Shown here: positions 1 through 64,000 of the stretch, piece by piece
How positions within the stretch are numbered: position 1 is the stretch's first letter
Layout: each line of letters begins with the position of its first letter
Source: a virus
Lineage: Duplodnaviria > Caudoviricetes
Virus record (IMG/VR): IMGVR_UViG_3300033075_000428
Coordinates: 126,354-190,353 of that record
Strand: one strand, 5' to 3'
DNA: 64,000 nt
Notes under the pieces: model-generated
The model's database searches: none
Told to the model about the DNA's origin: nothing
The model's input: the letters and a program-made list of their open reading frames with translations, nothing else
Program-made: the position numbers and the translations under genes

Positions 1-999
1 GACAGTAACTTCTGTGGTGTGGAAGTGACTTGAAAGCTTGTTGATATTGAACTCTTTGTTCGTCATTGCATAGAGGAATATCTCGACTTCCTTGTTCATC
101 TTCAGGAAGTCTTTGTGACGGGGTATCGACACAGTCCTTCCACCGAGTATTGATACCAAGTCAAGTATCTTCTCAGGACCAAACACATAGTACAAATCAG
201 TGAACCCAGGGTACTTGTCTTCGAGTTGGACAAGTTGTAGGAAGAACTTGTCTAGTATCACAAGTTGTTCTCCTTCTTTTGTAGACCTTACCGAAATCGG
301 AGAATGCTCTTTCAAGTCTTCTCGTGAAGCCAGCGCAATGGAACAACGGAAACAAACAAGAGCCTTTGTATAAAGGCTCAGACACTTCTGCCGAGTGTAG
401 ACCCAGTCATTCTCTTTGAAGATTTGAATCACTTCACGAGGCTTCAACCGTCCATCATCACAGTTCTGATATAGGGTGATTATCAGATGTGAGATGATTG
501 GCTTTTCTTCTTCAGTGAAGTGCGATGAAAGAGTGCGAATACTATTGAGAAGCATGGTCTCATTGATTGCGCTCTGCGGGGTGTTGTAATGAAACTCTGA
601 GCTAATCTCGTCTAGGTTTAGCTTCTCACCCTCGATTGAAACCATTGAGTTTTTGTAGTCATAGAAGTTCTTTCGATAATGAGTATACATGCCAAGAACA
701 ATGCGCTTATCAAAGTACGCATACATTCTTTTCTCATTCTCGAAAATCAATCTCTTGCTTGATAGGTCATCGATGAGTGTCTCATATGCCCATGAGAATA
801 GCTCTTCAAAGACTTCATTCCCACCTGTATATGAAAACCGCTTGTCACTCTTTGAAAGGAAAGAATTGGCAAGCGGTATACAACCTATCTTGATACGTTC
901 GAATGCTTCAGCATCGTTCTGCTTCTGGAATAGCTCATAGTCATCAAAGAACGTCTTCAAGAACTTGTAGTTCACTTCAATCGAACGGAAGTGCTTCAT
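1..999 (-). CDS. Putative transcription regulator with a sigma-region-2-like N-terminus and a Mor/C-like C-terminal domain (partial, runs off the window edge; absent from the ORF track)
   Basis: Manual translation from ATG 999 is open to position 1: MKHFRSIEVNYKFLKTFFDDYELFQKQNDAEAFERIKIGCIPLANSF...TDLYYVFGPEKILDLVSILGGRTVSIPRHKDFLKMNKEVEIF...NINKLSSHFHTTEVTV. The GxExxxxLxxxxGGxxVxIP segment followed by an HTH matches the Mor activator pattern. Confidence 0.7.
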   Translation of the reverse strand, partial: MKHFRSIEVNYKFLKTFFDDYELFQKQNDAEAFERIKIGCIPLANSFLSKSDKRFSYTGGNEVFEELFSWAYETLIDDLSSKRLIFENEKRMYAYFDKRIVLGMYTHYRKNFYDYKNSMVSIEGEKLNLDEISSEFHYNTPQSAINETMLLNSIRTLSSHFTEEEKPIISHLIITLYQNCDDGRLKPREVIQIFKENDWVYTRQKCLSLYTKALVCFRCSIALASREDLKEHSPISVRSTKEGEQLVILDKFFLQLVQLEDKYPGFTDLYYVFGPEKILDLVSILGGRTVSIPRHKDFLKMNKEVEIFLYAMTNKEFNINKLSSHFHTTEVTV

Positions 1000-1145
1000 C
1001 ACTGTTCTTAGTGACGCGGTCTTTTTCCAGAAAACGATATTGTGTTTCGTGCTCAAAATGTATTTGGTCTAGTAATAAGAACGAATCAATCTTCTTAAAC
1101 TACCCAAACACCAAAGTGAGTGTGATGGTAGGCTCACTACATTGA

Positions 1146-2492
1146 TTACTTGTCTGTTCTGAGTCTCAAGAATACTCCGAATCGCAAAGCTCCATCCTTC
1201 GTAATCTCTTGGAATTCTGCTTCGACAATCTGCCCAATCAACTTGTTGCCCTTGTGTAGGTACATGTAGTATACACGCTGGGTCTCACTAAATCCTGAAC
1301 CAACGAAAGAAGTTTCTCCACTTGGACTCTGCAACTCAACGGAACCTAGAGAGCAAGTGAGCTTCTGTAACTCGCTGACAGGAACTCCAAACTCTTCACT
1401 ACACTTCTGAATCAACTTGGCGGACGGTGGTTTGCTGAACTTCTTGTCACCGTCTTTAACTGCAATGATTGGTAGGTCTTCAGTTTGAACTGGTTTGTCC
1501 TTAACCCAAAACTCAGAACGAATGTTCTCATATTGGGATGACAAATCCTTGAACACTGAGCCTTCAAATCCCTGCTTCACAAACTCTCGTGTTGCTGAGA
1601 TTGCTTCTTCCTTCGTCCTGATTATCTTTTGTTCAACACGAATGACATTGTCAAAGCTCTTGCCCTGAAAGAGAAGGCTAATTTGTTTGCTTCTCTCACG
1701 CTGTGAACGTTCACTCTTTGCTGCAAGTAACTCATCGATAGACAGACAGTCAAAAACATGGAAGTTCAGAGACAGCCTATCTGGGTGGTCAAACTTGCTT
1801 GAGGCGATTGAACTGGTATCATTCCAGTTTGTTGCAAGTAACTCACCATCGAAAACAATGCCTGTGTCCAAAAATGGTTTCAGTTGCTCGATGATGTGCT
1901 GAACATTACCGAAGTAGAACTCCTTCAACTGCCTGCTCAACGCAACATAGATTCCTGGAGTTTGGCTAAAGATAACGCATCGGAATCCATCCATCTTTGG
2001 TTCAGCAACCCATGTTGACCCATTGTCAAGAAACTCCCATGATTTTCTTGGTGAAGCAAGTTGTACCCCCCAACTGCTCTTCAGCGAGGGGTACACTTTT
2101 GCTATTGTTGTCTTTCCAACACCACTTACAAACTCCTTGTTCAGGAACTTGTTGAACCAAGCACGAATGTTGTTGTCAGCAATTGATGTCTGAAAAGCTG
2201 CAATGGCACGGAGTGCCATATTGCCAGTCAGGTCTCGTGTTCTGAGTTTATCAGTCAATGAGACAAATGAACCCCACAGTTCATCTTCAGTACTGAAGGG
2301 AGAAAATACAGAGTCAGGTTCAATGACAGGAGCGGAGATTCCGAGTGTTATGAAAGGATTGAAGACAATTTCTGAAGTGACACGTAAGAACTCATTGTCC
2401 TTGATGGCAAGTAGAATCGTTTCCTTTTCTTTCCGCGAATTGGTATTCTCACACTCATTGAGTGCGTCAATGAACTCTGTTAGTCTGTTCAT
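1146..2492 (-). CDS. lig: ATP-dependent DNA ligase (T4 gp30-like)
   Basis: KMDGFR adenylation motif, FDGEL, FHVFD, GFEGSVFK, WVKDKP, VGSGFS, and C-terminal GALRFGVFLRLRTDK. Confidence 0.95.
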   Translation of the reverse strand: MNRLTEFIDALNECENTNSRKEKETILLAIKDNEFLRVTSEIVFNPFITLGISAPVIEPDSVFSPFSTEDELWGSFVSLTDKLRTRDLTGNMALRAIAAFQTSIADNNIRAWFNKFLNKEFVSGVGKTTIAKVYPSLKSSWGVQLASPRKSWEFLDNGSTWVAEPKMDGFRCVIFSQTPGIYVALSRQLKEFYFGNVQHIIEQLKPFLDTGIVFDGELLATNWNDTSSIASSKFDHPDRLSLNFHVFDCLSIDELLAAKSERSQRERSKQISLLFQGKSFDNVIRVEQKIIRTKEEAISATREFVKQGFEGSVFKDLSSQYENIRSEFWVKDKPVQTEDLPIIAVKDGDKKFSKPPSAKLIQKCSEEFGVPVSELQKLTCSLGSVELQSPSGETSFVGSGFSETQRVYYMYLHKGNKLIGQIVEAEFQEITKDGALRFGVFLRLRTDK

Positions 2493-2929
2493 TTTCTCTT
2501 TCTGAAGGGTTCTAGTCCATTAATTACTGCGTTTACAAACTCCTCGGAACCACGCTGATAGGTTCTCAGAATCTTGTCGTATACTCTCAACGCTCCAAGA
2601 TTTCTGCCCATGACGTCATCAACCATGATGTTGTACGTTAGGTACGGATTCTTCTCAAAGAGATGCTCTGCACACATCACTGGTGCTGTTGTTGACAAGA
2701 TACCAACGAGGTATCCGAACAACATTGGGTCAACACCTTGTGAGTTAACGATGTAACAATCAACGTTGAAAACTGATTCCTCACGCTTGCTAATTGCATC
2801 AACAAGAAGTATGAAGTCTAGGTCATTCTTGAGTGGTGCAACTTTAATCATGAGGTCAACAGTATCCTCAAATTGACTTTGGATAATCTGAGGTACTGTT
2901 GTGTCGTTTCCGAGATAAAGGATGTTCAT
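2489..2929 (-). CDS. Hypothetical protein
   Basis: 146-aa ORF with ATGA overlaps to both neighbouring genes. Confidence 0.7.
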   Translation of the reverse strand: MNILYLGNDTTVPQIIQSQFEDTVDLMIKVAPLKNDLDFILLVDAISKREESVFNVDCYIVNSQGVDPMLFGYLVGILSTTAPVMCAEHLFEKNPYLTYNIMVDDVMGRNLGALRVYDKILRTYQRGSEEFVNAVINGLEPFRKRK

Positions 2930-3753
2930 GCAAGCCCTGAAATCAAATCGTACTGGTTCAGTACAGAACGAATTCTGCGCTTGTACTCTTCTAGCTGAAG
3001 CATAGGAAGGCCAAGAATCTGAGCCAGCAGAGTTGGTGGAATGTAACCGTCCTTTGTGTTCCGTGGACGTGTTTGCTTTGACCGATGGCGCAAGAACGCT
3101 TCAGCGACTTCTTCAGAGGGATTGAGACACTCTTGGAAATAGCGTGTGATGCCTGGACAATATGGTTCATGGAAACGTGAAAGCGTTAACTCAACCACTT
3201 GCAGGTCGAACGTGGATTGAAAATCTTGGAAGGCATCAAACGCATCACCAACGTCGATTGAACGACTAGTGTTGCCTGAGTACTCCAAGTCTTCATCTGT
3301 CGTCTCCGTACCAACGGACAATGATGTTTCAACAAGCGAAGTGTCAGGGCGACGAGTGTAGAACCCAACCAAATCCTTCACAATATTGGTTGCCATCGTA
3401 CGAATGGACGCACGAAGTTGTGCCTGATTAAATACCCGCATCTCGTCAAATCTCTTGGAGATTACACGACAAACGTGTGAGTTAATCTCTTGCACATAGT
3501 CCTCAGAATCCATGACACGGTTGTTTCTGCCAATAACGATATGGCGAAACATCGGTTGGAACTCCTTGATTACTCGGTCGGTGAACTCTTCAATTGTCAG
3601 GTGTTCATTGCTGACGACGGGTGTTGTTGCCTTCTGCGTCACTGCACGCTTCACCCCTGAGCGTACCTTTTCGACTTTCCGTTTGCTTGCCTGTGGTTTC
3701 GCAGTAGAAACCCAATTTTCTTCCTCTTCCCTGTTAAGCTGCTCGACTGACAT
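2926..3753 (-). CDS. Phage-encoded sigma-70/ECF-like RNA polymerase sigma factor
   Basis: Region-2-like SEDYVQEI...LRASIRTMATNIVKD and region-4-like HTH TLLAQILGLPMLQLEEYKRRIRSVL. Confidence 0.6.
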   Translation of the reverse strand: MSVEQLNREEEENWVSTAKPQASKRKVEKVRSGVKRAVTQKATTPVVSNEHLTIEEFTDRVIKEFQPMFRHIVIGRNNRVMDSEDYVQEINSHVCRVISKRFDEMRVFNQAQLRASIRTMATNIVKDLVGFYTRRPDTSLVETSLSVGTETTDEDLEYSGNTSRSIDVGDAFDAFQDFQSTFDLQVVELTLSRFHEPYCPGITRYFQECLNPSEEVAEAFLRHRSKQTRPRNTKDGYIPPTLLAQILGLPMLQLEEYKRRIRSVLNQYDLISGLA

Positions 3754-3800
3754 TTGGAACCCCTGAAATGAAAGTATTGAAATGTGCCTAGACCTTGTGA

Positions 3801-4067
3801 CTATCGTATCTCAAAGAGAACGACACCACAATATGAAAACCTGCTTGAGCTTCCCACCCTAAGGTATTCACGTTGAGTAGTTTTGACATCACCCTTCTTT
3901 AGTGTAACAACAATTTTCTGCGGCAATGGGTCTTGCTTCCGAATCAGTAATTCGTCACGTGTGAATGACAGAAGACTGGCTCCAGACTGCTTTAGTGTCT
4001 CCACACTTACGTTGAGTAGCAGGGAAACGAGACGTGATTCAACACTGAACGTAAGGGACAATTCCAT
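3801..4067 (-). CDS. Hypothetical protein
   Basis: 88-aa ORF on the strand of the operon. Confidence 0.5.
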   Translation of the reverse strand: MELSLTFSVESRLVSLLLNVSVETLKQSGASLLSFTRDELLIRKQDPLPQKIVVTLKKGDVKTTQREYLRVGSSSRFSYCGVVLFEIR

Positions 4068-4087
4068 GGAGGCAAAACCTATGCGTT

Positions 4088-4121
4088 AAGAAAGCCTACG
4101 AATATCGGGCTTTTCTTTTTT
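4088..4121. terminator. Stem-loop, possibly a bidirectional intrinsic terminator
   Basis: AAGAAAGCC-N10-GGGCTTTTCTTTTTT in the intergenic space downstream of the primase gene. Confidence 0.5.
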
Positions 4122-4271
4122 ACTCGCAACAAAAAGTTGACAAACCTGCTAAATGCGTGTTTCTAGCATCGTGCTAAGTTGTCAGACCCCTTGTTATGCT
4201 GAGAAAACTCGGAAAATGCCACAGCTAGTCTCGAGGTATACTGTGTTGTATAATACATACACAGCATTGTT

Positions 4272-5222
4272 TTACGAGTTTCTGCTGAACTTCTTTTCAG
4301 TTGTAAACCTTTGAAGTATTTTAGAGCGGACATCATCATTACTCACGATTGTGGTACAAGACACAAGTTCCTGAAACTTCTCTCTTCCAACTGACTCTGG
4401 GTCGTGTTCTCTTGGTAGGTTCACAATCCCGCAACTAACTCCTAAGTTTAGGAATTTCTGTTGATAGGTCATCTTCTGTTCCATGCTGACGTCTCCGTCT
4501 AACGCAAGCTTTACAACTCTGTACTTTCTTGCAATCAAATGAAGCTGTGTCAACGATAGAAACTTTCCGAGAAGAGCAAGTGCGGTTTTCCCAGCTGAAA
4601 TAGCGGAGAAAACGCCTTCACAAATTATGGGAACTTCTTGTGAAGGGACGAAGTCGATGTTGAAGATTACATGTGATTTATTCTCCTTTGGGTTCAGATA
4701 CTTCGGCAAAGTAGAAGTATAGGAACGAGCGGAGTAATAGACACAACGCCTGTCGGCGTTATAAAACGGAACAACGACTCTTCCCTCGAGTCTACCTAAA
4801 CCAACCCTCATGTCGTAATGAGACACTGTCTCAGGACTGAATCCTCGATATTCAGTGAGATATCGATAGGCCTCGAGACCATTCTTCACTGGATACGAAA
4901 GTTCATCTATGTTGAAGTAATGGAGTGACGTTACCTTGTGGTCAACAGCTTCCAAAAGATGCTTGAGTTCCCCTGTTGTAGCATTGGAAACCTTGTACAT
5001 CTCGATGAAAGGAAATAGCTTGCTAGCCTTTCCTTTCGTACCACAACGGTAGCAGTTGAAAAGGTCTTTCTCAATGTTGATGTAAAGATGGAACTTCGTG
5101 TCTTTACGTTTCTCTGGGGACTTGTCTATTCGAACGTGTTCACAATATGGACAGCAGAGACGAATCTCTCCATTCGATGCTTGGAGAACTTTGCCTGTAG
5201 CGGTTAATTGCTGAAGATTCAA
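4272..5222 (-). CDS. dnaG: DNA primase (Zn finger + TOPRIM)
   Basis: CPYC...CYRCG zinc finger, GRVVVP, YSAR, PKYLNP, ICEGVFSA, LALDGD, DP. Confidence 0.92.
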   Translation of the reverse strand: MNLQQLTATGKVLQASNGEIRLCCPYCEHVRIDKSPEKRKDTKFHLYINIEKDLFNCYRCGTKGKASKLFPFIEMYKVSNATTGELKHLLEAVDHKVTSLHYFNIDELSYPVKNGLEAYRYLTEYRGFSPETVSHYDMRVGLGRLEGRVVVPFYNADRRCVYYSARSYTSTLPKYLNPKENKSHVIFNIDFVPSQEVPIICEGVFSAISAGKTALALLGKFLSLTQLHLIARKYRVVKLALDGDVSMEQKMTYQQKFLNLGVSCGIVNLPREHDPESVGREKFQELVSCTTIVSNDDVRSKILQRFTTEKKFSRNS

Positions 5223-5255
5223 GACGGATACTTTCCGAGAAGTTACTGTGTGAAC

Positions 5256-5951
5256 TTAGAAAGATTCTATGCTAGATATCGCACTCTCATATCTAGGCTT
5301 CAAGAACTGTTCGACTTCTCTTTTCCTCTCTCTCAACTCACACATAAGGTCTGGATTGATGACTGAGATAGCACCATTCGTTAACTTATTGAGTTCTCGA
5401 TCACGTTGTAGACATACGTCCATTCCAGTAGTGAAGACCTTATGCATATGAGTGTTCCCTGAGAAGATTTCATCATAGCAGAAGTAGACAAGGTCTAGCA
5501 TATCACAGAATTTCATGACTTCCCATGCGGGCTGTGTATGAGCCTTCTTCTCTTGAAGAATGTACATAGAGTATGATTTCAGTACTTCATTACCAGAGAA
5601 CTGTTCGTTGACGAACCTTGTCTCAACGTCTTCTTGATAGTACTTTGAAGACTTGAATGGATAAGGAATATCCCCTACGTAAGCTTCTTCCAAATCATGA
5701 AAGAGTGAATAGCGCATGGCTGTCTCTGTGTTAATCTTCGGACAATTGGACAGAGACTCTAACTCTTCAGGTTCGCATTCTGCTATCTTTTCTCGTAACC
5801 GTTTGTTATAGTCATCACAAATCATCATCGTGAGCATTGTCACTCGATACGAGTGGTCTGCAACATTTTGCTCTTTGTTGTTACGGAGATTAGAAAATCG
5901 GTTGATGTTCGATAACGTCTGAATGACGCTGAAAGCACTATCGATGCTCAT
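5256..5951 (-). CDS. HD-domain deoxynucleotide phosphohydrolase (YfbR/DatZ-like)
   Basis: NRFS, QNVADHSYRV, LFHDLEEAYVGDIPYPFK, KFCDMLD. Confidence 0.85.
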   Translation of the reverse strand: MSIDSAFSVIQTLSNINRFSNLRNNKEQNVADHSYRVTMLTMMICDDYNKRLREKIAECEPEELESLSNCPKINTETAMRYSLFHDLEEAYVGDIPYPFKSSKYYQEDVETRFVNEQFSGNEVLKSYSMYILQEKKAHTQPAWEVMKFCDMLDLVYFCYDEIFSGNTHMHKVFTTGMDVCLQRDRELNKLTNGAISVINPDLMCELRERKREVEQFLKPRYESAISSIESF

Positions 5952-6406
5952 TACATATCCTCTTGTTCTCCTTCACCACCCATTGGTGAAAAGAGACTCT
6001 GGACAACTTGGGCTAAGCCCAATTCATACAGTGTCTTGGCTTCCAATGGGTCAGAAAAATTTGCCTCTACGGAGAACGAGCCATCCTCAATACGGTTAAC
6101 TGTCACCATAGCAAAGCCTGTTGCAGTGCTCAAAGTTTTAAGAGCGGCTGCAATCGCTTCTGAATTGGTGGTGACACCCTCACTCCCGACAAGAATACCA
6201 GACAAGTGACTTGGTTCTTCTTGAACAGTAGGTTCGGCAGTGGCTTGCTTACGCTGACGGAGTGACTTCTTGCCAGAAGTGCTGTCAGTGATGAATGCTG
6301 CTATGAACACTACAGTACCTAATACAAAAAGGAGCAGTACTGCAAACCCACAAAAATGCCAGAAGGATTGAAAGATGAACTGTAAGATATCCATGTATTG
6401 CTCCAA
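5951..6406 (-). CDS. Hypothetical membrane protein
   Basis: N-terminal hydrophobic segment (FIFQSFWHFCGFAVLLLFVLGTVVFIAAF). Confidence 0.7.
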   Translation of the reverse strand: MEQYMDILQFIFQSFWHFCGFAVLLLFVLGTVVFIAAFITDSTSGKKSLRQRKQATAEPTVQEEPSHLSGILVGSEGVTTNSEAIAAALKTLSTATGFAMVTVNRIEDGSFSVEANFSDPLEAKTLYELGLAQVVQSLFSPMGGEGEQEDM

Positions 6407-6410
6407 ATAG

Positions 6411-6474
6411 ATAATGGTTCTTCTGAAGTGAACGACTTTATTTGGTTAAAGTCAGAATTCAGAAGAACCATTAT
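6411..6474. repeat. Perfect 17-bp inverted repeat with a nested 7-bp inner stem
   Basis: ATAATGGTTCTTCTGAA (6411-6427) pairs with TTCAGAAGAACCATTAT (6458-6474); inner stem GACTTTA/TAAAGTC. Confidence 0.85.
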
Positions 6475-6495
6475 AACTGGGAACGACTCAGTCAG

Positions 6496-8022
6496 TTAGT
6501 ATGTTGGGTGTGTAATTCGGTCATCCTCTTGGAATAACGAAGTTTCCCTGTCAACGCGCAATGGTACATGCTTGTTTTCAATACCCTTACGCATCTTTGC
6601 AGTATACAATCGCATCGTACCGTTTGCTGCTTCTTCTGCTGTTTGGTTAAGCGAGATGACACCGTGTGCAATGTGAACCTTCTTTGAAGACTCAGCAAGG
6701 TGACGCTTAACGATTGTGTCAACTTCCCAAGCTTCAACCTTTGGTTGAGAAGCACTCAACATGGCAGAGTTGTATTCCTTTGACAAGGCAACCAAGTCAG
6801 CATAAATAGTACCACCATCATCGTACAATGAACCCTTTGTACCTGTTGATGGAAGCATGTTGTCAGCGTAGTCAACGATAATCAAATCAGGTCGGAAGTG
6901 GAAGGTGTTCCGAAGTCTTGAAAGGTGAGAACGGAGAGCATTTACACTGACAGTACCAGGGTCAAAGTACTTGATGTGTAGCTTCTTACTAAACGTACTA
7001 ATTTGGTGCATCCAGCTTTCAAACTCAGCTGGAGCCATATTCAATAGCATCTCGTGCTTGAGTCCTGTCAATCGTGAAATGACCTTAAATAGGATCTCCT
7101 CCTCTGGAACTTCAAGCGAGTAAAATACAACATTGCGTCCTTGAATCATATTCGCGGCTGCAATGTTTGCTAGCAACGTAGTCTTGCCACGTCCTGGAGG
7201 AGCAACCAGTACGTACAAGAACTTCCGATACATTCCACCGAGGAGATACTTATCAAGTGTTGGGAATGACGTAGTCAGGGTGTTTTCAGGAGAGTATTCT
7301 TCGCGATAAAGACGCTGGAGCTTCAGGTAGTCGTTTTCAAAGCTCAGGCCAAGGTCTACCTCAAATCCAGAGTTGACCGCCTTCTCAACAAGTGCTATAG
7401 AGCTTTCAAGGTTTTCGTCTTTGTCAAGAAGGTCAACGATTTTGAGTACTGCGTTCTTAATATTCTGGCGTTGTGCAAATCGAAGAACCTTATTCTTGAT
7501 GAAAGCAATGTCGTCAAGATCCATGCTGTAGATGTCTTCAATCGTCGTGAGCATGGTATAGACTGCTTCTTCATTCATCTTCCCAATCTTGGCTTGGTCA
7601 ACCAAATGGGAGTTTAGATTCGCCTTGTCTGGAATTTGCCGATACGTATTGTAGTACTGAATGATGTTCTTGTAAATGAACTGGTAGTAGAAGGACTCAA
7701 AGTACGACGGCTTGACAAGGTCGGAACCAAAGAGACAAAGGAACTGTTGGTCTCTCACTGTCATTGACAGAATCTTCTTCTGAAACTCCATCGAATAGTC
7801 GAACTTTGTTTCAGGCATCTGGTCACTCGTCATCGTTGGTGCGGTATAGGGCAACGTCGGAGTAACTGTTGTCGACTCAGGTGAGATGATTGGCGACCCA
7901 ATTTGGGTGATGTTGAATCCAGCTATTGGTTGAGGGGCGGACGCAACTGATTGGGCGAATTGTTCTTGGATGAAACCTTGTTCTAGTTCCTGTAGCGTTT
8001 GGTCAGTCATTTCTTCAAGCAT
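6496..8022 (-). CDS. dnaB: Replicative DNA helicase (DnaB / T4 gp41-like)
   Basis: Walker A APPGRGKT, YSLE, IIVDYAD, SASQ, AESSKK, KMRKG. Confidence 0.93.
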   Translation of the reverse strand: MLEEMTDQTLQELEQGFIQEQFAQSVASAPQPIAGFNITQIGSPIISPESTTVTPTLPYTAPTMTSDQMPETKFDYSMEFQKKILSMTVRDQQFLCLFGSDLVKPSYFESFYYQFIYKNIIQYYNTYRQIPDKANLNSHLVDQAKIGKMNEEAVYTMLTTIEDIYSMDLDDIAFIKNKVLRFAQRQNIKNAVLKIVDLLDKDENLESSIALVEKAVNSGFEVDLGLSFENDYLKLQRLYREEYSPENTLTTSFPTLDKYLLGGMYRKFLYVLVAPPGRGKTTLLANIAAANMIQGRNVVFYSLEVPEEEILFKVISRLTGLKHEMLLNMAPAEFESWMHQISTFSKKLHIKYFDPGTVSVNALRSHLSRLRNTFHFRPDLIIVDYADNMLPSTGTKGSLYDDGGTIYADLVALSKEYNSAMLSASQPKVEAWEVDTIVKRHLAESSKKVHIAHGVISLNQTAEEAANGTMRLYTAKMRKGIENKHVPLRVDRETSLFQEDDRITHPTY

Positions 8023-9577
8023 TTTGTGGTTCCAAAGTTGTCTCTTGCCGTGCGTTCACAAGAGATGTGATAAACGTTCCTAACTCTTCCATTCCAGAAT
8101 AGACCTTGTACGAGTGTCTCAAGTATGATTCCTTGCGAAGCTCTGAGTGCTTGCGAAGATATGCATGATGAGTGTCATTGAAGTCAATGATGTAGACTCG
8201 AGAAGTAGTTGCGCTCTTCGTCAGTGCACGTGCTGGACGTTGAATGTTCTTTACTTCCGATTTACCACCAGCACCCATGAGGATAATACCATCAAGCGTT
8301 GGTAGGTCACGACCTTCGTCAAATACACTCGAACCTATGAGAACCTTATAACGTTTCTCAGCAAACCAAGACTCATATGGAAAGTCTTCTGGATACTGAA
8401 TATACTTTTTCTTGTCGTGTGTGAACGTAGAGACAGCAAAGTCCTCTTGTAATTCTTTGTACAGTTCAGGAGTGTACGCTGATAGAATGCCAAATTTTGC
8501 TGAGACGAAAATTGTCTCTGGTATGTCTTCTGCAATCAACTCGAGTAGCTTGAATCCATGCTCTAGACGTACAACGGACAATAAAGTAGAGAAGTCTAGC
8601 TGGGAAAGGCGAATTGCTAGTTTTGAAGCAAGTACATTACGCTCTTGGTTCTTGACGATGAACCTATTGTATACTTTGTGGTAGTCTTCCATAAAGTATG
8701 TTGGCAATGAACTCATCTGGTAATTCAGGAAGAAGACATTGGGTTCAGCGATGAATCCTTTGTCAATCAGAAACTGAGTTGTGACCTGCATGATAACTTG
8801 ATGAAAGTATCCAAGCAACACTGCGTCTGATGGGTTTTCAAGATTTGCCTGACCACCACGAAAGGGTGTACCGCTAACACCAATGGTGTATTCAGTATGA
8901 GAACAGCGTTCTGCCAGAAACTGGTAACTGTCTGAACCAAGATGGTGTACTTCGTCGATGATGATGCAGTTGATTTTGTCGAAGAACTCTTCATACTGCT
9001 CATCACGAGCCATGTTGTAAAGTGTATCTATGATGCCAACAAACACCTTATTCTTCACTTCTTTCTTACCGTCACCAAGCTTACCAACGCTTTCTACCCC
9101 ACGGAGTATTAAACGATCATATGTCTGGTGCATGAGCATCTTGTCAGGAACAACAATCAGAATGTTCCCCTTGAACTCATCCTTATGTGTTAGAATCTTC
9201 GTTAGCCCTGCGAAAACCTCAGTCTTACCACCACGTGTAGGTATCCAAAGTATGCCACGCTTCCACATTAAGCACTTACGTATTGCGTTCGATTGGTACT
9301 CTCGCATTGAGATACCATCAAGCAAATCAACTGGCACTGCTTCAACGTTTGTGTCTGGCTTTGTTCGCTTGTCCTTTACAGTAATGAAGTCCAAGTCCTC
9401 GAGCAGTGGCATCAATCCTGAGAGGAACATTGGATATTTGCCATCCTTAACGAACTCCGTTGTAACCACATCATCACGAACCATTTCGTGAAGCGTCAAC
9501 CTGGACTTGACTAATCCAAGCTCTTCCTGGGAGAAAGAAGACATCTTCGCCCAAGTATTTTCAACTGTGATTTTCAT
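8015..9577 (-). CDS. uvsW: Superfamily 2 DEAD/H helicase (UvsW-like)
   Basis: MREYQ, PTRGGKT, DEVH, SGT, FDEGRDLP, IQRPARAL. Confidence 0.9.
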   Translation of the reverse strand: MKITVENTWAKMSSFSQEELGLVKSRLTLHEMVRDDVVTTEFVKDGKYPMFLSGLMPLLEDLDFITVKDKRTKPDTNVEAVPVDLLDGISMREYQSNAIRKCLMWKRGILWIPTRGGKTEVFAGLTKILTHKDEFKGNILIVVPDKMLMHQTYDRLILRGVESVGKLGDGKKEVKNKVFVGIIDTLYNMARDEQYEEFFDKINCIIIDEVHHLGSDSYQFLAERCSHTEYTIGVSGTPFRGGQANLENPSDAVLLGYFHQVIMQVTTQFLIDKGFIAEPNVFFLNYQMSSLPTYFMEDYHKVYNRFIVKNQERNVLASKLAIRLSQLDFSTLLSVVRLEHGFKLLELIAEDIPETIFVSAKFGILSAYTPELYKELQEDFAVSTFTHDKKKYIQYPEDFPYESWFAEKRYKVLIGSSVFDEGRDLPTLDGIILMGAGGKSEVKNIQRPARALTKSATTSRVYIIDFNDTHHAYLRKHSELRKESYLRHSYKVYSGMEELGTFITSLVNARQETTLEPQNA

Positions 9578-9600
9578 GCGGACTCGCTAGTGGGAGGCAA

Positions 9601-10392
9601 TCAAGACTGAGACATGATGTCTCTTTGATGGTTAAGCTTGTCAGACAACAAGTTGTTGTACACTAAGTATGACAAGCGAACCAATGACGCAGACAGTTTC
9701 TCATTCTCACAAACAGGGAACACTACAGCATGCTGAGAAATCAATGGTTGTTCTGACGATGAACTAAACTTGTGATAGAGTTCTTCATACTTCAATAGGA
9801 TACGCTTCCTGTCTTGTATCTTTAGGTTGTCTAGCTCATCAATATTCTCACGTTCACTTGAGAACTTCGGATACAAGTTTGAGTCTACAAAGAACACAGT
9901 AAGATGTGGAGTTGGTGGTTGAATCAACTTGTATTCAACAGACCAGATAAGCTCTTCGGGGATGTTGTTCAATGTCGTCGGGTACACTAGATTGCTAAAC
10001 CAATATCGGTCGCACAATGCAACACCCTGTTGCGCAATGTGCTCAAGAATCATCGGGTATGTCAACGCATGTGACAATGCGTGTGACAGAATCTTCTGTT
10101 GAATAGTGGCGTTTGGAAGTCTGGTAATCTTGACCAGATTCATATGGTCTTGCTTGTTGGGGAAGGTGAACACCCGAGAACTAACGTTGGTAACCGTCTT
10201 GAGTGCATGTGAGAACAGCTTTACTAGTGTTGATTTCCCTAGCTTATCAGCACCCTCGAATACGATTAGTTTTCCAGCAAATGCAGTTGGTCTCGAAAAC
10301 GGTACCTGACGTTCAAGTTCTTCCAATGCAAGTTGCTCATCAATGCTAAAATACTCATTTTGAGTAAATTCGTTTGGCAAATCACTAGACAT
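9601..10392 (-). CDS. tmk: Thymidylate-kinase-family dNMP kinase (probable 5-hmdUMP kinase)
   Basis: IVFEGADKLGKST P-loop and CDRYWFSNLVY motif. Confidence 0.85.
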   Translation of the reverse strand: MSSDLPNEFTQNEYFSIDEQLALEELERQVPFSRPTAFAGKLIVFEGADKLGKSTLVKLFSHALKTVTNVSSRVFTFPNKQDHMNLVKITRLPNATIQQKILSHALSHALTYPMILEHIAQQGVALCDRYWFSNLVYPTTLNNIPEELIWSVEYKLIQPPTPHLTVFFVDSNLYPKFSSERENIDELDNLKIQDRKRILLKYEELYHKFSSSSEQPLISQHAVVFPVCENEKLSASLVRLSYLVYNNLLSDKLNHQRDIMSQS

Positions 10393-13300
10393 TTAGACTC
10401 TCTCTTTTAGGTTCAACTTAAATTCAATTTTGTCGCCAGCGTTAATGAACTGGTTCACATTGTCTACTGATTCTTCGGAAGTCGATATTTCGGTGACTTC
10501 AACATCATAGGCCATTGCAAGCCTCTTGACGATGTCTTGTAAGTCCTGTTCGAATCCTGAACCTTCCATGTGGTAAGAACCATCATCATGCTTCTCAATC
10601 TCAAGCTCACAAGCTCCACCCCAAGAAGAACCAATTTCAACGTCACACCGTAGGGGCATTCCGTTAAGCCATTGGTAACGCTCTTGTGGAATGGTCTCCA
10701 TATGGAGTTTGAAGACGTCATAAATCTGAATCAATTCCGATGGGAATACATCAACTTCAATTGAGTCATGAACTGTGCCTATCATCTTAGAACGTAAACC
10801 AGTATTCCAGATATGCTCTTGAATACGGAGTGTCGCATCAAACGTCAAGTCGGAGTTATGCACGAAGACACCAGAAGCAAGAGCAAAGTTGTGGTACTCA
10901 TCTACGCTGATATCGTAAACACTTATCTCTTCTTTTGAAGAAATCAATGATACTGTATCAATCTTTACTGTTTGACTACTACCCAGTTCACAAACACCAG
11001 AAAGTTCATGCCCCCTAGTCAGATTTTGAGCTTCACAATAAGTCCCATCTGTGAGAAGAAACAAATGATCAGGCGTGCAAGTCACAGTCTGACCACTGAT
11101 GAGTGATACAGAGCATAGGATGGTAACAGACGTAGTTTTTCTTGCTGAATGACCCTTCCCAAAAACTATGTTTCCAGACTTATCAGAGGATAGTACACGG
11201 AAGTCTGTGACACCGACAAGGTCTTCTATTTTTACGAAACTATGTAGTCCACCCTCTGTGATAACTATTATCTCAGTGTCACCTGTGAAACAGGATGTCG
11301 ACTGAATAGGAGAATTTTGAGCTTCTCGTTCACTCTTCAACACTTCAAACTTCTGTTTTGAATCAATGGAACGAAGCCATCTTCTTCTACCGAATGGTGT
11401 TGTCACATACTTATTCGCACGAAGAAACTTATGTTGTTCGTTGATCCAAGACTTCACATTTGGAAATCCCTTGAAGAAGTAGTCAATGTACGTCTGTGCT
11501 TCATCTATGGAGATTCCTAGTTCCTCAGAGAGTGACTTGGATTGCTTACCGTAGAGAATGCCGAACACAACAGCCTTCGCACTCTTACGCTCTTTCTTCG
11601 AGACTTGCTCAACAGGCTTATTGAAGATTCGTCCAGCAGTTAGTGCGTGAACGTCTAGTCCCTCTTTGTATGCAGAGATGAATCCATCGTCATTTGCTAG
11701 AGCACCGATGACACGTACTTCAAGCTGTGAATAGTCAGCCGCCATAATCAGACCACCAGTTTCAGCGAACCGCGATGACACAAGACGCTTAACGTCAGTG
11801 TTCCCTGAAGGAAGTGTATGGAAGTAACTCGACAGTCTTCCTGTTGCAGTGCCGATGACGTTGTAGTCAGGTAGGTACATCCCAGTTTCAGGGTGTAGAC
11901 TCTCAGGTTCTGACAACGGCTCAAGATATGTTGACAGAATCTTGACGAGGCCACGTAAGCTAGATATGATTTGAGCTATCTTCTTGGCTTCACGAGAGAC
12001 TCGAATGTCATCAGTCTTGAGAATTATCTGGAGTGCTGACTCAGCCACAGAAGGTTTGTTTCCTTCTGTCATCTCGACAACAGGACAGTGGAGATAATTT
12101 GGCGAGTAGAACAGTTCCTGAAGTTGTAACAAGCTATTTGGGTTGAATTCAAACTTCTTCTTTTCAGCTGTCTTGTTTACAATGAAGGTTTCAACAGTCG
12201 GTAGTTTCTTTAGACCTTCACGGAAAAACTCAATGTTCTCTGTATACTTCGTTATGAGAACATCTCGTTGAGCCCAATCAATCTGAATTCCTTCTGTTTC
12301 CAGTGCAATGAATACAGGGATGCTTCGTAGAAGGAACTGATAGCCATCGGTCTTGTACTCCCTCATTCTCTTGTCAAGAGCCTCGAATAACAACAACGTT
12401 GCTATAGCATCCAATGCACCGTATGTTGAAATCGTTGTGTACTTAACGTTGAAGAAGTGTCGGTCTTTTTTCAGTCGATGGCTGTTCAATTGCTCGTGTA
12501 AGTCTTTCTCCCATGTCATGTCGAATCCGAGCACCAGACGGGAAAGGTCTTTCAGGTTTAGGTCAATGCCACTGTCTCGACGAGCACCAAAGATATAGTA
12601 GCCCATGTAAAGTGTATCGGCATAAATCTTAAAGTCCTGAATTGGAATGTTCAAGTGCTTATGACACCACTTCAAGTCGAAGATGATGTTGTGGCCAACA
12701 ATAGGTATTGTCCTGAGTATCTTCCGTACACACTGGTTAACTAAATCTGTATGCTCTACCGTGATTAGAAGTTCAGGATGTTCAACGCCAACGAAGAAAC
12801 CTTCTCGTGTCTCAGGGTCGGAGAAGCAATAGCCAATAATCTTGCTGTCAGGAAGGTTCCATTCCAGATTCTTAGTCTCGATGTCGAAGACAACGTATGG
12901 GAAGTTTCCATTCTTGTATCTCGTAATTAAGTCTGTTGTGTATTCCAAAAACTCCCAAGGCTCCAGCACACGAGACTTAATCTGCGACGAGACGTCAGAA
13001 ACTCCAGAGACTTTGTTGCTTATGTTCTGAAGTATCTGAATGAACTTCTCATGATAAGAGAAGTTCATCATCACGTACGTTGGAGATGGTATCGGGATAA
13101 TTGGAAGTGCTAACTGTGTGCCATCTGGGAGACCAAATGACACTGGGTACTCATTGCCTGCAATTGACAAGATTCCTGACTCATTACTGGGCAGGAATAG
13201 CTTTGTGGCGGTTGAACCACAGGTAATAACATAGCGCAACGAGTTCTTAAACCGTTGAAACTCATACTGCAGGTGGGTGGAGGCACACAGTTGAACTGAT

Positions 13301-13620
13301 TGCTCTGGTGGTGCGGCAAGCTTGCCTGAGAATACGTTCTGTCCTTCGTATGAGATGCACTTCGTCAGAGAAGTGAAGTATATGTCTTCTGGTTTGAATC
13401 CAACTTTAGTCAGTGAAGTGATGAGCAAATCAGCACTATCGCCAACCATGAGTTCACCACGCTCGTCTTCTGTTCGATTTGGGGATTCTACAATCACCAT
13501 TACCTTTGGTGAGAGTTGTCCTTTACCTGAAATAGCGATAGTCTTAGCGCAATTCGACAGTGCGCACCATTTTGAGGAGGAACACCGTGAAGATTCTTTC
13601 CCGACGATTGGTAAGTCCAT
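10393..13620 (-). CDS. polA: Family A DNA polymerase with N-terminal family-4 UDG-like domain, 3'-5' exonuclease and an intein
   Basis: FDIET, GHNIIFD and YGALD exonuclease motifs; TATGRLSS; motif A DYSQLEVR; motif B RKSAKAVVFGILYG; motif C TVHDSI; N-terminal ESP...ED..G..VG UDG4-like pattern. Confidence 0.95.
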   Translation of the reverse strand: MDLPIVGKESSRCSSSKWCALSNCAKTIAISGKGQLSPKVMVIVESPNRTEDERGELMVGDSADLLITSLTKVGFKPEDIYFTSLTKCISYEGQNVFSGKLAAPPEQSVQLCASTHLQYEFQRFKNSLRYVITCGSTATKLFLPSNESGILSIAGNEYPVSFGLPDGTQLALPIIPIPSPTYVMMNFSYHEKFIQILQNISNKVSGVSDVSSQIKSRVLEPWEFLEYTTDLITRYKNGNFPYVVFDIETKNLEWNLPDSKIIGYCFSDPETREGFFVGVEHPELLITVEHTDLVNQCVRKILRTIPIVGHNIIFDLKWCHKHLNIPIQDFKIYADTLYMGYYIFGARRDSGIDLNLKDLSRLVLGFDMTWEKDLHEQLNSHRLKKDRHFFNVKYTTISTYGALDAIATLLLFEALDKRMREYKTDGYQFLLRSIPVFIALETEGIQIDWAQRDVLITKYTENIEFFREGLKKLPTVETFIVNKTAEKKKFEFNPNSLLQLQELFYSPNYLHCPVVEMTEGNKPSVAESALQIILKTDDIRVSREAKKIAQIISSLRGLVKILSTYLEPLSEPESLHPETGMYLPDYNVIGTATGRLSSYFHTLPSGNTDVKRLVSSRFAETGGLIMAADYSQLEVRVIGALANDDGFISAYKEGLDVHALTAGRIFNKPVEQVSKKERKSAKAVVFGILYGKQSKSLSEELGISIDEAQTYIDYFFKGFPNVKSWINEQHKFLRANKYVTTPFGRRRWLRSIDSKQKFEVLKSEREAQNSPIQSTSCFTGDTEIIVITEGGLHSFVKIEDLVGVTDFRVLSSDKSGNIVFGKGHSARKTTSVTILCSVSLISGQTVTCTPDHLFLLTDGTYCEAQNLTRGHELSGVCELGSSQTVKIDTVSLISSKEEISVYDISVDEYHNFALASGVFVHNSDLTFDATLRIQEHIWNTGLRSKMIGTVHDSIEVDVFPSELIQIYDVFKLHMETIPQERYQWLNGMPLRCDVEIGSSWGGACELEIEKHDDGSYHMEGSGFEQDLQDIVKRLAMAYDVEVTEISTSEESVDNVNQFINAGDKIEFKLNLKERV
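10855..11292 (-). mobile_element. Mini-intein (146 aa, no homing endonuclease) in the DNA polymerase
   Basis: Begins CFTGDT after NSPIQSTS; block B CTPDHLF; ends VYDISVDEYHNFALASGVFVHN followed by Ser (+1 extein SDLTF). Confidence 0.92.
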
Positions 13621-13965
13621 TTAGCTTAGTAGTGTGGTGAGCTTGGCGACTTCTTCATATGAAGGTCGTAGACAAACAGAGTCAGTTTCAAAGTCGAGAA
13701 CAATGGTGCTAGTTTCTACCCAAGGGACAACGTTGGTCTTTACGAGTAAGATGCCAACGGCTTGTTGAACAAGTTCCGTGGTGCTCCCCTTGTAGACCAT
13801 TTCAATGAGCTTCCTGTCAAGGAGCGACAACGGGGAAGAATGATTGGGAATTTGGGCTAGAACTGCCTTGACGTTCTTCGCATGAGTTAATGAGTCAACG
13901 GACTCATGAAACTCTTCAACATGTGAACCAAGTGTTGACTGGTCAAGTCGCATAAATCGAGCCAA
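13621..13965 (-). CDS. Hypothetical protein
   Basis: 114-aa ORF abutting the polymerase start. Confidence 0.65.
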   Translation of the reverse strand: MARFMRLDQSTLGSHVEEFHESVDSLTHAKNVKAVLAQIPNHSSPLSLLDRKLIEMVYKGSTTELVQQAVGILLVKTNVVPWVETSTIVLDFETDSVCLRPSYEEVAKLTTLLS

Positions 13966-14392
13966 CGTGAATCAGTAACTCAGGGTTGACATCTTTGTAG
14001 AAGATTTGGGTATTGTGCTCTTCAACGTCTTCCTCAGTCATGCGGATTATTCCGTAGCACCCACAATGTTCAACGAAGTGAACAACATAGACGTCATCAA
14101 TTGATGGGCTATGGGTCATGTCGTCAAGGTCATTTGACATCAATACCAAGTCACCAGTGAAAATGAACTCACCAGTTGTCTTGTATGGTATCTGTGTACT
14201 CGTTGAAACAAAGATTTTGTCAAAGGTATCTTGGTCTTTGAACTGTATGCTGTCCCCTGTGATGGAAGCGAAACCCTCTTGTAATAGGTCTTCAAGTGTC
14301 TTATGAATGTAGTTGCCATCTTCAAGCAACTGGTAGAATTTATCCGACAACGGCAAAAGTGTTTGCTCTGAACCAAGCATCAAAGACTCCAA
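13943..14392 (-). CDS. Hypothetical acidic protein
   Basis: 149-aa ORF in the operon. Confidence 0.65.
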   Translation of the reverse strand: MESLMLGSEQTLLPLSDKFYQLLEDGNYIHKTLEDLLQEGFASITGDSIQFKDQDTFDKIFVSTSTQIPYKTTGEFIFTGDLVLMSNDLDDMTHSPSIDDVYVVHFVEHCGCYGIIRMTEEDVEEHNTQIFYKDVNPELLIHVGSIYAT

Positions 14393-14395
14393 GGT

Positions 14396-16207
14396 TTATC
14401 CCAAGACAAGTGTTGTTACATCATTTTCACGCAAAAGAGAAATCTCCCCATTGAAGTACTCATAAGCTATTTCGTTGTGCGTGATAACGAACGTTGAGTA
14501 CGTCAATCCTATTATGTTCCGAAGCATCTCCAGTACATGGATGATTCCTTCGCTGTCGATGCCCTCGAACACTTCGTCTAGAACGAGCAAATTTGTGTTT
14601 ACGGAACTAACACTAAGAACTAAATCACGTAGCGAAAGCTGTATGGCGAGGTCAACACGACGTTGTTCACCCCCTGAATGGTCTGTGTAGTCTGAGATTC
14701 TACCATTCTGATTATGAATCAACTTGATATTGAGTTTTGAAACTTCACTGTCTTCATTGATACCAGAATCAAAGAAGATGGTTTCTGAGGAGAATAGGTA
14801 TTCAGAATAGATGATGAGTCTTGAGTTCAAGAACTCAATGTCCTTGTTCAACAGATAAGCTTGGATACCCTTCGGTGAGAAGATTTTATCAAGCTGCAAT
14901 CTGTCTTGTATAATAAGTTCTTTCTCTTTGAAGTTCTCAGAGAGATGTACTGACTGTTCAACGAATGCCTGAATGTCTCTACCAATGTTCTGCAGTTGTT
15001 CTTCCAACAGGCTGATTTGACTTCGGATAGACGCTTCGTAACCACGAAACCGCTGAAGCTCATTTAAGTTCGTCATTCTTCTTTGGTTGAGTGAACGCAA
15101 TGCTTGTTCTTCATTCTGAAGTTCGCTATAGATTGCATTCTTCTTTCCTTTGATGACTTCTAATTCATCTTTCTTCTTGGTTCCTGAAGCTGTCAGGTCA
15201 GACAACTCGTTGTAGAGTCGGTCACGTTCAGATTTCAAAGAAACCAATTCCTCTTCAGTTGCTTGGGAGAGCACTGAATGACATGAGTTACACCGTGTAA
15301 TAGGGTTGTCTATGCGTGATGACACGATGGTGTATCGAGAATTCTTGCTGTGATAGGACTCTTTGAGACCAATCAACTCAGTATTGATTTGTTCCAACTG
15401 AGTGTCGAATGCTGGAATACTGTTACGTAGGTTCTGTATCTTCTCTTGCAGTTGTTGCTCTTCTGTGTTGATAGTTTCAAGCCCACTTTCCAGTGTACTG
15501 ATTGTCTCACTGCTACCTGAAGAGGAAAGTGAAGACTGGAGTGAAGAAATTTTCTCTGTGATTTCCCTTCCTGATTGCTTCTTTGAAGTTATCAGATGCT
15601 GGGTTGAATTTATCGAGGACTCAATGCTACTGAGTTCGCTTCTCGCAACATCTAGTTCCTTCTTGTTCAGCTCACGTGCCTTCTCCCAGATTGCATTGTT
15701 TCGAATGTTCTGGATTGTTTCACGACGTGCAGTGTCCTTCAGTTGGCTGAATCTATTCTTAAGTCCCTGTTCAAGAATGATTATCGAGTTGAACATGTCT
15801 TGCTCAATTCGGATAATCGAATCAATCAGCGTCTGACTAGCCTTCGTTGTATGCTGGCTCTTGTCTTCATCGTTGATGAAGATTCGTATGTTATTCTTGA
15901 ACTTCTTGTGTTTACGGTAGCGTTCAATTCGATAAGTAACATTGTCGAGAACAAAGGAGAGTATGACGCTACAATCCTTCTCAGCCTTGTAGTTAATGAC
16001 TTCGTCTGCTGTTTTGCCCTTTGGTGTTGAACCGAAGATACACCAACTGATAGCCGCAAATAGGTTAGATTTTCCAGCACCATTGCTTCGTGTCAATGAG
16101 TTGTCAAGATTCTCTCCCTTGACAAGTATCATGCCCTGTTCAAAGGTAAGTTCAACTGCTCCTATTGTTAGGAAGTTGTTTATCTGCAGACTTTGGAATT
16201 CAATCAC
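14396..16207 (-). CDS. sbcC: SbcC/Rad50/gp46-like recombination ATPase
   Basis: SNGAGKS Walker A, coiled coil with CNSC zinc hook, SGGE signature, LVLDE Walker B, ITH. Confidence 0.93.
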   Translation of the reverse strand: MIEFQSLQINNFLTIGAVELTFEQGMILVKGENLDNSLTRSNGAGKSNLFAAISWCIFGSTPKGKTADEVINYKAEKDCSVILSFVLDNVTYRIERYRKHKKFKNNIRIFINDEDKSQHTTKASQTLIDSIIRIEQDMFNSIIILEQGLKNRFSQLKDTARRETIQNIRNNAIWEKARELNKKELDVARSELSSIESSINSTQHLITSKKQSGREITEKISSLQSSLSSSGSSETISTLESGLETINTEEQQLQEKIQNLRNSIPAFDTQLEQINTELIGLKESYHSKNSRYTIVSSRIDNPITRCNSCHSVLSQATEEELVSLKSERDRLYNELSDLTASGTKKKDELEVIKGKKNAIYSELQNEEQALRSLNQRRMTNLNELQRFRGYEASIRSQISLLEEQLQNIGRDIQAFVEQSVHLSENFKEKELIIQDRLQLDKIFSPKGIQAYLLNKDIEFLNSRLIIYSEYLFSSETIFFDSGINEDSEVSKLNIKLIHNQNGRISDYTDHSGGEQRRVDLAIQLSLRDLVLSVSSVNTNLLVLDEVFEGIDSEGIIHVLEMLRNIIGLTYSTFVITHNEIAYEYFNGEISLLRENDVTTLVLG

Positions 16208-17322
16208 AACAGTTGCTTGGCTTGAGTGAGTAATTTTAGTCCTAGGTTCTTGACGTTCTCCTGCCCTGTGAAGACATTATCCATGTATGTACCAAAGGTC
16301 TCTTCAAACGAGATAGCCTCAACGTCAAGTTGTAGACCAACGGTTTTATCAGACTCCTCTTTTGTCACCAGACCAGAAGACGATAGGATTCTCGAAGCGA
16401 CAAATCTTTCAAGAGCCTTCTGAATAGTCGCTTTGTCCTCGTTCTTGTGTATGTGATTGTAAATCACACAGCAGTTGTCTTCCAATGAATCAATGTCAGA
16501 CAGGGAGAATGCCTTGACAATACGAGGACTAATGTAATTGGGTATTAGCTCCGTGGTCTTCTTTTCAGTATCGATTAACCACACACCACGACGCAAGTCA
16601 TAGTCAAACTCTGTTACAGTAAACTGTTGTAAGCTTCCTGGGAGAATGACATTTGTGAACGGACGCTGAGGCACATGGTGATGTCCGTTGAACGCAAAGG
16701 TAAAGTTCTTACTCAAGAATGATGTATCAACTACTTTCTTTGAACTACCATGTTCAAGTTTGAATGGTGAGAATCCAGTTGGTGTACGGGACACAGAGTC
16801 AATTACACCATGGATTGTCAAGTGTCCGAAGAACAGTTTGGTGTTCTGTTCACAGCGTTTTAGAGCTTGCGCAACTGACTCGTAGGCTTCCTCGTCGTGG
16901 AGGAAATACGGTGCTAGAACCATGCTGAATCCATCGCACTCAATCACTTCTGTCTGCTTTATCAACTGAAATGGCGGAAGCTTCTCCAACCAATCGATTG
17001 AACAGATTGACCTGTCCGTTGAGATGAAGTCGTGGTTTCCAAGCAAAACGTAGTGTGGTATTTCAAGCGAACATCTTCTGGCGAAGTTCGTCATGGAAGT
17101 TGTACACGCTGAAATAGCCTTTGCCTCAATGGAACCTTGACTCTTGTAAAGGTCACCACCGTTGACGATGATGTCAGGACTGTGCTCGTCAATCAGGTTG
17201 ATTATCCACTCATGAAGAGCGATGGTATAATCAAGTCGAGTCGAGTACCCAGAATTGGAAGGGTGAGAAAAGTCACCAGTGTTACCAAAATGGGTATCAG
17301 TATAGAACAGAATCTTTGACAT
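16204..17322 (-). CDS. sbcD: SbcD/Mre11/gp47-like nuclease
   Basis: DTH, GGDL, GNHD, GH and GHHH metallophosphoesterase motifs; adjacent to SbcC. Confidence 0.92.
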   Translation of the reverse strand: MSKILFYTDTHFGNTGDFSHPSNSGYSTRLDYTIALHEWIINLIDEHSPDIIVNGGDLYKSQGSIEAKAISACTTSMTNFARRCSLEIPHYVLLGNHDFISTDRSICSIDWLEKLPPFQLIKQTEVIECDGFSMVLAPYFLHDEEAYESVAQALKRCEQNTKLFFGHLTIHGVIDSVSRTPTGFSPFKLEHGSSKKVVDTSFLSKNFTFAFNGHHHVPQRPFTNVILPGSLQQFTVTEFDYDLRRGVWLIDTEKKTTELIPNYISPRIVKAFSLSDIDSLEDNCCVIYNHIHKNEDKATIQKALERFVASRILSSSGLVTKEESDKTVGLQLDVEAISFEETFGTYMDNVFTGQENVKNLGLKLLTQAKQLL

Positions 17323-17333
17323 TGCGTGTTCTC

Positions 17334-18281
17334 TTAGTGAAGTGCTCTCAACACAGGATGAGTGAGTATCGGAGTGAGAGAGTTGAACTCATACTTTCTG
17401 AAGTACTGTTCAACATTTTGATGGTTGAACTGATGAGTCCTCTGTATCGCATTGGACACAAGAACCTTTGGTTCCCTTGTGTACTCCAATTCAGAGAGGT
17501 CTACCAACTTGTAGTTTAGCTCGAGTTGCTTGACAACTTCAGGATTGCATAGCTTGTGGGGCACTGTGTCTGGCTTTTGATTCTTCCCGTAGTCGATGAC
17601 GTCTTGCACTGTATATGAATTCAGCACATTTATCATCTTCTTGATTGACTTCTCACCAAATCCAGACAACGGCTTCTTGATATTGTCGTGACCACCCAAC
17701 ATCGCGAGGAAACAGACCATCGACTCAACTGGAATCTCAAATGTCTCAACAAAGTTCTCTGCTGTTACAAAGCTTTGAACCGTTGGACGGAAAAGACTGA
17801 TTGTCTTCGATACCATCTGAGACCAATCACCATCGTCCGAAATCAGAATCGTTGGTTGGTTCGAAACGTCGAATGTTCTTGCAAAGAGGAATGCTAAGTC
17901 ATCAGCTTCATAGCTTGGGCAAGACAATACATGCACACCCATGTGCTCTAAAATCTCTGGGACAAGAAGCTTCTGCTCTGAGTACAGTTCGCTGTTTGAT
18001 TTGTCTAGACCTTCAATCTTCTCATTCCAAACAGATTGCTCCTTCTCAGTCTTGAACTTGTATTCAGGGTAGAGTTGGACACGCTTGCTCTTTCCACCGC
18101 CAAGCAGAAAGAAGATTCTCTCTGGTCGGTAGGTTGAAAGTGCATTGAGATAACTTCCGATGCTCTTGATTGCAGCATACACAACCCCTGTGTGAATGCC
18201 ATCTCGTGTTTTCATCGTAAGAAGTGTCTTTGCGTACAGAGCACGATGAAGAACCATGTCCCCGTCTATAACAAGATTCAT
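17334..18281 (-). CDS. 5'-3' exonuclease / flap endonuclease (T4 RNase H-like)
   Basis: IDGD, YPEYK, EADD, SDDGDWSQ, GGHDNI...GFGEK. Confidence 0.9.
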   Translation of the reverse strand: MNLVIDGDMVLHRALYAKTLLTMKTRDGIHTGVVYAAIKSIGSYLNALSTYRPERIFFLLGGGKSKRVQLYPEYKFKTEKEQSVWNEKIEGLDKSNSELYSEQKLLVPEILEHMGVHVLSCPSYEADDLAFLFARTFDVSNQPTILISDDGDWSQMVSKTISLFRPTVQSFVTAENFVETFEIPVESMVCFLAMLGGHDNIKKPLSGFGEKSIKKMINVLNSYTVQDVIDYGKNQKPDTVPHKLCNPEVVKQLELNYKLVDLSELEYTREPKVLVSNAIQRTHQFNHQNVEQYFRKYEFNSLTPILTHPVLRALH

Positions 18282-18292
18282 GTGGTGCTTTC

Positions 18293-19483
18293 TTAGTCTT
18301 CTGGCTCTTCAGAAACGTCTTCAGGCAAGTCGGGTGAGATTGCAGCAGAGCTCACACCACCAAGAGCAGAGACCTTGAGAGTAGTCTTCAACGAAGAGTA
18401 TTTTCCACTCTTCTCTAAGAAGGATTTTTCCAAATCAACTAGTCGATTAACTAGCGTTGGATATGCACGGTACATGTACTGATAGCATAACGAGCAAACA
18501 TAGTGGTAGAGGTCTTTATCCTGCTTCATCGATTCAATGACCGTTGCAGCAGAACGGAATGACTTCTCGATTCCTGGGATGAATGTGATTCCGTTGCTTC
18601 GCACGTCAAAGATTCCGTATGTCTTGGCGAACCATTGAATGGACGAGATGCCATCGAATCCACCATTAAAGTAGTGGTCAACTTCAACCCAGTTGTGTGG
18701 TGGTGATTGCTTACTCTTCTCAAGTACCAGTCTAACCTTGTGCCCAACTAGTCGCTCGTCTTGCATGATAGCGGCTCCACGTCGCACATACAGACGAACT
18801 GTAGCGTAGTGCTTCATTGCGTGACCGCCAACGGAGTCAACTCCCCCACCATAAGAGCCAATCTTGTCTCGAACTTGCGAGACAAGAATGACTATTACTT
18901 TGTTTTGACTAAAGAACTTCGTTGCTGTTTTCAACCACATTGACATCAGACGTGGCTTCTCTGCCATACCTGAACCAATAAACTTGCCCTTGGTTGTATT
19001 CTCGAGTTCCTGTCTTGTTGGAGCAACTGTGATTGTATCCCAGTCAACCATCATGCGGAGTTCAGGAGCAGTTTCTCGCAACTTCGTGATAGTGCGGGAA
19101 ATCAAGTTGACACCGTCTTCAAAACAATCAGGCTCCGACATCAACAAATTGTCAAGGTCTACACCAATGTGCTGAGCACGGTCTTTATCAATTGCTGACT
19201 CACTTTCCAAAAGCTGAAGTACACCATTGTCAGCATACGCCTTTTGGAATTGGGTCATCATGTGATAGGTGAGTGTTGATTTACCTGCGGCTTCTTCACC
19301 GAAGATTTCATACATTCGACCAAAAAATAACCCACCACCAAGGATAAAGTCCAAGCCCTCAACACCAGTACTTACTGGTTCCTTCAACTCTGAATTTCCA
19401 GCCTCTGACCCACGAGAGACATCCATTTTTAGGTCTTTGGCTATCTTCTTGAGTTCGTCTTTGTGGGTGTCAATTGCCTTCAT
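18293..19483 (-). CDS. recA: RecA/UvsX recombinase (likely start ATG 19483)
   Basis: STG..LDFILGGG, EIFGEEAAGKST, SQVR, GGHAMKHYATVRL, KSK; ATG 19483 directly follows the SSB stop codon. Confidence 0.93.
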   Translation of the reverse strand: MKAIDTHKDELKKIAKDLKMDVSRGSEAGNSELKEPVSTGVEGLDFILGGGLFFGRMYEIFGEEAAGKSTLTYHMMTQFQKAYADNGVLQLLESESAIDKDRAQHIGVDLDNLLMSEPDCFEDGVNLISRTITKLRETAPELRMMVDWDTITVAPTRQELENTTKGKFIGSGMAEKPRLMSMWLKTATKFFSQNKVIVILVSQVRDKIGSYGGGVDSVGGHAMKHYATVRLYVRRGAAIMQDERLVGHKVRLVLEKSKQSPPHNWVEVDHYFNGGFDGISSIQWFAKTYGIFDVRSNGITFIPGIEKSFRSAATVIESMKQDKDLYHYVCSLCYQYMYRAYPTLVNRLVDLEKSFLEKSGKYSSLKTTLKVSALGGVSSAAISPDLPEDVSEEPED

Positions 19484-19484
19484 T

Positions 19485-20771
19485 TTATCCTCTAATCTTG
19501 GAAATTGCGTCTCCGCATTCTGTATCATAGATACAGATTAGGCATTCTTTGCGCTGTGGGTTGAACACCGTCTGGTCTGCGAAACATGCTGGGCTAGAGT
19601 CTGGTTTCCGAATACCCTTTGCTGCCAACGTTGCGTCAACACCAGAAGGTTGAGTCACCGAAGCCATCTGTTGAACTGGTGGTTGTTGCGGCATTGCCAC
19701 TTGTGGAAGTGGCGCTGGTTGAGGTGCTGACATCTGTTCAACAGCGGAAGGTTGCGCTTGAGGTGCTGATGGTGCTGGCTGAGTGAATTGAACTGGCGGT
19801 GCCACTGGTTGCTGTTGCACAGGTGGTGCATATGTCTGAGCAGGAGGCTGGGCAACTGGTGGGTACTGTGGCTGTGCTGGTGGCTGTTGTTGGACAGGCT
19901 GCTGATACTGAGGGGCTGGTGGAGTTGCGGTTTGACCTGGGAACGTATTCCAATTCTCAGGATTAGCTGGTGGTTGCTGGCTTGGGTAGCTAGCTGGGAC
20001 AGCAGAGTGTGCTACACTTGACTGTGCTGCAGAAAGAAGGTACTTGATTTTGTCTTCAAGTAGTCTTGCCGACTGCATGATGCGTCCATAGATTCTATCA
20101 TCTGGATACTTGTAAATCTCACTGAGATTGTACATGTTAGCCAGAGCGTTGTGAATCATCTGTTCGTCTTCAAACAGAGGTGTTTGGACTGGAACTACTT
20201 CACGGTCATAGCTAATCTTTTCACCCTTCTGGACACGTGTAATCTTAACATCTCGTCCCGTGAATGGGTCAGTAATGTTGCCAAAATCAGGATCCATACA
20301 CTTTGAGTATACCCAGTCCAGTGTTGTTTGCTGTGTCTCGAAAATGATAGGAAGCGTTGGGTCGATTGGATACTTCTCTACGTTTGTGTTCGTTGTTGAC
20401 CGCACCAGTGCGTTCATAAATGCTACTGGCTGTGGCTTTAGCTTTTCAAAGAACTTATCCAGACCACTTCCTCTGTACCGATTCATGACTTCCAGAATTG
20501 GGCAACTTACTCGATGCTCTGGATATGTCAATTCAATACAGGTATGATATGTGGTTTCACCAGTCTTCTCTGGGTCTGGTACACCCCAGATGCGCCAAAC
20601 CTTGAATCCCAACAAACCTTCTGAAGAATACGGTGGGAGAATCCGAACCCTGTGGAGACCATTCGACGAAACCTTGAATCTCCGATACTTTTGATTCGAA
20701 CCGTAGCTCTGAGCGGCTGCAGCCGCTTGCTTGGCAACTTCGTTGTTGATTTGAAATGGTTGGTAAGCCAT
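19485..20771 (-). CDS. Single-stranded DNA-binding protein (gp32-like) with a Pro/Gln-rich linker and a C-terminal Cys4 domain
   Basis: VRILPP, CPI and ITDP.TGRD.KITR motifs typical of gp32-like SSBs; located next to recA. Confidence 0.75.
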   Translation of the reverse strand: MAYQPFQINNEVAKQAAAAAQSYGSNQKYRRFKVSSNGLHRVRILPPYSSEGLLGFKVWRIWGVPDPEKTGETTYHTCIELTYPEHRVSCPILEVMNRYRGSGLDKFFEKLKPQPVAFMNALVRSTTNTNVEKYPIDPTLPIIFETQQTTLDWVYSKCMDPDFGNITDPFTGRDVKITRVQKGEKISYDREVVPVQTPLFEDEQMIHNALANMYNLSEIYKYPDDRIYGRIMQSARLLEDKIKYLLSAAQSSVAHSAVPASYPSQQPPANPENWNTFPGQTATPPAPQYQQPVQQQPPAQPQYPPVAQPPAQTYAPPVQQQPVAPPVQFTQPAPSAPQAQPSAVEQMSAPQPAPLPQVAMPQQPPVQQMASVTQPSGVDATLAAKGIRKPDSSPACFADQTVFNPQRKECLICIYDTECGDAISKIRG

Positions 20772-20783
20772 GTTGGGATTTCC

Positions 20784-21938
20784 TTAGATGATTGGTTGGT
20801 TGTTAAGTTCTGTGTGTTCTTTGATGTTCTTCAAGAAACGGGCATCAACAGCTTGCTGGAGATATGAGTTGGACACTGCGCTAGAACAATAGGTATTGAA
20901 CTGGGAGTACAATGAGTTCTTTGTGTTGAGGTCAAAGGTCTTGTCCTTGAATATCAGTTCAAGGAATGGAATCGAGAAGTAGATTGCAATCGGGCAATTT
21001 GAACGAGTCTTCAACAGCGAAAGGAATTCTCCAGCCGCTATAGCAAGAGTGTCATGTGCTTCACGAACGGACTTCGCATTGAAGTATGTATCAAGACGAT
21101 GCTTGTACTGTGTGAACAGTTGGTCATATTCACCCAACGTACAGCCAGAAAATGGCATGTGGTTCTTTGGGTTGAACTTACTGTTCTCAGTAACTTGTTC
21201 TTCTTTCACTGCGTAAATCTTGTCAAGCACATTGTAGTACTTGTCATACACATGCAGGGACTGGGTGTGATGAGTATAGGTACCGACTTCTAAGTTGACA
21301 CAGCCAGCAACGAACTCTTGAATTGCGGAAAACTCAAAGAAATTGATACCACTGAATCCCCAGATGAGGTCATTGCTTCGATTGAAGACACTCATATTGA
21401 GCTTATTGTCTCGAACAAGGAACGACATAAACACATTGCAAGCTACATCTATCCCAGGTTGATGGTCGATTGGTGGGTAAGAGATAGTGATGAATGCGCG
21501 ACGTGTTGTCTTGTCATTGCGAAGAAGCTCGATACAGTGTTGCAACTGGTCAAATGTACCTGTGATTGGGCTTGGGAAAGCTCGTAGACGCACACCATAA
21601 GCAGAACGCCAAGTGTTGCCGTGGTCGTCTGAAAACTGTGGTGCTCGCTTCAAGAACGGAGTGAGATACTTTAGTTCATTGGAACCACCAAGAACCCAAA
21701 GGGTCTCAGCAATCTGGGCGATGACATTGGCACCACGCTCAGGGCAACGGATGATTCTATCTCTGGGGTCACTCGCCATGAGTGTTACAGACAACAATTC
21801 CTTTGTCTCACCAGCACGACTAGGAACAGTCTGTCCATAGTTCGTCATGGTGTTAGTCACTTGGTGAAGAAGGTCAGTCAGTCCGACACCCTCAAATGTA
21901 CCACCAATGAAATTGTCTTCTGCGGGTTCTTGTGTCAT
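20784..21938 (-). CDS. Thymidylate-synthase-family dUMP hydroxymethylase (likely start 21938; frame open to 22280)
   Basis: SRAGETKE, AETLW, AYGVRL, DQL, TRRA, DVACN (catalytic Cys), RSNDLIWG..IN (Asn indicates dUMP rather than dCMP specificity), SLHVY; lies beside dCMP deaminase and hypermodification genes. Confidence 0.85.
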   Translation of the reverse strand: MTQEPAEDNFIGGTFEGVGLTDLLHQVTNTMTNYGQTVPSRAGETKELLSVTLMASDPRDRIIRCPERGANVIAQIAETLWVLGGSNELKYLTPFLKRAPQFSDDHGNTWRSAYGVRLRAFPSPITGTFDQLQHCIELLRNDKTTRRAFITISYPPIDHQPGIDVACNVFMSFLVRDNKLNMSVFNRSNDLIWGFSGINFFEFSAIQEFVAGCVNLEVGTYTHHTQSLHVYDKYYNVLDKIYAVKEEQVTENSKFNPKNHMPFSGCTLGEYDQLFTQYKHRLDTYFNAKSVREAHDTLAIAAGEFLSLLKTRSNCPIAIYFSIPFLELIFKDKTFDLNTKNSLYSQFNTYCSSAVSNSYLQQAVDARFLKNIKEHTELNNQPII

Positions 21939-22080
21939 GTTATCAATCTTGGGTTGGGATATTGGGAAAGGTTTGGAATTCTGAAATATCTCCCTCATAT
22001 CAGAAATCAATATTTCAAGAGGATTGTCACTTGTATCATTATCAAATTCAACAACATACTTACGAGACACAAGTGGCGCA

Positions 22081-22542
22081 TCAAGATTCTTCGGGAAATG
22101 CGTCTTGGTTGAGGAACTCTGCGTCGTCGTATTGGTTTTCAGAGATTCCACGAAGGGAAACGATTTCTTCAATCTTATCTTTGGTAATAGGCTCATAGTC
22201 TTTCCGTGAATAAACAACGCCTTCGGGGGAAATGTAGTAGTACGTAGTAACGATATATCCCTTGCAAACTGCATCGTCAATGATTCGTAACTCCTTACTC
22301 TTGATTCTTGAGTTACCGATTATCATCGTTGGTGTAAGATGCTTTAGCAGGAAAAGTGATTTGCCCTTCGTGGCATCGTATTTAGCATTGCCGTCAATTT
22401 CAACCACAGCACAACGGAACTTTGGCACAATTACAAAATGCTCTGCTGGGATGACTTCTCCGTTACGATAAGTCTCTGAGCCATTGGATAATCTTGCGAT
22501 TAGATGACTCATCTTGCTGTAGAGTTTTCCTTCGTGAATCAC
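22081..22542 (-). CDS. Hypothetical protein
   Basis: 153-aa ORF between dCMP deaminase and the hydroxymethylase. Confidence 0.6.
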   Translation of the reverse strand: MIHEGKLYSKMSHLIARLSNGSETYRNGEVIPAEHFVIVPKFRCAVVEIDGNAKYDATKGKSLFLLKHLTPTMIIGNSRIKSKELRIIDDAVCKGYIVTTYYYISPEGVVYSRKDYEPITKDKIEEIVSLRGISENQYDDAEFLNQDAFPEES

Positions 22543-22643
22543 AGGGAACCTATTTGGTTGGTGAGGACAGTCTCACTTTGCATTCGCCTAGGGAGAGAAC
22601 GTGCGAAATTCTCTTAAGAACTTAGCTATTTGCAATCACGAGA

Positions 22644-23090
22644 TTAGGTAGAGTGGTGTTCGAGTAGTTCCAATTGAACAAACTGCTCGAAATATTGCAT
22701 TGCTGCAAGGGTCGCGGGAGAACTGGGCACGTAGCTATTGGCGTAGACCACTCGGGTAATTCCAACTTGAATGATAGCCTTGATACAACCTTCGCATGGT
22801 TGATGGGTAACATAGATAGTGCATCCGTCAAGACAAATTCTGGACGCAACGAGTAGAGCGTTGAGTTCTGCGTGAACGCATCTAACACATCGCTGTTGGT
22901 CGTTGAGTAAGCATCCGACATCCAAGCAATGTGGAGTGTTTTTTGGCGAGCCATTGTACCCTGTTGAGATGATTCTGTTGTTAGTATCGACTAAAACTGC
23001 ACCAACTTTCAGTCTCTGACACGTTGACCGTGTTGAAACTTGGTGAGCTATGCCCATGAACATCTCATCGAACGAAGGTCTTGCCGACAT
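22644..23090 (-). CDS. dCMP deaminase (ComEB family)
   Basis: RSTC...VGA, TGYNG, HAE.NA and PCEGC zinc motifs. Confidence 0.95.
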   Translation of the reverse strand: MSARPSFDEMFMGIAHQVSTRSTCQRLKVGAVLVDTNNRIISTGYNGSPKNTPHCLDVGCLLNDQQRCVRCVHAELNALLVASRICLDGCTIYVTHQPCEGCIKAIIQVGITRVVYANSYVPSSPATLAAMQYFEQFVQLELLEHHST

Positions 23091-23125
23091 AATCTTATGA
23101 AACTCAAAATTTTAGCGGTATCACA

Positions 23126-24067
23126 CTAGTAATTTCTGCGTCTACCCGTCCCACGGGCGATGTTGAAGTACTTTCTCGCTTCACAGAAAACGCTCTCAAC
23201 GTTGTTCATCGACAGATATGGTTGATTGCTATATGCAGCACGATAGTAGATTTCCATCCAGTCCTTTCCTGTTCGGTCACGAAGCTTATTGAACATCTCT
23301 TCTTGACGCATCCATGTTCTCTTGATGTACTCGGCAAGCACTTTTCTATTTGGTGTCGGGTCATTGTACATCTCTTGGAGTGACTGTATTGTCCCTGGGC
23401 CGACAGTTGCTAGGTCATGGTTGTCATCAAGCTTGTAAACAAAGTAATGCGGTCTACAGTAAGTTAGGTCTTGAACAATCTCAGAAGCTAAGAACTCACC
23501 AATCAACCGAACCTTTGAAAGTGTCTTCACAGCTTCCTGCAAAGAACTAGCCATTCGTAGCTCATTGTGAATGTCATCGATGTTCTTTGATACGAAGTCA
23601 AACATCAAGAGGAACTGAGCATGTTTGTCCTTACGGTATTCAGGGTCGAATTTCATCTGAGTGACGGTGTAAGCTGGGTTCCACAGCTTAACACCTTTCG
23701 CCATCTTTGAGTCCAGTACACGCTCGTAGAACTTCCAATCAAAGGTTCTTGGCTCAAGCACAGGGAACAGAATATCAAACGTGTTGTGGAGATTAAAGAC
23801 ACGTCCGATGATTAGGTTGAAGAGCTTTTCCTCTGGAGGTATTGTTTCCTTTGAACAGATGCGCTCAATGAGGTGGATACTTGTTTTGTCTAGTTCACGA
23901 TACACGTTGGTGAACTTATACGCCTGAAGCAATGGATTCGTTGTCCATGGCTTCGGCATCCCAAGCACAAAGCGGTTATGCCATACAAGTTGTCTGTCGT
24001 AAACGAATTCAAAGAGGTCATCCAATGTTGGCATGAACTCTTCAGGAAGCATTGCGTTGAGTGCCAT
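23126..24067 (-). CDS. Amino-acid/amine:DNA transferase, alpha-glutamyl/putrescinyl-thymine pyrophosphorylase clade 1 (aGPT-PPlase1)
   Basis: F..DRQ.VW..R...G.PKPWTTNP.L..YKFTNVYRELDKT signature, HhH-like IGEFLASEIVQDL, VGPG, E..FCE.RKY. Confidence 0.88.
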   Translation of the reverse strand: MALNAMLPEEFMPTLDDLFEFVYDRQLVWHNRFVLGMPKPWTTNPLLQAYKFTNVYRELDKTSIHLIERICSKETIPPEEKLFNLIIGRVFNLHNTFDILFPVLEPRTFDWKFYERVLDSKMAKGVKLWNPAYTVTQMKFDPEYRKDKHAQFLLMFDFVSKNIDDIHNELRMASSLQEAVKTLSKVRLIGEFLASEIVQDLTYCRPHYFVYKLDDNHDLATVGPGTIQSLQEMYNDPTPNRKVLAEYIKRTWMRQEEMFNKLRDRTGKDWMEIYYRAAYSNQPYLSMNNVESVFCEARKYFNIARGTGRRRNY

Positions 24068-24068
24068 G

Positions 24069-24500
24069 TTAGCTTGTGATATACTGTGGTGGTACGAATT
24101 CCCTTGGAAGAATGATGTTCTGTGGGATTGATTCGTAAATACTGAAGAAGACTTGTTGCATCTGCTCTATTGTAAATCCAGCAATTCCAGTTCCTATCTT
24201 CGTCATGAAGAACTTCATATTTGGATTAGTTCCAGCGATAATACAGAGCGTACTGACTTGATTCTCAATGTCTTTGAGCGTGATTCCAACAGTACCTGTT
24301 AGGTCAACTGTCATGATTGCGTAGCACTTTCCTTGGAATCCTATTGGGTTTCCTAACACTGCTCCAAAATGGTCAAGACACGTTCTAGCTAGTCCTGCTC
24401 CGTGTCTACCAGAGGTGTTGCTACCAAATACAATGTAAGTGCCCTGACCGTGAATGTCTTCATGGTCTAAGAATTCAGGAGTGAAGACTGAGCGCATCAT
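24069..24500 (-). CDS. Conserved phage protein of the VFGSNxxGxHGxGxA family (possibly macrodomain-like)
   Basis: IVFGSNTSGRHGAGLA...G.QG.CYAI...FFMTKIGTGIAGF...NIILP.EF. Confidence 0.75.
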   Translation of the reverse strand: MMRSVFTPEFLDHEDIHGQGTYIVFGSNTSGRHGAGLARTCLDHFGAVLGNPIGFQGKCYAIMTVDLTGTVGITLKDIENQVSTLCIIAGTNPNMKFFMTKIGTGIAGFTIEQMQQVFFSIYESIPQNIILPREFVPPQYITS

Positions 24501-25075
24501 GTCCTTGCAGAGTGTCGCATGACAGAATCCATAATGGACTCAACAATTCTAGCTGAGTCTGCTGGCGTATCATTCTTGACAAGGTTTGGAAAGTATGTGG
24601 ACTCTTCAATGATGTTCTTATACTTTGTTTTCCTTCCCTTCAAGAACTGCTCCTTCTGATTGATTCCTTTTTCTTTCCTCTGCTCACGACGTTGCGCTAG
24701 CACTTCGTCAGAACAGGTTAGAATGAACATCATAAGTGATGTGTTGGGGAGAGTGCGAAGATGATTGAAGAAGTTTTGTTGAAACAATCGGTCTCCCTCA
24801 AAGAGAACCACAATCTTCTGCTGTGGTGGAAGAGTAGATAGATGCGTTGCGAACTTGCGTCCATCTCTAAGAGCTATCATGGACAAGCGGTCTGTCCCAA
24901 GGAAAGCATTATCCACATTGTAGATGCCAAGTACAAATATCCCACCTTGATGCTTTGTGCCGCGAATTAAGTCGAACTGAAAGTCAGTTCCCTCACCCAA
25001 CTGTGGAAGTATCTGTTGCATGATGTTAGTCTTGCCAGTACCAGGCTCACCACCGATTGCAATGTATGTAATCAT
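24497..25075 (-). CDS. P-loop kinase, probable 5-hydroxymethyluracil DNA kinase (5-HMUDK)
   Basis: IGGEPGTGKT, LG.Y...F.GTDRLSM, LFEGDRLF, R...R...Q...FLKGR.TK pattern of the kinases linked to aGPT-PPlases. Confidence 0.82.
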   Translation of the reverse strand: MITYIAIGGEPGTGKTNIMQQILPQLGEGTDFQFDLIRGTKHQGGIFVLGIYNVDNAFLGTDRLSMIALRDGRKFATHLSTLPPQQKIVVLFEGDRLFQQNFFNHLRTLPNTSLMMFILTCSDEVLAQRREQRKEKGINQKEQFLKGRKTKYKNIIEESTYFPNLVKNDTPADSARIVESIMDSVMRHSART

Positions 25076-25326
25076 CGTATTCCAGAGAGTTGTTCTAGTA
25101 TGCGCTTGCTGAAGGGCTTCTGTTCTGAGAAGCCAGTGAATCCACGGTTATCGTGGTAAATCTCGGTGATGGTGAGATTCCTATTATCCACGAATACTAT
25201 ACGCTTATTCCCATGTTGGAATAGTATTCTAGGAACAATAGAAGACACAGAAAAAACAAGGTCTTGCTCTTCTGTGTCTTGTAAAAGTAACCAATCTTGG
25301 TCTTCGAACAATACTGTCACTGACAC
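25072..25326 (-). CDS. Hypothetical protein
   Basis: 84-aa ORF with an ATGA overlap to the kinase gene. Confidence 0.6.
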   Translation of the reverse strand: MSVTVLFEDQDWLLLQDTEEQDLVFSVSSIVPRILFQHGNKRIVFVDNRNLTITEIYHDNRGFTGFSEQKPFSKRILEQLSGIR

Positions 25327-25327
25327 A

Positions 25328-25360
25328 ACCAGCTTTCATGAATCCGTTTGGAAAGCTGGT
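25328..25360 (-). terminator. Stem-loop downstream of the beta-rich protein gene
   Basis: ACCAGCTTTC-N13-GAAAGCTGGT, 10-bp stem; weak U-tract. Confidence 0.5.
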
Positions 25361-25377
25361 AGAACGAATAACCTGTG

Positions 25378-26244
25378 TTACTCGCTAAAGAACTCGCAGT
25401 AGAAACCAGAATTGCCGAATGATATCAGGCGCACATACTTTGCGGCGTTCACAGTTCGTACTTCTGTTGTATTGTTAGCAACAGAAAGTGTCTGGTCATA
25501 CGCATATGTGTAACCATCTTGTGAGTCCGACAAGATGATTTGAATGGTGGAACCAGTGGTGTTCTGAATTGAAAGCTTATTGAACTGCTCAAAGCTTGTC
25601 TTAATCAGATGCTCATTGGGTGAGGTGTCCCGATGCTTGTATGAAGCTAGAATGTTCTGGGCAGGTGACGTGTCAGGGACAAAGTAGAACAGAAGCAAGA
25701 ACGATCCGTCAGCATAATTGATTGTTCCAGCAATGAGGTTCTTACCTGTTAATCTGCCACGATAGTCATCAACATAGTTTTCAGTTACCCCATCGAACTT
25801 TACTTTGAACGTCACGGAACCAGGAGTAATATTCGTCTCTGGCAGTTGACCGCGATACTTAGTGATGCTAGTAGCAACTGCTACCGAGGTATCATAGTTT
25901 GTTACTTGGTAAGGACCAACGGGAGCGTAACTGTAATTACCAGTAATAGTAGAAGCATTGTCTGGTGCTGTGCCTGTAAATGTCAACGTCCAAGCACCAG
26001 TATAGTAGTTAATGGTTCCTGTTACAGCAGTCCCAGACAGTACACCCAAACCATCGTCTGTAATTGCTACTGGTGTAGTGGAAACTGTTGCTGTAAAAGC
26101 GCACGTTGTTGGTTTAACAACCTTTTGTGCAAGTGTACCAGAGAATACTAGGATAACACCATCTGGACTTGAAGAAAGTGTCTCACTGGTTACGTTGGTA
26201 ACTGCAGCAAACGAGGGAGTTTTTACTATCTTGATATCAGACAT
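25378..26244 (-). CDS. Putative virion decoration protein with two beta-rich repeat modules (paralog of 26345-27190)
   Basis: Thr/Gly/Ser-rich; two copies of a PGSV..DxGxGxLxG...GTINYxTG module. Confidence 0.7.
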   Translation of the reverse strand: MSDIKIVKTPSFAAVTNVTSETLSSSPDGVILVFSGTLAQKVVKPTTCAFTATVSTTPVAITDDGLGVLSGTAVTGTINYYTGAWTLTFTGTAPDNASTITGNYSYAPVGPYQVTNYDTSVAVATSITKYRGQLPETNITPGSVTFKVKFDGVTENYVDDYRGRLTGKNLIAGTINYADGSFLLLFYFVPDTSPAQNILASYKHRDTSPNEHLIKTSFEQFNKLSIQNTTGSTIQIILSDSQDGYTYAYDQTLSVANNTTEVRTVNAAKYVRLISFGNSGFYCEFFSE

Positions 26245-26275
26245 TGGTGTTCCTATGAGTATTGTTCTTAAAACA

Positions 26276-26309
26276 GAATAGCACCGCCATTTACATGACA
26301 GTGCTATTC
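26276..26309 (-). terminator. Intrinsic terminator
   Basis: GAATAGCAC/GTGCTATTC stem followed by TGTTTT on the minus strand. Confidence 0.6.
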
Positions 26310-26344
26310 CGCTTCAGGGTATTCCATTCTCTCTAGGAGTGGAA

Positions 26345-27190
26345 TTAAACCATCGTTGCTACCACTTCAAGTGAATCGCCAGTGGAAACTACACGATATG
26401 CCTTGTTGGTTTCAACAGCAAAGACCTTTGCAGTTGCTCCAGCAGGAATATTGAAGTAGTCAACTGCTGTGTAGGTCACTTCGTCTGGCGACGAGTAGAG
26501 GAAACCTTTGACAGCGCCATCTTGGCGAGACTGGATAGAAATCGTATTGATGTCGTCAGCCAACTTTGCAACTACTTCTTCGTGAGTTTCCGTATCACGA
26601 TGCTTGTAGGTGCAAGTCATTGCTGCAACGTCAGGCGGTGTCGAGAAGTAGAACTTGAAGTATCCATCAAAGTAATTGATGAATCCAGACGACAAGTTAC
26701 TTCCTGTCAACTTACCTAACTTGTCCTCTGTGAAGGTCACAGGAGACGAAGAGAAGTTGATTGAAAACGTGACGGAACCTGGAACGATATGCTTCTTTGG
26801 CAAGAAACCTTCGTACACAGTCACGCCAGCGGCACCTGTTACACCAGTGGAACCAGCAGTAACTTGGAATGGACCGACAAGTGCATATGAATACGAGCAA
26901 GTAATTGCAGTCGCATTGTCAGGAGCACCACCAGTGAAGTCTAGCACCAGAGCACCAGTAAGGTAGTTAATCGTGCCAGAAACAAGTCCAGCGCCAGTTA
27001 ACACACCCTTACCATTGTCAGTTGCTGTCTTCGCGGTACCGTCTGTCCACTTCACAAGCACAGAGCCAGGAACTACTGGCTTGTTCGCGAGTGTCACAGA
27101 GAAGTTCACAAGCGTGTTGTCACCAGTGCCGACAGATTCATTCACAGCATTGGATGCAGCAGCAAACTTCTTGGTTTGAATACGAGACAT
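26345..27190 (-). CDS. Putative virion decoration protein with two beta-rich repeat modules (paralog of 25378-26244)
   Basis: PVVPGSV...TDNGKGVLTG...GTINYLTG and IVPGSV...EDKLGKLTG...GFINYFDG; collinear with the downstream paralog. Confidence 0.7.
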   Translation of the reverse strand: MSRIQTKKFAAASNAVNESVGTGDNTLVNFSVTLANKPVVPGSVLVKWTDGTAKTATDNGKGVLTGAGLVSGTINYLTGALVLDFTGGAPDNATAITCSYSYALVGPFQVTAGSTGVTGAAGVTVYEGFLPKKHIVPGSVTFSINFSSSPVTFTEDKLGKLTGSNLSSGFINYFDGYFKFYFSTPPDVAAMTCTYKHRDTETHEEVVAKLADDINTISIQSRQDGAVKGFLYSSPDEVTYTAVDYFNIPAGATAKVFAVETNKAYRVVSTGDSLEVVATMV

Positions 27191-27232
27191 TAGTAAATCC
27201 TTTCTTGGTTAAGAGTTTTGTACAAGAATGGA

Positions 27233-27700
27233 TTACTGACGTGCGTACATGTTAGCAAACTTCTCCAAATGCTCACGGCCAATCTTCAACAGAGCAGTTG
27301 CGATCAGTTCAGACTTCTTCCATTCGGTGATTTCGTCAGAAGTCTTCGTGCGGGTCGAACCCGTACCTTCGTTGACATAGAAGACGTCAACGTTACCATC
27401 TTGATAAAGATGTACTTCTACATACTTTTCTGGAGTGTCCTTCATGTACATGATGAATTGTACACGACCGTTACCTTCACGCACGCCTTGACCAGACGTT
27501 ACGAAATCAGCATGGTCGATAACAGCACCCTTGTACGTCGTCTTGCTCTTCAACAGCTTTGCAACTTGACCCATTGCAGCGAAGAAGATGAATCCCTTAC
27601 CAGAAATCTTTTCATTCGTTGGCTTGCGTCCTGCAACCAGCGCATCTGCAATCTTGCCTGTCGGCGTATTGCTTTCGATTAGCTCACGTAGTGTGGGCAT
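27233..27700 (-). CDS. Hypothetical protein, possible internal head protein (likely start ATG 27700)
   Basis: GGAG RBS upstream of ATG 27700; N-terminus MPTLRELIES. Confidence 0.7.
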   Translation of the reverse strand: MPTLRELIESNTPTGKIADALVAGRKPTNEKISGKGFIFFAAMGQVAKLLKSKTTYKGAVIDHADFVTSGQGVREGNGRVQFIMYMKDTPEKYVEVHLYQDGNVDVFYVNEGTGSTRTKTSDEITEWKKSELIATALLKIGREHLEKFANMYARQ

Positions 27701-27724
27701 AGTTAACTCCAAAATTGTTTAGTC

Positions 27725-27788
27725 ATTGCTGACCGTGAAACGTTGTGAACTATTATGACTTGCGGTTACAACGTTTTGTGCGAGCAAT
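27725..27788. repeat. Extended imperfect inverted repeat in an intergenic region
   Basis: Outer stem ATTGCT/AGCAAT; inner stem AAACGTTGT(G)AAC/GTTACAACGTTT. Confidence 0.7.
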
Positions 27789-27828
27789 AAAGTTCAAAAC
27801 TTTCTGAGGATAGAATCCATATCTGATT

Positions 27829-28794
27829 CTATAGCTCCCAGTATTTGGAGTACTTGTTCAACTTTTTGTCTGTGTAGTTTTCTGACAACAGACTGGCGTC
27901 GAATGTCTCTCGACGAAAGTCCCAGAGAACAGACCAATCGACACCTGATTTTACTCTAGATTGAAGTTCACGTATCTCTTTGGCTTGACGCTCAAGATAA
28001 TACCCAATCCAACGCTTCTTGATTTTGTATTTCTTGTAAGCACAGAGTGTGGTTTCGATGCTCCAGATGTTGTCGTTTGGGCGATACTTCTCAATCAAGG
28101 TCTTCAACTTCCCAAACTCAGCGTTCAGAAACTGAAGTGACTCCTTATCAATCTTCTTTTTGTCAAAGTGATTCATCAAGTCATCTTGCCCAAGAGCGAA
28201 GCACAGTCCATTTCTAGAACTCTCCGCATTAGCTAGGTCAAGCTCAGTTGGAATGAGTGGAATGCCTGTTGTGACATTCACCGCTTCCAAGTATACGAAC
28301 ATTCTGAACCTTCCGAACCACTTGACCTTCGAAAAATGCTTGAATGCGTTATTGTATGTTTCCATACTGTTCGCACCAGTCAACTCTCGATACTTCATGA
28401 GTTGTGTACCTTGCCCAACCAACTCAGAATAGCTCTTCACTACATCAACGAATTGGTTTCTGGAACGTATCCAAAGGCAGTCAGACTGGAAAATAGTCTT
28501 GTCCTTATTGGCGTACCACCAACGTTCAAGACGATTGAAGTCAATGTTCTCAAAATCTGGGAACTCGTTGTACATGTAGAAAACAGTAGGAGCGCAATAA
28601 CATGTAGCTGTTAAGAATGCTATCCATAACCGTTGTTCGATGTTCAACTCATAACGGTCACAGATGTAGTCAAGAAGTGGATTCTGGGGGTCAACGTCCT
28701 TGAACTTCATTGACTCATCATGGTACTTGAAGAACTCCAAGACTCTGTTCTCATACGGGAACAACGCTTGCACGTCAGATTGTAGTTCTGTCAT
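27829..28794 (-). CDS. Amino-acid:DNA transferase, aGPT-PPlase clade 2 (ADDT)
   Basis: DVDP...EQRLWIAFL...FPD...WW..N...FQSD, FGRFRMFVYLE, SRNGL, ETTLCAYKK, GYYLERQ..EI, GVDW..LWDFR. Confidence 0.85.
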   Translation of the reverse strand: MTELQSDVQALFPYENRVLEFFKYHDESMKFKDVDPQNPLLDYICDRYELNIEQRLWIAFLTATCYCAPTVFYMYNEFPDFENIDFNRLERWWYANKDKTIFQSDCLWIRSRNQFVDVVKSYSELVGQGTQLMKYRELTGANSMETYNNAFKHFSKVKWFGRFRMFVYLEAVNVTTGIPLIPTELDLANAESSRNGLCFALGQDDLMNHFDKKKIDKESLQFLNAEFGKLKTLIEKYRPNDNIWSIETTLCAYKKYKIKKRWIGYYLERQAKEIRELQSRVKSGVDWSVLWDFRRETFDASLLSENYTDKKLNKYSKYWEL

Positions 28795-29447
28795 TCAGCA
28801 CCACGGATTAAACTCTGTGCAATTATTGGCTCTAGTATAGGAAGTGATGTGCAATCAACTCCTAATGCTCGCTTAAAGATGTCTTTTGTTGATGCCCAAT
28901 ACACAGTCTGCTGGTCTTCAGTAACGTGATAGTACAATGGACGAAATTTGTTTCTTAGTAGTACAATCGTACCATTGCTAGTGTAAGCACCAGCGAATGA
29001 ACAATTCTCACGTATGACGTTTTCAGGGTGTTGAGGGTCGATCTTGACCCGAACAAGGAACATCTCTCCGTCATTGTCTGTCTGCATTGGCTGTTGTAGT
29101 TGAATCTCCATTTCCTCTTTCGTGGCCATGGAGATAACACCATTGAACGTCAATGCCTCACCACTGACAACCAATGGTTGATTGTTCTCAATCTGGTGGT
29201 AGTCACCGCTTGTTGAATACCTTGTGTGCCCAAGAATAGCTCGTGGGACAATAGGCAACTGCTTCAGGGAGATGAGTGCGTCGGTCAACTCCAAGAATCG
29301 CTCTACATGAATAACAGCGTTGTTATCATAGTATGCGTATCCAAAAGAGTGTAGGCCACGTATCTTAGCTTCATTGAAAAGCTTCTGCATATTGTGAATA
29401 TGCGTCTTGCTTGGTGCATTCGTGACGTAGCCAATTACTCCACACAT
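28791..29447 (-). CDS. Stand-alone class-II (Ntn) glutamine amidotransferase
   Basis: MCGVIG (N-terminal nucleophile Cys2), RGLHSFG, GHTRYSTSG, NQP, FNG, TDNDGE, R..RPL. Confidence 0.9.
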   Translation of the reverse strand: MCGVIGYVTNAPSKTHIHNMQKLFNEAKIRGLHSFGYAYYDNNAVIHVERFLELTDALISLKQLPIVPRAILGHTRYSTSGDYHQIENNQPLVVSGEALTFNGVISMATKEEMEIQLQQPMQTDNDGEMFLVRVKIDPQHPENVIRENCSFAGAYTSNGTIVLLRNKFRPLYYHVTEDQQTVYWASTKDIFKRALGVDCTSLPILEPIIAQSLIRGAE

Positions 29448-29450
29448 TGG

Positions 29451-30062
29451 TTAAACTCCTGTCTCGAGAAACGAGTCAACAGGAATGGGCTTGAACTTGT
29501 TTGAAATTGAGTCGAACTCAGTTCTACACTTTCCAAGATACTGGTTTCTTCTGCGAGTTGAGATTGGATTCTCATCTGTATCATACACAGAAGAGCTCAG
29601 TGCCTCTGATTTCAAAGTGTCCATATCAACATATGGAGCTACCTTGATATCATATACAAGCTCATCATTCGTTGTTGCAATTGGCAAGAATCCAAGCTTG
29701 GCATAGAATGCGATAGCTCCTGGATTCTCCTTCAATACTTTCCATGTTAGACGTGTTAGTCCTTTAGCAACTGCTTCTTGTATGCCACGATTCATGAGCT
29801 CACGAGCAATGCCACGCCCTTGTGATTCAGGAGCTACATACACATAGTACATGTTAGCATAAGTTGACTTCAAGTGCATTGCAGCGTAGAAGCCAACAAT
29901 CTTTCCGTCTTCAATTGCGATTAGTGGCGGAGTATTCTTCCAACCTTCATAGCGTACCCACACAAACGGGAACTCCTTGAGGAACTTCCAAGAGCTTTTC
30001 TTAACAAGCTGTGCAAGTTCAGCCTCATGTGTGTCTTTGTCAGCTGTTACATACTCAATCAT
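29451..30062 (-). CDS. GNAT-family acetyltransferase
   Basis: Motif A VYVAPESQGRGIARELM and motif B ENPGAIAFYAKLGF. Confidence 0.92.
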   Translation of the reverse strand: MIEYVTADKDTHEAELAQLVKKSSWKFLKEFPFVWVRYEGWKNTPPLIAIEDGKIVGFYAAMHLKSTYANMYYVYVAPESQGRGIARELMNRGIQEAVAKGLTRLTWKVLKENPGAIAFYAKLGFLPIATTNDELVYDIKVAPYVDMDTLKSEALSSSVYDTDENPISTRRRNQYLGKCRTEFDSISNKFKPIPVDSFLETGV

Positions 30063-30727
30063 AATGACCTCAAATTATTAAGCAGTTCTGTCACTTTGAC
30101 GATAGCTTGTTTTCTTCCGTCTTCAAATATCGAACGTTCCTGTATCTTAGGAACTGTATATTCACCAATCACAAGGAAACTCTCTTGGTCACAAACGTGG
30201 GGTACTGAGCAGAGATTAATATAGTGCTGTGTGGCTAACAGAGTTATCTCTACCAATACAGTGCACAATTCCTCAAGTGAGGGATGTATGAGAATCTTTG
30301 CTGTATCCTCATCTGAGTTCTTGTTTCTCAAAAGTCCAATCAACGACTCAATCTGTTCCTCTGTAACACTGCTTGAACCTTCACGAAGGTTCTCAGACAT
30401 CCACTCCAGAGTAACAGAAACAAGGCATTCAGACAAGTGGTGCCGTAATGAACGAATCTCTGCGGGGTGGTCTTCAACGTCATTCGGGGCTACACACCAT
30501 TCAAGTATCGAACCACGTCTGAAACACTTGACATATGAACCCATCTCATATGGCTTCACTGCGTTGTTCTGCATGAAGTCAAACAGCTGGTGTTGGTAGT
30601 CCGCTCGTAAGATAGGCTGTGGTTCCAACGGGTCTTTCGACCTCATGTCACCAAGTGAAAGTAGCCAGAATGACTCGATGTCTTCGATGTTGTCAAAGAT
30701 GTATTGAAGTTTCTCAACTGAGGTCAT
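30059..30727 (-). CDS. Hypothetical protein
   Basis: 222-aa ORF with ATGA coupling on both sides. Confidence 0.7.
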   Translation of the reverse strand: MTSVEKLQYIFDNIEDIESFWLLSLGDMRSKDPLEPQPILRADYQHQLFDFMQNNAVKPYEMGSYVKCFRRGSILEWCVAPNDVEDHPAEIRSLRHHLSECLVSVTLEWMSENLREGSSSVTEEQIESLIGLLRNKNSDEDTAKILIHPSLEELCTVLVEITLLATQHYINLCSVPHVCDQESFLVIGEYTVPKIQERSIFEDGRKQAIVKVTELLNNLRSL

Positions 30728-31023
30728 GAATGAACTTTCATATAGACATCTACCAAACTCTTGACTCGCTGTATTGAAATGAATGCAGGAAGACTTAGGT
30801 GAGGGACGCTACAGTCATCCTGTTTGCGGCTACCAAAGTTTCTCGCTGTACGATGTCTACTGAATCGTAGCTTTACAATCGTCTCATTTTGTTCTTTTGT
30901 CTTGATTTCTACGTACAAAGAACCTGTCTCCAACAGCTTCGTTGAAATCAGGAACCCACGTGAACGAACGTATGTCATTAACTCAATGAGATGCTTTTCT
31001 GCAAAATCGTTGATTGGTTTCAT
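30724..31023 (-). CDS. Hypothetical protein
   Basis: 99-aa basic ORF; TGSLYV...LRFSRH motif. Confidence 0.7.
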   Translation of the reverse strand: MKPINDFAEKHLIELMTYVRSRGFLISTKLLETGSLYVEIKTKEQNETIVKLRFSRHRTARNFGSRKQDDCSVPHLSLPAFISIQRVKSLVDVYMKVHS

Positions 31024-31028
31024 GACAT

Positions 31029-31841
31029 TTATGATTGTCCATGTAGGCTGTATCCAGTGTCAAGAAAGAACCTGCTAATCATCTTCGTGTCTTGTGACAT
31101 TGACGTTGCGATATAGCTCTTCAGGTATGAGATTGCCAATGGATTAAATACTGACATCCCATTCAATAAACCTTCGGTAAAGACGAAGTCACCTTCGGGT
31201 GTTCGCTTGAACTTCTTCCCAGCGTCACAATACTGATTGTACGAGCACTTGGCAATTAACTCAGGCAAGGTAATTTGCTGTCCGTCGTTGAACATTAACC
31301 CGTGCTGAGTTAACTGCTTATTGAATACTTTAGCAGTTGCAACAGTGTCATGCCAAGAGTCATGTGCACCAGTGTGTTCCTCACCAAGATAATCCTTGAC
31401 AGCAGACGTCAGATTCCTCGGGTTGAACTTCTTGTACACGGTACAAGCGTCCAGTGAACCAATGTACCGTGGGAAGTATTCATTACACCGAGCAAACTCT
31501 TCACGAAGCATTGGTATGTCAAACTCGTCAGAGTTAAATCCTACAATGACACTGTCCTCAAGGACACTGACCAGAGTTGGTATCAAATCACGGAACTTTG
31601 GTTTCCCAAAAACTGTCTCAACAGTTATGTTGTGAATTGGGTTCGGCATGAACGGTACACCTGGGTCTACCAGAGTGTCAAACGAGTATGACCCATTCTC
31701 AAATCCAGCACCCACACCAATGAGTGAAATCTGAAGAATGCTATCTTCAGGGATGCTCAGTCCAGTTGTCTCAACGTCTAGTGTCACTAGCTTTGAGATG
31801 TTGAACCTAAGACATAGTTCCTTCATTGATTCAATGTTCAT
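31029..31841 (-). CDS. DEDDh 3'-5' exonuclease (DNA pol III epsilon-like)
   Basis: LDVETTGL, GFNSDEFDIPML, HDSWHD. Confidence 0.92.
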   Translation of the reverse strand: MNIESMKELCLRFNISKLVTLDVETTGLSIPEDSILQISLIGVGAGFENGSYSFDTLVDPGVPFMPNPIHNITVETVFGKPKFRDLIPTLVSVLEDSVIVGFNSDEFDIPMLREEFARCNEYFPRYIGSLDACTVYKKFNPRNLTSAVKDYLGEEHTGAHDSWHDTVATAKVFNKQLTQHGLMFNDGQQITLPELIAKCSYNQYCDAGKKFKRTPEGDFVFTEGLLNGMSVFNPLAISYLKSYIATSMSQDTKMISRFFLDTGYSLHGQS

Positions 31842-32379
31842 CTTCGCCTTCTTGGGTTGATAGCACGTCTTTCACTGGTAGAGCAGGAACGACGGTTTCG
31901 CCATTGAAGAACTGGTCAAGCCCAACAGACTTGAAATCGTCTTCTGTCCACTCAACATGCTGTCCAGGGAGTTCCACTCCAGTCACCAGACTTCTACGCT
32001 TCAGCTGGTCGATACTGAAACAGGTCTTGCCGTTGTCTTTCGAGAACACTGATGGATTCCGCTTGTTCTGCCAACAGTGATTCCCACCCATATAGTCACT
32101 GATGTCAAGCCATTCGTCAGGGTGGTTGGTCAGTGGAGTAATATTCTTGAACGTAGCTAACGCTACTACAACTTCAAGTACCTCGAACAACGACACACCA
32201 TCAATTGCGGCTCCATGAATCTTCGTCACAATGTCAAGAACGTTAACCGCAAATGATGCTGTAACTTCAAACTCTGGATTGTCAGAATCATAGAATCCAG
32301 CGAGTTTGAGTTCATTCTTAGCGTGTTGACGAATCTTGTCAAATGGGATAGAGTCACTGTAGTTTAGTGGTTCAGGCAT
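31831..32379 (-). CDS. Conserved phage hypothetical protein (likely start ATG 32379)
   Basis: HA..EL.LAG and ITPLT..PDEW.D...WQNKR...VFS.D.GKT motifs; start overlaps the stop of the upstream 67-aa ORF. Confidence 0.7.
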   Translation of the reverse strand: MPEPLNYSDSIPFDKIRQHAKNELKLAGFYDSDNPEFEVTASFAVNVLDIVTKIHGAAIDGVSLFEVLEVVVALATFKNITPLTNHPDEWLDISDYMGGNHCWQNKRNPSVFSKDNGKTCFSIDQLKRRSLVTGVELPGQHVEWTEDDFKSVGLDQFFNGETVVPALPVKDVLSTQEGEDEH

Positions 32380-32575
32380 TGAGCACGTCCAGTATATCTG
32401 ATTTTGTAAACAGAACATCCTCGTGTGGACTCGTACCATCGTTAAAATGATAGTTGTCCTGAGGGAAGTCCACCCAAATCCAATCGTCCCCTTGGAATAC
32501 TCTCTGTTGTAGCTCACCAGACGTGGGGTGTTTCCTGAACAGGAACTTCACGATGTTTCTTACAACAGTGTCCAT
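32372..32575 (-). CDS. Hypothetical protein
   Basis: 67-aa ORF bridging both neighbours with short overlaps. Confidence 0.55.
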   Translation of the reverse strand: MDTVVRNIVKFLFRKHPTSGELQQRVFQGDDWIWVDFPQDNYHFNDGTSPHEDVLFTKSDILDVLNA

Positions 32576-33225
32576 TTGCGTACCAGTGATTCATACTTGA
32601 ATGGGTTAGTAGAGGGTTCGATTGAAGATAGTTCCTTTATCATCTCATCATAAGAGTACAATTCTGATGTCATGATTTCACTATCAATCAGTAGTTGTAC
32701 TGATTGTCTTGAACCAATCATTGTCCCAGAGTTGAAGTCAAAGTGCTCGAATAGTGGTGTGAGCATTGGAATCATCTCATTCTTTATGATTGAGAGCTTC
32801 AATGACATCAACTCGTACTCAAACGGAAGTGTCTCTCCAACTGGTGTTCTGCTTTCCTCAGCAGTCAGATACTTATCAAGCTTATCACACTGTTGGTGCA
32901 ATGAGTTCAGCAAATGAGCAAGTCTCAACAACATGACACGAGAGTTCGTCACTTGGTCACAGTATATGTCATTGTTACGAGTTGATAGTATCTCATTCTT
33001 TCGTACGAGATTATTCATCTCATCAGCAACACTACGTCCTGTGTACTGTTCACTGTTAGATTCACCAGAATCAGTGACGTGCTCAAGAGCATCAGTCATT
33101 GACGCTAATACCTTCTCATGAACCTGCATCTGCTCTTCCAGCATGTCTTTCGTGTATTCACCCTCACCAACAGGGTGCTTCCTCTTGTCCCCAGACGAGA
33201 ACAATGTTGACAGGAATTTAAACAT
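32560..33225 (-). CDS. Hypothetical protein (first gene of the leftward block)
   Basis: 221-aa helical, acidic ORF. Confidence 0.7.
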   Translation of the reverse strand: MFKFLSTLFSSGDKRKHPVGEGEYTKDMLEEQMQVHEKVLASMTDALEHVTDSGESNSEQYTGRSVADEMNNLVRKNEILSTRNNDIYCDQVTNSRVMLLRLAHLLNSLHQQCDKLDKYLTAEESRTPVGETLPFEYELMSLKLSIIKNEMIPMLTPLFEHFDFNSGTMIGSRQSVQLLIDSEIMTSELYSYDEMIKELSSIEPSTNPFKYESLVRKWTLL

Positions 33226-33879
33226 CTGATTGTCCTACAGTTAGTTTGATACCATTGACATTCATCACGAGCGAGTGGGAGTAGAACGAACGTTACGGAC
33301 AACTGTTACTATCAGGGTGATAGTAGAGTGACTCTGGTGGTAACCTTCCTCTTTCCTCTGCACTCCTATCTCCTTTCAGTCTATAGGAAATTATTCTATA
33401 AGAATAGAATAATTATCTCTAATAGTCAGGAGTAAGAACTCTCGTACTACGTACTCGAGTTACTTACTCCTGAAAGAGACAGATACAATAGAACGAATAA
33501 CTACTCATATAGTAACTACGTTACAGATATATAGCGTCTCATTTTTAGCGTCTCAAATCAAAAGTACCAAATTCAAAATCAAAGACACAAAATCCAATCT
33601 CAGTCGTATCAAAACAAAGTCAACAAACCAATTCAAATTCAAATCTCATCCTTATCATAGAGCAGGAAGTAGAGGATTGAATTGTCAAGCTGACAGAGAA
33701 GTTACTCAATCAGAGCATTACCATCTAAAAACTTGGTAACCTATGTCCAAATAAGGGACTTAAAGGTTTCAAAAATTTCCCTTGCTCTTTAATTTTAATA
33801 AGCACAATTTCGTTTTGTACCCCATAGGGTTCGTTCCTTCTGGGGTATAGGCAACTGTTTAACAATTTTCAAGGGTGAT
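33226..33879. promoter_or_regulatory. Divergent AT-rich control region with multiple hairpins (candidate origin or early promoter region)
   Basis: Strand switch; hairpins at 33307-33325, 33389-33414, 33426-33473 and 33818-33847; direct repeat TAGCGTCTCA x2; CAAA-rich tract. Confidence 0.6.
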
Positions 33880-35004
33880 GTGATGTCTGAGACAAAAGTG
33901 AGAGGGAAGAAGAAATCTTCTCTGGCTGATGTTGAAGAGAGTATCACAGGAGTGATTTCAATCCCAGCACAACAGATTGGGGACGTTCTGACAGAGGCTA
34001 CTCCTGTCAAGACGAAGAAAGCAACTCCTGTTCAGAAGAAGGACGAAGACGAAGGGGAAAGAAAAGCACTTGTCGATTTCGACAAGATACAGAGCGAGAT
34101 TACGATACCGACGAAGAAGGTATCGTTAGCAGATTTCGACCTTGATTGGAATGTTCAGAAGATGCCAATGGCATACATTGAAATCAAGGATGGGAAAAGA
34201 CGAGATTTCGCTACTCCTTTCTTCGCTCTCGTTCGAGACGACAATGATGAGGTTCTGGGTTCAGTCAAGAAGACGTACGAACCAATTCAGAACGAGACAA
34301 TCTACGAGTTCATGAACAAGGCATTTGGAGACGTTGGACTGACACTCGTAAATGGATTTCCAATCCATCGAGGAAGTAAGATTGTACTCATGGCTGAGAT
34401 TGACGGAATTGAGCAGATTGGAAAGGACAAGGTCAAGAGATTTGTCTACGGACTCTCGTCTCATGATGGTTCATTCGCTCTCAAGTTCGGTTTCTCATCC
34501 ATGGTCGTCTCCTGTGCTAATCAGTTCTACTCCCTATCAAAGGGAGCTTCAATGACTCTTCGTCATACGAAGGGTGCTGTTGTCAATAAGCTGGAAGAGT
34601 TCTCAGACCTTGTTGACTCGGTGATTGGACAAGAACGAGCGATGATGAACACGTTCAAGATTCTGTCTGAGACTCCCCTGAGACCAGAGGTAACAGACAA
34701 GGTGATTCAACTGCTAACTGAGACTGATAGTCCAGTAACAGCTGAAGCTACCGCACTCTTGAGTACAAGAAAGCAGAACCTAATCGCTACTATGCGAGGA
34801 GCAATCAATCATGAGATTGCTACAAAGGGAAACACTGCTTGGGGTCTGTTCAACGGAGTCACTTGGTACTTCAATCATGTGAAGTATCGCAACAAGCCAG
34901 AAGAAGAGAGAGTGGATAATCTTGTCATTGGGTACGGTAACGTCAAGACAAGAAAGTCACTCGAGTTAATCTTGAAGGAAACAGGCATTACGACGTTGGG
35001 GTAA
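33880..35004 (+). CDS. DUF932/DUF945-family phage protein
   Basis: LDWNV.K...R.D...VLG.V...Y.PIQN, SHDGS, VVSCANQ, RHT, TAWGLFNGVT.Y..H. Confidence 0.85.
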   Translation: MMSETKVRGKKKSSLADVEESITGVISIPAQQIGDVLTEATPVKTKKATPVQKKDEDEGERKALVDFDKIQSEITIPTKKVSLADFDLDWNVQKMPMAYIEIKDGKRRDFATPFFALVRDDNDEVLGSVKKTYEPIQNETIYEFMNKAFGDVGLTLVNGFPIHRGSKIVLMAEIDGIEQIGKDKVKRFVYGLSSHDGSFALKFGFSSMVVSCANQFYSLSKGASMTLRHTKGAVVNKLEEFSDLVDSVIGQERAMMNTFKILSETPLRPEVTDKVIQLLTETDSPVTAEATALLSTRKQNLIATMRGAINHEIATKGNTAWGLFNGVTWYFNHVKYRNKPEEERVDNLVIGYGNVKTRKSLELILKETGITTLG

Positions 35005-35176
35005 CCCGACTCAGAAGCCCGTAGTAACCCAAACCACCCATCGTAGTTCAATCCGAAAGCGGTGGGTGGAGTTGGGTGAAACCTGAGGTTGAAACTTCCT
35101 AGTAGCGTTGATAGGTCTTTCCTTCGTTCTTCCTACTAGGGCTGTTGGTAACAAAAGTGACACAACGGAGAATGAC

Positions 35177-35521
35177 ATGTATACAGCACAACTAGAACAT
35201 GGAGAAGCAGTTCGTACTCAGTCGATTGAGAACATTATCAAGCAACGTGGGGAAAGACTCGTGGCACGCAGAAAGCTGACACAGTATCCCAAGAGTTGGT
35301 TGGTATATCGCCACAAAGAAACTGGGATGAACAAGGTCATTGTACACATTGAGAGGAAACTTGAAACCCATTGGGTCGGGTGGATTTCTTCTGCTGTACT
35401 ACAAGATGACATTGGCTACTCCGGCCTATTCAAGTATGGGCTCACGGAAGTAGTTTTTGACGATGTGTTGGAGAGAGTTTTCGTGGACAAGAATACTCCC
35501 ACTGGCGAGTATGAAGTCTGA
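35177..35521 (+). CDS. Hypothetical protein (likely start ATG 35177)
   Basis: GGAG RBS at 35167-35170; the upstream in-frame part lies in structured sequence. Confidence 0.65.
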   Translation: MYTAQLEHGEAVRTQSIENIIKQRGERLVARRKLTQYPKSWLVYRHKETGMNKVIVHIERKLETHWVGWISSAVLQDDIGYSGLFKYGLTEVVFDDVLERVFVDKNTPTGEYEV

Positions 35522-35549
35522 ATTACAACACTAATTCAAGAGGCTAACA

Positions 35550-35810
35550 ATGGAACAAGCAACGAAGAAGCAACTGTTGACTAATGGGTTGACAGTTCCA
35601 GATGATGGATGTCTGGTGGTTGCGACTGACAGAGGATACTGGGGCAGAGGAAAGACGCTACGTGAAGCATTGTCAAACCTTCGCAGTACTTCTGGTATGT
35701 GGCTACTCTACATCATCAACGGAGACACTGAGTCATACGTTGACGAGGATGGATTCCTGAAGAGGAAAGTTGGTTCAAAGGTCGATGCGATGTATCGAGC
35801 GGAGAAGTGA
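35550..35810 (+). CDS. Hypothetical protein
   Basis: GAGG RBS; 86 aa; WGRGKTLREA motif. Confidence 0.7.
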   Translation: MEQATKKQLLTNGLTVPDDGCLVVATDRGYWGRGKTLREALSNLRSTSGMWLLYIINGDTESYVDEDGFLKRKVGSKVDAMYRAEK

Positions 35811-35857
35811 TATAAAATGTGTGAAAACAATTTTGTGACGAAACAACGGGAGGAAAA

Positions 35858-36271
35858 GTGGCAACGGTGAAAATGGGAGAGTTGACAGTAGCAGAGTTCC
35901 AGCAACTCTGTATGAGAATGGAAAGCGTTGGTCTGGAGATTGGAGAGAATTTTGAATTTGGGGTGTACCATAAGTTATCCCCTGATGTCAAGATTCGTGA
36001 GCTGATTAGAGCTATGATTGCGAGTCATTTTCGAGACGTGTTGACCCAGGCTGAACCATTTATCCGAGCAGGATTCGAGATTGAGAATGACTTCACTGAC
36101 GCTAGCGCTATGGTTCTCAACTCATTCATCGATGGATTTGTTGCTGGATATTCATCAGGCAACATTGAGGTTGAGAAAGAGATTTCGGACTACGTTGACA
36201 ACATGGGATGGGTGGATATTTATCCACCTAATCCTGAGAAGCTGACAAGCAAACCTATGTCACTAAACTGA
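35858..36271 (+). CDS. Hypothetical protein
   Basis: GGAGG RBS before GTG; 137 aa. Confidence 0.7.
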   Translation: MATVKMGELTVAEFQQLCMRMESVGLEIGENFEFGVYHKLSPDVKIRELIRAMIASHFRDVLTQAEPFIRAGFEIENDFTDASAMVLNSFIDGFVAGYSSGNIEVEKEISDYVDNMGWVDIYPPNPEKLTSKPMSLN

Positions 36272-36305
36272 CATACAATTTCTACATTAACTGAAAGACC
36301 TTGCA

Positions 36306-36626
36306 ATGGCAAAGTCAAAGACGACGACAGGAAAGGCAACAACAGCAAAGACGTTTGTTGTCGAAAAAGGAATCCCATATAATGGGACGACATCTCTCAC
36401 CGATTCAAGCAAATACCCATTTGCGAAGATGAAGGTTGGTGACTCCTTTGCGTTCCCACGTGACCCGAAGATGACGGGTAGAATCTCTGCTGCAGCTTGC
36501 CAGCAACGCAAGAAGACAGGGAAGATTTTCTCCATTCGCCGTGACCCAAAGAACCCAAAGCTGAACCGTGTTTGGCTTCTGAAGGTTGAGACGGTGAAGC
36601 GGAATACAACGACAGCGAAGAAGTGA
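36306..36626 (+). CDS. Small basic, probably DNA-binding phage protein
   Basis: EKGIP...SKYPFAKMKVGDSF...FSIR...RVW motif; Lys/Thr-rich tails. Confidence 0.75.
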   Translation: MAKSKTTTGKATTAKTFVVEKGIPYNGTTSLTDSSKYPFAKMKVGDSFAFPRDPKMTGRISAAACQQRKKTGKIFSIRRDPKNPKLNRVWLLKVETVKRNTTTAKK

Positions 36627-36634
36627 CAACAACG

Positions 36635-36670
36635 CCAGCCAGCTATTGTAAGGTAGCTGGCTGGTACTTT
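36635..36670 (+). terminator. Intrinsic terminator
   Basis: CCAGCCAGCTA-N8-TAGCTGGCTGG followed by TACTTT. Confidence 0.7.
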
Positions 36671-36699
36671 AACAACCATTCTTGAAGAGGCACAAGAAA

Positions 36700-37005
36700 A
36701 TGGGACAGATTATCGGGGTAAACAGCAGAGGAGAATTCATCCTCGACGATGGAACAACCACAGTTGTGAACGCTTCTGGTGATGAGGATACGGCGTGTTC
36801 TCGTTGTCGTTCCTTCCACCCAGACACGAAGAAGATGGGCATCATTGAGCGTGTGATTTACTTGGCTACCAAAGATGTTGAAGCTTGTAGCGCCGAGTCA
36901 ATCCAACACGCTATGTGTGGACACTATTCACAGTATGCTAACTTCTGCAGAACGAACTACTGCAATGGAGAAGAGTTTGTTCCAAAGACACGGGAGAACA
37001 AGTGA
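36700..37005 (+). CDS. Hypothetical Cys-rich protein
   Basis: GAGG RBS and ATG 36700; CxxC plus four further Cys. Confidence 0.65.
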   Translation: MGQIIGVNSRGEFILDDGTTTVVNASGDEDTACSRCRSFHPDTKKMGIIERVIYLATKDVEACSAESIQHAMCGHYSQYANFCRTNYCNGEEFVPKTRENK

Positions 37006-37253
37006 ACATCAAAGAAGAACATAAAGAACTGAATGACCTTCTGACAAGAGTATACTCTGAGAAAGACTTCTTCGCGAGTAAAGAAGAACGCAAACTTCTT
37101 ATTGAGAAGATTGGTAACTATCGTGGCTTCCTCGAGAGGTTCATGATAGTTGAAGAGCCACTCGCCAAGAGTATGACAACGGTGACCAACAAAGAGTTAT
37201 TGAGTTGTCTGAAGTTTGTAGTTCGTATCATTGGGCTAATCAAGGGCACATGA
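37002..37253 (+). CDS. Hypothetical protein
   Basis: GTGA overlap with the upstream gene; GGAG RBS. Confidence 0.65.
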   Translation: MNIKEEHKELNDLLTRVYSEKDFFASKEERKLLIEKIGNYRGFLERFMIVEEPLAKSMTTVTNKELLSCLKFVVRIIGLIKGT

Positions 37254-37492
37254 AAGAGCTACCAAAAAAGGTATTCAACGCTTCACAGGAGGAGTTGAAA
37301 GAAGCGGAGAAGCATAAGGATGATAAGAAAAGCTTTACATCCAAACGGCATTTTCCACTAGACAAGAACAAAGAATACATCATACACCGAAGTCATTTCC
37401 AGAAGACTGGCGGAGTAGTTGTAGTTGAGTTCAAGTCAGGACGTGGGAGCAAGGTCATCAAACGGTGGAACATCAAACCAACGAAACAATAA
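37250..37492 (+). CDS. Hypothetical basic protein
   Basis: ATGA overlap at 37250. Confidence 0.6.
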   Translation: MKELPKKVFNASQEELKEAEKHKDDKKSFTSKRHFPLDKNKEYIIHRSHFQKTGGVVVVEFKSGRGSKVIKRWNIKPTKQ

Positions 37493-37506
37493 CTTGTGGA
37501 TTGTGT

Positions 37507-37719
37507 ATGTGGAAGAAGCTTGGAGACAACGAAAAGTTGAAAGTAGGTCAGCAAGTACTCTATGTGCCTGCGGTTGCGAATGGAGACATCGATAGTTTAT
37601 ACTGTGAGAGAGGGTGGGTATCAAGCTTCAACAGAGATGAGATACCTTGGGTCAAGTATGGTGGTAACAATACTGCTCAATTGACATATCTGGATTTCAT
37701 TTACGTCTGGGTTGATTGA
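37507..37719 (+). CDS. Hypothetical protein (SH3-like beta pattern)
   Basis: LKVGQQVLYVP...ERG.VSS...WVKY. Confidence 0.6.
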   Translation: MWKKLGDNEKLKVGQQVLYVPAVANGDIDSLYCERGWVSSFNRDEIPWVKYGGNNTAQLTYLDFIYVWVD

Positions 37720-37757
37720 GTTATATTGGTACTCTTTGATTCAAATTTGGAGCTACA

Positions 37758-38186
37758 TTGTCTTCACTACGATTTCAGCAGTGTTCACATGAGCACTTAA
37801 AAGAAAAGATTCCTGTACATTCAAAACTGACGTTTAAACTGATAAGAAAACATCTTGAATTAGCAAGCTCAATAGAACAAGCGTATGAAGCTTTTCCAAA
37901 CCAACTGAGATACAATAACTTAGAGTGGAGATTCACCATAATGGTGGATAAGGGAAGAGTTGTTGTAACGTATTGGAGACTGAAAGACTGGGACGAGAAA
38001 GGGAAAACAAATCTTGATACGTTGTTGTCAGTTTCTGACAAGACAGTATCGAAAGCACTAGCAACGTTTCTTTGGCACATGTACTGCAAAGGAATGATGG
38101 ATAAGCACCAAGTGTTCTCTCTGCTAGAGTTATTTCGTTCTCCCACCGAATTGGATAGCAACTTGAAGGAGTCAGAAGATGAGTGA
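37758..38186 (+). CDS. Hypothetical protein
   Basis: GGAG RBS before TTG; 142 aa. Confidence 0.65.
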   Translation: MSSLRFQQCSHEHLKEKIPVHSKLTFKLIRKHLELASSIEQAYEAFPNQLRYNNLEWRFTIMVDKGRVVVTYWRLKDWDEKGKTNLDTLLSVSDKTVSKALATFLWHMYCKGMMDKHQVFSLLELFRSPTELDSNLKESEDE

Positions 38187-38595
38187 CAAGTATACGCAAT
38201 TGATTGGTGAGACACCAGAGGTGGTCATCAATGGTATGTTTATCAAAGTCATTACACCAGTTCAAGAGGTGGAAGACGACCAGTATAAACACCTGAACAC
38301 ATTGCTCTTGATTGTTGACAGAAAGTACTGGGGGACGATGCTGAAGTTAACCCCAGAGAGTCCTTGGGTTGTGATGAAGCGGTATCACCAGTCGAAGAAG
38401 TGGCGGGAAGTTGGATTCCCACGAAGAGTACCACCACAAAAGGTGATTGACCTAGTTGAATCCGTCTTTTACGCAACGAACGGCAAGGACTCAGATGGAC
38501 AGCGAGGAACAGGAACAACCGACAACAGTGACCTATCGACCACAAGCGTTGATGTCGACCAAGGAGGAGACGAAGTTCATAATAGCGTTCATTGA
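38179..38595 (+). CDS. Hypothetical protein
   Basis: AAGGAG RBS; 138 aa; the tail overlaps the next gene. Confidence 0.65.
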   Translation: MSDKYTQLIGETPEVVINGMFIKVITPVQEVEDDQYKHLNTLLLIVDRKYWGTMLKLTPESPWVVMKRYHQSKKWREVGFPRRVPPQKVIDLVESVFYATNGKDSDGQRGTGTTDNSDLSTTSVDVDQGGDEVHNSVH

Positions 38596-38764
38596 GCAAT
38601 GTCTATTAGAAGGTGACTTCTCTCCTGTATTTCAGCTGTATAGCACAATCAACTGGTTTGAATACGCAACTCTCGAGGAGAAGCAACGTGTCGTTGAAGT
38701 TCTCCTGAAGGTGCATCATTTACACTCAACTAACTCTGAAGAGAATAAGCATGGATTCTGTTGA
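38495..38764 (+). CDS. Hypothetical protein
   Basis: AAGGA RBS before ATG 38495. Confidence 0.55.
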   Translation: MDSEEQEQPTTVTYRPQALMSTKEETKFIIAFIEQCLLEGDFSPVFQLYSTINWFEYATLEEKQRVVEVLLKVHHLHSTNSEENKHGFC

Positions 38765-39311
38765 CGCCAGCACAAATATCGATGGACACGAAAAGTGGAT
38801 TGAGATTCGTGCAAAGCTAAATTCCAAGGGGGATAAGTACTTCTTTCTTCATGAGAATCGTTGTGATGGTGTTGTCGCTGTTATCCCCTATAAGGTTGGA
38901 CGCAATGGTGAAATCATTGTCTTCTATATCAAAGAAAGAACACCATGTTGGGGTGATGAGCCAGTAAGCTGTTCACTGACTGGGGGCAACGATATTGGGC
39001 ATAAGCCAGAAGAAACAGCGTTGAAAGAACTTTGGGAAGAGACTGGAATCAAGGCACCAACTGAGTCTCTGATTTCTCTTGGTGAGTGCTATGGAACGAA
39101 GTGTATTGATACTGTGTACAGTCTGTACGCTATTGATGTCACGAGACTTGAAGCAACGAATCAACCTGAACGTGGCATCTCAGTACATTTTGCACCACTT
39201 GAAAACTCAAAGCTTCAGCACATCAAAGACCCAATATTCCATGTGTTGTACAACAGACTTCAGCATACTGCTTCGACGATTGGATATCAATCCAACGGGG
39301 AAAGTCTGTGA
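38751..39311 (+). CDS. NUDIX hydrolase
   Basis: Divergent Nudix box GGNDIGHKPEETALKELWEETGI. Confidence 0.85.
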   Translation: MDSVDASTNIDGHEKWIEIRAKLNSKGDKYFFLHENRCDGVVAVIPYKVGRNGEIIVFYIKERTPCWGDEPVSCSLTGGNDIGHKPEETALKELWEETGIKAPTESLISLGECYGTKCIDTVYSLYAIDVTRLEATNQPERGISVHFAPLENSKLQHIKDPIFHVLYNRLQHTASTIGYQSNGESL

Positions 39312-40084
39312 GGATTCTTGTCATATCAGACGTTCACGGCAGAGGAAACTGGACTCGCGCTGTAACGTTGCCAGATATTGACAAGATTGTATTCCTCGGT
39401 GACTATCTAGACCAGTCTCATGATTCTGGAATCAGTAATCAACAATGTCTAGACAATTTCTGTGAAATAGTATCATTTGCTTCTAGCGACGATAGAGTAC
39501 ACCTTCTTCTTGGTAATCATGATTTCCATTACCTTGAGAAAGGCATAAAATATCAAGGCTATAGAAGCTCCTTAAACTTTCAGTTTCTACAGTTTTATCT
39601 CTCGAACAAACAACTGTTCTCCTTCTATCTTTCACTGAAGGATGGAGATAAAACTCCTGTGATATTCACACACGCAGGAGTAGTCCCACACTGGCTGCAA
39701 CTCGCTCTTGACGAGTTCTGCAGGTTTATCCAACAACCTGAGATTTTAATCAATAACACAAATCTCATTGAGTCAATTGACTCAGTATTTAACCTTCCAA
39801 AGCACCGACTCTTTCCGCTCCTAGACAGGGCTGTAGCTTGTCGTGGCGGGGTTAGCCCTTCGGGTTCGCCGATTTGGGCAGATGCTTCGGAACTGTTAAA
39901 CTGGTCAAGCCTAGAAGACAATCTAGGTGACTTCATTCAAGTTGTCGGACACAATCAAGTACCTGAAATCACATCAGTATTCAGTGGACAAAATAGAGGT
40001 ATCTTGTTCACTGACTGTTGTAATACCGTAGACGAACATGCGGTCATTGACCTTTCTTCCACATTCAAATGGAGTAAGGTCTAA
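39308..40084 (+). CDS. Calcineurin-like metallophosphoesterase
   Basis: DVHG, GDYLD, GNHD, HAG, GH motifs. Confidence 0.92.
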   Translation: MRILVISDVHGRGNWTRAVTLPDIDKIVFLGDYLDQSHDSGISNQQCLDNFCEIVSFASSDDRVHLLLGNHDFHYLEKGIKYQGYRSSLNFQFLQFYLSNKQLFSFYLSLKDGDKTPVIFTHAGVVPHWLQLALDEFCRFIQQPEILINNTNLIESIDSVFNLPKHRLFPLLDRAVACRGGVSPSGSPIWADASELLNWSSLEDNLGDFIQVVGHNQVPEITSVFSGQNRGILFTDCCNTVDEHAVIDLSSTFKWSKV

Positions 40085-40114
40085 CGTTTATCCACATTTA
40101 AGGAGAGAGAGAAC

Positions 40115-41272
40115 ATGAAAGCAATACGTAGTACAAAGATATCTTTAAAGTTTTCAACTAAGAAAAAGTTGAATGACATTGCTATGCTGTGCGATGAATA
40201 TGCGAGAGTTGTAAACTTCTACATTGGAGTATTCAAAGATTCAGTTCCTAAGAAAAATGATGTAAGTAAGCTAATAGTAGATAAACCACAAACTGAGATT
40301 GAAAATGGTACTTGGTTAGGCTATACTCTACGTCAAATAGCAGCTAGAGAAGCTATCTCAATGCTGAATGGAATGAGTAGAAAAAAGAAGTCTGCTAAAG
40401 TAGGTCTCCCAATACACAAAGGAAAGTCTATTCCATTGACAGTATGTTGTGCATCAATACAACAAAGTAAGACAAATAAATTTGACTTATGGCTGCATCT
40501 TCATTCACTTGGAAGAAAATTAATTATAGATATACCAATCAAGTCACATAGACATTTGAAGCAACTTCAATCGTACTCTGCTCTTAATAAATCAATAATA
40601 CTAAAGCGAGATTGTATAGTTGTATCTGTAGACATAGAAACTGGAACTAAGAAAGAAGATGGTGAAACAATTGGAGTAGACTCTGGCTTTGCTAAGGGGG
40701 GAGCACTTGCAACATTGAACGACGGTAGAATGTTTGGTAAAGATATTCACAAGATAATAGATAAAATTCAACGGAAGAAGCAAGGTTCTAACAAACAAAA
40801 GACTGCGAGGAAACACCTTAAACATTATATGGATAAGGTAGCAAAGGAAATTGTTTCGTTAAATCCAAAGATGATCGTTGTAGAAAATTTAAGGGGATTG
40901 AACAAGAATACAAAAGTCAAACGACGATTGACTAGAAATATTCGTCGTAGGATCGGTATATGGACATATCGACATTGGTTGGATAGACTACAATCGAACT
41001 GTGAATTGAACCGTGTTCAATTCCGTTCTGTCAATCCTTATAATACTAGTGTTACATGCCCATCATGTAATCATGCTGATCGCGAGAATCGTGCGTCAAG
41101 AGACTTATTCCTTTGTTTGGGGTGTGGTTATACTGAACATGCTGACATTGTCGGCGCAAGGAATATACTTGCACGAGGATTGAGTGGAGAGGAATTTTGG
41201 AAACTCCAAAAGACTGATAGGAACCCGCTTACAAAAACAGATTTGACATGTTTAGGTGTGTCAAATGTGTAA
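40115..41272 (+). CDS. tnpB: RNA-guided endonuclease TnpB (IS200/IS605 family), no adjacent tnpA
   Basis: RuvC-I IGVDSG, RuvC-II VVENL, zinc ribbon TSVTCPSC...CLGCG, RuvC-III HADIVGARNI; more AT-rich than the flanking genes. Confidence 0.92.
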   Translation: MKAIRSTKISLKFSTKKKLNDIAMLCDEYARVVNFYIGVFKDSVPKKNDVSKLIVDKPQTEIENGTWLGYTLRQIAAREAISMLNGMSRKKKSAKVGLPIHKGKSIPLTVCCASIQQSKTNKFDLWLHLHSLGRKLIIDIPIKSHRHLKQLQSYSALNKSIILKRDCIVVSVDIETGTKKEDGETIGVDSGFAKGGALATLNDGRMFGKDIHKIIDKIQRKKQGSNKQKTARKHLKHYMDKVAKEIVSLNPKMIVVENLRGLNKNTKVKRRLTRNIRRRIGIWTYRHWLDRLQSNCELNRVQFRSVNPYNTSVTCPSCNHADRENRASRDLFLCLGCGYTEHADIVGARNILARGLSGEEFWKLQKTDRNPLTKTDLTCLGVSNV

Positions 41273-41285
41273 TTTCCTACGCTAT
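41150..41285 (+). ncRNA. Candidate omegaRNA (TnpB guide RNA) and right end; boundaries approximate
   Basis: Hairpin ATTTGACA...TGTCAAAT (41241-41266) containing TCAA at 41261-41264, the typical IS200/IS605 right-end tetranucleotide; omegaRNAs are known to overlap the tnpB 3' end. Confidence 0.4.
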
Positions 41286-41777
41286 ATTGCCTTTGTTCTT
41301 GTCTTTCTGACAACGACAGGATTCCAACCACTGGACAGGACGTCTGGTGGAGCACTTTTGAAATCTTCAATCCCTGAAGACGTTCCCCAGTCTTGGGAGA
41401 ATATGCCACTCACTTCTGAGAACGTTGCAAGAGCTATTGTTGACTGCAAGATTCAACACCCAGAAGTGGTATTTCGTCAAGCTATCATTGAGTCTGGGAA
41501 CTTCAAATCAAAGCTCTGTACGAAAAGTAACAACATCTTTGGCATGAGGAAAGCACGTACTCGACGAACACTAGCAATTGGGAAGACAAAGTCTTCTTAC
41601 GCAGTATTTCGTCACTGGTCGCACTCAATCTACGACTACAAGATTTGGCAGGGTGAGACGCTGATTAAGGACTACTATCAGTTTCTCACAAAGAAGCGGT
41701 ATTCTGCTAACGGTAAGTATGCTTCTCATTTGAAGCGAGTACGATTGGAACCTAAAATACTAGCTATCCTAAAATAG
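41265..41777 (+). CDS. Glucosaminidase (GH73-like) peptidoglycan hydrolase with an N-terminal signal or anchor
   Basis: QAIIESGNF.S...NNIFGM, YA.F..W..SI.DY, RYS....Y; hydrophobic N-terminus. Confidence 0.82.
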   Translation: MCNFLRYIAFVLVFLTTTGFQPLDRTSGGALLKSSIPEDVPQSWENMPLTSENVARAIVDCKIQHPEVVFRQAIIESGNFKSKLCTKSNNIFGMRKARTRRTLAIGKTKSSYAVFRHWSHSIYDYKIWQGETLIKDYYQFLTKKRYSANGKYASHLKRVRLEPKILAILK

Positions 41778-42446
41778 GATAGATGACTGGTATTTTGAAC
41801 CCGAGCCAAGTTGCTTTTGAACTTCCGAGTGGGATGATTGAGTTGAAGTTACAGTGTCTGTATACTTCCAACCGATTGTCCCACTCACTTGCATTCTGCC
41901 TAACGGGAATGACACGTTTCTCTTTCGACGGTACACCCCACCACCGTCTCTCTGGTCTCCACCGTTCCCCGACGACGTGTTCATTCCAATGGTTTCAACC
42001 CAACCTGCTTGTTTGACTGCTGTAATTCTCTCAACATGACCAGTGATTTTCTGGACATGTTTCCAGTACAATAGGTCATCTACCTGAGGTAAGAATGGAA
42101 CCTTTACTCCACGGACAGAAGCGTCTTGGAATTGTCCATACGCCAGTGCGGTCTTCTTCAGAGAAATGAGCTTTATTGAGAGACCTAATTGCACACATGC
42201 TTGATAGATACAGTAGTATTGACCTGACGCGCAATATGGCTGTGGAGTAGTGAATCCCATTAGACGCCAGTACTTCTCTACTTCGCCATCGTTGTTATTC
42301 GTTGCTTCAGTGATACCAACTTGCTGGAAAAGGATGACACGAGATTGTTCAATCATCTTTTTCGGTGCTGGTAACAAGAACCTTCTCTGACTGAAAGAGT
42401 CAGAGAAGGTTGTAACGAATAGCGCTATGAGGAGCAGAAACTTCAT
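41769..42446 (-). CDS. CHAP/NlpC-P60-type endolysin with a signal peptide
   Basis: MKFLLLIALF signal peptide; QPYCASG (catalytic Cys), GHVE, TIGMNT...DGGGVY. Confidence 0.8.
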   Translation of the reverse strand: MKFLLLIALFVTTFSDSFSQRRFLLPAPKKMIEQSRVILFQQVGITEATNNNDGEVEKYWRLMGFTTPQPYCASGQYYCIYQACVQLGLSIKLISLKKTALAYGQFQDASVRGVKVPFLPQVDDLLYWKHVQKITGHVERITAVKQAGWVETIGMNTSSGNGGDQRDGGGVYRRKRNVSFPLGRMQVSGTIGWKYTDTVTSTQSSHSEVQKQLGSGSKYQSSILF

Positions 42447-42847
42447 TATTGGAAGTTCGTGAAGTGGATACCAACGACGGTAAGTCCAACCAAGATGTGT
42501 ACTGCTAGGAAGATATACCCAACAACACGAACACCGATACTGTTTTCGCTTGATTGAGAAAGCTTCGTGAAGTTCATCGTAGTAAAGAAGAACAAAGCAA
42601 TATTCGAGAGGAATATGGCAAGCAGTTCAATACTGATGATGTAGTTAATCGTGTTGCGATAAGCATTCAACTGGCTGATATTACCGAAGTAATAGACACC
42701 AAGTATCAAGAAAATCAAGAACACGTTACGAAGCAAAGAACCAAGAAGCTGATTCAAGTCTTCTACCAATGTCTCAAACGTAGTGACAACAGAACCAGTG
42801 AGTGATTTCCAAGCATCAGAAATCCATTTACCAATTGTACCAAACAT
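42446..42847 (-). CDS. Probable holin (three transmembrane segments)
   Basis: Three hydrophobic segments; translationally coupled to the endolysin gene. Confidence 0.6.
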   Translation of the reverse strand: MFGTIGKWISDAWKSLTGSVVTTFETLVEDLNQLLGSLLRNVFLIFLILGVYYFGNISQLNAYRNTINYIISIELLAIFLSNIALFFFTTMNFTKLSQSSENSIGVRVVGYIFLAVHILVGLTVVGIHFTNFQ

Positions 42848-42861
42848 GTGTTATCCTTGAA

Positions 42862-44601
42862 TTATACACCAGGGTTATTGTTTCCAAAGTTACCACTTAC
42901 TGGCACAACACCAGGTGATAGTGCTTCGATTGTCAATTGACCACTTACGACCTTGAGTCGATAAGCGGTACCAAAGTTTGTATCGATGAGGATTGGACCT
43001 TGAGTTGCGGACGAGAAGGCAAGGTCACCGTTGATTACACTGTGTCCAATGATTTCTACTCCAGTCGAGGCAGAAGTCAGTAGCTCACGGACACGAGAAG
43101 TGGGAGCGTATCCCTTTATCGTTGTCGTGATGTTCTTGTAGACGACAAGTGAACCAACTGGATATTGGTCGGGTGAACCAAGTGCAACACCAAACTCCAT
43201 TGCGTTCTCAAGAGCATTCACAACAACAGTCTTCATGGCGTGTGTTGTGTATGAGTCTGGGATATCTGTCAACGAACGGAAAGTGGTATAAGGATTGGCG
43301 TACTTTAGGTCAACAGAGATTGCGGCACCCGTTGCTCCAGCACCAGCAGTGATAGTATGCGCAACTGTCAGCGTTGAATCACTGCTAAAAATCTTCATTC
43401 GGTAGACGTTGTTTACCGTATCAGTTGGTGTTACAACTTGAACCATTGGGTCAGCGTATTCAACACCGTTATTCGCTCCATTGACACGAACGTACTTCCA
43501 AGAAGTTGCTGTAGAACCTGAGTACGACAAAGGTCCATCTGTTAGCTTATTGAATGCTGTTATTGCGTCTGCCCACTCAATAGCATTCCCACCTGAATTC
43601 ACCTTTGCGTACTTGTTGGCAGTGAACGCATCGGGAACGTCTGAAAGTGAGAGGATTGTATGTGTGTGGGATAGAAGCGAACGATTGTTCAACTCAGTCT
43701 GAAGCGTTGCTACCTGAGCAATAGAATGAGTATGCACTACGTCTGCCTTAGCAGTGAGTGCTGAATCTACTTCACTAATGGTGTAGTATCGGTCATCATG
43801 ATTATGACCAACATCTGTCTTACCAAGAAGAAGCGCAGTGATTTCAGATTCAGTGAAGTATCTGTCATCATGCGTGTGACCTGTATCACTCTTCCCAGTA
43901 AGCAGAGCAGTGACTTCAGACTCTGTGAAGTATCTGTCGTCGTGTGTGTGAACCAGGGGAGCCGCATCAAAGTACTCCAAAGCAGTACCACCAGAGTTAA
44001 CCCGCAATGCCTTCAATGCAGTGTATGAGTCTGGTGTATCAGTCAGCTTTAGGAAACTCCAAGACCGTTGGTCAGACAGCAGGGGAACCTGCATGGTTAC
44101 TGTTCCACCAGCGTCAACATCTGCCAAATGGAAGTAGAAATCAGTTGACGTGTCAGCTGGAACAGCACCAGTTTGGTAGAGATATGTAATTGCATATCTC
44201 CACTGATTCGGACCACTGAACTGGTTTGCACCGATGGTTATTCCAACATCAGATGGATTCGATTCGTAAGTGTAGCGACTCAGAGTGATGCGGACGATCA
44301 CCTTACGAGTTTGTGCTACGAATGCTGTAATCGTCTGCTGTGTTCCAAACTCAAGAATGAATTCTTTGTGGAGACACTTCCCTGCAGTCAAGACCACATT
44401 GCCCGAGCTTACTTGAACTTCAAATCCAGAAGTGCGAATGGTACCACAGTAGTTTTCTACAAGATAGCCAAAGCGTTTTAGCTCCAACAAGGTATTGGTA
44501 TTGTAATGCTCTTCGAACATTAACGCTGGAGACGCTAGTGCTTCAAGTCGAAGCACTTTATCACTCAAACCAAATAGCTCTGGATTTGCGGGTGTAGGCA
44601 T
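42862..44601 (-). CDS. Tail fibre protein
   Basis: Follows the baseplate wedge genes; HxHDDRY repeats and LxDxPxSY repeats typical of trimeric fibres. Confidence 0.8.
   Translation of the reverse strand: MPTPANPELFGLSDKVLRLEALASPALMFEEHYNTNTLLELKRFGYLVENYCGTIRTSGFEVQVSSGNVVLTAGKCLHKEFILEFGTQQTITAFVAQTRKVIVRITLSRYTYESNPSDVGITIGANQFSGPNQWRYAITYLYQTGAVPADTSTDFYFHLADVDAGGTVTMQVPLLSDQRSWSFLKLTDTPDSYTALKALRVNSGGTALEYFDAAPLVHTHDDRYFTESEVTALLTGKSDTGHTHDDRYFTESEITALLLGKTDVGHNHDDRYYTISEVDSALTAKADVVHTHSIAQVATLQTELNNRSLLSHTHTILSLSDVPDAFTANKYAKVNSGGNAIEWADAITAFNKLTDGPLSYSGSTATSWKYVRVNGANNGVEYADPMVQVVTPTDTVNNVYRMKIFSSDSTLTVAHTITAGAGATGAAISVDLKYANPYTTFRSLTDIPDSYTTHAMKTVVVNALENAMEFGVALGSPDQYPVGSLVVYKNITTTIKGYAPTSRVRELLTSASTGVEIIGHSVINGDLAFSSATQGPILIDTNFGTAYRLKVVSGQLTIEALSPGVVPVSGNFGNNNPGV
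43740..43955 (-). repeat. Three tandem 72-nt (24-aa) HxHDDRY(F/Y)TxSE repeats
   Basis: HTHDDRYFTESEVTALL / HTHDDRYFTESEITALL / HNHDDRYYTISEVDSAL. Confidence 0.85.
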
Positions 44602-44602
44602 G

Positions 44603-45721
44603 TTACTCTATTATTCCGATTTGAGTTAAAACTGGCTTGTAGTATGTTTGACCTGAACCAACAGTAATGTCTTGATTACTGTCAAGAGTCATCTGTGTAT
44701 TGCTGTCAACAGATTTAATCTTGTATGTTGTAACCAAATCACCACCACCTTGTACAAATCCAATATACTTGTTGCCAGTATTGGCAAAATCTGCAGTGAA
44801 TCCTGTACCAGAAACTAGATAATCAGGAGCACTGTATGTTATCGTCGCAGTGCTACCAGAATTCTGGTAAATGTACAGTGAATTCTCTTGGTTAAAATCG
44901 ATTGTTGTTACTTCAAATCGTAGAACACTCAATAGAAGATTAAACTCGTCAGTGGTTATCGCTGTTGAACGATAGATGATTACGTCGTTACTTGACTTGA
45001 GATTTGTGAGGGTATTCGCATTGTAAAAGTAGCCAATCATGTCTCCATTGGCTTGACCTGCTGTTTGGCGCATGTATGAATTAGGGAATCCGTAGAGCCC
45101 AAATTCAAAGAACATCTGTTGCTTCTTCGTGTAGTATTGGTCAACGTGATATGCCTTTACACCTATCAATCTGTTGACAAAGTCACGAAGACCACCGATA
45201 GTATACCGTACTAGGTCTTGTTTGAAGAACTGAGTATATGTGCAAGTAACTGGTGAAGCAGTAGCAGAAACAAACTCTAAATAGTACTCACCAGTATTGT
45301 AGTTCACCCAACCTGAAGCAAGTCCTGTGCCAGAAATCTTACCTAGTTTATCGTCTACAAAAGTGTTTACACCACAGGTAAATGTCACACTGTCCACTTT
45401 AACTGGAGCATGAAGTAGTGTTCCACTATAAACGGTATCACCTGATGCGCCAATCGCCTCGTCTGTAAATACTGCTTCTCTGAACTCAAGCAAACTACGC
45501 TTCTGGGTTGCCGAGTACTTCCAATACAGCGGAATACCCTTGCTGTAGAGTAGATAGTTCAGCAAAGCATCTGGTATCGTTGAGTACTTTACTAGGTCAG
45601 ACATGCTGAGTAGTTCTTTGCGAAGCTTCTCATAGCCATAGTCTAGCAAATTGATGTAAGACTTGAGCCTAACATCATTGTCAGTGAGTACCGTTGGTAT
45701 GGATTGACTTGGAACTTTCAT
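44603..45721 (-). CDS. Baseplate wedge protein (P2 gpI-like) with an inserted beta-rich module
   Basis: Lies between baseplate J and the fibre; IPDALLNYL...KRSLL gpI-like pattern. Confidence 0.65.
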   Translation of the reverse strand: MKVPSQSIPTVLTDNDVRLKSYINLLDYGYEKLRKELLSMSDLVKYSTIPDALLNYLLYSKGIPLYWKYSATQKRSLLEFREAVFTDEAIGASGDTVYSGTLLHAPVKVDSVTFTCGVNTFVDDKLGKISGTGLASGWVNYNTGEYYLEFVSATASPVTCTYTQFFKQDLVRYTIGGLRDFVNRLIGVKAYHVDQYYTKKQQMFFEFGLYGFPNSYMRQTAGQANGDMIGYFYNANTLTNLKSSNDVIIYRSTAITTDEFNLLLSVLRFEVTTIDFNQENSLYIYQNSGSTATITYSAPDYLVSGTGFTADFANTGNKYIGFVQGGGDLVTTYKIKSVDSNTQMTLDSNQDITVGSGQTYYKPVLTQIGIIE

Positions 45722-45722
45722 G

Positions 45723-47234
45723 TTACGACAAGAACTTTGGATTTGTTAGTGTTGTCTTGTCTGCTCGTTGCTTCATCGAGAACGTACTTGCCTGTGTAGT
45801 GGTGACAGTGATTACTGTTGGAGACACATTTGTGAAAATCTCATTGATATCACAAGAAGCAAGAATGTCACTCGTGGTATTTGCAGGTGGAGTTGGGCTG
45901 GTGACGGTCACCGACAGAATCCCTGGATAGGAAATCAGTCTGTCATAGATATCGCTCAATAACACAGGCTCTCCAAACGCGCGAGACCAAGACCCATCTG
46001 CTTCTTGGAATATCGGGTTAAGCATATTGCTCAATTGAGTCGTTGCGTATGACTGAATTGTAGACGAATCATAATTCGGGTCAATCGTTAGGTCGACAGT
46101 TAGGGTGATACCCTTGTAAGAAGGATTCACAACGCCAACTTTATATCCAACAACTATTCTCTCATCAATTGCGCCCTTCACTTCATTACGAAGTGACAAC
46201 GTTGGATTCCCACCACCTTCGGGAATGATTTGTACAATCGGGTAGTTGATGTGTGGAATGACGTTTGCTCTAGCAACGCCGTCGTAGCTCTCAGCAAAGC
46301 TCTTAATGTCGTCAAGGGAAGCAAGTCTGTTTTGGAGTCTTGGAACCCGTATAGCCAAAGAGCGAATGCGCTCAATGGAGTCTGGGTCACTTCCACCAGT
46401 TGACTGGTTCGGATTTGTGACTGCCGTGAACCTAGTAGCAGAAGAACCTTCAACGCTTACGATTTTTGTGATTGAAGAGTCTTTAACATTCCCACGAGAA
46501 CCACCACCTGAAACATAGGTGATTTTTATCTCAACACCACCAGTAGGCTTACTACCGTTTACATTGTCACCGAAGATGAACTGATGCGTCTCGACATCAA
46601 GCCTACGATATTGGAATCTTGTGTCAGAAGCACCAGCCGCTAACAGTGTATCGATTTCAGTCCACGTTACATTATTGACCTTCACACCAATTGAATAGTC
46701 AACGATTCTATCTCGAATAATGAAGGACTGAAACGCTTCACCACTTGAGGTGAACGTCTTTGTAACTAGCCTACCTTCGATGAAAGGTATACTGTTTACT
46801 GCAACAGAGCTAGGTGGAAGAGTGACAGTAAATGGATTAGTGAAGTAGACAGCAGTACCATCACTAGCTGGAGCAGACAGCACTATTGCATAAGGGTCAA
46901 CAGTGGCGGAAGAACCAAGAGACGTAATTGTAGCATTGATGAGAACTGATGAATTAACGTAGTTCGTTGGTATGTAACCAAGCTGTAACGCATGGTTGAT
47001 TACGTTCTGGCGAGTCAGTGATGTAGCGATGCTAAACTCTTGCGAGGTGTTGTTTGCAAATCTTGCAAGACGTTCCAACGACAGGAGATAGTAATCGAGT
47101 ACGAACCGAAGAATATCATTTGGATTGTCGATGTCCCAACCATCTAAGTTACTGTCACCAGCCTTCAACGTTTTGATTTCGTTGAAGAGGTCACTGTACG
47201 ATAGATTGACAATATCTGTGAGTGTTACAGCCAT
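45723..47234 (-). CDS. Baseplate wedge protein J / T4 gp6-like
   Basis: A..LGY.P, FGDNVNG.KP, Y..GGG..GNV, GGSDPDSIE.IR, R.....D. Confidence 0.9.
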   Translation of the reverse strand: MAVTLTDIVNLSYSDLFNEIKTLKAGDSNLDGWDIDNPNDILRFVLDYYLLSLERLARFANNTSQEFSIATSLTRQNVINHALQLGYIPTNYVNSSVLINATITSLGSSATVDPYAIVLSAPASDGTAVYFTNPFTVTLPPSSVAVNSIPFIEGRLVTKTFTSSGEAFQSFIIRDRIVDYSIGVKVNNVTWTEIDTLLAAGASDTRFQYRRLDVETHQFIFGDNVNGSKPTGGVEIKITYVSGGGSRGNVKDSSITKIVSVEGSSATRFTAVTNPNQSTGGSDPDSIERIRSLAIRVPRLQNRLASLDDIKSFAESYDGVARANVIPHINYPIVQIIPEGGGNPTLSLRNEVKGAIDERIVVGYKVGVVNPSYKGITLTVDLTIDPNYDSSTIQSYATTQLSNMLNPIFQEADGSWSRAFGEPVLLSDIYDRLISYPGILSVTVTSPTPPANTTSDILASCDINEIFTNVSPTVITVTTTQASTFSMKQRADKTTLTNPKFLS

Positions 47235-47244
47235 GTTCTAGGTC

Positions 47245-47832
47245 TTACAGTTGGTTAATCTCAATCACGTGTCTGTTATCATCTGCTTCACTATATGTCA
47301 CTTGAGTCGCAAGTAAAGTGAAAGAATGTCGTAGCTTCTTACAGTACTTTTCACCCATCCCCTTCTTGAGATAGGCTATTGTGCAATGTGGAAGATACTC
47401 TAAAAACTTACTTTCAAATGGGAATGACTTCAAAAACTCATTTGCGTCACTCAGTTCATCGGTCAACTCAATATCAAACTTCAACACATCACAATCTTCA
47501 TTCTCGAAACAAGAGATGCCTGTTGTGTTAATCAAGAATGGTGAAAGCTGTCTGAAGTATGTAAAGATAGCCTCTTTGTAATCTTCATTCTCAAGTGTCT
47601 TTGGGTCAAGACCATAGAGGATTGTTACGTGTGGGTCTTTGGTCTTTCCATCATTACCATCAACACAATCTTCGTCGTCAACTGAGCCAATTATCTTGTC
47701 CCAAGATGGGTGGTATAATGATACCATCACACAATCTTTAGAATGAGAGTCATTGCCCTCAGTCAATAGCGAGTTCACAATGTCTCCCACTAATTGTTCT
47801 CGTAACACTCTATGAAGATGTATGATGCTCAT
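47245..47832 (-). CDS. 2H phosphoesterase (T4 gp57B/Acb1-like, candidate anti-CBASS nuclease)
   Basis: Two HxT motifs: PHVTILYG and YLPHCTIAY. Confidence 0.8.
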   Translation of the reverse strand: MSIIHLHRVLREQLVGDIVNSLLTEGNDSHSKDCVMVSLYHPSWDKIIGSVDDEDCVDGNDGKTKDPHVTILYGLDPKTLENEDYKEAIFTYFRQLSPFLINTTGISCFENEDCDVLKFDIELTDELSDANEFLKSFPFESKFLEYLPHCTIAYLKKGMGEKYCKKLRHSFTLLATQVTYSEADDNRHVIEINQL

Positions 47833-48206
47833 TACACGTTCTTAATCTGATGTTTGATTGGTTCTTCAACACCGTTTATCAGAAGATAAATCGTGAGGTC
47901 TATCGCTCGGTCTTGACGATTGAACTGAGCAGTTACTCGAGTAATGGTCACATTCTTCAGATACTTGTTGAACTTTTCTTTCAACCGTATCATGTAAAGC
48001 TGAACCATCTCTTGAATGGAGAATACGTTTCGTTGCAGGAACATCTCTTCTTCAAGACCATAGTTCGGGTCAACTAACCGATTGAATACAGGACAACGAA
48101 GGAACAGATTGAACTGCTCCCTTGGGTCAGTTGTTCCTTGTGTCTTTGCGTCAGCCGCAAATTGCAAAGGATACTTCACCAGCCACTGTTCAGCGTTTCC
48201 TGCCAT
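47832..48206 (-). CDS. Baseplate wedge protein gp25/gpW-like
   Basis: YPL...R.VDPNYG motif; size and position fit. Confidence 0.7.
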   Translation of the reverse strand: MAGNAEQWLVKYPLQFAADAKTQGTTDPREQFNLFLRCPVFNRLVDPNYGLEEEMFLQRNVFSIQEMVQLYMIRLKEKFNKYLKNVTITRVTAQFNRQDRAIDLTIYLLINGVEEPIKHQIKNV

Positions 48207-48583
48207 TAGCCAATCTTGTCTGAAATTAAGAGAGAGTCAAGCGTTGCGGTACCAGGAATTGCAGCAGAAGACATTATCGCTACTTTAAATGTAGTTCCAC
48301 CATCCATCGGTGCGACTGGCGCGTTAATGATAGCCTTCAGCAGATTGTTCAACACAGTCTTGATGACCGATACTTGGTTTGCCAACTCAACAGTAGCCTT
48401 CATATGTATCTCATCAACCACAGCGTCAGCAACTGCTTTAGCTTGCTGATGGAGCTTACGCTTAATGTCAGCGATGTTCTCTGCAGTAGCATTTGCAGCA
48501 TTCAAATCTGATACAACCTGAGACTCCAGTATCTGGTAGATACGGCTCTCTAAGTCTGATTTACTGAGTCCTGAGTTAGGCAT
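48206..48583 (-). CDS. Baseplate-region structural protein
   Basis: 125 aa, coupled to its neighbours; PVAPMDGG motif. Confidence 0.6.
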   Translation of the reverse strand: MPNSGLSKSDLESRIYQILESQVVSDLNAANATAENIADIKRKLHQQAKAVADAVVDEIHMKATVELANQVSVIKTVLNNLLKAIINAPVAPMDGGTTFKVAIMSSAAIPGTATLDSLLISDKIG

Positions 48584-49038
48584 TACACTTCATTGTTTGG
48601 TTCTTCATATTGTCGGTCTTCCTGACCCTTAACGTTCTTGTCGAACATGTCGTAACCAAGACTCAATAGGTCACGGAAGTCTTCAATGTTGTAGTTCTCA
48701 ATCAGAGTCTTGATTGGTTCTTCTCGGTCGTAATCATAGATTTCAATCGTGAAGAGTTCTGGCAGTTCACCATATTGATTCGTAGCGTGAACACATGTGT
48801 TGCCTTCCTTCTTTAAGAAGTACACATGTAAGAAGGATTCAAGTAAACAGACTTGGACAAAAGCTTCTTTGATTTGTCCGATATAGACCTTGTATCCTTC
48901 ATGCTTGATGTCTTCAACATGCTGAACACTATCCAAGCTATCTTTGATAGAAGTGTAAAACTCCTTGGAAATATCCTCAGGAGTACGTTCTTCTTCAGAA
49001 GCAGGGGCAGTTGATTCGTCGAGCCAATACGGTACCAT
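48583..49038 (-). CDS. Hypothetical acidic protein
   Basis: 151-aa ORF in the baseplate operon. Confidence 0.6.
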   Translation of the reverse strand: MVPYWLDESTAPASEEERTPEDISKEFYTSIKDSLDSVQHVEDIKHEGYKVYIGQIKEAFVQVCLLESFLHVYFLKKEGNTCVHATNQYGELPELFTIEIYDYDREEPIKTLIENYNIEDFRDLLSLGYDMFDKNVKGQEDRQYEEPNNEV

Positions 49039-49040
49039 TG

Positions 49041-49874
49041 TTAACTTCCTGGTTTATTCGAGAGAAATCCTTGTCCCGCAACCACACCAGCATTGAGTTT
49101 CACAAGTGTAGCAGGGAAGATTGGGACTGGTGCTCCCATGTTACCCATGCCAAATGAAGTTGAATTTTCAATCAACCAATCGGAGCACTTCTTTAAAACG
49201 ATAAAGTCTCCATCAATCTTGGTTCCTGAAGAAATCATCTCCATTTTATGGCCGAACTTATCAGCGAACTGAATTCCGTCTGGTGACAGTACAATCTTGT
49301 TACCGTTGGTACAAGTTATTGTAATGCCGTTTTCATTGGTTTCAATGGTGTTATTGAACTTATCAATTTGCTTTGTTCCAAGCTTATCCCAACGCAATTG
49401 ATTGTTGTGAACACCATCTTTGAGCTCAATGAACTGGTTTTCTTCACCCTTGTCTGTGTCACGATTGATTTCAAACTTCGTCTGGTCTTTGGTATAGATG
49501 AGACGAAATCTGTCTTTGAGCTTCACGTTACTGGCCGACATCTCCCAGCGTTCATCAAAGTACACAACGTTATGGTATGGGTACTCAGATTTGACGTCTC
49601 CAATTGGGAAGTCAGTATAGGTGAATCCAAGCCATGTTAGTTGCCCAATATCTTGGTCTAACGGAGCCACGATGATTTGTATCATGGTTCCATACTTCTC
49701 AATGAATTCATACGACGGTATGACTATTTGACCAATAGGGAATGTCGGTCGAGCAATAGTGATACGTCCTTCGAACATGATGGGTATATAGCCACTTCGT
49801 GTGATGTCATCACGCCAAAGTTCTGCTGGTGCAGGGTCTGCGAGGTAGAGTGTGTAGTTATCTGTAGCTGGCAT
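49041..49874 (-). CDS. Baseplate spike protein (gpV/gp5-like)
   Basis: Beta-repeat segments DKFNNTIETNENGITI, NGNKIVLSPDGIQF and DKFGHKMEM; follows the hub gene. Confidence 0.7.
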   Translation of the reverse strand: MPATDNYTLYLADPAPAELWRDDITRSGYIPIMFEGRITIARPTFPIGQIVIPSYEFIEKYGTMIQIIVAPLDQDIGQLTWLGFTYTDFPIGDVKSEYPYHNVVYFDERWEMSASNVKLKDRFRLIYTKDQTKFEINRDTDKGEENQFIELKDGVHNNQLRWDKLGTKQIDKFNNTIETNENGITITCTNGNKIVLSPDGIQFADKFGHKMEMISSGTKIDGDFIVLKKCSDWLIENSTSFGMGNMGAPVPIFPATLVKLNAGVVAGQGFLSNKPGS

Positions 49875-51937
49875 TACATCCCCACTTCATAGCTTGTTCT
49901 CCAGTTACCATTGTCAATGGTATGTGACAACGAACGGATGCGCAAACCCTTCAGTTGACTATTTGGTTTCAACGTGTCTCCACCTGGAAGAGAAGAGCTT
50001 GTTGCAGTTGAACTATCATTCGGGTCTTGTAGCTGTTTCTCTTTCTTAGGGCTGTACTTTTCATTCAATGCCTTCACGTCTGCTGCATACTGTTTCTCAA
50101 CTTCAGCAATAGAAGCATTCTTAGCAGTCAGCAAATCAGCGAGCTTCTGTTGTAGTACTTGTTGATTTGCTGTATCGTCATCACCCTTACCGTAGAGGTT
50201 ACCGCCACTACCACCATTCTCTAGAGTTTCTTTCTTTGTGTTGTAGTCAGCATCAATCTGGGAGAGTGATTTCTCCTTTTCTTCATCGAGACGCTGTTGC
50301 TCATCTTTCAATGCTTGCTGAGCTTGTGCTTGCTTCTCTTTTTCGAGTTCTGCTATGTCAGCTGCATCCTTCTCTTCTTGAATTCTACTCAAGTCTTGAG
50401 ACAATTCACTCTTTCCACGACCAATGGAATAGTACGAGCCAAACCCAAGCACAGGGTATTGTTTGTTGACCTGAACAAATGGATTACCAATTGTCGAGAA
50501 GCTGGCCTCAATGCCTTCAAATCGAAACTTATTGCGCATCTTGTCCTCAGGAGGACGCTTCACAGCACAATTATTCTTGATGAAGAAGTCTTTGACAGCA
50601 GCAAAGTTCCATTCACCACCAGTGATGCGCTTGAATGCTAAGTCAGCGGCTGGAGAACGGAGCTTATTGAAGTCCATTTCATACACTAATGACTCATTGT
50701 TCTCATCAACTTCAGTGAACGTTACAACTTGTTCACCCGTCTCGACTTCTTGAACAACGGTCTTACCGTCAACAATCACTTCCTTCTTCTCGGTTTTCTT
50801 AACCACTTCAGGCACAGGAACGTCACCAACTGTCCAGTTTGAGTTCACTGTAACGTCTGGTTCGTCGATGATGACCCACTTCCCAGTGCGCAATGGATTG
50901 AATGTTAGGTCTTCAAGCAAATCCATCCGTGGATACCAGAATTCTATGTTACCCATCGTTGGTTGTGAATTCAATCTAGCAAGCTCGCTAATAACATATG
51001 TTGTCTTAGTGCTACCATCTGCTTGCGCAACAGGTTCAGCGTTAATGCTAAGGCCATTAGACTTCGCGAGTTGTGTCATAAACGCCCAATCTGTAGTTAC
51101 AGATTGAACAACTGGTGGCATTGCGTTCTTTTTTAATTCTATGGGGAGCGACTGATAGATGTTTTGAGGATAGAACTTTGTGTTCTTCTTCATATCCTCA
51201 GTAGTTGCCCACTGAATTGGATACCCATAACATGTTGTCAGAAGCCCGACGAAAATCTCTTCCAAGGTGAGATAGTTCTTTGGGTCTGCTGGGTCTACTT
51301 CTGCCCAAGTACGGTCATATGATTTGGCTAACTCAGGGTTGCCAGCTTTCTTGAGGGACTGTATCTGGACTTCCGTTGTCTCCTTTGGAGCAACAGTGCT
51401 CGTTCCCTTGATGCTTGGGTACTCAACATTACGTACTGTTCGAGTGAACTCATAGCCAGAGCACTGGAATGAGTACTCCACGATTGGTGGTTTGCCCATT
51501 CGGAACTTTGGGCGCATTTCCTTCAGCCAACCACGGAACTCTTTGGGAGCAATGTCAGGAAAGTTGATATAGTAGAACTTAAATGCGCCACGGAGACGGG
51601 AGATAATTCCAGGTGACATCCAGAAGTACTGAATGTCTCCATCAGCTGTTGGCACTCCTGGGTCTACCAAAGAGACAGTGACTTCTGTAATTGCACTCTC
51701 GTCTTCACGTACTTGCAAACCACCTTCAATCCATGGGTCGAATGGACGTGATGGGTCTTGCATCTTTCTAATGAGTGTATACTCTTTACCGAATGGCTCT
51801 AAGTTCTTGACAAAGTTTGGGTCTTCGTCTTTGTTAACTAGCCAAACTTCGAAGTCTGCTTCATATCCAGAATACAGTGATTCTATTCTGGTTGAACCAT
51901 CTATGATAGCTTGAGCTATGCTGGGACTAATGTACAC
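49874..51937 (-). CDS. Baseplate hub (gpD/gp27-like) with a coiled-coil insertion
   Basis: Q...TDWAFMTQLA...G, TIGNP...G.GSYY, C-terminal IRSLSHTI...WRTSYEV. Confidence 0.72.
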   Translation of the reverse strand: MYISPSIAQAIIDGSTRIESLYSGYEADFEVWLVNKDEDPNFVKNLEPFGKEYTLIRKMQDPSRPFDPWIEGGLQVREDESAITEVTVSLVDPGVPTADGDIQYFWMSPGIISRLRGAFKFYYINFPDIAPKEFRGWLKEMRPKFRMGKPPIVEYSFQCSGYEFTRTVRNVEYPSIKGTSTVAPKETTEVQIQSLKKAGNPELAKSYDRTWAEVDPADPKNYLTLEEIFVGLLTTCYGYPIQWATTEDMKKNTKFYPQNIYQSLPIELKKNAMPPVVQSVTTDWAFMTQLAKSNGLSINAEPVAQADGSTKTTYVISELARLNSQPTMGNIEFWYPRMDLLEDLTFNPLRTGKWVIIDEPDVTVNSNWTVGDVPVPEVVKKTEKKEVIVDGKTVVQEVETGEQVVTFTEVDENNESLVYEMDFNKLRSPAADLAFKRITGGEWNFAAVKDFFIKNNCAVKRPPEDKMRNKFRFEGIEASFSTIGNPFVQVNKQYPVLGFGSYYSIGRGKSELSQDLSRIQEEKDAADIAELEKEKQAQAQQALKDEQQRLDEEKEKSLSQIDADYNTKKETLENGGSGGNLYGKGDDDTANQQVLQQKLADLLTAKNASIAEVEKQYAADVKALNEKYSPKKEKQLQDPNDSSTATSSSLPGGDTLKPNSQLKGLRIRSLSHTIDNGNWRTSYEVGM

Positions 51938-51949
51938 GGCAACACCTTA

Positions 51950-52255
51950 TCATCCTGACCGTGGCAGATACGACATTGAACGACGAGACGTAGAGGCATT
52001 GAATACTGGAACCTTTACGAACATGCCTACTTCATAGTCGTCTGGCATAATCACGGGATTATAATCATAGATTAGTGCCCACAACTTGCGGTCACCGTAG
52101 AATCTCATGGCGATTGTCTCTAGAACGAATCCAGGGAACATTGCTACATCGTCGTAAGTTAGCTCGTACTCGATGTAATCCAAGTCCTTTCTACGAGATT
52201 GGAAAATCTGTAGACGGCTATCTTCAACGATTACTATCGGGTACTGAATTGTCAT
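51950..52255 (-). CDS. LysM/tail-X-like baseplate protein (gp53-like)
   Basis: LETIAMRFYGDRKLWALIYDYNP...G..VKVP. Confidence 0.82.
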   Translation of the reverse strand: MTIQYPIVIVEDSRLQIFQSRRKDLDYIEYELTYDDVAMFPGFVLETIAMRFYGDRKLWALIYDYNPVIMPDDYEVGMFVKVPVFNASTSRRSMSYLPRSG

Positions 52256-53136
52256 AGTGACAAGTCCATTGGAAACTCTAACATGGCAGTCGCTGAAGTT
52301 AAGACGTTATTGTCCAGAATGTCAGCAGCATACGCTAGTGTGGATTCCGCTAACGAAGCTCCATACTCCATGCGTCCGATATTGCTTTCCATGTCTGCCC
52401 AACGTTTTCGAGAGTTGTTGAGCTCCGTGGAAAAGAATCCGTCTTCAATAACGTAGAGTTCAACAGAAACTTGAAGTTGACGTGGGGTCAAGAATCGGTT
52501 GAAGTTCTGCTCTTTGAATGGCGAGGACATCAGTTTACAACGGAACCATCGACGACCGAAGACGAAGATTAAGTCTGGAGGAGTGCGAACTGAATAGGAA
52601 TCACGATTACTTTCTCCACCAAGGTCTCCAATCAATCCCTTGAATGTTGACTCAAGTGGTTCGATGAACTTACTCGTGAGCTTGCCTAGAGCGGCACCAT
52701 TGAATCCTGAGCTAAACGCATCCCCTACATCTGAAGCTAGGTTTGTCACTTGATTACTTACAAAGTTCTTACCATACTGCTTCAAGTCCTCTGTTGAGAG
52801 TACTGACTTCTTTCGAGCAGGAAGTAGGAATGACTCCAACACAGCTTCTATGCCCAGTACTCCAAGATTCTTTCTTGGGAGAGAGATTCCAGCGTATCCT
52901 TGGTCTGTTGTGTCGAAGAATAGGTCAAATGAAATACGCTTCCCACCAGCATTACCCCAGAAGAGTAGTGATGTTGGGTACAATGGGAGTTCCGTCTCTT
53001 CGTACTTAGTATCTTTCGTGATAGACAACTCACTTGGATTGAAGTGGAATTTCAAGAACAATCCTTCAACTGGATTGTAGAAAATCCCCTTCATCACTGA
53101 GTTGGCTAGTTTGGCTATTTCACCTTGTGCAGACAT
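52252..53136 (-). CDS. Tube initiator (CIS-tube / gp48/54-like)
   Basis: FHFNPSELSITK, ISFDLFFDT, PPDLIFVFG, F...LTP....V.V.L. Confidence 0.78.
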   Translation of the reverse strand: MSAQGEIAKLANSVMKGIFYNPVEGLFLKFHFNPSELSITKDTKYEETELPLYPTSLLFWGNAGGKRISFDLFFDTTDQGYAGISLPRKNLGVLGIEAVLESFLLPARKKSVLSTEDLKQYGKNFVSNQVTNLASDVGDAFSSGFNGAALGKLTSKFIEPLESTFKGLIGDLGGESNRDSYSVRTPPDLIFVFGRRWFRCKLMSSPFKEQNFNRFLTPRQLQVSVELYVIEDGFFSTELNNSRKRWADMESNIGRMEYGASLAESTLAYAADILDNNVLTSATAMLEFPMDLSL

Positions 53137-53139
53137 ATG

Positions 53140-56100
53140 TTATTTCTCTGAAAGACCTGCTCGACCGTTCTTACGACGCTGAATTCTCTCCAGTTCTCTC
53201 AACAGTGCTTCAGCATCAATCTTCTCATTACCAGAAGACTGGATGACAATTGAGTTCGGACCAAACGAGAAGTTTGTAGTGTTACTCACTGGAGCAGACT
53301 GTTCACGCTCAACAGTATTCGTTACTTGACCACTTGGCGTCTGTCCAGAGAGCAGTGCGCTAAACATCTTGTCTGGGTTACGCATTCCGAAGACAGTGTC
53401 AGTAGGTTCAAACAATTGAACACTACCGTCTTGCTTCATCACGAAGTCCTTAGCAACCTTACCATACTTGTTAATCGCATCCCAATTTGGATTAACGAAA
53501 GCACCGTGTGGTTGTCCGAGAACCCAGTCAACTTGTCTTGGCTTAGAAACAAATGTACCACCAGTTCGTGAGTCAGGACGTCCAGGAGTTGATGTGTTGC
53601 CTTCAAAGCTAGTGAAGCTACTACCACTGTCAACTGACCTCACGAGACCAACGTGTCCCTTTCCTGGGACACCGTAGTAAAACATCCCAAATTCTTCTGG
53701 CTTCTTAGCCTTTTTGAAGTACGGAGCCGCACCAGCAAATGACTCACCAAGTGCCGCACCACCTGTACCTAGTCTACCCTTAACAACATCATTGTAGAAC
53801 TTTGGTGAAACCTTGCCGAAAACGTCTGTATACACATTGGAGACGAATGCAGCACACCAGTTCATCAAGTCCTTGGTCTGGTCATTGACGATGTCAGTAG
53901 CACGGTCTACATAGCCAAGAAGCGCAAGTTGTTTCTCGTCCGCTTTCTTACCACTGAAGTCTTTTGTACCACGGAGAACGTTACCTTGACCTGGACTACC
54001 AATCATTGTTCCTTGGAACATATTGGTAAAGTCACCCATGAACTTAGAAGCTACTTCTGAAATAGAGCCAGTATCTGTTGGTACACCGTTGAATATTCCA
54101 GCAACAAGTTCGCCAACGTTACTCTGCTTAAACTTCTTCCAAATATCGGCGCCACCACCAACAAGGTCAGATGCTTTCTCTTTTACTGTTCCCCAAACGT
54201 CACTAATTCCATTCATGACGTTCTGAATCATCCCAGCTTTCTTTGGTTCCTTCGTAGCAAAGACTGCATCTCTTGGGTCAATTGGTGTTACCTGTCCATC
54301 CTTAACAATACCATCCTTGATTGGTACTGTAACAGCGGCACGTTCAGCGAATACCTTGTTCTTCTTTTGAGCGTAGTTTTCCTTACCGAACTTTTCCATC
54401 ACTGCAGACATGACCATGTTAGCGTCACCAGAACCAGCAGAACCATCCTTACCAAATTGCTGGTTACTGAACATGTTCTCAGAACGGATTGTGTCAAACG
54501 CGGTAAGAACTTCAATCAGCTTATCGTTGATACCCTTACGGTCTTTCGCAGGAGCGCTGCCCAATTCCTTATTGAGCGTATACATCTGCTTAGTAAGTGT
54601 CTCAAGTGCCTTGTACTGGTCTGAATTGCCGTCGATTCCTGAATTGACAACGGTTTCATTGAGCTTCTTGATATAGTCGCTCATATCCGTTGAGCGTGAC
54701 ATGTCCTTCAACTGCAATCCAAGGTCATCACGCATTGCACGTAGAACTTCTTTCGCAGGTTTATCGTTGACAACGATATTGATTGGGTCTTTACCAATCA
54801 CACTTGTGAGTGAATTGTACTTCTTGATAAAGAAGTTAACAAACTCATTCAACTGGTCTTTCAATCCGTCGAATACGCCTTCACCGAAGATTCCATCAAT
54901 GACCTTACCAAACATGCCATCGAGGAACTTCAGACCATTCTGAAGAAGCTTCATCACTTCGTTCGGAATACTTTGAATGAACCCAAGTATTCTTGAAGGT
55001 AAGCTCTTAAAGAAGTCAACTATTCCGTTAATAAACGACGCTGTCTTGTCTGACACCCACTTCCAAGCACTGCCAAAGATGCCTGTGATTGTCTTCCAAA
55101 TGGTCTTTAGCTCTTTCCAGATGAAGGTGACCACCCGACCTAAGACAGAGACAATTAGTTCCCAGATGTGACCGAATAGATTCTTGATTGCTTCCCAAGC
55201 ACCACCGAAGTCACCAGAGAACAACGCACCGAACATGTCACCAATGTCACCGAGTATCTTACCTGCATAGGTCAAGATATCTTGCACGATACCAACTACT
55301 GCATCCCAGACATTACGAACTGTACCTACGATACCACCAAGCCACTTCAAGAATGGATTGTCAGAGTTCATGAGCATGTCTTCCAACCTGCCCATCAATC
55401 CACTGACCCATTCTCCCAGATACCCAATGACATCGCTAAGAATCTCTCCCAGTTTCGGACCAAGACTACCAATTGACTTGAAAGCCCAAACAACAGTGTC
55501 ATACAGGATGACGAATAGTCGTGGCACCAAGTCCTCAAGGATAGCAAATAGCTTCTTGAACAGATTCTGTAGAATCGGTTTGAGGATTTTAGGAAGGTTG
55601 TTGAAGATGGCGGTAAGGGAAGCTAGTAGCTTTGGCCACAGCTTCGTCAACCGTTCACCCAGACCCATGAAGAAGTCGAATACGTCGTTAATGATGTCGT
55701 TTACACCCTTAACGAGGATTGGTCCGATGCTTGTTATGAGCCCTGGAATACCATCGAGCACTGTTCCAATCACATCCAGCAAGCCTAAGATTACCTTCTT
55801 AGCGAGAAGTATCTTCAGCCTGATTTCAGCGATGAACAACGTCAACAGAGCAGGAAGAATGCCCATAATCTTCTTGACAAGATTCTGAGCAAACGTAACT
55901 AGTCTGTCCATGACTCTCGAAACCTGAGCCATGATAACGGGTAGAAGCTTCGGTACTTGGTCTGCAATCTTCTGAATCAGACCAAAGACGAAGCCAACTG
56001 CCATGTTGACGAATCCTTCGACAGCATCGATAATCTTCATCAGGATGTCGCCAATGTCGACAGCGGCACCTGACAGGTCACCCTTGAAGAGCTTTCCGAT

Positions 56101-57474
56101 GATGTCACCAATCTTCATGCCAATGTAGGCGAGCATGAACATCAGTGGGAAGAATATGTCCTTCAACTTCTGTTGAATACCCGCGAAGAATCCAACACCA
56201 GCATTAGCAGACTTGAAGATGTTTCCAAGCATTCCACCAATGAACTTCACAATCGTTCCCATCAAGCCACCTATGGCTTTGGCGGCACCGAGAATCGCTG
56301 GCTTGTTCTGGTCGACCCACTTGGAAACATTCCCCAAGACTTCTTTCATTGCATCAAATACACCACTCGAGGCAATGGTCTCTTTTATTTTCTCGATGAA
56401 TCCAGTGATGTTCTGAATCTGTCCTTCAGCAGAATCCTTGAACCTATCGGTATTACCCTCAAAGTTCTTACCCAAGAAGTCGCTGATTTTCGTCATGCGT
56501 TCTTGGTAGGTCGTAGCACCATCAATAGCTTCTTGGAATGCTGCAGGGTCGATTTGGTTACCGAACGTCTCAGCGAAAGCTTGGAAGTTCCCTGGATTCT
56601 TTGCAACGTCAGTAATCGCAGACATTGTAGTAGACAAGTCTTGGCCTGGACCCATGGCGGCTTCAAGTACTCCCTTGAAGTTCATGGATTCCATCGACAC
56701 ACCAGCCTTCGCCAATTCGTCTACATAGCTACCGAGTTCATCTTTGCTTAATCCGTACTCTTGACTCATGTCATTGATGAATCCAGTGGCCTTTTCAGCG
56801 AATGCTGGAGAGCCAAACTTGTTCGTCATTTTGACAGTCATCTTCTCAAGTTCCATGCCAGTGTTGAACGCACCCATGAATGCGTCCTTGATGGAACCAA
56901 TACCTACGGAGATACCACCAAGTGCCAAGCCAGCAACGAGCAAGTTCTTCAATCCACCGATTGCACCTGACACTGAGTCGTTCATTCGACTCATCTGGTC
57001 TTTCATGCCATTGAGAGCTTCCGTGGTCTTCTGTTGGAATTGTGTCATGGTGTTCTTTGCACCACTGATTCCACCAGCCACAGCACGCCAACTCTTTGAC
57101 ATTACTCCACCACCCTTCTTGGCGGCACCAACAGCACTCTTGAAGAAACCAGCAAACTTATCGGTCTTGCCCGAAGTCTTGTTGATTTCTCCACCAAATC
57201 CAGCCATACTCTTTACGAGTGGGTCTATCTGTGTCTTTGCTGAAGCAAACTTCTTCTGCATGCCACCAGTCAGGGAAGACACAGTTGTTTGAACAGCTGA
57301 AGCCTCTTTGTGCACTTTCTTGAAGGCTGTACCAACGTCTTCCACGCCAGCGGCTGACATGGTCATTTTAGACAATAGGCGTTGCAGTTCACCCATGGCT
57401 TTTATGCCACGAGACAATGCCGCTACGTCAATAGCAAACCCAAGGTCAATTTTCTCTTTAGGTTCTACAGGCAT
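53140..57474 (-). CDS. Tail tape measure protein with a C-terminal CHAP peptidase domain
   Basis: 1444 aa, helical and Ala/Gly-rich with Trp/Phe periodicity; NWCAAFVS, GHVGLV and FEGNT near the C-terminus. Confidence 0.9.
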   Translation of the reverse strand: MPVEPKEKIDLGFAIDVAALSRGIKAMGELQRLLSKMTMSAAGVEDVGTAFKKVHKEASAVQTTVSSLTGGMQKKFASAKTQIDPLVKSMAGFGGEINKTSGKTDKFAGFFKSAVGAAKKGGGVMSKSWRAVAGGISGAKNTMTQFQQKTTEALNGMKDQMSRMNDSVSGAIGGLKNLLVAGLALGGISVGIGSIKDAFMGAFNTGMELEKMTVKMTNKFGSPAFAEKATGFINDMSQEYGLSKDELGSYVDELAKAGVSMESMNFKGVLEAAMGPGQDLSTTMSAITDVAKNPGNFQAFAETFGNQIDPAAFQEAIDGATTYQERMTKISDFLGKNFEGNTDRFKDSAEGQIQNITGFIEKIKETIASSGVFDAMKEVLGNVSKWVDQNKPAILGAAKAIGGLMGTIVKFIGGMLGNIFKSANAGVGFFAGIQQKLKDIFFPLMFMLAYIGMKIGDIIGKLFKGDLSGAAVDIGDILMKIIDAVEGFVNMAVGFVFGLIQKIADQVPKLLPVIMAQVSRVMDRLVTFAQNLVKKIMGILPALLTLFIAEIRLKILLAKKVILGLLDVIGTVLDGIPGLITSIGPILVKGVNDIINDVFDFFMGLGERLTKLWPKLLASLTAIFNNLPKILKPILQNLFKKLFAILEDLVPRLFVILYDTVVWAFKSIGSLGPKLGEILSDVIGYLGEWVSGLMGRLEDMLMNSDNPFLKWLGGIVGTVRNVWDAVVGIVQDILTYAGKILGDIGDMFGALFSGDFGGAWEAIKNLFGHIWELIVSVLGRVVTFIWKELKTIWKTITGIFGSAWKWVSDKTASFINGIVDFFKSLPSRILGFIQSIPNEVMKLLQNGLKFLDGMFGKVIDGIFGEGVFDGLKDQLNEFVNFFIKKYNSLTSVIGKDPINIVVNDKPAKEVLRAMRDDLGLQLKDMSRSTDMSDYIKKLNETVVNSGIDGNSDQYKALETLTKQMYTLNKELGSAPAKDRKGINDKLIEVLTAFDTIRSENMFSNQQFGKDGSAGSGDANMVMSAVMEKFGKENYAQKKNKVFAERAAVTVPIKDGIVKDGQVTPIDPRDAVFATKEPKKAGMIQNVMNGISDVWGTVKEKASDLVGGGADIWKKFKQSNVGELVAGIFNGVPTDTGSISEVASKFMGDFTNMFQGTMIGSPGQGNVLRGTKDFSGKKADEKQLALLGYVDRATDIVNDQTKDLMNWCAAFVSNVYTDVFGKVSPKFYNDVVKGRLGTGGAALGESFAGAAPYFKKAKKPEEFGMFYYGVPGKGHVGLVRSVDSGSSFTSFEGNTSTPGRPDSRTGGTFVSKPRQVDWVLGQPHGAFVNPNWDAINKYGKVAKDFVMKQDGSVQLFEPTDTVFGMRNPDKMFSALLSGQTPSGQVTNTVEREQSAPVSNTTNFSFGPNSIVIQSSGNEKIDAEALLRELERIQRRKNGRAGLSEK

Positions 57475-57562
57475 GTCTATTTGAACTCCAACGCCGTTTG
57501 TCGTACTTGTCTAGTAACATAAAACGAGTTATGCCACTGAACTGACAAGAGTTTATCTCAAC

Positions 57563-57799
57563 TTACGATATACTCATGCCCTTTGAATTTTGCTGAACTT
57601 CTCTGTCATGTAGGAACTTTTCAAGACGCTGAAAGTACCACATAAACTCGTCAACTCGCATGTTCTCAAGGTCTTGATATGAAATCCCAGGAAGCTCTTT
57701 CATCAGACAGAACATGATTTCATTAAACGAGTATCGGGTATACGTCAGGTAGAAGTATAAAACCCTTAACCAGATTAAGGATTTTACCAAGTCCATCAA
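57563..57799 (-). CDS. Tail assembly chaperone, frameshifted T portion
   Basis: Lies in the -1 frame relative to 57796-58629, immediately upstream of the tape measure gene. Confidence 0.7.
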   Translation of the reverse strand: MMDLVKSLIWLRVLYFYLTYTRYSFNEIMFCLMKELPGISYQDLENMRVDEFMWYFQRLEKFLHDREVQQNSKGMSIS

Positions 57800-58629
57800 G
57801 CCATCGAAAATAAAAAACTTGGCTCTACTGGCATATCAATTTCCTTGCCACAACGGGAACACTCTGTTGGAGCAGTCAATCGCATAGCAGGGACAAGCTG
57901 TTTCGTTGCTCTGTTAAGAAGCGTCATGTCTCGGCCAGAGAGGTTGAGTACCAACTTCTCTTTCAAGAGTTGAACAAGTGCTGTTGGCATATCTTCACCG
58001 TTCTCGTCTTGAATACGAGTAATAGCGGAAGCCAATACACGCTCAGTGAATGAGCTCTTTGCAGACGTGGAGAAGTGTAGTTCATTACGCAGGAAGTCGT
58101 CAAGACGAGGAATACGTATGAAATACCGTGTCCACTTTCTGTCTGCAATACCCATTTCAACTGCCATCTTTTCCCGTGAAAGGTCAAGACCATCTTCCAG
58201 TTCCGCTTCCATTTCCATGTCGTATGCCAACTCAGACGTGTCGGGGAGTTCCACAGCACTCAAGTCAATGTTGAAAGCAACTTCTGCTTGGGTGGGACAG
58301 AAACACGTAGTACGGTAGTCTTCAATCTCTCCACCGAGAGAGTGGACGTGACCAGCTAGCAGAATGTAGCTGATGTCAGGGATCGTCATCTTGCGAACGA
58401 GTTCATCGATGTAGTTCTTCTTTCCTTCACCGTTTGACGAAACTGGTACGCCGTCAATAGTGGATAGAATAGAAGTAGCCGTACGCCCCAGCCACTTGAG
58501 TGGATGTTGCGCACGGTACTGTTCATCGTTGATTTCTTTAATCTGCCTGACCGACAGCTTGTTGAGAGTGAATTCACGGAGAGTCTTCTCTCCTTGCATT
58601 ACACCAATTGGTAGTACGTTCGTGAGCAT
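57796..58629 (-). CDS. Tail assembly chaperone (G portion)
   Basis: Located between tube and tape measure; LP.G, LSGRD...L and CSRCG motifs. Confidence 0.75.
   Translation of the reverse strand: MLTNVLPIGVMQGEKTLREFTLNKLSVRQIKEINDEQYRAQHPLKWLGRTATSILSTIDGVPVSSNGEGKKNYIDELVRKMTIPDISYILLAGHVHSLGGEIEDYRTTCFCPTQAEVAFNIDLSAVELPDTSELAYDMEMEAELEDGLDLSREKMAVEMGIADRKWTRYFIRIPRLDDFLRNELHFSTSAKSSFTERVLASAITRIQDENGEDMPTALVQLLKEKLVLNLSGRDMTLLNRATKQLVPAMRLTAPTECSRCGKEIDMPVEPSFLFSMA
57811..57817 (-). promoter_or_regulatory. -1 programmed ribosomal frameshift slippery heptamer T TTT TTA
   Basis: AGT TTT TTA TTT TCG ATG GCT TGA; the -1 frame reads TTT TTT ATT TTC GAT GGC TTG ATG GAC, in frame with 57563-57799. 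Confidence 0.75.
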
Positions 58630-58721
58630 TACGGTGCTCCTTACTTTCTGTGTGGGTAAAATCTTAGGGGTTAAAATCTGGGTCAGGTTTTCAAAGCACT
58701 GAGAGTGCTAGGTCAACACGC

Positions 58722-59207
58722 TTACGACTTTGGAAGTTGCTTCAGGAATTCAACATTCCAGTAGTCAACCGTGCAAGGATACGACATTTCCATCGCTCCT
58801 GCGTTACCATTGTCTAATCCTGGGAATTGTTCCGATTTGAACAAGAGTCCAATCAGATAAATCTTCAGGATTTCTTCTCCGTGATGGAACTTCGTAATCG
58901 TAGCATTGACCTTCTTACCAGTCTTTACTGCGGTATCTACGAGTGCTGACATCTTCTTATCGTTCTCCGACCCATCCATGATACGAACCATAGTAAGGTC
59001 ATCGTAAGAAGTTACACCACCGTGGAATTTGTACTTCAGACCAACTCCACCGTCGGTGACTTCAAACGTTTCTGTCGTACGTGTTAGTCCGTCAACGCGC
59101 TGAAAATTCGGGAGTTGCAAACCACTGTCTGCAATCTCCAAAATCATGTTATTCGCGGTTAACGCATGAAAGGGACGTTCTTTCGGTCCAAGAATTGGCT
59201 CTGGCAT
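58722..59207 (-). CDS. Tail tube protein (T4 gp19-like)
   Basis: FQRVDGL, K..G...Y.DLT..R, P.LD; 161 aa. Confidence 0.85.
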   Translation of the reverse strand: MPEPILGPKERPFHALTANNMILEIADSGLQLPNFQRVDGLTRTTETFEVTDGGVGLKYKFHGGVTSYDDLTMVRIMDGSENDKKMSALVDTAVKTGKKVNATITKFHHGEEILKIYLIGLLFKSEQFPGLDNGNAGAMEMSYPCTVDYWNVEFLKQLPKS

Positions 59208-59286
59208 GTTACTTTCCTTATTACCAATGAGGATGTTTTAACATCTGTCTTGTATTAAAACGGACTGGTAATCAATTTGTGTGGGA

Positions 59287-60018
59287 TTATGATTGAACAA
59301 CTACTGTGACTGCATTTGATGCTGGCGGGTCAACGAATGTTACGGTTATTGTAGTGACCGAAGTGTGTTTCCAGTCTGTAAATAACATGGCATATGGAGC
59401 ACTTGTTGAATAGAAGTTTACACTAACAGACTGTGAACCAAGGTTATGAGTGATAACAAACGTTGTAGTTACCCCATCTCCTATCGTCGTTGAGTATTTC
59501 GTAGTCTTTGCAGCAGGAACAATGGCAGAGAGCTCAAGGTCTCCGTTCTTGTTCACATACAATTCCATGTTATAGCCAGCACCAGACAAGAGTTGCCCAA
59601 GGGTAACAAACTCGTCCATGAAGACCGCTTTACTACCAGCCACAGCACCTGAGAAACTTTCACGCTGTCGGTTCAAGTTATCAGCAACCACTACGAGGTC
59701 AAACGTCTTCGTGTAGTTTGAACCTGCTGTAACTTGATAGGTAATTGCTGTCGTTACTGCTGAAGCAGTACTAGCAATTGTTAGCTCCAATACTAAGAAC
59801 TCAGTAGCACCAGCCGCTATTTCTTTTCCGACTGAACTACTGTAAGTCTTTGTCACACCAGTAGGCAATCCAGTGCAGGTATCAGCTGAGATTGTTAATG
59901 GTGTAGTCCCGTCGTTGTAACAACTCACAACTGTTCGAACCACTCTGTTACCAGACTGTGGTTTTGAAACAAGTAGCCCACCTGTAGTGGACTCAGTGAC
60001 TGTGAGTATTAGAGCCAA
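59287..60018 (-). CDS. Virion structural protein (Ig-like plus HNLG-type domain)
   Basis: Thr/Val-rich beta protein; TIGDG...F.ITHNLG...ITVTF..PP. Confidence 0.65.
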   Translation of the reverse strand: MALILTVTESTTGGLLVSKPQSGNRVVRTVVSCYNDGTTPLTISADTCTGLPTGVTKTYSSSVGKEIAAGATEFLVLELTIASTASAVTTAITYQVTAGSNYTKTFDLVVVADNLNRQRESFSGAVAGSKAVFMDEFVTLGQLLSGAGYNMELYVNKNGDLELSAIVPAAKTTKYSTTIGDGVTTTFVITHNLGSQSVSVNFYSTSAPYAMLFTDWKHTSVTTITVTFVDPPASNAVTVVVQS

Positions 60019-60027
60019 GTACTAACC

Positions 60028-61320
60028 TTAAGGAAGTTGACGGAGACATCCAAGAAACTGATAGATAGGACGCTGACCAGAGAGGTTCAACAATCTACTC
60101 GTGGTGACACGATAGCAAGGAAGCAACTGTTTGCCTGTGTTGTATGCGTTGTTTGTGGTTCCGTCTGGCTGACGTCCATGGTCACGAGCTACAATTCTGA
60201 GATGGAAATCATCTATCATGTAAATGAGTGGATGAATTGCTTGATTGGTTAACTTGTAGCGTAAAGCAGGCGACGTTTCACTTGGGTCATAGTAGCAGAA
60301 TTCTAGGTAGACCTGAATGTTTCTTGCTTCCTTAACAGCGAGACCGTGTAGGTAGTCTACATAGAGTAGCCTGCCATGGTCTTTCAAATCAACGTTGAAA
60401 TCGTTAGTTGAATCAACAAGCGTATTCCAGTTCAGTGAGCACTCAGCCCATCCAGTCTTGGAACCATCAGCACCGCCAGCGAGAGCATACAAGAACCAAT
60501 CATCAAAACGCTTTCCACGGTAATGAAGTTGTCCACCCTTTTCGCTGAATTGGTGAAGAACATCTAAGTTGACATGCGAATGCGAGATACCTTGCAACCG
60601 TGCCAACTTATCGTTCACTTCTTGTTGCGTTACACTAGACTCTTTACGAGTTACATAATCCGCATCATGGTTGTGTTCCTCTGGCTTAAACGCTTGAGGC
60701 AAACGACTGAGAGAGTTGAAGTCAACGTCTGAACGCACACCAACCGAACCATCTGAGTTGACGAATTCAGACTTGGTCATTACGTCTGACAACATCTCTC
60801 TTACTTTGCTCTCAGAGATGTCAGACTCAGGAATAGTAGGTTGGTCTGGGTAAGACTTGTAAACACGAACTGAGAGCGATTGTACAGTGAAAACAACACT
60901 CTTGAAGTGGTCATGTCCAATGGCTAGTGCAAATCCAGAGTTAGGCTTCAGGAAGATTGGGAATTCAAGGTGCTTCGCGGTTAGTGAACTATTCGTTGGA
61001 ACGCCTGTTGTTGGATTTACAGGAACAAGTTCGCTCCAGATTGACGAATAGAATTCCGTTCCAGCATATGAATGGAGCATGAAGTGAAGTTGTTCAACAC
61101 CATATGCAACAAAGTCGAGGTCAATGTCTACTATGATTGTGAACTGACCACCTTCTTGTGAATCAAACAAGAAGGGGAAGTTGCTCGTAACGTCTGGATT
61201 AGCTAATGATGCTGTATCAGAGCTTAACTTACGATGAGAGTTTGCACCCCGAAATGTTGTAACCAACACTGTTCGAGAGGCACTTTCATTGTAGCTCGCT
61301 ACGAGGAGTTCTGTCTTCAT
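60028..61320 (-). CDS. Virion structural or fibre-like protein
   Basis: HNHDADY and HSHVNLDVL fibre-type motifs; lies in the tail operon. Confidence 0.6.
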   Translation of the reverse strand: MKTELLVASYNESASRTVLVTTFRGANSHRKLSSDTASLANPDVTSNFPFLFDSQEGGQFTIIVDIDLDFVAYGVEQLHFMLHSYAGTEFYSSIWSELVPVNPTTGVPTNSSLTAKHLEFPIFLKPNSGFALAIGHDHFKSVVFTVQSLSVRVYKSYPDQPTIPESDISESKVREMLSDVMTKSEFVNSDGSVGVRSDVDFNSLSRLPQAFKPEEHNHDADYVTRKESSVTQQEVNDKLARLQGISHSHVNLDVLHQFSEKGGQLHYRGKRFDDWFLYALAGGADGSKTGWAECSLNWNTLVDSTNDFNVDLKDHGRLLYVDYLHGLAVKEARNIQVYLEFCYYDPSETSPALRYKLTNQAIHPLIYMIDDFHLRIVARDHGRQPDGTTNNAYNTGKQLLPCYRVTTSRLLNLSGQRPIYQFLGCLRQLP

Positions 61321-61353
61321 GCAATTAAAACTGTGTAGATGTCATATTAAACA

Positions 61354-61387
61354 GGAAACGCCAGCAATCGATTTTGCTAGCGTTTCC
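61354..61387 (-). terminator. Intrinsic terminator after the sheath gene
   Basis: GGAAACGC(C)AGCAA/TTGCT(A)GCGTTTCC stem, then TGTTT on the minus strand. Confidence 0.65.
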
Positions 61388-61431
61388 AGAGCCTTTTCGT
61401 CCGAAGTGGTCGATAGGTATTTTACCGTTGG

Positions 61432-62910
61432 TTAGATGACGTTGACGTCGAATCCACCAACAATCTGTACCACATTGATGTAGACAGTTTCTGCGACTTC
61501 AGCGAAGTTCACATAGCAGTCGCACACCAACTGACGGTTTTGACGAACCAGAACACCATTGTTTGTTTCATCACAACGCACACTGACGTTGTTGTCATAG
61601 CCGCCTTCTTTTTCAAACATTCCCTTTTGGAATTCATTGAACAAGAACAGGTCGAGACCTTGTTTCAACTGGCGACGAGTGTCAGGATTGTTAGGACGTT
61701 GTTCAAACGAACCAAGCGAGCGACGGAATGTGCTGACGAGATAGTTGATTGAGCGACGAATGTGAATCGAGTAGAACTTGCTTGTGGTCGACATTGTTCT
61801 GCTCGTTCTCACCACCATGCCATATCCAGAGAAGAACTGGATAACGTTGACACCGTGAACGTGTACCGCTTGTTCAATTTGTCCTGCAGTCAGTGCATCG
61901 TATTGAACCCGCTTGATTCCACGAATCGAAGTACGAAGACCTGCTGGTGGAACGAAAGCGTTACCACCTTCAGAGAACATCTGACGAATGTAATACGCAC
62001 CGATGATGTAACCAATACCAGGAGTGTACACGTCAGAACCACCATCATTCGCATTCGGAACACTTACCCAGTTGAAGTAAGCTGCCAAGAAGGACTTCGT
62101 AGCAAGCATGGTTGTTGACCAGCTAGCACCAAGCGTCGAGTATGTTACTGCGTAAGGAACAGGGGCGACACCAAGTGCGTCATTGCGTCCAGCACAGTAA
62201 GCTTCAAGAGCTTGTGCATCCGTGGTGGAGTTCCAATCTGGGCACATAACGATTTGAACCAACTGGTTGTCGAGATACGAGAATTCAGTTGAGCTCAAGT
62301 TCGTTGGAGCCGTTGGGTCAGCACCAGTAGCGAGTGCTGTCTTCGCAAACGTCGTCAGAGTATACGTGCCAGTAACATCAACAATGATATACTTACTAGC
62401 ACTATTTACCTTACCTTCAATGTTTGCTGTAGTCAAATTGCTGTGAGTTTCAATCAGGACGTCAGAGCCACTGATTGTCTTATACACGTTAAGTGTATAG
62501 TAACCAGTAACACCCTCAGCAACCATCTGTACCTTGTAGCTGTTACCTTCAAGACCAGGGCTTTGAACTCCATAGTAGCCACGGGTGAATGTCAGTAAGT
62601 CACCACCAGTACCATCTTGAACGGTTGCAGCAGTACCACCAGTACCAGGACGAACCACATACAAGTTGACGTCATTTGGTGCAGCATTCAAGAACAAACC
62701 ACGGGTCTCATAGTACGAGTAAAGTGGTGTTCCTGTGAGCACAGTTCCAAATACTTCTTCATACTCCTTCATGGAGGTGATAAGTACTGGAGTATTCATT
62801 GGTCCGAGTCTCGCCTTAGCAATCAGACCAACTGTAGATAAATCGCTTGGAGACAATACGGGAGAGCTAGGACCTGTGACTTCTCGTACTTGAAGACCAA
62901 TTGGAGGCAT
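61432..62910 (-). CDS. Tail sheath protein
   Basis: G.A..GP..TPVLITS..EY..VFG, PPAG, GVNVI, RT, I.IRR, PN...R, V.CDETNN, AE.V.I. Confidence 0.93.
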   Translation of the reverse strand: MPPIGLQVREVTGPSSPVLSPSDLSTVGLIAKARLGPMNTPVLITSMKEYEEVFGTVLTGTPLYSYYETRGLFLNAAPNDVNLYVVRPGTGGTAATVQDGTGGDLLTFTRGYYGVQSPGLEGNSYKVQMVAEGVTGYYTLNVYKTISGSDVLIETHSNLTTANIEGKVNSASKYIIVDVTGTYTLTTFAKTALATGADPTAPTNLSSTEFSYLDNQLVQIVMCPDWNSTTDAQALEAYCAGRNDALGVAPVPYAVTYSTLGASWSTTMLATKSFLAAYFNWVSVPNANDGGSDVYTPGIGYIIGAYYIRQMFSEGGNAFVPPAGLRTSIRGIKRVQYDALTAGQIEQAVHVHGVNVIQFFSGYGMVVRTSRTMSTTSKFYSIHIRRSINYLVSTFRRSLGSFEQRPNNPDTRRQLKQGLDLFLFNEFQKGMFEKEGGYDNNVSVRCDETNNGVLVRQNRQLVCDCYVNFAEVAETVYINVVQIVGGFDVNVI

Positions 62911-62994
62911 GTTTGAATCCTTTTGGATTGAGAATTAGCGTAGTAAATGTGCTTCAACTAATAAGACTGTAATGCATTTGCAAACGTTACAAGA

Positions 62995-63684
62995 TTATCC
63001 TGGTATGACATCAGAATCATACAGTGTATCGCCAGACTTCTTTCCGATGTTGACAATTCTGTCTAGCACTGTATCTTCCACTTCAGGTGCGACTGTGAAG
63101 ATGCTGGTTTCTATCTTCAGAATACAAACAGTGCGCATCTTGTTACTATCCTCATCATGAGACACTTGAGGCATTTCAAGATAAACTGTGTGCGTTCTAC
63201 CAAACAGTTCAATGTAAGCTTGGTCGTACTTCTTTGTGACAATCTTGTGATAGATTAGGTCATTCAGTAGTTGATGGTCAATCCAATTGTCGGACAAACC
63301 TTCAATCTGGTACTGAAACTGAACTCTTCGGTGGTCACGATAGGTAAGCGTCTGCTGGTCGTTGTCTGGATTGATGATTTCAACAGGCTCAACGTAAGGC
63401 ATGCTTTCATGCATGTCAATTGTGTCCAGCGGTGTTACCAACAAGAATGGGTAGGTAAGCTGGCTGTTGTTCTTGAGTATGTGCTCAACTGTTAAATTCT
63501 TCTCATGAATGTGACGATAACGAAAGATGACTGGGAGATATGTAACAGGTGATAAGTCCACTCCGTCGTATATCTGCAAAGACACTTGGTTCTGAGCCGT
63601 GAGTACTTTCTTCCAAGTATGGTACCTGGTTTCTAAGTACTTTACAAACTCATTGTCGAAATCATGGTTGTAGTTGAATGCCAT
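62995..63684 (-). CDS. Probable tail terminator / neck protein
   Basis: 229 aa, immediately upstream of the sheath; YP...FQYQIE pattern. Confidence 0.55.
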   Translation of the reverse strand: MAFNYNHDFDNEFVKYLETRYHTWKKVLTAQNQVSLQIYDGVDLSPVTYLPVIFRYRHIHEKNLTVEHILKNNSQLTYPFLLVTPLDTIDMHESMPYVEPVEIINPDNDQQTLTYRDHRRVQFQYQIEGLSDNWIDHQLLNDLIYHKIVTKKYDQAYIELFGRTHTVYLEMPQVSHDEDSNKMRTVCILKIETSIFTVAPEVEDTVLDRIVNIGKKSGDTLYDSDVIPG

Positions 63685-63695
63685 ATGATGTTAAA

Positions 63696-63727
63696 ACTGC
63701 CATCCCTCGCAATTGAAGGATGGCAGT
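63696..63727 (-). terminator. Intrinsic terminator
   Basis: ACTGCCATCC/GGATGGCAGT 10-bp stem followed by TTT on the minus strand. Confidence 0.7.
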
Positions 63728-63748
63728 ATGTCTTACTTACTGTGTTGC

Positions 63749-64000
63749 TTAGTTGATGAGAGAAGCAAGATTCTTCATGGATTCTGCAAGCCTCTTGTCT
63801 TCGTCATCTTCAGATACGTCAGAGTGACGATTGAAACCTTGGAAGGACTCATTCTTTTTCTTCAGATTGGAACGATTGCTCAAGAACTCTTTCACCTCCT
63901 TGCTCTCTTCCTCATCTGTCTCATCTTCTTCTTCTTCCTCTTTCTTCTCGCCTTCTTCATCTTCTTCCTTAGAATCCTCTGGTTCCTTTTCCTCTGCATC
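63749..64000 (-). CDS. Partial Glu-rich protein (possible scaffold or prohead core); absent from the ORF track
   Basis: Manual translation: DAEEKEPEDSKEEDEEGEKKEEEEEDETDEEESKEVKEFLSNRSNLKKKNESFQGFNRHSDVSEDDEDKRLAESMKNLASLIN*. Confidence 0.65.
   Translation of the reverse strand, partial: DAEEKEPEDSKEEDEEGEKKEEEEEDETDEEESKEVKEFLSNRSNLKKKNESFQGFNRHSDVSEDDEDKRLAESMKNLASLIN

Follow-up and report, generated by a model that had tools for sequence, protein, structure and literature searches.

The locus lies in a 190,353-bp IMG/VR virus record (IMGVR_UViG_3300033075_000428) with terminal repeats and a completeness estimate of 100%. We examined this genome as a whole; the window, to which all coordinates refer, is the 64,000-nucleotide stretch at positions 126,354 to 190,353 of the record. 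Three minus-strand open reading frames form the core of the locus, and their coordinates in the ORF list match those of the initial annotation exactly: a GNAT N-acetyltransferase of 203 aa (29451..30062; PF00583, E 1.9e-20), the predicted 5-aminomethyl-dU N-acetyltransferase; a stand-alone class II (Ntn) glutaminase of 218 aa (28791..29447), the predicted ammonia donor; and a DNA transferase of 321 aa (ADDT/AADT, aGPT-Pplase clade 2; 27829..28794; PF18724), the predicted acceptor (synthase) subunit. Reading of the sequence bears out the tight spacing claimed for them: the TAA of the GNAT is followed by CCA and then by the ATG of the glutaminase, which is the 3-nt gap, and an ATGA is common to the glutaminase stop and the ADDT start. 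AGGAG lies 9 nt upstream of the glutaminase ATG. The three coupled genes stand as described, but the unit is longer, as a 222-aa gene on the same strand with no family assigned (30059..30727) is also coupled to the GNAT through an ATGA.

The 222-aa gene returned no family match in Pfam, PHROG or NCBIfam and no lead in a protein atlas, and has no homologue among 43 related IMG/VR loci, suggesting that it is not a conserved pathway member. The GNAT, the glutaminase, the ADDT and the P-loop kinase described below are each single-copy in the complete genome. Promoter and terminator scans of the region performed no better than those of shuffled sequence. When the region was compared with 50,697 phage records by megablast, no match was returned, indicating a phage without a close cultured relative.

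The glutaminase matches PF13522 (E 3.4e-10) and PF13537 (E 6.3e-6) and resembles only the N-terminal domain of PurF, GlmS and AsnB. The match is limited to the first ~194 of 432 PurF positions and the first ~129 of ~600 GlmS positions, in agreement with the earlier reading that no synthase domain is present, and the N-terminus, MCGVIGY, has the intact Cys2 that had been claimed. All 18 split relatives compared have C2, R30-G31, R76, T79, N102-G103 and D126; in the fused relatives, C2 is found in 38/40 and R30, G31, R76, T79, N102, G103 and D126 in 40/40. Split and fused members together (n = 58) keep the full catalytic set, with C2 in 56. These residues align with the nucleophile and the Arg-Gly, Arg...Thr, Asn-Gly and Asp motifs of PurF (Cys1, Arg26-Gly27, Arg73, Thr76, Asn101-Gly102 and Asp127 in E. 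coli numbering). No family match to the amidohydrolase-type GATase_4 was returned for the protein, the best matches being PurF, GlmS and AsnB. It has the residues that mark a class II (Ntn) glutamine amidotransferase, and its glutaminase activity is predicted.

Among viral contigs, a single-sequence pattern search found no glutaminase of this kind; an alignment-based search succeeded. Searches of PDB sequences with phmmer returned nothing useful for the glutaminase or the ADDT. Genes of PaP3-like and Vibrio phages, found by tblastn of the glutaminase against cultured phages, were considered as members of the same system and rejected: PaP3-type proteins are longer, multidomain and ~27% identical, and the PaP3-like and Vibrio matches are located in amidoligase / ATP-grasp / gamma-glutamyl cyclotransferase clusters.

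The assignment of the transferase to aGPT-PPlase2 is upheld by a PF18724 score of 63.3 bits against a cut-off of 26.2. As an ADDT profile gave no match to PDB sequences, a fold search was used instead. The best solved match of the AlphaFold model (pLDDT 92.6) is PaMx11 gp46 (8Z2N/8Z2M; probability 1.00, TM 0.53-0.59), with an E value of 2e-3, just above the tool's 1e-3 line. Comparison of the ADDT profile with gp46 by hhalign gave a probability of 7.6%, and the alignment was used only at positions borne out by MAFFT and by the catalytic motifs. E247, T248 and C251 correspond to gp46 E243 and T244, the metal-binding Glu-Thr, and C247, the catalytic cysteine for attack on C6. They are invariant across the split relatives and in 40/40 fusions (S or T at 248), and D35, Y66, R269 and E273 are likewise kept in 40/40 fusions. 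The glycine contacts of gp46 are W146 and K150 (PMC11472151), and the equivalent positions are F163 and V167 here and F/Y/H and I/V/L/A/N across the clade. The loss of the gp46 contacts shows a pocket that, judged from the aligned residues, would not be of the glycine type. Lack of these contacts is not specific to this clade, being shared by the serine-transferring ViI type.

The GNAT is 32% identical to PaMx11 gp48 over 88 residues (E 3e-10) and was the sole match when the whole genome was searched with gp48 (E 1e-7). GNATs of related loci are also homologous to gp48, the PaMx11 5-NmdU acetyltransferase (phmmer E down to 4e-8), and GNAT homologues adjoin the ADDT in loci L037 and L042. The relationship to gp48 is distant (203 vs. 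~135 aa, with a C-terminal extension of ~70 aa). Family matches of the GNAT are N-acetyltransferases of amines, and its best phage matches include RimI-like genes of jumbo phages.

The initial annotation described the window as lacking the PLP, radical-SAM and FAD enzymes of known pathways and named FAD/PLP tailoring genes elsewhere in the genome as evidence that would speak against its reading. We confirmed this absence in the window and extended it to the complete 190,353-bp genome, where the searched types of tailoring gene were not found: domains of the Radical_SAM, DAO, Orn/Arg decarboxylase and class I/II aminotransferase types are absent, and tblastn with PaMx11 gp47, M6 gp52 and gp53 and the ViI-type PLP enzyme gave no match.

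Candidate genes for the supply and phosphorylation of 5-hmdU are also present, all on the minus strand. A P-loop kinase (24497..25075), with an AAA_18 match below the Pfam cut-off, is the predicted catalytic subunit of a 5-hmdU DNA kinase. It is 32-36% identical to the kinase adjoining the ADDT in related loci, and it was the sole match in the genome to a kinase HMM (E 1e-68) whose seed included the same protein. A 5-hmdU DNA kinase helical-domain protein (HMUDK_hel; 23126..24067; PF18723, E 2.8e-51) has PaMx11 gp50 and M6 gp55 as homologues, each encoded after the kinase gene of its phage; here, kinase and helical-domain protein lie 3-5 kb downstream of the ADDT in the same gene string. Beyond them are a dCMP deaminase for dUMP supply (22644..23090; PF00383, E 1.9e-26) and a TS-family pyrimidine hydroxymethylase (20784..22280; PF00303), predicted to act on dUMP. 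The hydroxymethylase is the sole TS-family gene in the genome and is 35% identical to PaMx11 gp51; its best solved relative is a CMP 5-hydroxymethylase (E 6e-25, vs. 1e-13 for canonical TS).

Further genes offer a fitting context. A dNMP (thymidylate-type) kinase (9601..10392; PF02223, E 2.9e-12) could contribute to hmdUTP, and it is followed in coordinates by a family A DNA polymerase that carries a UDG domain at its N-terminus and also an intein (10393..13620; PF00476, PF03167, PF14890), a polymerase type reported in phages with T-modified genomes (PMC13697223, PMC12686479). An HD-domain 5'-deoxynucleotidase (YfbR-like; 5256..5951; PF12917, E 9.8e-18) may clear canonical dTMP. In PaMx11, an HD-domain gene adjoins the hydroxymethylase gene. 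No Tet_JBP match was found in the genome with Pfam, in a search that control genomes could not validate, and a profile HMM derived from Tet genes of the related loci also gave no match in the genome.

We surveyed the gene neighborhoods in both directions. The forward survey covered 43 IMG/VR loci with an ADDT 38-52% identical to the one studied here, and a glutaminase lies directly upstream of the ADDT in all loci having upstream DNA. For the reverse survey, the best 80 of 183 loci matching a glutaminase profile were pooled with the 43 forward loci, giving 74 distinct glutaminases, 71 of them with downstream DNA of 1.4 kb or more. Within this pool (best 80 of 183 plus 43 forward loci), an ADDT stands beside the glutaminase in 71/71 loci, with an adjacent kinase in 69 and a GNAT in 43; a gp47-like FAD lyase or PLP homologue occurs in none of the 71. 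Of the triad, glutaminase and ADDT are conserved together and the GNAT is optional: 28 loci have none, so the system does not depend on acetylation. Glutaminase and ADDT also occur as single-chain fusions, with the glutaminase N-terminal and the ADDT C-terminal, in 40 or more distinct proteins (541-671 aa), and an ADDT-kinase fusion (P0004) was found as well. Co-occurrence and fusion show that glutaminase and ADDT work together; they do not identify ammonia as the transferred group.

Structure prediction of the pair gave a complex score of 0.86, against 0.00 for the best of three controls. Scores at that level were obtained for 58 of 80 solved complexes and for 2 of 110 mismatched pairs; these counts apply here only roughly, because the prediction used our own alignments. 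At least 92% of contacts recur between runs, and partner pLDDT is at least 89. In the model, the glutaminase contributes its catalytic face (residues 1, 28-33, 77, 79, 104, 167-170, and 186-189) to the interface, and the ADDT contributes residues 47-53, 76-88, and 283-289, which include the invariant NEFPD and GVDWSVLWDFR motifs. No solved ADDT-glutaminase complex was found, the related solved structures of the ADDT model being the gp46 entries only, making it unlikely that the score reflects a complex already familiar to the predictor.

The initial annotation mainly proposed a transferase that serves the glutaminase as its synthase partner and uses ammonia to produce 5-aminomethyl-dU, for acylation by the GNAT. 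This proposal is supported computationally by the two-way co-occurrence, the fusions retaining both active sites, the complex prediction, the gp48-like GNATs and the lack of tailoring enzymes. We consider it fairly probable that glutaminase and ADDT together form a two-subunit amidotransferase, placing glutamine ammonia on 5-phosphomethyl-dU in DNA, and that the GNAT caps the amine as 5-AcNmdU.

In the pathway that we infer, with its substrate, ammonia transfer, product and acyl donor, the dCMP deaminase would provide dUMP and the TS-family hydroxymethylase would convert it to 5-hmdUMP before replication; further phosphorylation by kinase and incorporation by the polymerase would then place 5-hydroxymethyl-dU in DNA instead of thymidine. 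After replication, the P-loop kinase and its helical partner would turn 5-hmdU in DNA into 5-phosphomethyl-dU. On this base, glutaminase (218 aa) and ADDT (321 aa) would act as one two-subunit glutamine amidotransferase: Cys2 would hydrolyze glutamine, and the ammonia would cross the subunit interface into the ADDT, where Cys251 would attack C6 of the base and expel phosphate to form an exocyclic methylene, which would take up the ammonia to give 5-aminomethyl-dU. Acetylation of the primary amine by the GNAT would yield 5-acetamidomethyl-dU (5-AcNmdU), so that the PaMx11 base would be reached without glycine and without an FAD lyase.

The glutaminase fold also admits other chemistry, since Ntn glutaminase folds can serve as amidohydrolases, e.g., EgtC. 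The initial annotation had offered as an alternative that the Ntn enzyme trims or amidates a Gln or Glu adduct. In this reading, the ADDT would attach Gln, Glu or a gamma-glutamyl compound and the Ntn enzyme would trim the DNA-bound adduct, either by deamidating Gln to Glu or by cleaving a gamma-glutamyl link, to leave a glutamyl-type or undescribed base. The Arg76/Asp126 pair would bind a gamma-glutamyl moiety too, and characterised clade-2 transferases all move an amino acid or a polyamine (PMC8989533; PMC13458397). However, binding by the invariant Asp126 and Arg76 calls for an alpha-carboxylate and a free alpha-amino group, and the latter would be missing from an adduct linked through N-alpha; in the predicted complex, the Cys2 face is buried on the ADDT, leaving no space for duplex DNA. 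The best families of the glutaminase are PurF, GlmS and AsnB rather than GATase_4, the fixed glutaminase-first order of the fusions is a hallmark of ammonia-channelling enzymes, and the gp48-like GNAT alongside points to a small primary amine as product. These features disfavour trimming of an adduct, which we regard as quite improbable. We give still less credence, considering it very improbable, to a glutaminase that is not the nitrogen donor for DNA and has some other role, such as regulation, local metabolite supply or a structural one, with the ADDT transferring an amine or amino acid from the host pool. Class II glutaminases do rarely stand alone, and distant phage 'GATase' homologues occur in unrelated amidoligase / gamma-glutamyl cyclotransferase clusters. 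Yet the PaP3-type proteins, longer, multidomain and divergent (~27% identity), represent another system, and the retained catalytic set (58 members, C2 in 56), the 71/71 linkage to the ADDT, the recurrent fusion and the placement of the catalytic face at the predicted interface argue against such a role.

Amination could proceed as in our preferred pathway and the mature base still differ from 5-AcNmdU, if the GNAT used another acyl donor or the 222-aa protein added a group. The ~70-aa C-terminal extension of the GNAT and its 32% identity to gp48 over only 88 residues leave room for such a difference, as does the ATGA coupling to the GNAT of a gene that matches no known family, and thymidine-modifying loci are known to vary their tailoring genes combinatorially (PMC8989533). 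Against it stand the GNAT's amine N-acetyltransferase family matches, its position as the sole gp48 match in the genome, and the lack of 222-aa homologues in the 43 related loci, and we consider a different end product unlikely. The product of glutamine-dependent amination followed by acetylation is probably 5-AcNmdU, a known base.

This base is made in PaMx11 by gp46 (glycine:DNA transferase), gp47 (FAD lyase acting on N-alpha-glycinylthymidine), gp48 (acetyltransferase), gp49 (5-hmdU DNA kinase), gp50 and gp51 (hydroxymethylase) (Lee et al. 2021, PMC8989533; Wen et al. 2024, PMC11472151). The phage studied here shares with PaMx11 a TS-family hydroxymethylase, 35% identical to gp51 and predicted to supply 5-hmdU ahead of replication, a DNA kinase with a helical-domain partner (gp50 homologue), the clade-2 transferase fold with a Glu-Thr-x-x-Cys catalytic motif, and a gp48-like GNAT adjacent in the gene unit, and the final base is probably the same. 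It differs in having no gp47-like FAD lyase genome-wide and no equivalents of Trp146 and Lys150 in the transferase, and in coupling a class II glutaminase to that transferase. The amine would therefore be glutamine ammonia installed in one step, in contrast to the glycine-derived amine installed in two steps in PaMx11. The closest cultured-phage ADDT is the serine:DNA transferase of Salmonella phage ViI type (gp247 of the 5-NeOmdU pathway; 26% identity, 94% length), which has part of the C-terminal W...R motif; in ViI-type phages the transferase is paired with a PLP decarboxylase, missing from the studied genome, and not with a glutaminase.

The pairing of glutaminase and ADDT genes is already published: metavirome cassettes of Tet/JBP (5mYOX), ParB, GATase, AADT and P-loop kinase were described by Lee et al. 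2021 (PMC8989533) and O'Toole et al. 2026 (PMC13229309). The GATase was named there as associated machinery with no function assigned (PMC8989533; PMC13229309), and we found no functional explanation in searchable papers. In these cassettes the glutaminase is of the same family (33-42% identical) and the ADDT of the same clade (39-52% identical), and the kinase and often a GNAT complete the same tight arrangement, but their 5-hmU is made post-replication by a thymine dioxygenase and ParB. The studied phage instead has a dUMP hydroxymethylase, a dCMP deaminase and an HMUDK helical-domain protein; a TS homologue was found in 0/71 surveyed glutaminase-ADDT loci. The claim of a new route is narrowed: the route itself would be new, whereas the product is likely a known base and the gene association has been reported.

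PurF, GlmS and AsnB offer a parallel in the N-terminal Cys nucleophile, the Arg-Gly, Arg...Thr and Asp residues and the Asn-Gly oxyanion hole, and in the domain order of the fused relatives, where the glutaminase precedes the acceptor domain; docking of the catalytic face on the acceptor protein is predicted as well. In those enzymes the acceptor is a small metabolite, whereas the proposed acceptor here is a modified base in polymeric DNA; the studied phage also has separate polypeptides, and its acceptor protein is a DNA-glycosylase-like helical enzyme. With moderate confidence, we propose that the pair and its fused relatives are the first glutamine amidotransferase with a nucleobase in polymeric DNA as acceptor, using channelled ammonia in place of an amino acid as nucleophile to make 5-aminomethyl-dU in one step, and represent a route to amine-bearing thymidines that is widespread, needs neither glycine nor FAD, and serves both pre- and post-replicative 5-hmU.

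Thymidine hypermodification shields phage DNA from host nucleases, and the enzymes involved are tools for DNA chemistry and sequencing. If the proposal is true, one-enzyme installation of a reactive primary amine on DNA would be possible, and the natural single-chain fusions are handy test constructs. It would assign a function to the amidotransferase genes, define a new enzyme class, DNA-directed glutamine amidotransferases, and explain how many uncultured phages, jumbo-phage-like contigs among them, come to make aminomethyl-type bases. As the studied phage shows, the module would be portable between the two known modes of 5-hydroxymethyluracil supply.

The virus record, a single contig of 190,353 bp with direct terminal repeats, has a completeness estimate of 100%, and the window makes up its final 64 kb. 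The initial annotation placed a GNAT, a class II glutaminase, and a clade-2 DNA transferase (ADDT) in a tightly coupled operon, and reading the sequence bears this out. Three minus-strand ORFs lie at exactly the positions claimed, encoding the GNAT (30062..29451, 203 aa, PF00583 E 1.9e-20), the glutaminase (29447..28791, 218 aa, PF13522/PF13537), and the ADDT (28794..27829, 321 aa, PF18724, 63.3 bits vs. a cut-off of 26.2), with a 3-nt gap between the first two, where an AGGAG precedes the glutaminase start, and an ATGA overlap between the last two. PF18724 is the family formerly named aGPT-Pplase clade 2. The glutaminase begins with MCGVIGY and aligns to PurF, GlmS, and AsnB over their N-terminal glutaminase domains alone; it is therefore, as annotated, a stand-alone amidotransferase lacking a synthase domain. 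A 222-aa gene (30059-30727, minus strand), ATGA-coupled upstream of the GNAT, has a poor atlas model, no assignment to a Pfam, PHROGs, or NCBIfam family, and no homolog among 43 related loci. Two genes upstream of the operon lies a candidate anti-defense gene (31831-32517, minus strand), whose 228-aa product matches Tad3, an inhibitor of type I Thoeris (PF25185, E 2e-21).

Natural fusions, conserved residues, and complex prediction all point to the glutaminase and transferase working as one enzyme. In at least 40 distinct fused proteins (541–671 aa, mutual identity down to 37%), the glutaminase forms the N-terminal part and the ADDT the C-terminal part. This glutaminase-first order is obligatory in Ntn amidotransferases, whose nucleophile has to be the first residue of the chain. 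Cys2 is retained in 38 of 40 fusions, and R30, G31, R76, T79, N102, G103, and D126 of the glutaminase, as well as D35, Y66, E247, S/T248, C251, R269, and E273 of the ADDT, in all 40. None of these residues varies among 18 split pairs sharing only 33–52% identity with the window's proteins, and the glutaminase set lines up with the PurF residues for catalysis and glutamine binding. One fused gene (P0031; 6001-7878, plus strand, of locus L122) lies on a 342-kb contig, neighboring PARP, NUDIX, UvrD-helicase, and GIY-YIG genes, indicating that the module also occurs in genomes of jumbo-phage size. Another locus (L120:296-2875, plus strand) encodes a natural ADDT–P-loop kinase fusion of 859 aa (P0004), with ~400 C-terminal residues lacking an assignment, a glutaminase fragment upstream, and a Tet/JBP thymine dioxygenase downstream.

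Modeling of a glutaminase–ADDT complex, as suggested in the initial annotation, gave a score of 0.86 vs. 0.00 for the best of three controls, supporting binding of the two proteins at the level of prediction. This mark is reached by 58/80 solved complexes and 2/110 mismatched pairs, counts that are only approximate here because custom alignments were used. Contact agreement between runs was at least 92%, and partner pLDDT at least 89. No solved ADDT–glutaminase complex was found, the related solved structures being only entries for gp46, the glycine:DNA transferase of Pseudomonas phage PaMx11, so the score is unlikely to reflect a memorized structure. The predicted interface is formed by the glutaminase face that bears Cys2, R30-G31, T79, and the stretch following N102-G103, and by ADDT segments 47-53, 76-88, and 283-289. 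Within these ADDT segments lie the invariant motifs NEFPD and GVDWSVLWDFR, which flank the helices of Y66 and R269/E273. By alignment, these three residues correspond to residues of the pocket that the C5 methyl group faces in gp46 (PMC11472151).

The ADDT AlphaFold model (pLDDT 92.6) best matches gp46 among solved structures (8Z2N and 8Z2M, prob 1.00, TM 0.53–0.59), and its E247, T248, and C251 align with the gp46 Glu-Thr-x-x-Cys motif (E243, T244, C247). The glycine-holding Trp146 and Lys150 of gp46 are replaced by Phe163 and Val167, and by F/Y/H and I/V/L/A/N across the glutaminase-linked ADDT clade. The aligned residues thus show a pocket that is not of the glycine type; the absence of Trp146 and Lys150 is no proof of ammonia, since the serine-transferring ViI type also lacks both.

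In the proposed gp46 chemistry, Cys attacks C6 and phosphate is lost to give a C5 exocyclic methylene, to which an amine adds (PMC11472151). Ammonia released by the docked glutaminase would be a plausible nucleophile for this methylene, directly yielding 5-aminomethyl-dU, which a gp48-like GNAT could convert to 5-acetamidomethyl-dU. We consider this the most likely mechanism, and a reasonably probable one. PaMx11 gp48 is a 5-aminomethyl-dU acetyltransferase; the window GNAT is 32% identical to it (E 3e-10) and its sole match in the whole genome. It is unlikely that the same amination leads on to an additional step or ends in another acyl group. Somewhat less likely still is that an Ntn amidohydrolase trims a Gln or Glu adduct, as the family matches are of the amidotransferase type, the predicted interface buries the catalytic face, and the order of the two halves in the fusions does not vary. 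That the glutaminase serves in some role other than donor appears very improbable.

Phosphorylated 5-hmdU in DNA is the entry point to all characterized thymidine hypermodification pathways (PMC8989533). The same gene string as the triad encodes a P-loop kinase (24497-25075), a 5-hmdU DNA kinase helical-domain protein (23126-24067, PF18723 E 2.8e-51) homologous to PaMx11 gp50 and M6 gp55, a dCMP deaminase, a thymidylate-type kinase, an HD 5′-deoxynucleotidase, a TS-family protein, and a family A polymerase. The 498-aa TS-family protein (20784-22280, minus strand), the only one in the genome, shares 35% identity with gp51, the hydroxymethylase of PaMx11. Among solved structures its best relative is the CMP 5-hydroxymethylase MilA (E 6e-25), to which its core is nearer than to canonical thymidylate synthases (1e-13); its ~170-aa N-terminal extension has no family match. 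The polymerase (10393-13620, minus strand) has an N-terminal UDG domain, a fusion on record for phages with T-modified genomes, and an intein (Intein_splicing/Hint) within the polymerase domain. Between the P-loop kinase and helical-domain genes, overlapping both, lies a 143-aa A1S_2505-family phage non-structural domain protein (24069-24500, minus strand; NCBIfam, E 8e-31). From the hydroxymethylase-like TS and the helical-domain and kinase genes, the phage is predicted to be equipped for incorporating 5-hmdU before replication and phosphorylating it in DNA.

The annotated lack of PLP, radical-SAM, and FAD tailoring genes in the window extends to the complete genome, leaving no such FAD or PLP gene elsewhere to explain the base: searches found no Radical_SAM, DAO, Orn/Arg decarboxylase, or class I/II aminotransferase domain, no tblastn match to PaMx11 gp47, M6 gp52, M6 gp53, or the ViI-type PLP enzyme, and no Tet/JBP, whether with Pfam or with an HMM built from related loci. 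The genome has one copy each of kinase, GNAT, ADDT, and glutaminase.

Cultured phages include no close relative (megablast gave no match), the best ADDT relatives being ViI-type genes at 26% identity. In IMG/VR, 43 loci contain an ADDT 38–52% identical to the window's, with a glutaminase homolog immediately upstream in every one having upstream DNA. A reverse search with a glutaminase profile gave 183 loci, the best 80 of which, pooled with these 43, contain 74 distinct glutaminases. Among the 71 followed by 1.4 kb or more of DNA, the neighborhood survey found the triad conserved in its ADDT (71/71), though GNAT is present in 43; kinase occurs in 69 and Tet/JBP in 65, and a TS homolog and a gp47-like FAD lyase or PLP homolog in none. 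The core is thus glutaminase, ADDT, and kinase, with GNAT frequent yet optional. Their GNATs are small and homologous to gp48 (phmmer E down to 4e-8). In one locus without Tet/JBP, a radical-SAM-like ORF (L036:9088-10704, plus strand) follows kinase, glutaminase, ADDT, and GNAT, and may be an oxygen-independent start of the pathway. The "glutamine amidotransferases" of PaP3 (L116) and Vibrio phage 1.293.O (L117) were set aside as a different phage system of longer proteins; they sit within amidoligase/COOH-NH2 ligase/ATP-grasp/gamma-glutamyl cyclotransferase clusters.

The gene association is already on record in Lee et al. 2021 (PMC8989533) and O'Toole et al. 2026 (PMC13229309), neither of which assigns the GATase a function; in the latter, GATases appear alongside P-loop kinases and AADTs in the surroundings of ParB-dependent thymine dioxygenases. 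Full-text searches found no paper characterizing the glutaminase. The expected base, 5-acetamidomethyl-dU, is already known from PaMx11, which reaches it by glycine transfer and then FAD-dependent cleavage, whereas a single glutamine-dependent step is proposed here. What is new is the combination of the glutaminase–ADDT–GNAT module with a pre-replicative hydroxymethylase route, shared by 0/71 surveyed loci. The analysis also contributes the quantitative two-way co-occurrence of glutaminase and ADDT and a sizable family of fusions in which neither active site is lost.
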